Source: Dubosiella newyorkensis (GTDB lineage: Bacteria > Bacillota_I > Bacilli_A > Erysipelotrichales > Erysipelotrichaceae). From it: a stretch of DNA of 16,998 bases. How positions within the stretch are numbered: the stretch's first letter is position 1; every line of letters begins with the position of its first letter. Location: assembly GCF_001945605.1 (NCBI RefSeq), contig NZ_MPKA01000081.1, positions 1 to 16,998 of the forward strand, in the 5' to 3' direction. The position numbers and the translations under genes were made by a program. The notes beneath the pieces are model-generated. The model saw nothing but the letters and a program-made list of their open reading frames with translations, made no database searches and was not told the DNA's origin. This document shows positions 1 to 16,998 of the stretch, one piece after another.

Positions 1-14
1 GCAATACGTGCCAT
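1..14 (-). CDS. rpsM: 30S ribosomal protein S13, first 4-5 codons only (gene runs off the left edge)
   Basis: The reverse complement of 1-14 reads ATG GCA CGT ATT GC = M-A-R-I-(A), the usual S13 N-terminus. AGGAGG (revcomp of 19-24) lies 4 nt upstream. The position after infA-rpmJ matches the conserved gene order. Only a few codons are visible. Confidence 0.45.
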
Positions 15-25
15 TGTTCCTCCTA

Positions 26-142
26 CTAGTTTCCTTGTCTCTGTTTGTGTTTTGGATTTTCACAGATCACCATTACACGACCTTTGCGTCGGATCACTCG
101 GCACTTGTCGCAGATTGGTTTGACAGACGGTCTAACTTTCAT
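26..142 (-). CDS. rpmJ: 50S ribosomal protein L36 (38 aa; below the ORF-track cutoff)
   Basis: Hand translation of the minus strand gives [38 protein letters not shown]. This is the canonical L36 sequence with its zinc-ribbon Cys/His pattern. A GAGGA RBS overlaps the infA stop. Confidence 0.92.
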
Positions 143-151
143 ACACGTCCT

Positions 152-370
152 CTACTTTCTTCTAAAAGTAATACGCCCACGTGTTAAGTCGTATGGAGAA
201 ATCTCCACTGTGACACGATCCCCTGGTAAAATGCGAATGTGATGCATACGAATTTTACCAGAAACGTGAGCCAAGATCTCGTGTCCGTTTTCTAGCTTTA
301 CTTTAAAAGCAGCATTTGGTAATGTATCGACGACAATGCCATCGATCTCGATCATATCTTGTTTTGACAT
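152..370 (-). CDS. infA: translation initiation factor IF-1
   Basis: The 72-aa [75 protein letters not shown] is near-invariant IF-1 (S1-like OB fold). An AAGGAGG RBS lies upstream (revcomp of about 375-383). Confidence 0.97.
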
Positions 371-429
371 GGAATTTACACGCCTCCTTTATTTGATGAA
401 ATGATATAATGCATAAATTGCCAACTATC

Positions 430-458
430 ATTTTAACAAACAATACACCCTTTGACAA
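430..458 (-). promoter_or_regulatory. candidate sigma-A promoter for infA-rpmJ-rpsM
   Basis: The minus strand reads TTGTCA (453-458), a 17-nt spacer, then TAAAAT (430-435). It sits about 60 nt upstream of the infA ATG and directly downstream of the flavodoxin terminator. Confidence 0.45.
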
Positions 459-463
459 GGTAG

Positions 464-491
464 AGAAAAAAAGAAGGTCTCCCTGAGACCT
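464..491 (-). terminator. intrinsic terminator after the flavodoxin gene
   Basis: The minus strand forms AGGTCTC-agg-GAGACCT (475-491; 7-bp stem, 3-nt loop) followed by TTCTTTTTTTCTC. It begins 7 nt after the flavodoxin stop. Confidence 0.6.
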
Positions 492-497
492 ATCGAT

Positions 498-995
498 TTA
501 CATTTTGTTTTGGATCCATTCGATCGCAAGATCGACCGCGTCATCATAATTGCTGGACACGAAACCAGACCCTTCATCGATGTTCGCTTCTGGATAGGCA
601 GCCTCGAGATCATCGATCGATTTTTGACGGCCCGCTCCTCCATTGATCACGAAAGGAACGATCCTTTTCCCCGCTAATTCGCCTTTTTGATGAAGTTCAT
701 CCAAAGCCGTAAAAACAGGCATCGGCGCCGTTCCGCACCAATTTGGAAAACCTAAAATAATCGTGGAATACTGTTCGATATTTGGAACGGGTCTAGCCAG
801 CTCCGGACGCGCGTTGGCGCCAAGATCACGCAAAGCCTCCTGCACGCAGACATCGTCATTCGTACTATATGGATATTTTGGTTCGATCTCAAATAGATCA
901 GCGCCCGTTAGATCGGCAATGCTTGTCGCGGCGCGCTTCGTCGTCGAATTCGCTGGATGATTTCCTCCAAAATACATGACAAGTGTATCTTTCAT
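498..995 (-). CDS. flavodoxin-family protein (short-chain, Flavodoxin_4-like)
   Basis: MKDTLVMYFGG...TKRAATSIADLTGADLFEIEPKYPYS...ILGFPNWCGTAPMPV matches the pattern of flavodoxins annotated in Firmicutes. The start was moved to the internal ATG at 995, which has a GGAAGGAG RBS; the ORF-track start at 1016 has none. Confidence 0.8.
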   Translation of the reverse strand: MKDTLVMYFGGNHPANSTTKRAATSIADLTGADLFEIEPKYPYSTNDDVCVQEALRDLGANARPELARPVPNIEQYSTIILGFPNWCGTAPMPVFTALDELHQKGELAGKRIVPFVINGGAGRQKSIDDLEAAYPEANIDEGSGFVSSNYDDAVDLAIEWIQNKM

Positions 996-1082
996 AAACA
1001 CACTCCTTCCTATCAATGAAATAATTATACAAAAAAAGCACGATAAAAAGTAGTATGATGAAAGGAAAAGAAAGGGCCGTTT

Positions 1083-1985
1083 ATGATCAACCTACAAATC
1101 GAGATCTTCCTTCTATTAGCGATCGGATATATCCTCTCAAAAAAACGCATCATCACTCACGAAGTCAAAACAAAGCTCACGACGCTCTCTTTATCCCTTA
1201 TTTTGCCGTGCGCCATTATCCGCTCTTTCGAGCTCGATATCACATACAAAGATTTTCGAATGTGCTTTATCGTCCTCGTTTGTTCTTTCGCGATCCAGCT
1301 TCTCTATGCACTTGTCAATCAATGGATGTGGAATAGTGAAGAGCCGCAAAAAGCGATCAACCTGAAATATGGGACGCTCGTCTCGAATGCGGGCTTTTTT
1401 GGAATGCCTATCGCTCAAGCCGCGTATGGAGAGCTTGGACTTTTGTTCGCTTCCTTTTTCTTGATCCCGCAGCGCGTCGTCATGTGGTCAGCCGGTCTTT
1501 CGTTATACACCACCAAAACGAGCTGGCAAGAAAAAGTGAAAAAAGTAATCACGCATCCATGCATTATCGCTTTAGCGATCGGCTTTGCGATCTTGCTGAT
1601 GAGGATGAAAGGAATCTATCTTCCAAGTTCGATCGATCAAACGATCGCAGCTATCAGCGCCTGCAATACTCCCATTTGCTTATTCGTGATCGGCGCGATG
1701 CTCGAACAAAGCGAAACCAAAGACCTTTTTTCGAAAACGATGCGGAAATATTGTCTTCTTCGTCTACTCATTCTTCCCGCCATTGTTTTAGTGATCATGA
1801 AATCGTTCCAGCTCCCTCTTTTAGCGATCCAGATCTGCGTGATCGAATCCGCAATGCCAGCGGCTACAACGAGTGCGATGCTTGCTTTACGCTACGATCA
1901 AGATCCGGCATTCGCAAGCAAAATGGTGTTCGTATCGACCTTATTTTCTCTCTTCACTTTGCCATTATGGCTTTATATCTTGTAA
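1083..1985 (+). CDS. AEC (auxin efflux carrier / Mem_trans) family permease
   Basis: A 300-aa polytopic membrane protein. The N-terminus MINLQIEIFLLLAIGYILSKKRII, the roughly 10 hydrophobic segments and the size are typical of bacterial AEC transporters. Confidence 0.8.
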   Translation: MINLQIEIFLLLAIGYILSKKRIITHEVKTKLTTLSLSLILPCAIIRSFELDITYKDFRMCFIVLVCSFAIQLLYALVNQWMWNSEEPQKAINLKYGTLVSNAGFFGMPIAQAAYGELGLLFASFFLIPQRVVMWSAGLSLYTTKTSWQEKVKKVITHPCIIALAIGFAILLMRMKGIYLPSSIDQTIAAISACNTPICLFVIGAMLEQSETKDLFSKTMRKYCLLRLLILPAIVLVIMKSFQLPLLAIQICVIESAMPAATTSAMLALRYDQDPAFASKMVFVSTLFSLFTLPLWLYIL

Positions 1986-2014
1986 AAAAAGCTAAGGACC
2001 AACCTTAGCTTTTT
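1985..2014. terminator. bidirectional intrinsic terminator shared by the convergent permease and maf genes
   Basis: AAAAAAGCTAAGG-accaa-CCTTAGCTTTTT has a perfect 9-bp GC-containing stem flanked by an A-run and a T-run, so it works on both strands. The maf stop codon (2005-2007) lies inside the stem. Confidence 0.75.
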
Positions 2015-2559
2015 AATACCATTCGCAAAATATCATTCACTTTACCTTTTGGAAGCCCAACCACATTTGAATACGAACCATCGATCTTTTCGACAAAATC
2101 GCATTCTTGGATCCCATACGAACCAGCCTTGTCGAGGCAAGTTCCTTTGTTCACGTACTCGACGATATCTTGGGCGCTCAGTTCACGAAACTGTACATGC
2201 GTCGTTTCTGTAAAAGACAGATCTTCATGCGGCAAACAAATACAAACTCCCGTTTTGACTTCATGCGCTTGTCCGCTCAAATCGACAAGCGTGTCTACAG
2301 CTTCTTCTTTCGTTTTAGGTTTGCCTAAGATCTCATTTTGAAAACAAACGACCGTATCGGCTCCGATCACACAAGCGTTCGGATAAAGCTTCTGCACTTC
2401 TTTAGCTTTTCGATAGGCAATCAGCTCGATCGCTTGATCGATGCCATTTTCTAGTTCTAACACTTCTTCGCCATTGGCTGGCTGGACCGTAAACGTATAT
2501 CCAAGATCGCTCAAGATCTCTTTTCTTCGACTCGATCCACTCGCTAATATTATTTCCAT
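2005..2559 (-). CDS. maf: Maf-family nucleoside triphosphate pyrophosphatase (septum formation protein Maf)
   Basis: MEIILASGSSRRKEILSDLGY...GADTVV...KAGSYGIQ are the Maf signature motifs. The start was set at the ATG giving MEIILASGS (2559), and the 22-codon upstream extension was discarded. Confidence 0.9.
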   Translation of the reverse strand: MEIILASGSSRRKEILSDLGYTFTVQPANGEEVLELENGIDQAIELIAYRKAKEVQKLYPNACVIGADTVVCFQNEILGKPKTKEEAVDTLVDLSGQAHEVKTGVCICLPHEDLSFTETTHVQFRELSAQDIVEYVNKGTCLDKAGSYGIQECDFVEKIDGSYSNVVGLPKGKVNDILRMVLKS

Positions 2560-2649
2560 ATCGTTCCCTGCGGATGCCTTCCTTTTCATGCCGCAAGTTA
2601 GAGAGTTTTGAAGCTGCTTTCTCATTTTACCACAACAATGCTCATTTCT

Positions 2650-3345
2650 CTACAAACTATACCCGATTGGTGCCTTGCGCTTCATATACCAAATCGAAAA
2701 AAGAGCGCAAGGAACAAATCCTGCCAGCATGACAACAACGATCCGTAAGATCAAAGAAGAAAAGAGCGCTTCCGGACAGATTTCAATCATAAAATCCGTC
2801 CTAGGATCCAACAGCCATAAGTCATTGGTAAAAAAGAGTTCATGGAACTTGATCCAAAAATCTGTAAAATCCGTCAAAGCCCAAAATCCGATCACGAGCA
2901 AAAACACACCAAAACAAAGCAAGCTTTGAAAAAAGCCGACACAGCAATTGGCGATCACTTTTTTCATCGTTCTTTCTCGAATATAAAACAAACAAGGAAC
3001 CGCGATCAAGATTCCAACACAAATTTTCAATGCCAGCATCGCGTTTTGATAAAGTTGGCGAACATCTTTCATATGCGCTTTCTCTTTTGCATTGTAGATT
3101 TGGACAACGTGTCCATCACGGACCATCGTCCCATCCATATTTGACCTCTTGCCCGTAATGTAGTCAAGCATCATCGCCATGCTTTTATTCAGATCTTGAT
3201 TGCTGACTCCTAGTTCGTCTGCCAGCTTTGTTTTCTCATAAAACTGCGCGTAAAATGAAGCATCAAACGCCACGATCCGTACCGAAGAAAAAAGGATGGT
3301 CAAGATCAAGGACCATCCAAACAACAATCGCATGACTTGGTTCAT
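2650..3345 (-). CDS. TIGR01906/DUF1461-family integral membrane protein (the family containing the lipoprotein intramolecular transacylase Lit)
   Basis: The 231-aa protein has an N-terminal TM segment, a soluble loop and three C-terminal TM segments. It carries the motif FHELFFTNDLWLLDPRTDFMIEICPEALF, which I recall as typical of DUF1461. Its start overlaps the stop of the upstream ACT gene (ATGA). Confidence 0.65.
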   Translation of the reverse strand: MNQVMRLLFGWSLILTILFSSVRIVAFDASFYAQFYEKTKLADELGVSNQDLNKSMAMMLDYITGKRSNMDGTMVRDGHVVQIYNAKEKAHMKDVRQLYQNAMLALKICVGILIAVPCLFYIRERTMKKVIANCCVGFFQSLLCFGVFLLVIGFWALTDFTDFWIKFHELFFTNDLWLLDPRTDFMIEICPEALFSSLILRIVVVMLAGFVPCALFSIWYMKRKAPIGYSL

Positions 3346-3776
3346 TCGATCGCCACCAGTTCGACTTTATCAACGACATCTAAAGAACTCATCAGCCGCG
3401 CAAGCTCGTCGGCGCTCATTTCGATCTTATTGATATCGATCGTTAGCGTGACCGAAGCGATCCCGTTGATCGGGATCGATTGATTCAAAGCGAGAATATT
3501 CGCCTGCAAGTTCGAAAGCATCGAGAGCACAGAAGATAAAGCGCCCGTTTCATGCTTTAAAATAATCGTATAGATCGCTTTGCGCTTTGAATCGTCTTGA
3601 TTGAACGCAAAGACGGCGTCTTTGTATTTATAAAAGGTCCCGCGAGAAATGCCGACCATCTTGACGGCTTCCGAGATCCGGCGCGCTTGGCCGCTTTGAA
3701 GAAGCGTTTGCGCGGCCATGACTTTCTCTAGCACTTCGGGCAAGATCTCGCTCGATACTACATAATATTTACTCAT
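3342..3776 (-). CDS. UPF0735-type ACT domain protein (PheB-like)
   Basis: MSKYYVVSSEILPEVLEKVMAAQTLL...ISRGTFYKYKDAVFAF is followed by an ACT-like beta-alpha-beta-beta-alpha-beta region. This matches B. subtilis PheB/UPF0735 proteins of about 145 aa. The start was chosen at ATG 3776 (144 aa), overlapping the thrB 3' end by 8 nt; the ORF-track start at 3812 is a TTG. Confidence 0.75.
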   Translation of the reverse strand: MSKYYVVSSEILPEVLEKVMAAQTLLQSGQARRISEAVKMVGISRGTFYKYKDAVFAFNQDDSKRKAIYTIILKHETGALSSVLSMLSNLQANILALNQSIPINGIASVTLTIDINKIEMSADELARLMSSLDVVDKVELVAIE

Positions 3777-4629
3777 AAACGACTTCAGCTCCTCGCTCAT
3801 CCACGTTGACAAAACGATACTCGATCGAATCCATGCTTTTAGCTAGCTCATGCAGTGGCTCCTCCTGGATCGAGAGCGAAAGCATTGTCGAACCACTGCC
3901 GCTGATCCATAAAGGAAGAAGCGCGTCATGGGCTTTCTTTTGATACACCGCGAAATCTTGAATGAGCGCGCAACGATAAGGCTCATGCAAATGATCGTTC
4001 GAACACAAGTTCAAGAGCGTTTGATCGCCTATCTCGAGCGCTTCGGCCATCAAGAGCGCGTTGGCCACTTGCTCCTTCGCTTCTGAGAATGGAATCGATT
4101 TTGGAAGCACTTTGCGCGCCTCTTTCGTGCTCAATTCATGATCGGGAATGAGCGCGAGGCCATACCAACGGGGTGTTTTCAATTTTTTCGTGATCACCCT
4201 TCCTTGAAATTTTGAAGAGACGCAGACTCCTCCAAACAGGGCGGGCGCCACATTATCGGGATGTCCCTCCATTTCCGTAGCGAGCAAAAGCAGATCTTCT
4301 TTGCTCAAACAGGAATCATACCACGCGTTGGCGGCCATCATTCCTGCTACGATGCATGTAGCCGAGCTGCCTAGGCCCCGGGCAAAAGGGATCGAAGAAT
4401 CGATACGCAAATGAAAAGGGATCCTCTCTTTATTCAAAAAGTCGCAAACGCGATAAAAGGCCTGTACGACTAGATTGTTTTCATTTTGATATTCGCTTGG
4501 GCAGCCTTCGATCTCTAATTTTTCAGCATGAGTAAACGTAAATGTCCCTCGCCAATCGAGAGCGAGTCCCATGCAATCAAATCCAATACAACAATTGGCG
4601 CTTGTTGCCGGAACGCTCACCTTGATCAT
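3769..4629 (-). CDS. thrB: homoserine kinase
   Basis: MIKVSVPATSANCCIGFDCMGLAL and the GHMP-kinase motif PFARGLGSSAT are present, with HPDNVAPALFGG further on. The start ATG at 4629 overlaps the thrC stop (ATGA). The 50-codon upstream extension in the ORF track lies inside thrC and was rejected. Confidence 0.93.
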   Translation of the reverse strand: MIKVSVPATSANCCIGFDCMGLALDWRGTFTFTHAEKLEIEGCPSEYQNENNLVVQAFYRVCDFLNKERIPFHLRIDSSIPFARGLGSSATCIVAGMMAANAWYDSCLSKEDLLLLATEMEGHPDNVAPALFGGVCVSSKFQGRVITKKLKTPRWYGLALIPDHELSTKEARKVLPKSIPFSEAKEQVANALLMAEALEIGDQTLLNLCSNDHLHEPYRCALIQDFAVYQKKAHDALLPLWISGSGSTMLSLSIQEEPLHELAKSMDSIEYRFVNVDERGAEVVYE

Positions 4630-6098
4630 CGTACTTCGCCTAACCCTTTCTCGACAACTTCTTTCATTTCCTCGACTGAAATGACACCGGAATGGAGAAT
4701 ATCCATCGACTCGAGTTGCGCTAGGTTGACCGGGATCGGATCTTGACAATGCGCTGAGAGTTTTTTTAGCGCGTCCCATTCGTCACTCGCCTCTTTAGAG
4801 AGCGCGTCCAACACATCGACGCTGAATTTATAAGGGGAAGCGGTCGCGAGCGTAACTATTGGCGTGCTGGAATTTGTCATCGATGCCACGCGATATCCGA
4901 TCGCCGTATGCGGATCTAGGACGATCCCTTCTTTTTCATACACGTCTTTGATTGTTTCTTTTGTTTGTTCATCGCTTACAAAGTCGCCCGAAAATAGAGC
5001 CTGGATCTTTTGAAGCGTCTGGGCATCGACCTCGTAACGGCCTTTTTCTTGAAGATCTTTCATCCAGGAAGCGACTTTTTGATGATCTTGTCCGCTCATA
5101 TAGAAAAGCAAACGTTCAAGATTGCTGGAAACTAGAATATCCATGCTTGGAGAAATCGTTTGGATAAACTCGCGGTTTTTATCATAAACGCCTGTGTTCA
5201 AAAAGTCGGTGAGCACTTTATTGGAGTTGCTGGCCACATAAAACCGCTCTACTGGAAGACCCATCAAATACGCGTAATAGCCGGCGAGAACATCGCCAAA
5301 ATTGCCAGTCGGTACGCTAAAGGAGACAGGCTCTCCTAGATGGATCACGCCATCTTGAACGAGTTGTTTATAAGCGTCGAAATAATATACGATCTGAGGA
5401 ACGAGGCGTCCGACATTGATCGAATTGGCGCTGGTGAGAAGCACATCATGTTCTTCCGCTTTTTGATGAAGCTCTTGATCGAGGAAGAGCTGTTTGACTT
5501 GGCTTTGGGCGTCGTCAAAATTCCCTTCGATCGCATATACGCCTACATTGTTCCCTTCCTGGGTAGCCATTTGGCGATATTGGATTTGACTGACTTTTTC
5601 ATGAGGGTAGAAGACACGAATGCCAATGTGGTCGACATCTTTGAAGCCGGACATGGCGGCTTTTCCTGTATCGCCGCTTGTCGCTGTCAAGATCAGCGCT
5701 TTCTTTCCAGCGGATTTGAGCGCGGTGGACATGAGTTGGGGCAAAAGCGTCAAAGCGACATCTTTGAAGGCGCTTGTTGGTCCATGGAACAATTCGAGCA
5801 CATAAAGATCGCCCACTTTTTTGACAGGCGTGATCTTGTTGGAGGCAAAGGACTTGTCGTACGCATTGTGGACGCATGCTTCCAGCTCCTCTTTTGTATA
5901 GTCTGGTAAGATCTTTTCTAATATATACTGTGCATTTTCAATGTATGATTGTTCAACGATCGCGTTGAGATCGAGATCGACCGTGTCGATGGCTGGCCAT
6001 ACGTATAAGCCTCCATCGGGCGCGATCCCATTGAGAATGGCTTGTTTGCTCGTGGCGTTTTGTTTTGGATCTCGTGTCGATTCATAAATATTTTCCAT
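4626..6098 (-). CDS. thrC: threonine synthase (long form, 490 aa)
   Basis: MENIYESTRDP...GGLYVWP...FHGPTSAFKDVAL contains the PLP lysine motif, and the protein is full length. The start at 6098 has a strong AAGGAGGAG RBS. Confidence 0.95.
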   Translation of the reverse strand: MENIYESTRDPKQNATSKQAILNGIAPDGGLYVWPAIDTVDLDLNAIVEQSYIENAQYILEKILPDYTKEELEACVHNAYDKSFASNKITPVKKVGDLYVLELFHGPTSAFKDVALTLLPQLMSTALKSAGKKALILTATSGDTGKAAMSGFKDVDHIGIRVFYPHEKVSQIQYRQMATQEGNNVGVYAIEGNFDDAQSQVKQLFLDQELHQKAEEHDVLLTSANSINVGRLVPQIVYYFDAYKQLVQDGVIHLGEPVSFSVPTGNFGDVLAGYYAYLMGLPVERFYVASNSNKVLTDFLNTGVYDKNREFIQTISPSMDILVSSNLERLLFYMSGQDHQKVASWMKDLQEKGRYEVDAQTLQKIQALFSGDFVSDEQTKETIKDVYEKEGIVLDPHTAIGYRVASMTNSSTPIVTLATASPYKFSVDVLDALSKEASDEWDALKKLSAHCQDPIPVNLAQLESMDILHSGVISVEEMKEVVEKGLGEVR

Positions 6099-6110
6099 CT
6101 TAACTCCTCC

Positions 6111-6158
6111 TTGAAAAACAACAACTCCTATGATACGATGTTCTCGTTTTAAATACAA
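6111..6158. promoter_or_regulatory. compact divergent promoter region for thrC (-) and hom (+)
   Basis: The minus strand reads TTGTAT (6153-6158)-N17-TATCAT (6130-6135). The plus strand reads TTGAAA (6111-6116)-N17-TACGAT (6134-6139). The two -10 hexamers overlap. The whole intergenic region is only 92 nt. These are hexamer matches only. Confidence 0.3.
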
Positions 6159-6190
6159 GTGTTTTCTAACAAGAAACAAGGAGGGTATGA

Positions 6191-7303
6191 ATGAACGCAG
6201 TATTGCTTGGATATGGAACGGTAGGAAAAGGAGTCGAGCGGTTGTGCAATCAAGTGGCAGACTTGAATTTGACGAACGTTTTCGTTCTTCCTCAATTTGA
6301 AGATCTGCCTTACTTTACAAACGATGGCGAAAGGATCGTCACCGATCCAGATACGGATATCGTTTTTGAATGCTTGAGTGGCACTGAGCCTGCCAATACT
6401 CTGATCACAAAAGCTCTGGAGGCTGGAAAGCATGTCATCACTTCGAACAAGGCGGTCGTTTCTCCCAATCTTGAACGATATGTCGAATTGGCAAAGCGGT
6501 ATGGCGGCTCGATCCAGATCGAGGCGAGCGTGGCTGGCGGCATTCCTTTTTTGGATGCGATCTTAAAGCTGCAGCGCCTAGAAGAAATCGATGGTTATGA
6601 AGGGATCTTCAATGGAACGAGCAACTACATCCTCGATCAAATGCAAAAGGAGGGTGTCGCTTTGAAGGACGCTTTGAAAGAAGCGCAAAAAAGAGGCTAC
6701 GCGGAAGCCGATCCGACCAACGATATTGAAGGGATCGATGTGTTCTATAAGACGAACATCACGAATATGCTTGCGTATCAAACGAAAAACGATGCGATCT
6801 TGCCGCCTCTCGGTATTTCTAAGATCGATCAAAAAGATATCGAATACGCCAAAAAACACAAAAAGGTCATTCGTCATATCGCGCGTTCGATCCAAAAAGG
6901 AAACGCGTTCGCGAGCGTGATCGCGCCTGCTTTTTTGGACGAGGAGAATTATTTGGCGAATACGCCTTCGAACTACAACGCGCAGCTTTTATTCGCCAAC
7001 TCGTTCGATCAGCTTGGTTATTTTGGTCAAGGGGCTGGTCAGCTGGCCACAGCGCAAGCGATGCTTGCCAACGCTTTGGACACGATGGAGCATAGAGAAC
7101 GAAAGATCGTTTTGAATAACGATAAAAAAGTCGACAATTCGATCCTTCAGGAAGATTGGATCGTCCGCTCGAAAAAAGACTTGGCTTCTTTATTGCCAGT
7201 TCGACAAGAAAACGAATATTTCTTGTTTGAAAAGAAAGATCCGACATTCATTGCCACAGTGCAAGAGATCGATCCAGAAGCGATGATCGCGTTGTGGAAA
7301 TAA
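6191..7303 (+). CDS. hom: homoserine dehydrogenase (short form, 370 aa)
   Basis: MNAVLLGYGTVGKGV is a Rossmann GxGxxG motif. ...VITSNKAVV...IEASVAGGIPF...GIFNGTSNYIL...AQKRGYAEADPTNDIEGIDV... are the Hom catalytic-domain motifs. An AAGGAGGG RBS lies upstream. Confidence 0.92.
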   Translation: MNAVLLGYGTVGKGVERLCNQVADLNLTNVFVLPQFEDLPYFTNDGERIVTDPDTDIVFECLSGTEPANTLITKALEAGKHVITSNKAVVSPNLERYVELAKRYGGSIQIEASVAGGIPFLDAILKLQRLEEIDGYEGIFNGTSNYILDQMQKEGVALKDALKEAQKRGYAEADPTNDIEGIDVFYKTNITNMLAYQTKNDAILPPLGISKIDQKDIEYAKKHKKVIRHIARSIQKGNAFASVIAPAFLDEENYLANTPSNYNAQLLFANSFDQLGYFGQGAGQLATAQAMLANALDTMEHRERKIVLNNDKKVDNSILQEDWIVRSKKDLASLLPVRQENEYFLFEKKDPTFIATVQEIDPEAMIALWK

Positions 7304-7336
7304 AAAAGAAAGTATGAAAGGAATCAGAGAGCCATT

Positions 7337-8659
7337 ATGTTAAAAATCACGAAGTTTGGCGGTTCGTCGGTCGCGGATGCCCGTCAATTCAGAAAAATCA
7401 AAAAAATCATTGAAGCCGATCCGGATCGTAAGTATGTCGTGGTCTCGGCGCCAGGACGTCGTTTTTCTTCCGATCCAAAATTGACGGATCTTCTCTATTT
7501 GCTGGATGCGCATCGTCAATATCATGTGGACGCGAGCAATGTGTTCCAGTCGATCAAAGAGCGGTTCATGGAGATCAAAACGGAGCTGGATCTAAAGCAG
7601 CCGATCGAAAAAGAGCTGGATGCGCTGTATACGAATTTGAACCAGCTCTCTCAAGCCGAGATCGTTTCTAGGGGCGAATACTTTTGTGCTAAACTCATGG
7701 CCGAATATTTGGGCTTTCCTTTCGTGGACGCGAAAGATGTCATCCGCTTTCGTTTGGATAAAACGATCGATTGGGACGCGACACGGGCCAAGCTGGAGAC
7801 TAAGACGGCGCAATTTTCGAATTTTGTGATGCCTGGTTTTTATGGCGCGACAAGTCACGATCAGATTCAGGTGTTTTCGCGTGGGGGCGGCGATATTTCG
7901 GGTTCGATCCTCGCCCAATGCTTGGATGCGGATGTGTATGAAAACTGGACCGATGTTTCTGGTTTTTTGATGGCGGATCCTACGATCGTCGAGAATCCAG
8001 AACCGATCACGCATATTACGTATTCGGAGCTAAGAGAGCTTTCGTATATGGGGGCGAGCGTCTTGCATGAGGAAGCGATCTTCCCTGTCAAAGAGAAAAA
8101 TATTCCGATCCATATTTTGAATACGAACCGTCCTCAAGATTTTGGAACGATCATTCAAGAACGCACGAAATACAAGGCGCCTTATTCGATCACTGGAATC
8201 GCGGGCAAAACAGGGTTTATGTCGATCTATATTTATAAAAAACACATGTCTAACGAGGTTGGATATATGCGAAAGGTGCTCTCGATCTTGGAAGACTATA
8301 ACGTGAGTATCGAGCATATTCCTTCGGGGATCGATTCCTTTACGATCGTGATCCAGGAAAAGGATATAGAAGATCGGCTTTATGAAATGTTGGCGCGGAT
8401 CAAAAAGGAATTGAAGCCGGACGAGATCCGCACGCAAGATAAGATCGCGCTCATCTCGACGGTGGGCAAAAGCATGTCGGCTCGGCCTGGAACAAGCGGC
8501 AAGCTCTTTGGAGCGTTGGGTCAAAATGATATCAATATTTTGATGATCGCCCAAGGCAGCGACGAGATCAATATTACGGTTGGTGTGAGCGAAGAAGATT
8601 TTAAAAAGACGATTCATGTGATCTACGATACATTTGTTCAAGAGGAGGAATTGTTATGA
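7337..8659 (+). CDS. lysC: aspartate kinase
   Basis: MLKITKFGGSSVADA is the AAK-family N-terminus. The kinase core is followed by two C-terminal ACT-like repeats (...ISIYIYKKHM...ALISTVGKSM...NILMIAQGSDEINITVGV). Confidence 0.94.
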   Translation: MLKITKFGGSSVADARQFRKIKKIIEADPDRKYVVVSAPGRRFSSDPKLTDLLYLLDAHRQYHVDASNVFQSIKERFMEIKTELDLKQPIEKELDALYTNLNQLSQAEIVSRGEYFCAKLMAEYLGFPFVDAKDVIRFRLDKTIDWDATRAKLETKTAQFSNFVMPGFYGATSHDQIQVFSRGGGDISGSILAQCLDADVYENWTDVSGFLMADPTIVENPEPITHITYSELRELSYMGASVLHEEAIFPVKEKNIPIHILNTNRPQDFGTIIQERTKYKAPYSITGIAGKTGFMSIYIYKKHMSNEVGYMRKVLSILEDYNVSIEHIPSGIDSFTIVIQEKDIEDRLYEMLARIKKELKPDEIRTQDKIALISTVGKSMSARPGTSGKLFGALGQNDINILMIAQGSDEINITVGVSEEDFKKTIHVIYDTFVQEEELL

Positions 8660-9636
8660 AGACAGTAGCGATCGCGGGTGCGACTGGAGCGGTTGGGGCT
8701 CAAATGCTTGAATGTTTGAAGGAACGAAAGATTCCTGTCAACATCAAGCTTTTAGCGAGCGCTCGTTCGAAAGGCAAGATCATCGATGGTCTTGTGGTCG
8801 AAGAATTGAAAGAGGACTCGTTTGATGGTGTCGATTATGTGCTTGGCGCTTGTGAAAACGATGTGACAAAAAAGTGGATGCCTTGGGCGCAAAAGGCGGG
8901 TTGTGTTGTGGTGGATAATTCGAGCGCGTTTCGTTTAGAAGATGACGTCCCTTTGGTCGTTCCGGAAATCAATGCTCAAGATATTCAAAACAATCAAGGG
9001 ATCATCGCCAATCCAAATTGTTCGACGATCATCGCTCTTGTTGCGTGCGATGCTTTGAAAAAAGAGTTTGGGATCAAGCGGATGGTCGTGACGACGATGC
9101 AGGCTGTTTCAGGCGCTGGTGTCAAAGGAATTCATGATCTAGAGACGCAGATCATCGATCCAAACGCGCCTAGAGAAGCATTCCCCTATCAGATCGCATT
9201 CAACTTGATTCCTCAAATTGGCGATTTCGACGATCTTGGTATTTCTAAAGAAGAATGGAAAATGCAAAACGAAGGCCGCAAGATCTGGCACGATCCTGAT
9301 CTTTTGGTCAACTGCACGTGTGTGCGGGTGCCTGTTTTAAGAAGTCATTCGGAAAGCATTACTTTAGAGTGCGAAAAAGAAGTCGATGTCGAAAAGGCAA
9401 GAGAAGTCTTGAAAAGCGCGCTTGGCGTGCAGCTCAAAGACGATCCGCAAAACAAAGTGTATCCGATGCCGCTCGATACGACAAATCAAGATGATGTGTT
9501 TGTCGGCCGAATCCGCAAGGATATCACCGATCCGGAAGGAAAGACGTTATCCTTATTCTGCTGTGGAGACCAGATCCGTAAAGGCGCGGCCACGAATGCG
9601 GTGCAGATCTTAGAAAAGCTTCTCGAGCAAAACTAA
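8656..9636 (+). CDS. asd: aspartate-semialdehyde dehydrogenase
   Basis: MKTVAIAGATGAVG is the NAD(P)-binding motif and IANPNCSTIIAL carries the active-site Cys. QAVSGAG and SHSESI are also present. The start overlaps the lysC stop (ATGA). Confidence 0.95.
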   Translation: MKTVAIAGATGAVGAQMLECLKERKIPVNIKLLASARSKGKIIDGLVVEELKEDSFDGVDYVLGACENDVTKKWMPWAQKAGCVVVDNSSAFRLEDDVPLVVPEINAQDIQNNQGIIANPNCSTIIALVACDALKKEFGIKRMVVTTMQAVSGAGVKGIHDLETQIIDPNAPREAFPYQIAFNLIPQIGDFDDLGISKEEWKMQNEGRKIWHDPDLLVNCTCVRVPVLRSHSESITLECEKEVDVEKAREVLKSALGVQLKDDPQNKVYPMPLDTTNQDDVFVGRIRKDITDPEGKTLSLFCCGDQIRKGAATNAVQILEKLLEQN

Positions 9637-9637
9637 G

Positions 9638-10174
9638 ATGGCCTACATACGTAGCGCGAGAAAAGAGGACGCGAGCCGTCTTTCAGAGATCTACGCTCCT
9701 TATGTGGTTGAAACAGCCATTACTTTTGAGTATGAGATCCCTTCCCTAGCCGAGTTTGAAAAAAGAATCGAGACAACCAAAGAAACGTATCCGTACCTCG
9801 TGATCGAGGAAAACAGTGTCGTTCAAGGCTATGCGTATGCTAGCCCGCTAAAAGAAAGAGCCGCCTATGACTGGTCATGCGAACTGTCGATCTATTTGGA
9901 CAAGGGAGCGAAGCATAAAGGATATGGAAGAGCGCTCTATGAAGAACTTGAAAACAAATTAAAATCGATGGGGATCTTGAATTTGTATGCGTGTATCGGC
10001 TATCCGATCGTGGAAGACGAGTATTTGGATATGAACAGCGCGAAGTTTCACGCGCATCTAGGCTTTCAAAAAGTAGGGCATTTCCACTCATGTGGCTATA
10101 AATTCAATCGCTGGTACGATATGATCTGGATGGAGAAGATCATTGGCGATCATAAAAACAAGACCGAATGTTGA
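9638..10174 (+). CDS. GNAT-family N-acetyltransferase, phosphinothricin/methionine-sulfoximine acetyltransferase-like
   Basis: MAYIRSARKEDASRLSEIYAPYVVETAITFEYEIPSLAEFEKRI...KHKGYGRALYEELE shows the PAT/YwnH-like pattern with an acetyl-CoA binding motif. It starts 1 nt after the asd stop. Confidence 0.85.
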   Translation: MAYIRSARKEDASRLSEIYAPYVVETAITFEYEIPSLAEFEKRIETTKETYPYLVIEENSVVQGYAYASPLKERAAYDWSCELSIYLDKGAKHKGYGRALYEELENKLKSMGILNLYACIGYPIVEDEYLDMNSAKFHAHLGFQKVGHFHSCGYKFNRWYDMIWMEKIIGDHKNKTEC

Positions 10175-10196
10175 ATAGGACATCCGGTCTTTTTTG
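10160..10196 (+). terminator. intrinsic terminator closing the hom-lysC-asd-GNAT operon
   Basis: AAGACCGAATG-ttgaatagga-CATCCGGTCTT is an 11-bp stem with one mismatch, followed by TTTTTG. It overlaps the GNAT stop codon. Confidence 0.65.
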
Positions 10197-10260
10197 ATTG
10201 GATATGCAAGCTATCTCAAAAATGGGATCAATGATAAATTCATTTCATCTGCGAATACGC

Positions 10261-10431
10261 TTATTTTTTATCTCGTCTAAGAAAAAGATAAATCAAAATA
10301 CAAATCAATATCGCTGTTATCGCGATATAAAACCCTTTTTCCCATGAAGCAGGAATAATGGCATGTATGATCCATGAAAAAATCATCCCGATCAAGATTC
10401 CTAATAACATTGTCTTTACACTTTTATTCAT
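10261..10431 (-). CDS. small hydrophobic protein, 56 aa, two predicted TM helices (below the ORF-track cutoff)
   Basis: Hand translation gives MNKSVKTMLLGILIGMIFSWIIHAIIPASWEKGFYIAITAILICILIYLFLRRDKK*. A GAAAGGATGG RBS lies 7-8 nt upstream. I recognise no family. Confidence 0.45.
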   Translation of the reverse strand: MNKSVKTMLLGILIGMIFSWIIHAIIPASWEKGFYIAITAILICILIYLFLRRDKK

Positions 10432-10549
10432 AGCTATTCCATCCTTTCTTTATTATGAATATAATATAATGAAATTTATGTAAATTAAAGAAAATGAATT
10501 AGCTTCGAAATTAAAAAGTTTAAAAACTATGATTTTAACGGAAATAAAC

Positions 10550-10600
10550 AAGAAAAATACAATCAAGAACGCTTATAGCAGGGCCCCCTACAGCGCTTCT
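10550..10600 (-). terminator. possible terminator at the end of the peptide operon
   Basis: On the minus strand, directly after the lipoprotein stop, AGAAGCGCT...AAGCGTTCT forms an imperfect 8-9 bp stem with one bulge around a GGGCCC-containing loop. TGATTGTATTTTTCTT follows. The structure is imperfect. Confidence 0.35.
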
Positions 10601-11281
10601 TCAATCGTTTTGTTTACTGAGAACGTCTTTGATATCATCCGAAACGACAGAATCGTAAGAGAACACATTAGTTTCTTCTCTTTTAGTATCATCATTAAAC
10701 GTGAATTCACTTTCGATTTTTGAAATCTTATCTCCATCCGATTCGACTTGAATGAGCACTTCTTTTGGTTTTCCATCATCTTTGATTTCGCCTCGCGAGT
10801 AGGAGATTGTATACGTATCATCTTCCTTCTCCACTTTATACACTGAATTCAACTCCATTTTATGATCTTCATTTTCCTCGAACGCTTCGCCAAAGATTGA
10901 ATAGACAAAAATCGCTTTTTGGTTGGCAGGATCCTCGTTTTTTGAAATTTTGTCGTCTTCAATGACGAAAGATCCATTTTCTTCTATAGCTTCTCCTTGC
11001 AACAAGACACCGTCTTTCAAAATTGACCAACCATAATGTGGTGGTTCTGTTTCATTGAACGTCAACAAAGTGTAGTTTTTTTCTCCCTCTTCCCACGCAT
11101 TGAAATCCGTCCCTTTGGGATTAAGAGCATCCACATTCAAGATTGATTGATCGACGGATGAATCGATAACGCGGATGACTTCTTCTGCTGGATCGACCGA
11201 TTGGGGTTCTGTTCCTGTACTTGTACCACAACCTGACAACACGACTAAACTACCTAGAACACTAATCATTGTTTTTTTCAT
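10601..11281 (-). CDS. lipoprotein of unknown function
   Basis: MKKTMISVLGSLVVLSGCGTS is a signal peptide with an L-S-G-C lipobox. The mature part is acidic and soluble. The start ATG overlaps the ABC transporter stop (ATGA at 11278-11281). Confidence 0.8.
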   Translation of the reverse strand: MKKTMISVLGSLVVLSGCGTSTGTEPQSVDPAEEVIRVIDSSVDQSILNVDALNPKGTDFNAWEEGEKNYTLLTFNETEPPHYGWSILKDGVLLQGEAIEENGSFVIEDDKISKNEDPANQKAIFVYSIFGEAFEENEDHKMELNSVYKVEKEDDTYTISYSRGEIKDDGKPKEVLIQVESDGDKISKIESEFTFNDDTKREETNVFSYDSVVSDDIKDVLSKQND

Positions 11282-12903
11282 AGATTCTCCTTCTCCTCTT
11301 CATGCCTTATAGATATTTCTCCATCTACAAATTCTAATATCGATTCATCGTGGGATACTATAATAATGATTTTATCATGCTTCAAACATTTCAGAACTTC
11401 ATATAGTGCTAATTTGCTATTATTATCCAAATTATTTGTTGGTTCATCTAAAAGTATAATTGGTCTATTTGTATTCAAGTAGCCAAACACAGCAATTTTT
11501 TGTTGCTCTCCTCCTGATACTCCAGAAAAATTAAATTCTTTTCTACTAAGCAATTGTTTTATCTTAAATTTTTCAAAGAGATCTTCCGCATATTCATTTG
11601 CAAAATTTATATTACTGTCATTATTTTTCAATAAATATTTTAAATGTAATTTAGAAACATCTTGAAATAAATAACTTATATAATTTTTTCTATATCTATA
11701 ACAATCCAATTCAGATAATTCATAACAATCCAGTTTTAGTTCCCCTATATACTCTCCACTATTCAATCCTGAAATAATGTCTAAATAGGTAGATTTTCCT
11801 ATTCCATTATCACCTTTAATTAAATACAGATTACCTCTTTTCAATATATTATCTTCATACTTGATTAATTCAGAATCCGGTCTATATTGGAATGATAAAT
11901 TTTCTGTTCTAACTATGGGAGTATTTGTTGATAATTCAAATTTTTGCTTTGGGAATTCTTCTACTTCCAAACTTAACAATTTATCTATTCGCAAATAGCT
12001 AGCTTTTTGCTCCGCATGCGAATTCATAAAACCATAAATCGACTCCACGCTGCTCAAGAACATGTTCAAGTAGGTTATAGATGCTATAAAAAGTCCAATT
12101 GTCAAATTCCCATTGATAACTTTGATTCCTCCAATGATGAACAAGGTAATCTGGGGAATATATTTAGAGAGCATGATTATCTCCATCACTTGAACGGAAA
12201 CTTTTTGTTTTTTAAGCAAATTGTCTAATAGTTGTTCTTTTTTTTCGTTTACCGCATCAACAAGTTCTAAATCATGATGAAATTTCAAGTATTTCCAGTA
12301 ATTTAACCATTCGAATACTGAAGAATAATACTTTGTCTGTGAATTTAGATACGTTTTATTAGCAGCAGCAATTTTATCTTTATTAAGACAAAAATAAGCA
12401 AAATAGAGCAAGCCACTTAGTGTTGAAACAAATAATAAAATTAAATCTATTTTTATAATGATATACCCAAGAAACAATATCTGTATTATGGTTAAAATAA
12501 TTTGAATCACACTTTGATAAACAAAATTAATTAAAGCATTGCTATCATTCGTTATTTGCTGAATGGTTTCAGTTACATTCATTTTTTCCAAATATGATTT
12601 CTTACACATTAAAATGTGATTAATTATAGCTGAGATAAAATCATTAGATGAATTCAATTGTATATATGAACATATTTTCAAATTTATAGAATATAAAATG
12701 ACTGATATAATTTGCAACAAAGTTAATACAATTATAACTCTTACTAAGCTATGAACAGATCTATGTAAAGTTATAAAATCGACTATTTTACCATTTATAT
12801 ATGGAACTAATATAGATATCACCAAAGTGATACATTGGATACAGAAGTATAAAGATAGACTTTTCTTATATTTTTTCAAAAAAGAAAAAATAGTTTTATA
12901 CAT
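11278..12903 (-). CDS. ABC exporter, fused permease/ATPase (half transporter) without a C39 peptidase domain
   Basis: About 300 N-terminal residues hold multiple TM segments. They are followed by Walker A GDNGIGKST, Q-loop YLFQD, signature VSGGEQQK, Walker B ILLDEPTNNLD and H-loop VSHD. The start was set at ATG 12903 (MYKTIFSFLKKYKK; GAAAGG RBS 6 nt upstream). The ORF-track ATG at 12957 has no RBS and lies inside a 15-bp hairpin stem. Confidence 0.85.
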   Translation of the reverse strand: MYKTIFSFLKKYKKSLSLYFCIQCITLVISILVPYINGKIVDFITLHRSVHSLVRVIIVLTLLQIISVILYSINLKICSYIQLNSSNDFISAIINHILMCKKSYLEKMNVTETIQQITNDSNALINFVYQSVIQIILTIIQILFLGYIIIKIDLILLFVSTLSGLLYFAYFCLNKDKIAAANKTYLNSQTKYYSSVFEWLNYWKYLKFHHDLELVDAVNEKKEQLLDNLLKKQKVSVQVMEIIMLSKYIPQITLFIIGGIKVINGNLTIGLFIASITYLNMFLSSVESIYGFMNSHAEQKASYLRIDKLLSLEVEEFPKQKFELSTNTPIVRTENLSFQYRPDSELIKYEDNILKRGNLYLIKGDNGIGKSTYLDIISGLNSGEYIGELKLDCYELSELDCYRYRKNYISYLFQDVSKLHLKYLLKNNDSNINFANEYAEDLFEKFKIKQLLSRKEFNFSGVSGGEQQKIAVFGYLNTNRPIILLDEPTNNLDNNSKLALYEVLKCLKHDKIIIIVSHDESILEFVDGEISIRHEEEKENL

Positions 12904-12924
12904 AATCTGCCTTTCAGTCAAATA

Positions 12925-12960
12925 GTAATGGAAAAGAAGTATATGCTTCTTTTCCATTAC
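12925..12960 (-). terminator. perfect stem-loop between the precursor peptide gene and the ABC gene (candidate attenuator or mRNA-stabilising hairpin)
   Basis: GTAATGGAAAAGAAG-catata-CTTCTTTTCCATTAC has a 15-bp perfect stem and a 6-nt loop. It starts 7 nt after the peptide stop codon and is followed only by a weak U-tract (UAUUUG). Confidence 0.55.
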
Positions 12961-12967
12961 TCTAAAT

Positions 12968-13180
12968 TTAACTAAACAAATCAGAAATATTCATCATACC
13001 CGCTTTTGCTGCACAAGTAGCAGCACAGTTATTTGCGCAATTATAGCAAACTCCTGTGTTGGTATTATTACAGTTTGCATTACACTCAATTGAACATGTT
13101 CCTTTGCAAGCGTTTGCTCCGGTATTACAATTTAATCCACAACTAACATCGCATGTGGGGCAAGCATTTATAGAATTCAT
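12968..13180 (-). CDS. Cys-rich repeat peptide, 70 aa (candidate RiPP precursor)
   Basis: MNSINACPTCDVSCGLNCNTGANACKGTCSIECNANCNNTNTGVCYNCANNCAATCAAKAGMMNISDLFS has 12 Cys and 14 Asn. The ATG at 13180 is preceded by AAGGAGGA with a 4-5 nt spacer. It lies 13 nt downstream of the preceding gene's stop and next to the radical SAM/SPASM gene. Confidence 0.8.
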   Translation of the reverse strand: MNSINACPTCDVSCGLNCNTGANACKGTCSIECNANCNNTNTGVCYNCANNCAATCAAKAGMMNISDLFS

Positions 13181-13193
13181 AAAATCCTCCTTA

Positions 13194-13451
13194 TTAAATA
13201 TTAACAATTCGCTTGTTTTCAAAATCGACTTGTAGCTCATAATTCGAGTTTTCGAGATTTAATTCTTTAATTTTTTTTGACCACCAATTTGTATATTCTG
13301 CATTAATTTGAGAATATGTACTGATTAAATCTTTCATAAGATTCGCAGAAATCCCTTCGCTTTTAATTAAAGCCTCTAAAGCTAGCTTCTTTTCAAATAC
13401 ATTCTTGATAAATTCTAAATCTTCATCAGATAAGGCATATTCAATATTCAT
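13194..13451 (-). CDS. small acidic helical protein, 85 aa; candidate accessory or peptide-binding partner of the maturase
   Basis: MNIEYALSDEDLEFIKNVFEKKLALEALIKSEG...NWWSKKIKELNLENSNYELQVDFENKRIVNI sits between the maturase and the peptide with 20-nt and 13-nt gaps. An AAGGAGA RBS is about 10 nt upstream. It has no Cys and no TM segment. Confidence 0.65.
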   Translation of the reverse strand: MNIEYALSDEDLEFIKNVFEKKLALEALIKSEGISANLMKDLISTYSQINAEYTNWWSKKIKELNLENSNYELQVDFENKRIVNI

Positions 13452-13471
13452 CGTTCATTTATCTCCTTTTT

Positions 13472-15211
13472 TTACTCGTAGTAATATCTGTCTTCAACTG
13501 TTTTATCTAAGATATTTAAAATAGGATCCATTACTGGATTATCACTAATATGGATTGTGTTTGGAAAAACCTCGTTCAATATTCTTGCAGCAACAATTCT
13601 TTCTATGTTTGATTTTTTACATTGAAAAGAGGGAGAAACATTGTACTCACCACAATATCTTCTATTAAGAATCCTACAATTTCTACACTGACTTGCATTA
13701 CAATTTCTACATAACGGATTCTTAGTTTGAAATAACAGAATATTCTTTTCTGGTATTCCATCTTTATAGATTGATCCTATTGGATTTTCACCTTGCGAAT
13801 ATGAATAATGGCACGAGTAAATATTTCCATTTGGAGCTATAGCAATTGATTTATCACCTGGAGAGCAATCATTACTATTTCCATACAATAAATCAGATAA
13901 AACATTAATTTTCTTCTCTCTATTGGTACCTTCATATTGATGTTTAATAAAAATGGCGATTTGTTCAATCTGATCTTTATAAACAGCAAAATCAAATTCA
14001 CTATCAAATCCCAAAATATTTAATTCAATCTCATTACTGTGAAGAAAGATGACCCTGATATATTGGGCTAAATTTGATATTTGATTCTGCGAAATATTCA
14101 GAATAATCTTTTTACAAAATATTTCAGATTCGTTCAAATTTTTGACCTCATCACCCTCCAGAACTATCGAAAACAAATTAAAGGTATCTTTCATAGTAAT
14201 CGCTTTTTTAAAGGGTATAATGTGATGAATTGTATAATTTTCAAAAGACTTATCCAAAAAGACAGTTTCGTCCATTGAGCAATCATGAACAAGAAATATT
14301 TCGCTAAACCGATTTCTTGAATATTCTAAAGCATCGAATAAAGTTTCGTAAGACATCTTTATGTCTTCAGGTACTCTTCTTTTTTCTCCACAATAATCTA
14401 CATATTCGTTACTGAGAAGAATATATGTTTTGTTCTGCTGTTTTGGAATCTCCTCTCTAGCAATACCTTTTTGATTAAACAATCGACTGAAATAATAATC
14501 ATTAGCTCTAACTCTAGCCTTGTGCATATTACAAATATACTTAGCATGCGAAAATATAGTTTTAGAACTTGAATCATCATAATTGAAGCCTTGACAAAAA
14601 TCACATCCACGAGCTGCGGGACAGTTTTTACACTCGTCGTCTAACTGATCATTTTTTGTTGCCACTAAGAAAGGTCGAAGTCTTTCTTTATAAATTCCTT
14701 GTACCATATTCCCAATTCTAATTTCAGGATTTTTATCTAGCGAATAATCTTTGAATCTCATGCATGGATAAGTATATCCATCAGGACCAAAAGCCCTCAT
14801 TTTTCCCGATCCACAACTAGTAACACTCAAATCATCTTCGAGCAAATACCCTCCAATAGAATCCAAAAATAATGTGCAGTAGATTTTATCATAGAAGTTA
14901 TTTTCTATAATATAGTCGGCAAGCATTTTTAACTGTTCCTCAAAAATTAAATCATCACCTTCTTTCCATACATTTTCGAATACTACATTGGCTGATATAT
15001 GAGTAAATCCCAAATCAATTAGATGAACAATGCTTGAATACAGCAAAGGAAGATCGGCTGAAGAAAAAGTAACCTTTGTTCCTGGTACGTGATTTTTCAA
15101 GTATTCGGGAATCCCTTTAATGATCACATCATAAGAACCTGAACCGTCCTCGTACACGCGCATTAAATCATGCTTTTCTTTTGTTCCATCCAATGTAATT
15201 CCCAGAGACAC
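13472..15211 (-). CDS. radical SAM enzyme, C-terminal fragment with two SPASM-like Cys-rich modules
   Basis: It begins with VSLGITLDGTKEKHDLMR, the continuation of the rSAM barrel. The first module is CGSGKMRAFGPDGYTYPC...CKNCPAARGCDFC...C. The second is CSPGDKSIAIAPNGNIYSC...CRNCNASQCRNC...C...C. The GTG start at 15211 has no RBS and is probably not a real initiation site. Confidence 0.8.
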   Translation of the reverse strand: MSLGITLDGTKEKHDLMRVYEDGSGSYDVIIKGIPEYLKNHVPGTKVTFSSADLPLLYSSIVHLIDLGFTHISANVVFENVWKEGDDLIFEEQLKMLADYIIENNFYDKIYCTLFLDSIGGYLLEDDLSVTSCGSGKMRAFGPDGYTYPCMRFKDYSLDKNPEIRIGNMVQGIYKERLRPFLVATKNDQLDDECKNCPAARGCDFCQGFNYDDSSSKTIFSHAKYICNMHKARVRANDYYFSRLFNQKGIAREEIPKQQNKTYILLSNEYVDYCGEKRRVPEDIKMSYETLFDALEYSRNRFSEIFLVHDCSMDETVFLDKSFENYTIHHIIPFKKAITMKDTFNLFSIVLEGDEVKNLNESEIFCKKIILNISQNQISNLAQYIRVIFLHSNEIELNILGFDSEFDFAVYKDQIEQIAIFIKHQYEGTNREKKINVLSDLLYGNSNDCSPGDKSIAIAPNGNIYSCHYSYSQGENPIGSIYKDGIPEKNILLFQTKNPLCRNCNASQCRNCRILNRRYCGEYNVSPSFQCKKSNIERIVAARILNEVFPNTIHISDNPVMDPILNILDKTVEDRYYYE

Positions 15212-15611
15212 CTTCCCCTGGTTTTTTTTTCAAAAATTTTTGAACACGATCAACTAAATACATAGTTCCGTTTGTACCAATGTTAAATCTGTAATTCCAC
15301 CAACAAGGTTTATCCAATTGAAAACTTTTAATTTTAAAGTAATCACAAATCTTATCGATTAAATCTATTTCCAATAACGGTTCTCCACCGATGAAATCTA
15401 CAATAACCATTTCTGGAACGTGATCGTTATTTAAAAACTGATCAATTTGCTTTTTAGCAACATCAAATGTCATTTTCTTGTTGCTGGATTTATTTAAGAT
15501 ATAACAATATTTGCATCTTAAGTTACAATCTTCCGTAACAATAAACGTAATTGTTTTAGCAATCCCTTCCCCCCATGAAGGAACGAATTTCCCAACCAAA
15601 TAGTCACTCAT
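15168..15611 (-). CDS. radical SAM enzyme, N-terminal fragment (AdoMet [4Fe-4S] binding part)
   Basis: ITFIVTEDCNLRCKYCY is the CX3CX2C motif. DFIGGEPLL is the GGE SAM-binding motif and NIGTNGT is also present. A GAGG RBS is 7 nt upstream of ATG 15611. The frame ends 18 codons after the A9 run. Confidence 0.85.
   Translation of the reverse strand: MSDYLVGKFVPSWGEGIAKTITFIVTEDCNLRCKYCYILNKSSNKKMTFDVAKKQIDQFLNNDHVPEMVIVDFIGGEPLLEIDLIDKICDYFKIKSFQLDKPCWWNYRFNIGTNGTMYLVDRVQKFLKKKPGEGVSGNYIGWNKRKA
15222..15230 (-). repeat. A9 homopolymer (T9 on the + strand) at the maturase frameshift site
   Basis: Read directly: g-ttttttttt-c at 15221-15231. This is the only place where the two maturase reading frames can be joined. 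Confidence 0.95.
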
Positions 15612-16402
15612 AATCTAACCTCGCATAATATGAAAACAATCAGAACATGAGACGGAGTTGTGTTTTTGAAGTCTCCAGGCTCTGATTTCCTACCCCCATA
15701 CAGCGATTGGAAATCAAACTTTTTTCTCGGTTCATTCGAATTGCTTTCATTCTCTTTCTTTAGATAATGGTTACGCTTTAAATGAAGTTTTCGTCAATCT
15801 CCTTGCGTTTTCTTTGGAAGTCTTCCTAATTAAGACTTATTCTTCTCATCTCAAGACTATCTCCGAATACTTGAATCTTTCAAAATATAACCATTCAAAT
15901 TTCTGCAAAAGAGTGAAAGAATATTTACCACCATGAAAATAAATCTGGAGAAATTCATCCATTTATCTACATAGCGAAATGTCGATCGACATCTTCCGCA
16001 GTATCCATATAAACTAGGCTGAAATAACAGCCAATCTGTTTTTGAAAAAACCTTCAGAGTTTTGCTTTTGTAAAGTTCTTTTCTATACTCCAATTTTTCT
16101 CGAAGCAAGTGTAAAATCAGCTATTGCCCTAGTACATTGAATTTGCTCATTAAAGATAGCTTTCAACATACTTTTCCTTTCTAACTAAGCCTTTGTTTTC
16201 TGCTTAGGTTTATTCTAGAATCGAAATTGTGAATGTGTATTTGAGTTGTTTTCCTTGTAGCTTTGACTACCTTAGAAAGGATCTTGCCACTTCGGTGTTT
16301 TGAAACTGCTATCAGTTTGATGAGCCTTGAATTCGTATCGCACCAGGATCAGTTCTTCATCGCTTGTGGCTTTGACACATTGTTCACCATTCGAGGTTCA
16401 CT

Positions 16403-16501
16403 ATGATTGCGATCGGTATCGATATCGGCAAATTCAAACACTGCACTGCTGTTTATGACTCTTCCTTTTTACTTATGAACGCTATCATGCCAAAACTCTA
16501 G
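16403..16501 (+). pseudogene. possible N-terminal remnant of an IS110-family transposase
   Basis: ATG at 16403 gives MIAIGIDIGKFKHCTAVYDSSFLLMNAIMPKL*. The first 19 residues resemble the conserved IS110-family start (x-x-GIDI/V-x-K-x-KH-x-x-x-V-x-D). Similarity is lost afterwards and the frame stops after 32 codons. Confidence 0.3.
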
Positions 16502-16645
16502 AAAATGAGAAGTCACACTCTTTTATTTCTTGCCATTTATCAAAAGAATCTCAACTTTACTAAAATAAAACACTTTCTTTCGATATCCATACAAGTCAAC
16601 ATGTTTTCTATTTCCACATCCAGCCTCAAGCTGAGGGCTTATTTT

Positions 16646-16789
16646 TCATTTATGCCCGTCATTCGTCCCAAAAGGATGACTTATTTTCCAGCAATCATCC
16701 ACTTGATGATGTTCGGGACAGTATTGAGGCAGAAGAAGTATACTACCAACAAATACCGCTGTAATTAGCTTTAAAAGTTTCTTTTTCAT
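16646..16789 (-). CDS. hypothetical small secreted peptide, 47 aa
   Basis: MKKKLLKLITAVFVGSILLLPQYCPEHHQVDDCWKISHPFGTNDGHK has a signal-peptide-like N-terminus and 2 Cys. An AAAGGA RBS lies about 9 nt upstream. The longer 104-aa ORF-track version has an implausible AT-rich extension. Support is weak. Confidence 0.3.
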   Translation of the reverse strand: MKKKLLKLITAVFVGSILLLPQYCPEHHQVDDCWKISHPFGTNDGHK

Positions 16790-16938
16790 AACATATTGTC
16801 CTTTCTTTATTATAAATATGATAAAATTTATACAAAAGAAAAGGAATGAATTTCTTTCGAAATTCAAAAATGGCAGTGTCAATATTTTTGTGTAAATTGT
16901 TTTCTTAGTAATTAGTTCTGAGTTTGTTAAGGTGAATG

Positions 16939-16980
16939 AGCGAACACTAAGAAAAGGCATGCCTTTTCTTAGTGTTCGCT
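16939..16980. repeat. perfect 42-bp palindrome (21-nt arms)
   Basis: AGCGAACACTAAGAAAAGGCA|TGCCTTTTCTTAGTGTTCGCT is identical to its own reverse complement, checked base by base. It lies at the right edge of the AT-rich segment. Confidence 0.95.
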
Positions 16981-16998
16981 GCTCGTCGGCTGACGGGA

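What the first reader, a model, noticed from the sequence alone, without database searches (positions are those of the whole stretch)
10601..15611. AT-rich five-gene operon: radical SAM/SPASM enzyme, small partner protein, 12-Cys repeat peptide, ABC exporter, coupled lipoprotein (candidate thioether-crosslinked RiPP system)
**Seen in the sequence**
- All five genes are on the minus strand.
- The gaps between them are 20 nt, 13 nt and 64 nt (the last filled by a hairpin), followed by an ATGA overlap.
- The first gene has the CX3CX2C radical SAM motif plus SPASM-type Cys motifs.
- The third is a 70-aa ORF with 12 Cys and a strong RBS.
- There is no protease, no regulator and no lanthipeptide or cyclodehydratase enzyme.

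**Established knowledge**
- rSAM-SPASM enzymes encoded beside short Cys-rich ORFs install Cys-to-carbon thioether bridges.
- Known cases are sactipeptides (AlbA/subtilosin) and ranthipeptides (CteB/SCIFF thermocellin, PapB/freyrasin).

**Inference**
- This is a RiPP cluster of that general class, with a precursor unlike those well-studied examples.
- From memory, which I cannot verify here, NCBIfam/TIGRFAM has bioinformatically defined 'CXXX-repeat peptide' maturase and 'modification system protein' families that this trio may belong to.
- I am not aware of any structurally characterised product of that type.
Basis: partly seen in the sequence, partly recalled or inferred. Interest (0 to 1): 0.85.

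Follow-up and report, generated by a model that had tools for sequence, protein, structure and literature searches.

The report
Broken CXXX-repeat radical SAM peptide operon
This is a gut bacterium's copy of a widespread but chemically uncharacterised gene set that uses a radical SAM enzyme to modify a small peptide carrying a cysteine about every fourth residue, and in this strain the enzyme gene is broken by one extra base.

Summary
Window 10601-15611 (minus strand, about 30% GC against about 45% in the flanks) encodes five genes:
- a radical SAM/SPASM maturase
- an 85-aa partner
- a 70-aa peptide with 12 Cys
- an ABC exporter with no peptidase domain
- a translationally coupled lipoprotein

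The host is Dubosiella newyorkensis.

The frame-repaired maturase passes the NCBIfam cut-offs for TIGR04115 (452 bits, cut-off 350) and TIGR04119 (161 bits, cut-off 150). The partner is a divergent TIGR04116 member. A maturase + partner + Cys-every-fourth-residue peptide trio recurs across Clostridia and Bacteroidales.

What this work adds:
- The C-terminal half of the maturase is a diverged duplicate ending in a second SPASM-like seven-Cys domain.
- The enzyme lacks the RRE of CteB and PapB.
- The precursor is essentially leaderless, is built as three blocks of four Cys, matches no precursor model, and evolves faster than its neighbours with every Cys fixed.

In this strain the system is probably inactive. 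An A9 run splits the maturase, while intact A8 alleles exist in other samples. An IS256-family element truncates an upstream HTH/TPR regulator gene.

Thioether chemistry is inferred from the nearest characterised relatives and is not shown. I found no paper characterising a product of this family. Verdict: a new member of a known, bioinformatically defined kind.

The parts
15168..15611 (-). Maturase, 5' fragment (147-aa ORF). It carries the radical SAM CX3CX2C motif at 15504-15527.
   Evidence: PF04055 and Fer4_12 hit this part. It forms part of the TIGR04115 match (repaired residues 18-373).
15222..15230 (-). A9 homopolymer that frameshifts the maturase. The intact allele has A8.
   Evidence: A9 is present in the window and in L046, L047, L049 and L052. 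A8 is present in L001, L048 and L053. The repaired reading, KKNQGKVSLGITLDG, matches the family consensus.
13472..15211 (-). Maturase, 3' fragment (579-aa ORF). It holds the rest of the radical SAM barrel, the SPASM domain (Cys region 14531-14815), an alpha/beta middle domain (13913-14434) and the TIGR04119 domain (13565-14107).
13619..13867 (-). Second SPASM-like seven-Cys region of the maturase (C582, C600, C634, C637, C642, C645, C664).
   Evidence: All seven Cys are invariant in 33 homologues. hhalign of this region against the first SPASM region gives 97% probability, E = 1.1e-10. Half-against-half comparison gives 97.4%.
13194..13451 (-). 85-aa partner, a divergent member of the 'CXXX repeat peptide modification system protein' family.
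   Evidence: TIGR04116 scores 28.1 bits, below its cut-off of 50. A custom HMM built without the window sequence gives E = 1.2e-12, and the family lies beside the maturase in 43 of 46 sources. The single-sequence AF2 model has pLDDT 89: strand, two long helices, beta-hairpin.
12968..13180 (-). 70-aa precursor peptide with 12 Cys in three blocks of four, a 6-residue N-terminus and a 14-residue C-terminal tail.
   Evidence: The strong SD is conserved. All 12 Cys and their spacing are conserved in the sister species at 78.6% identity.
12924..12961 (-). Hairpin between the precursor and the ABC gene. Probably an attenuator or an mRNA-stabilising stem.
   Evidence: -29.5 kcal/mol, z = -7.2. The palindrome is conserved in the sister species. 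No strong U-tract follows it, and the terminator scan did not list it.
11278..12903 (-). ABC exporter (541 aa; permease plus ATPase, no peptidase domain).
   Evidence: ABC_membrane and ABC_tran hit. The best NCBIfam alignments start at about profile position 141 of the peptidase-containing bacteriocin exporters.
10601..11281 (-). 226-aa lipoprotein (lipobox LSGC), translationally coupled to the ABC gene by an ATGA overlap. Function unknown.
   Evidence: It was found only in Dubosiella. It is unrelated to the roughly 750-aa SBP-like proteins or the S8 peptidases at this position in relatives.
10261..10431 (-). 56-aa ORF, apparently two transmembrane helices by eye, downstream of the lipoprotein. 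Membership of the operon is uncertain.
   Evidence: (called as a gene in all Dubosiella newyorkensis contigs). A GC-rich terminator-like hairpin follows at 10160-10191.
16646..16789 (-). 47-aa ORF with a signal-peptide-like N-terminus and two Cys. Candidate secreted signalling pro-peptide.
   Evidence: It is conserved in the sister species (74.5% identity), where it lies directly between the regulator gene and the maturase.
16818..16871 (+). Remnant (first 18 codons) of an HTH_3/TPR_2 regulator gene.
   Evidence: MIKFIQKKRNEFLSKFKNG in the window against MIKFIQKKGNGFLSKFRSFK in L054. HTH_3 24.9 bits and TPR_2 27.3 bits on the intact 454-aa protein of L054.
16872..16998 (.). End of an IS256-family element that truncates the regulator gene and ends the contig.
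   Evidence: In L050 and L051 the same end sequence flanks a Transposase_mut gene. Other samples carry it inserted at window positions 11663, 12673 and 13975.

Best explanation
**What it is.** This is a Dubosiella newyorkensis copy of the 'CXXX-repeat peptide' radical SAM RiPP system, which NCBIfam defines bioinformatically (TIGR04115, TIGR04119, TIGR04116).

**Proposed working when intact**
1. The 70-aa peptide is made in excess. It has a strong SD, and a hairpin after the gene may damp read-through or stabilise the message.
2. The 712-aa maturase, helped by the 85-aa partner, uses its radical SAM cluster to abstract hydrogen from the peptide. Its auxiliary Fe-S clusters would then hold the Cys thiols and form intramolecular crosslinks, most probably thioethers, at up to 12 Cys.
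3. The maturase has no RRE and the peptide has almost no leader. Recognition probably relies on three things: the repeat itself, the conserved C-terminal tail, and the partner and/or the duplicated C-terminal half of the enzyme. That half is a degenerate barrel plus a second SPASM-like seven-Cys domain, which could bind two further clusters.
4. The peptidase-less ABC transporter exports the product. The coupled lipoprotein is an accessory or immunity factor.
5. Expression was probably governed by a divergent HTH/TPR regulator and a 47-aa secreted pro-peptide.

**State in this strain.** The system is most likely off. The maturase is frameshifted (A9 instead of A8) and the regulator gene is cut by an IS256-family element.

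**Shown here**
- family membership
- the conserved trio
- the domain duplication
- the allele states

**Inferred**
- thioether chemistry
- the roles of the partner, the C-terminal half and the lipoprotein
- regulation
For: **Family membership**
- TIGR04115 scores 451.7 bits (cut-off 350) and TIGR04119 scores 161.4 (cut-off 150).
- More than 6,800 homologues were found. The 120 listed are mostly about 705-770 aa, and many carry the name 'radical SAM peptide maturase, CXXX-repeat target family'.

**Nearest characterised relatives all form Cys thioethers**
- PapB model: 212 bits.
- SCIFF maturase (CteB) model: 149 bits.
- QhpD model: 126 bits.
- CteB is the best solved structure both by sequence (E = 7e-32) and by fold (E = 5e-16).

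**Conserved trio**
- The partner family lies beside the maturase in 43 of 46 sources.
- A Cys-period-4 ORF lies nearby in 37 of 46.
- ABC exporters appear only in the Firmicutes loci.

**No RRE**
- The CteB alignment starts at CteB residue 93.
- The NCBIfam PapB model match starts at query residue 19.
- PapB has an RRE at residues 1-86, yet acts without a leader in vitro (PMC12715619).

**Duplication**.

**Precursor**
- All 12 Cys and their spacing are conserved between two Dubosiella species.
- 15 codons differ non-synonymously against 9 synonymously. For the ABC gene the figures are 53 against 55.

**Inactivation**
- A9 occurs in five assemblies and A8 in three.
- The exact repaired protein is found on 29 contigs.
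- The regulator remnant and the IS end are documented.
Against: - No product of this family has been characterised in anything I could search, so the chemistry rests on homology alone.
- Gly is the commonest residue at repeat positions 2 and 3. This does not fit one uniform side-chain (beta or gamma carbon) acceptor.
- All six residues equivalent to the CteB catalytic-site set differ from CteB.
- The partner has no detectable structural relative (best Foldseek E = 0.5). Calling it a recognition factor is a guess.
- The lipoprotein is an orphan found only in Dubosiella.
- The precursor matches none of the NCBIfam precursor models.
- Whether the A9 allele is truly silent is untested. Slippage on an A9 run could restore some full-length product.
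Confidence: 0.72

Rival explanations
1. The enzyme modifies the Cys-rich peptide, but not by forming sacti- or ranthi-type thioethers to other residues. Alternatives include Cys-to-Cys crosslinks at the fixed i/i+4 spacing, oxidation of Cys, or a peptide whose main role is to bind metal or Fe-S through its thiols.
For: - Cys is the only invariant residue at fixed spacing in the repeat. Positions 1-3 are variable and rich in Gly.
- PapB, the nearest model, links Cys to the residue at i+4 (CSANDA motif, PMC12715619). In these peptides the residue at i+4 is the next Cys.
- The extra seven-Cys domain has no counterpart in the alignments to the known thioether synthases CteB and PapB.
- Bacteroidales precursors carry SRREFFK, a twin-arginine-like N-terminus. 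Such signals typically export folded or cofactor-bearing proteins.
Against: - All the closest characterised homologues form Cys-to-carbon thioethers.
- The anaerobic sulfatase maturase model scores far lower (71.5 bits).
- There is no direct evidence for any alternative chemistry.
Confidence: 0.2
2. The A8/A9 run is a phase-variation switch (slipped-strand mispairing) that turns peptide maturation on and off in the population. It is not simple gene decay.
For: - Both alleles occur in independent assemblies of otherwise 99.9-100% identical DNA.
- The run lies within the coding sequence and changes by a single base.
Against: - The operon is also hit by irreversible events. IS256-family insertions occur at window 11663, 12673 and 13975 in other samples.
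- A second frameshift, at a different site, occurs in the sister species.
- An IS sits in the regulator gene.
- This pattern fits relaxed selection better than a dedicated switch.
Confidence: 0.2
3. The true precursor is the 90-aa ORF (12968-13240). It begins MSYKS and would carry a family-like N-terminal leader.
For: - Firmicutes relatives start M(S)Y[DNE]SK[IL] and have their first Cys at residues 16-25.
- The 90-aa ORF starts MSYKSI and has its first Cys at residue 27.
- Gene callers chose the 90-aa form on some contigs.
Against: - In the sister species the same frame reads IMN*KSILK, so a stop interrupts the extension. The SD and ATG of the 70-aa ORF are unchanged there.
- No SD precedes the 13240 ATG.
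- It would overlap the conserved C-terminus of the partner by 47 nt.
- Leaderless relatives exist (L043 begins MYGC).
Confidence: 0.07
4. The enzyme is an anaerobic sulfatase-maturating enzyme or another non-RiPP SPASM enzyme, and the Cys-rich ORF is incidental.
For: One database cluster of a homologue carries the name 'anaerobic sulfatase-maturating enzyme' (P0032). anSME is the second-best fold match.
Against: - TIGR03942 scores 71.5 bits against a cut-off of 349.
- No sulfatase gene is in the window.
- Cys-repeat peptides and the partner co-occur with the enzyme across two phyla.
Confidence: 0.01

Closest known systems
NCBIfam/TIGRFAMs 'CXXX-repeat peptide' radical SAM system (TIGR04115 + TIGR04119 maturase, TIGR04116 partner, TIGR04114/04117/04118 precursors)
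   Same: - The maturase passes both curated cut-offs.
- The partner is homologous and sits in the same position.
- The precursor is Cys-rich with a mostly 4-residue Cys period.
- The gene order (maturase, partner, peptide, ABC exporter) is the same as in the closest relatives, L043, L044 and L045.
   Different: - The partner scores below its curated cut-off (28 against 50 bits).
- The precursor matches none of the three precursor models. It has two long linkers that split it into three blocks of four Cys, and almost no leader.
- The fifth gene is an orphan lipoprotein rather than the S8 peptidase or roughly 750-aa SBP-like protein of relatives.
- The closest non-Dubosiella maturase is only 48-49% identical.
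- The maturase gene here is frameshifted.
PapB/PapA (freyrasin), a ranthipeptide system of Paenibacillus polymyxa
   Same: - It is the best-scoring characterised maturase model (212 bits).
- Its substrate has tandem short Cys motifs, each crosslinked locally (six Cys-Asp links, CSANDA).
- PapB tolerates leaderless substrates in vitro (PMC12715619).
   Different: - The score is below the PapB cut-off (340).
- PapB has an N-terminal RRE (residues 1-86), while this enzyme has none. The match to the 330-position PapB model ends at query residue 337, so the roughly 340-aa C-terminal half and the partner have no counterpart in that model.
- The peptide here has no regular acidic acceptor at i+4. The next Cys occupies that position.
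CteB/CteA (SCIFF, thermocellin), a ranthipeptide system with a solved structure (5WGG/5WHY)
   Same: It is the best solved homologue by sequence (residues 15-368 align to CteB 93-443, E = 7e-32) and by fold. It has the same radical SAM plus SPASM two-auxiliary-cluster core.
   Different: - The SCIFF maturase model scores 148.6 bits against a cut-off of 425.
- No RRE is present.
- All six catalytic-site-proximity residues differ.
- The precursor is not a SCIFF peptide.
Quorum-sensing-regulated radical SAM RiPP operons of streptococci (shp/rgg type; NxxcB and others)
   Same: In the sister Dubosiella species an HTH + TPR regulator is transcribed divergently from a small secreted-peptide ORF, which lies directly upstream of the radical SAM operon.
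   Different: - The regulator is 454 aa and is assigned only by marginal Pfam HTH_3 and TPR_2 hits. No Rgg or SHP family match was obtained.
- In this window the regulator is destroyed by an IS.
- The resemblance is in gene architecture only and was not tested further.

Membership tests
CXXX-repeat peptide rSAM system (NCBIfam) | The N-terminal radical SAM/SPASM region of the maturase reaches the TIGR04115 cut-off (350 bits). | tested here: met
   451.7 bits over residues 18-373 of the frame-repaired protein.
CXXX-repeat peptide rSAM system (NCBIfam) | The C-terminal 'CXXX repeat peptide maturase' domain reaches the TIGR04119 cut-off (150 bits). | tested here: met
   161.4 bits over residues 502-682.
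CXXX-repeat peptide rSAM system (NCBIfam) | The partner protein reaches the TIGR04116 cut-off (50 bits). | tested here: not met
   28.1 bits, E = 1.7e-6, and it is the only family hit. Relatives score 68-69 bits.
CXXX-repeat peptide rSAM system (NCBIfam) | The partner is homologous to the family and encoded next to the maturase. | tested here: met
   An HMM of 10 relatives built without the window sequence gives E = 1.2e-12. The family lies beside the maturase in 43 of 46 sources. L28, W57 and F77 are invariant.
CXXX-repeat peptide rSAM system (NCBIfam) | An adjacent small ORF has Cys at every fourth residue. | tested here: met
   12 Cys with spacings 3,4,4,7,4,4,4,8,3,4,4, conserved in the sister species. 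The period is less regular than in relatives, which show runs of 13-18 Cys.
CXXX-repeat peptide rSAM system (NCBIfam) | The precursor matches a curated precursor model (TIGR04114, TIGR04117 or TIGR04118). | tested here: not met
   No hit at E <= 1 for either the 70-aa or the 90-aa form.
CXXX-repeat peptide rSAM system (NCBIfam) | The maturase reading frame is intact. | tested here: not met
   The A9 run at 15222-15230 splits the gene. Intact A8 alleles exist in other samples.
Ranthipeptides (PapB / CteB type) | The maturase reaches the PapB (340) or SCIFF maturase (425) equivalog cut-off. | tested here: not met
   212.1 and 148.6 bits respectively.
Ranthipeptides (PapB / CteB type) | [quoted passage not shown] | tested here: not met
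   The alignment to CteB begins at CteB residue 93 and query residue 15. The CX3CX2C motif starts at residue 29.
Ranthipeptides (PapB / CteB type) | A thioether runs from Cys sulfur to a beta or gamma carbon of an acceptor residue. | not testable with these tools
   This needs MS/MS and NMR of the modified peptide.
Sactipeptides | A thioether runs from Cys sulfur to an alpha carbon. Typical examples have a hairpin topology, with donor Cys in one half of the peptide and acceptors in the other. | not testable with these tools
   The chemistry is untestable here. The Cys are spread evenly along the core, which does not resemble the hairpin layout. The best sactisynthase model hit is weak (RumMC, 78.8 bits against a cut-off of 720).
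Anaerobic sulfatase-maturating enzymes | The protein reaches the TIGR03942 cut-off (349 bits) and has a sulfatase neighbour. | tested here: not met
   71.5 bits. No sulfatase ORF is in the window.

The most novel reading that the evidence does not exclude
The CXXX-repeat maturases may be a distinct enzyme type: a radical SAM-SPASM core fused to a diverged copy of itself, with up to five Fe-S clusters, plus an obligatory small partner in place of an RRE. Such an enzyme would process leaderless (C-x3)n peptides into a product that is neither a sactipeptide nor a ranthipeptide. One possibility is a continuous ladder of Cys(i)-to-Cys(i+4) links, or crosslinks at every repeat whatever the side chain. 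That would amount to a new RiPP class. The natural A8/A9 alleles in Dubosiella would offer an isogenic on/off pair to test its role in the gut.
Probability: 0.2. Interest if true: 0.8.

Novelty: new member of a known kind. Interest (0 to 1): 0.5.

Why it matters
- **Large family, unknown chemistry.** More than 6,800 homologues were scored, spanning Clostridia, Erysipelotrichia, Bacteroidales and Spirochaetes. The family has had curated models for over a decade, yet I found no paper describing its product or chemistry.
- **Usable test case.** This locus comes from a named mouse-gut species. An intact allele is available in public data, the peptide is compact (70 aa, leaderless), and naturally broken alleles can serve as controls.
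- **Testable hypotheses from the enzyme.** The duplicated SPASM-like half, the universal 85-90-aa partner and the absence of an RRE suggest how a radical SAM enzyme might recognise and process a repeat substrate without a leader. This bears on current work that uses PapB-type enzymes as peptide macrocyclisation catalysts.
- **Limits.** For this particular window the practical value is lower. The maturase and the regulator are both disrupted, and the family assignment was already present in public annotation of sibling strains.

Tried and rejected
1. **90-aa precursor with an MSYKS leader.** Attractive because relatives start M(S)Y[DNE]SKI. Rejected because the sister species has a stop codon in the extension.
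2. **Lipoprotein related to accessory proteins of relatives.** phmmer, blastp and tblastn against the roughly 750-aa SBP-like proteins and the S8 peptidases found nothing. The 5.8-billion-protein search returned Dubosiella sequences only. Pfam and NCBIfam gave only the lipid-attachment signal.
3. **Partner as a PqqD-like RRE.**
   - No Pfam family. Sub-threshold HTH_38 hits appeared in 11 of 25 members.
   - Foldseek against the PDB gave no match better than E = 0.5.
The model therefore rests on a single sequence.
4. **Exhaustive HMMER search with the 70-aa peptide.** Two hits, both long unrelated repeat proteins.
5. **Predicting sacti- versus ranthi-type chemistry from the six CteB catalytic-site-proximity residues (PMC10288494).** The mapping gives Y37, I74, G112, T139, M284 and R285. 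Without the paper's reference table this cannot be interpreted.
6. **Literature.** 'CXXX repeat', 'CXXX-repeat' and TIGR04115 gave nothing relevant. Haft & Basu 2011 is not held. Four papers searched for relevant terms do not discuss this family.
7. **Other negative searches.**
   - Rfam and tRNA scans of the window were empty.
   - The plasmid BLAST of 15612-16998 was empty.
8. **The 1-kb AT-rich stretch at 15628-16638.** It showed no similarity to the regulator gene or to anything else fetched.
9. **Promoters.** The promoter scan is uninformative in this AT-rich DNA: 34 sites found against 33.9 expected.

Full report
**Observation**

- The gaps are 20 nt, 13 nt and 64 nt, followed by an ATGA overlap at 11278-11281.
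- The 64-nt gap assumes the ABC start at 12903. The alternative ATG at 12957 lies inside a near-perfect palindrome (12924-12961). That palindrome folds at -29.5 kcal/mol, z = -7.2.
- The 70-aa ORF has 12 Cys and an AAGGAGG 5 nt upstream of its ATG.
- The lipoprotein has an LSGC lipobox.
- GC falls from 0.40-0.50 in the threonine/aspartate-pathway genes on the left to 0.23-0.37 across 10001-16500.
- The maturase is split by an A9 run at 15222-15230. Deleting one A gives a 712-aa protein.

**Host and alleles**

Exact-sequence look-ups place the window in Dubosiella newyorkensis, on a 16,998-bp contig. Public sources already call the 85-aa protein 'CXXX repeat peptide modification system protein'.

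The repaired 712-aa sequence exists exactly on 29 contigs, and other 712-aa variants occur on further contigs. A9 is present in L046, L047, L049 and L052 as well as in the window. A8 is present in L001, L048 and L053. The frameshift is therefore a real allele and not a one-off error.

**Family**

- The repaired maturase scores 451.7 bits on TIGR04115 (cut-off 350) over residues 18-373.
- It scores 161.4 bits on TIGR04119 (cut-off 150) over residues 502-682.
- Next come PapB (212), the SCIFF maturase (149), CcpM (141) and QhpD (126), all below their cut-offs. The anaerobic sulfatase maturase model scores only 71.5.
- Pfam sees Radical_SAM, Fer4_12 and SPASM.
- The big-database search scored more than 6,800 homologues. 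The 120 listed are mostly about 705-770 aa, and the best outside Dubosiella is only 48-49% identical.

**Conserved neighbourhood**

I examined 45 fetched loci plus the window (46 sources).
- An HMM of the partner family, built without the window sequence, finds a partner next to the maturase in 43 of 46 sources. It scores the window's partner at E = 1.2e-12.
- A small ORF with a run of Cys at period 4 lies nearby in 37 of 46. My strict filter missed the Dubosiella peptide itself, and most of the other failures are short or cut contigs.
- In Clostridia the order is usually maturase, partner and one or more precursors, then an ABC exporter plus either an S8 peptidase or a roughly 750-aa SBP-like protein.
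- In Bacteroidales the precursor usually lies upstream of the maturase and begins with an SRREFFK twin-arginine-like signal. No ABC exporter is adjacent.

**Maturase architecture**

- The best solved relative is CteB. Query residues 15-368 align to CteB 93-443, so the RRE of CteB has no counterpart.
- Foldseek on a good AF2 model (pLDDT 84, pTM 0.83) ranks CteB first, then anSME, ChlB, SuiB and PqqE.
- In an alignment of 33 homologues the invariant Cys include the SPASM set (C266, C283, C327, C330, C336, C339, C360).
- A second set of seven is also invariant: C582, C600, C634, C637, C642, C645 and C664. C407 is invariant as well.
- Profile-profile comparison of the two regions gives 97% probability, E = 1.1e-10.
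- Comparing the two halves aligns 146 columns, from the last barrel units through SPASM, at 97.4%.
- The model shows alternating strands and helices in residues 393-566.

I read the C-terminal half as a diverged duplicate that has lost the SAM-cluster motif and kept a SPASM-like cluster domain. Cluster binding is inferred, not shown.

**Partner**

The single-sequence AF2 model (pLDDT 89) shows a short strand, two long helices and a C-terminal hairpin. It has no Pfam family and no PDB fold match better than E = 0.5. Its role is unknown. Its near-universal presence beside an RRE-less enzyme makes substrate handling the most economical guess.

**Precursor**

The start codon was in doubt, because a 90-aa ORF begins MSYKS and relatives begin M(S)Y[DNE]SKI. 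The sister Dubosiella species settles this. There the extension reads IMN*KSILK, while TAAGGAGGATTTTATG and the 70-aa ORF are conserved.

The peptide therefore has only six residues before its first Cys. It then has three blocks of four Cys (spacings 3,4,4 / 7 / 4,4,4 / 8 / 3,4,4) and a 14-residue tail. By eye, the tail loosely resembles the G-x-G-[IM]...L-[LI] tails of relatives.

It matches no NCBIfam precursor model and has no real relative in an exhaustive HMMER search.

Between the two species it is 78.6% identical, against 90-98% for the maturase, partner, ABC exporter and lipoprotein. Non-synonymous codon differences number 15 against 9 synonymous, yet all Cys and their spacing are fixed. 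This pattern would fit a functional, diversifying core (my inference).

**Export and the fifth gene**

The ABC protein has the transmembrane and ATPase domains only. It aligns from about profile position 141 of the peptidase-bearing bacteriocin exporters. The lipoprotein is found only in Dubosiella and is unrelated to what relatives encode at that position. An accessory or immunity role is conjecture, by analogy with immunity lipoproteins of other bacteriocin operons (my own knowledge).

**Context and decay**

- In the sister species a 454-aa HTH_3 + TPR_2 protein is encoded divergently from a 47-aa ORF with a signal-like N-terminus. That ORF lies 36 nt upstream of the maturase.
- In the window the 47-aa ORF is at 16646-16789. 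Only 18 codons of the regulator remain (16818-16871), cut by the end of an IS256-family element (16872-16998). The same element ends the contig.
- The same IS end is found at window positions 11663 (L001), 12673 and 13975 (L050, L051) in other samples.
- The sister species carries a different maturase frameshift, giving 590-aa and 138-aa products.

The locus is thus hit repeatedly by inactivating events. Relaxed selection seems more likely than a dedicated switch, although A8/A9 phase variation is not excluded.

**Mechanism**

*Shown:*
- the enzyme is a CteB/PapB-like radical SAM-SPASM protein of the CXXX-repeat family
- the Cys-repeat peptide and the partner are its conserved neighbours

*Inferred:*
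- it forms thioether crosslinks at the Cys, because every close characterised relative does
- PapB installs six local Cys-Asp links in tandem CSANDA motifs and works without a leader in vitro (PMC12715619), which makes a leaderless tandem substrate plausible

*Not decidable here:* the acceptor atom. Gly is the commonest residue at repeat positions 2 and 3. That argues against one uniform side-chain acceptor. It leaves open alpha-carbon links, partial modification, or links to the next Cys.

**Novelty**

The family has been curated in TIGRFAMs/NCBIfam for years, and sibling strains are already annotated with its name. I found no experimental paper on it. This is a new, divergent and locally broken member of a known but uncharacterised kind.

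Points I did not find in the papers I could search:
- the duplicated SPASM-like half
- the lack of an RRE
- the universal partner
- the leaderless three-block precursor

Noticed in passing
window 16872-16998; also L050 1-103 and 1407-1533, and L001 3852-3880: The window ends 127 nt into an IS256-family element. The neighbouring transposase in L050 hits PF00872. The same end sequence is joined to window positions 11663, 12673 and 13975 in other samples, which means independent insertions into the ABC and maturase genes.
   Followed up: yes
window 16818-16871 (+); L054 4272-5636: The first 18 codons of a 454-aa HTH_3/TPR_2 regulator gene survive and are cut by the IS. The gene is intact in a sister Dubosiella species, where it is divergent from the operon.
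   Followed up: yes
window 16646-16789 (-): A 47-aa ORF (MKKKLLKLITAVFVGSILLLPQYCPEHHQVDDCWKISHPFGTNDGHK) has a signal-like N-terminus and two Cys. It is conserved at 74.5% identity in the sister species, with a variable C-terminus. It could be a secreted signalling pro-peptide paired with the regulator.
   Followed up: partly
window 10430-10590 against 16700-16871: An imperfect direct repeat of about 130-160 nt flanks the low-GC operon block. The left copy carries the RBS of the 56-aa ORF and a second partial copy of the regulator's 5' end (+ strand). It continues in homology with L054 beyond the point where the right copy is cut by the IS. This may mark an island boundary or a partial duplication.
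   Followed up: partly
window 15628-16638: About 1 kb of AT-rich DNA with no convincing ORF lies between the 47-aa ORF and the maturase. It is absent from sister-species contig L054, where the gap is 36 nt. It shows no similarity to anything else fetched. Several Logan contigs start at about window 16200, and L052 diverges beyond 16130.
   Followed up: partly
window 10261-10431 (-): A 56-aa ORF, apparently two transmembrane helices by eye, lies 169 nt downstream of the lipoprotein. A GC-rich terminator-like hairpin follows at 10160-10191. It may be a sixth gene (immunity?) or separately transcribed.
   Followed up: partly
L054/L055 5844-7616; P0188 and P0191: The sister Dubosiella species carries a different maturase frameshift near residue 573, giving 590-aa and 138-aa products. 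L056 is broken again (531 + 54 aa). No fully intact system (regulator plus maturase) was seen in either species.
   Followed up: partly
L009-L040 (Bacteroidales, Spirochaetes, Ignavibacteria loci): Precursors in these loci usually lie upstream of the maturase. They begin with an SRREFFKKAAKGALPILG twin-arginine-like signal in place of the Firmicutes-type N-terminus, and no ABC exporter is adjacent. This suggests export of the modified protein by the Tat pathway.
   Followed up: no
L008 5986-7179 and 7204-8157: In one Lachnospiraceae genome the maturase is encoded as two ORFs (397 + 317 aa), split between the SPASM core and the C-terminal half. This is either a natural two-protein form or another frameshift.
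   Followed up: no
L042 850-3545; L045 2382-3086; L003 4987-5598: Some Clostridia relatives have agr-like (AgrB, histidine kinase, LytTR regulator) or other response-regulator genes upstream of the system. This hints at quorum-sensing control in the wider family.
   Followed up: no
window 16939-16980: A perfect 21 + 21 nt palindrome (AGCGAACACTAAGAAAAGGCA / TGCCTTTTCTTAGTGTTCGCT) lies inside the IS end.
   Followed up: no

Follow-up and report, generated by a model that had tools for sequence, protein, structure and literature searches.

The closest described relatives of the locus that we report here are the CXXX-repeat radical-SAM/SPASM systems, whose founding paper was reportedly the bioinformatic study of Haft and Basu in 2011 (as cited in PMC10114670). 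The family is widespread and has had database models for years; we found 695 homologues of its maturase (E ≤ 1e-10), in Firmicutes and Bacteroidota of the gut and rumen. Our literature search found no experimental or chemical characterization of any family member. Several other systems invite comparison. In SCIFF maturases, the N-terminal region is the peptide-binding RRE of CteB. Sactipeptides (e.g., thuricin CD) have C-x3-C donor ladders, a Cys-free acceptor half, and an N-terminal leader. The Cys at every fourth residue of sactipeptides act as donors in thioethers that are installed by rSAM/SPASM enzymes (PMC12093266). In the freyrasin system, PapB makes Cys-Asp/Glu thioethers in CX3D/E motifs (PMC9413430).

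We analyzed a stretch of 16,998 nucleotides from Dubosiella newyorkensis (the window). In our main reading, to which we give a probability of roughly 60%, a 70-aa ORF would be the essentially leaderless substrate of a CXXX-repeat rSAM/SPASM RiPP operon, with the thioether, recognition, and export steps that are proposed below. The operon lies on one strand in the order maturase, 85-aa partner, peptide, hairpin, ABC exporter, and lipoprotein, and the remainder of the window carries housekeeping genes (those of the threonine pathway, Maf, and Lit). The features are as follows.

16646–16789, minus strand: secreted-looking small ORF of 47 aa, upstream of the operon
15168–15611, minus strand: 5′ part of the maturase, with the radical-SAM cluster motif CNLRCKYC at residues 29–36; matches positions 1–115 of TIGR04115 as well as Pfam Radical_SAM and Fer4_12
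15222–15230, minus strand: A9 homopolymer, which frameshifts the maturase in the window (intact alleles have A8)
13472–15211, minus strand: 3′ part of the maturase, with the remaining rSAM core, the first SPASM, and a C-terminal CXXX_matur domain with a second SPASM motif; matches positions 119–359 of TIGR04115
13194–13451, minus strand: 85-aa partner (CXXX-repeat modification system protein), TIGR04116-like
13181–13240, minus strand: in-frame upstream extension of the peptide ORF, MSYKSILKTSELLIFNKEDF, with which the ORF would reach 90 aa; it is not conserved as a coding unit and overlaps the 85-aa gene at the 3′ end of the latter
13186–13192, minus strand: Shine-Dalgarno sequence AAGGAGG, read from the sequence, 5 nt upstream of the ATG at 13180
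12968–13180, minus strand: gene for the precursor peptide of 70 aa (three blocks of 4 Cys, then a C-terminal tail of 14 aa)
12914–12975, minus strand: strong RNA hairpin that starts at the stop codon of the peptide, ahead of the ABC gene (-29.5 kcal/mol, z = -7.2)
11278–12900, minus strand: ABC exporter (permease and ATPase; ABC_membrane and ABC_tran), without a peptidase domain
10601–11281, minus strand: acidic lipoprotein of 226 aa with the lipobox LSGC, overlapping the end of the ABC gene

By its maturase, beside which a TIGR04116-like partner protein is encoded, the locus belongs to Haft's CXXX-repeat radical-SAM/SPASM system, which was previously defined by bioinformatics alone. The two maturase fragments in the window score 150.2 and 289.9 bits against TIGR04115 (“radical SAM peptide maturase, CXXX-repeat target family” in NCBIfam), and an intact allele from another sample (L110, 712 aa) passes the curated cut-off of 350 with 451.7 bits. 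The TIGR04119 domain (“CXXX repeat peptide maturase”) also passes its cut-off of 150 (170 bits for the window, 161.4 for L110). The initial description of this DNA, a sequence-only reading, had missed the identity of the system (TIGR04115, TIGR04116, and TIGR04119) and the frameshift in the maturase.

The 85-aa protein aligns to positions 6–89 of the 90 positions of TIGR04116 with E = 1.7e-6 and 28.1 bits, which is under the cut-off of 50; homologues at the same position in L082 and L092 reach 69.4 and 49.7 bits, respectively. Homologues of this protein adjoin the maturase in L002, L004–L007, L082, L084, L086, L092, and L115, and tblastn connects the window's protein to L004, L002, and L005. 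An identical protein of Dubosiella newyorkensis is labeled “CXXX repeat modification system protein” by JGI, and the sequence is indexed in 440 blocks of a public assembly collection. The likeness extends to gene order: maturase, small protein, Cys-rich peptide(s), and ABC genes also follow one another in L002–L005, L082, L088, L089, L092, and L115. The AF2 model of the 85-aa protein (pLDDT 90) has a beta-alpha-alpha-beta-beta fold, with a strand, two long helices, and two strands. Its matches in the PDB were no better than E = 0.76, and the modeled protein is not RRE-like.

Among other maturase families, the next-best model was PapB, for which the score of 212.1 bits is under the cut-off of 340 (NF047865), followed by ScfB/SCIFF and QhpD. 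The best PDB match of the maturase model was CteB (5WHY), over the N-terminal 360 residues (E = 6e-16, 27% identity), and the SCIFF substrate of the CteB system (thermocellin) is Cys-rich as well. However, the maturase reaches just 148.6 bits against TIGR03974, under the cut-off of 425, and the alignment begins at position 95 of that model, so that nothing in this enzyme corresponds to the N-terminal region of SCIFF maturases. The Dubosiella maturase also has an extra C-terminal half of 340 aa, unlike CteB. This half carries a second, fully conserved 7-Cys SPASM motif (invariant C536 to C618 in our alignment A1 of the maturases, which contains two sets of invariant Cys), and there are two TIGR04085 stretches. 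A search of the PDB found no sequence relative of the C-terminal half, and we found no second SPASM domain in any characterized maturase, by sequence or by fold. As in the sactipeptides, Cys falls at every fourth residue of the window peptide, but the Cys span nearly the whole peptide and leave no Cys-free acceptor half, and sactisynthase models score low on the maturase (79 bits for RumMC, versus 720).

The peptide ORF translates as MNSINACPTCDVSCGLNCNTGANACKGTCSIECNANCNNTNTGVCYNCANNCAATCAAKAGMMNISDLFS. Its 12 Cys lie at residues 7, 10, 14, and 18; 25, 29, 33, and 37; and 45, 48, 52, and 56. The gaps between them are, in order, 2, 3, 3, 6, 3, 3, 3, 7, 2, 3, and 3, so that 7 of 11 gaps are 3 and the longest unbroken run is 4 Cys. 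There are 14 Asn and 5 charged residues among the 70 aa. Six residues precede the first Cys, and a 14-aa tail, AAKAGMMNISDLFS, follows the last. All of these values match the sequence-only reading exactly on retranslation. At the Cys content of seven neighboring proteins (1.0%), a 70-aa peptide would have 12 or more Cys with a binomial probability of 6e-12. No other ORF within the window is comparable in Cys content.

Where the peptide begins decides whether it has a leader. The AAGGAGG site lies directly past the stop codon of the upstream 85-aa gene and is identical across every Dubosiella variant that we examined. If translation began instead at the ATG at 13240, the product would be 90 aa, and its 26 additional N-terminal residues (MSYKSI...) would form a conventional leader. 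Some gene callers pick this form, and its start does resemble the leaders in L002, L004, L005, L095, and L100, which begin with M-[SA]-Y-x-S-K-I (MSYDSKI...) and would then be homologous. However, there is no Shine-Dalgarno sequence ahead of the ATG at 13240, as against the perfect one ahead of 13180, and the codons for MSYKS belong to the stretch that encodes the conserved YELQVDF end of the 85-aa protein, read in the +1 frame. The extension is also interrupted by two different stop codons. In L090, a JGI metagenome with 99.1% identical DNA, it reads MSYKSILKTS* and ends there; in L103–L106, a sister lineage (“uncultured Dubosiella sp.”) with locally 87.5% identical DNA, it reads MN*KS. In both lineages, the 70-aa ORF and the Shine-Dalgarno sequence are intact. 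Finally, the closest homologue of the peptide (in L091) has just seven residues ahead of its first Cys. On the antisense strand, we rejected an ORF at 13056–13235, which is broken in L103 and L090. The 70-aa ORF with its start at 13180 is therefore the conserved unit: the extension is stopped in L090 and in L103–L106 and lacks a Shine-Dalgarno sequence, and the ORF on the antisense strand is broken. A 90-aa ORF with a leader, which the sequence-only reading had named as the result that would overturn its near-leaderless layout, is refuted as the conserved unit by these comparisons, and we consider it very improbable that it is the true product.

Direct searches with the peptide returned little. 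There were no homologues by shared words in the protein collection, and phmmer against 1.84 billion representatives gave just two weak matches, both giant Cys-repeat proteins. These negatives are uninformative because the exact small-ORF sequences (of 70, 90, 66, and 71 aa) are absent from the collection. We found homologous precursors instead via the neighborhoods of maturase homologues. The closest maturase from outside Dubosiella (L091/L092, a distant metagenomic relative with 48% identity) has a peptide gene 3′ of it that encodes MLTVKTGCYTCSNVCGSGCNSTENGCYGLCSVQCSSACSTSNTGQCYNCAYTCAPNCRIKAGMISN. Its Cys gap pattern is identical to the window's, its tail contains KAGM, and it aligns to the window peptide at 46% identity without internal gaps. 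The invariant non-Cys residues between the two are T9, G15, G27, S30, N41, G43, Y46, N47, A49, A53, K59, G61, and M62.

In the sister Dubosiella lineage (L103–L106), 15 of the 70 residues differ and the Cys pattern is identical. Thirteen of these 15 substitutions are in blocks 1–2 and the linkers. The N-terminal MNSINA and block 3 are the same in both lineages, as is most of the tail. Between the window and L103, the peptide gene has dN of 0.115, dS of 0.36, and omega of 0.32. This dN is the highest in the operon (others are 0.01–0.045). Overall, L090, L103–L106, and L091/L092 all retain the 70-aa frame and each of the 12 Cys. As judged from these alignments, the three-block design is a conserved architecture of the subfamily, with a constant number of 4-Cys modules; the non-Cys residues of blocks 1–2 are hypervariable; and the Cys, module 3, and the tail are constrained.

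The wider family looks different. In 32 other precursors of the Firmicutes type, 295 of the 336 gaps between Cys (88%) are exactly 3, and a gap of 5 or more is rare and never occurs as one of a pair. Most members of the family have unbroken Cys-x3 runs of 8–16 Cys. The window peptide shares the predominance of x3 spacing, but its three 4-Cys blocks are split by linkers of 6 and 7 residues, it has 6 residues ahead of the first Cys rather than the 16–27 of most relatives, and it is Asn-rich (16–20% versus 6%). It has no match at E ≤ 10 to the precursor models TIGR04114, TIGR04117, and TIGR04118, whereas typical relatives' precursors do match them, weakly to significantly. The window peptide escapes these models because the gaps in its relatives are nearly all 3, and the large paired gaps do not occur there. 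What is new here, on the basis of these comparisons, is a conserved three-block, leaderless variant of the CXXX-repeat family that is invisible to existing precursor models; it is not categorically new.

How would the maturase find such a substrate? Most Firmicutes relatives have a conserved N-terminal region of 16–27 residues. Precursors with just 1–7 residues ahead of the first Cys, each with a strong Shine-Dalgarno sequence, lie beside several of the closest maturases (L082, L086, and L091). For example, L082 has three near-leaderless copies, which start with MCLTSC..., MNYYKIC..., and MAYCSYC..., and the precursor in L086 starts with MGKC.... At the other end of the peptide, 19 of 35 Firmicutes-type precursors have C-x-x-G-x-G past the last Cys, usually then M, W, Y, P, or I. 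The window's subfamily has C-x-x-K-x-G-M in the same register, and the window's tail motif CAAKAGMMNISDLFS is in register with CASGAGWSSIDLLDL in L082. The motif C-x-x-(G/K)-x-G-(M/W/Y/P/I) is thus common to Firmicutes relatives, whether a leader is present or absent. The comparison of small ORFs beside related maturases, which had been proposed as a check, thus identifies the tail as the part that is conserved across the family and finds a constant number of modules within the three-block subfamily.

The maturase has just 28 residues ahead of the radical-SAM CxxxCxxC motif, and a Pfam search gave no PqqD/RRE match. The combination that marks leader-dependent RiPPs, an N-terminal leader plus an RRE/PqqD-like domain, is absent here, and the architecture of the maturase argues against a classical leader route. 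The conservation of the tail is consistent with, though no proof of, recognition from the C-terminal side. A universal requirement for the tail is contradicted by L086, whose precursor lacks both a leader and a GxG tail, and the repeats themselves may suffice for recognition. As to the earlier suggestion that recognition uses either a C-terminal follower or the repeats, the conserved motif and the near invariance of module 3 and the tail in Dubosiella speak for a follower, and the L086 precursor speaks against its being general. The reverse layout is supported by these observations, and we retain it as a working hypothesis.

If the main reading is correct, the two-SPASM maturase would abstract hydrogen from the peptide, and Cys thiols would form several intramolecular thioether cross-links, as CteB, PapB, and QhpD do, giving a compact, multiply stapled peptide. 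Neither an N-terminal leader nor an RRE would be used in recognition. Instead, the maturase would recognize the last Cys block together with the tail (KAGM...), the Cys repeats, or both, and the contact could be mediated by the 85-aa protein or by the additional domain at the C-terminus of the maturase. The ABC transporter, which lacks a peptidase, would then export the product, and leader cleavage would probably play no part. The exporter matches models of peptidase-containing exporters solely from about profile position 141 onwards. Its start is likely the ATG at 12900 (it is called at 540 aa in L108) and not 12957, which is inside the hairpin. The hairpin is kept in L103 and L090 and was not flagged by a terminator scan (its U-tract is too weak); it is a candidate attenuator or transcript stabilizer. 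The lipoprotein has no family match in NCBIfam and Pfam searches and is conserved in the sister lineage (omega 0.21).

The 47-aa ORF upstream of the operon is called as a gene in L103–L108. In L103, it lies between the maturase and a divergent gene for a 454-aa HTH+TPR regulator, and we tentatively consider it to encode a signaling pro-peptide. The streptococcal RaS-RiPP operons (PMC9389541) are similar in that an operon for a small rSAM-modified peptide adjoins a putative quorum-sensing pair, which in the sister-lineage locus would be the small secreted peptide and the HTH+TPR regulator. In contrast to the streptococcal case, the Dubosiella regulator is outside the window and matches no NCBIfam model, and the enzyme families are unrelated.

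Turning to the chemistry, we think that multiple Cys-derived thioether cross-links would be the most likely outcome, at about even odds, because the closest characterized relatives of the maturase by score (PapB, ScfB/CteB, and QhpD) all form Cys thioethers. Thioether formation from Cys would also be the chemistry shared with the freyrasin system, where the substrate, too, is built of repeated short Cys-containing units. The sequence-only reading had gone further and likened a Cys-x2-(N/T/S/E) pattern to the acceptor logic of freyrasin. This did not hold up. The window peptide has just one CX3D (C7-D11) and one CX2E, and it has no N-terminal leader, which also sets it apart from freyrasin. The residue ahead of the next Cys varies between the window and L091 (S/V, N/G, T/L, E/Q, N/A, N/T, and T/N), and L091 has S and Q in place of the acidic residues D11 and E32. 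Family-wide, this residue is small and polar (S 25%, T 15%, and G 14%), and we found no conserved non-Cys position across the family that could act as an acceptor.

The lack of a conserved acceptor between the Cys is also what one might see if the peptide is a true substrate of the maturase and the modification is something other than a thioether, such as anSME-like Cys oxidation, epimerization, or Cys-Cys or other carbon links. The second structural match of the maturase is anSME (E = 3e-9), the anaerobic sulfatase maturase model matches as well, and the second SPASM domain sets the enzyme apart from every characterized maturase that we compared. With the nearest characterized relatives all making thioethers, we rate a different chemistry, which is the main alternative, as unlikely. 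We find it harder still to believe that the peptide works largely unmodified, as a metal- or iron-sulfur-binding peptide with one site per 4-Cys block and with the rSAM enzyme as an accessory or dispensable part. The three discrete 4-Cys blocks are conserved, as such sites would be; the ORF, with every one of its Cys, is also retained where the maturase is frameshifted; and family members in Bacteroidota carry twin-arginine-type signal peptides, which are typical of proteins that are exported folded or with a cofactor. However, the peptide shows tight linkage to a maturase on which purifying selection acts (omega 0.05–0.22), a dedicated exporter is encoded 3′ of it, its non-Cys residues vary fast, as in RiPP cores, and the long unbroken runs of most family members are not 4-Cys sites.

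The frameshift raises another question, namely whether the locus does anything in this strain. The A9 tract is found in the window and in four NCBI assemblies (L107, L108, L109, and L111), and with the maturase split in this way, the peptide would go without modification in this strain unless slippage returns the tract to A8. Intact maturases of 712–713 aa with A8 are found in L001, L090, L110, and L114, and the tract is also A8 in L103–L106. In that sister lineage, there is a second, fixed frameshift, a 1-nt deletion near position 13915 of the window, downstream of which omega is 0.08. Other parts of the locus vary too: L090 lacks the ABC and lipoprotein genes past the hairpin, the ABC gene is truncated by an IS in L112/L113, and an IS lies between the partner gene and the peptide in L091. 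Together with the A9 alleles, these lesions are what a decaying remnant with no current function would show. On the other hand, intact A8 alleles are common (the L114 allele occurs in at least 20 samples), omega is well under 1 for all of the genes, and a single-base change in a homopolymer is reversible, so we view decay in this strain as improbable. The system is polymorphic and may be phase-variable, or it may be dispensable or decaying.

Whether the CXXX-repeat systems amount to a new RiPP class, with a two-SPASM rSAM enzyme that has up to four auxiliary clusters, a non-RRE partner of 85 aa, recognition from the C-terminal side or via the Cys repeats, and dense cross-links of an undescribed type, is a speculative idea that we would put well below an even chance. 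If it is true, the three-block leaderless peptide would be the most tractable member of these systems. At 70 aa, the Dubosiella peptide is short, and it has no leader that must be cleaved off. Natural variants distinguish its variable residues (those of blocks 1–2) from those under constraint (the tail, block 3, and the Cys), and natural ON (A8) and OFF (A9) alleles of the maturase are available. It is therefore a convenient entry to the chemistry of the family and to leader-independent recognition by rSAM enzymes. D. newyorkensis is a cultivable commensal of the mouse gut, and given the wide occurrence of the partner protein in public assemblies (the 440 blocks), a secreted product could matter ecologically.

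We found that the maturase carries two complete 7-Cys SPASM motifs in one protein, both of them invariant in the maturase alignment A1 (residues 220-314 and 536-618 of P0001). The second motif is inside the C-terminal CXXX repeat peptide maturase domain (TIGR04119), and the alpha/beta region that precedes it is possibly a radical-SAM barrel in degenerate form.

Whether the maturase gene is intact depends on a homopolymer (window 15222..15230, minus strand): nine A's cause a frameshift, and eight leave the reading frame intact. This length polymorphism was seen repeatedly across independent public assemblies and samples (the window, L107-L111, L114, L001, and the near-identical metagenome locus L090). 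It could reflect slipped-strand ON/OFF switching, or it could be early decay. In the sister lineage (an uncultured Dubosiella sp.), all four assemblies (L103-L106) have a separate lesion in the maturase gene, a 1-nt deletion at the equivalent of window position ~13915, which detaches the C-terminal 148 aa. The part of the gene that is 3' of this deletion is still under strong purifying selection (omega 0.08).

Downstream, a very stable and conserved hairpin with a weak U-tract (window 12914..12975, minus strand) begins at the stop codon of the peptide gene. The annotated start of the ABC gene (12957) is inside this hairpin, so the true start is probably 12900. The ABC gene is coupled to the following feature:

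10601..11281, minus strand: acidic 226-aa lipoprotein, with translational coupling to the ABC gene

A family search with this lipoprotein gave no match. At the equivalent position, the distant relative L092 encodes an unrelated acidic protein of 343 aa that is membrane-anchored, and the related loci L002 and L005 encode membrane-anchored proteins of about 760 aa.

The operon's structure also varies. L090 (3944..4115) is missing the ABC and lipoprotein genes 3' of the hairpin; in L112 and L113, the ABC gene is cut short by a mutator-family transposase; and in L091 (5990..7630), a 546-aa transposase separates the partner gene from the peptide.

The Dubosiella operon lacks a protease, whereas an S8 peptidase is encoded in the relatives' clusters L082/L083 and L088 (in L082, it is a lipoprotein). 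The L082 cluster is also flanked by genes for AgrB, a histidine kinase, and LytTR. Loci from Bacteroidota and other Gram-negative bacteria (L013, L015, L019, L022, and L025-L081) encode far longer CXXX-repeat proteins (up to about 260 aa, with dozens of Cys), which have a twin-arginine-type signal (..SRREFFKKAAKxALPILGA..) and are commonly present as multiple tandem paralogues.

Two features precede the maturase gene:

16646..16789, minus strand: 47-aa ORF with a signal-like N-terminus (MKKKLLKLITAVFVGSILLLPQYCPEHHQVDDCWKISHPFGTNDGHK)
15612..16645: ORF-poor spacer of about 1 kb, with the 47-aa ORF on one side and the maturase gene on the other

The spacer is replaced in part in L090 and is absent from the sister lineage, where just 36 nt separate the 47-aa ORF from the maturase gene. 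There (L103, 1272..2808), the 47-aa ORF is flanked by the maturase gene and by a divergent gene for a 454-aa HTH+TPR regulator. The 47-aa ORF and this regulator look like a quorum-sensing peptide/regulator pair that governs the operon.
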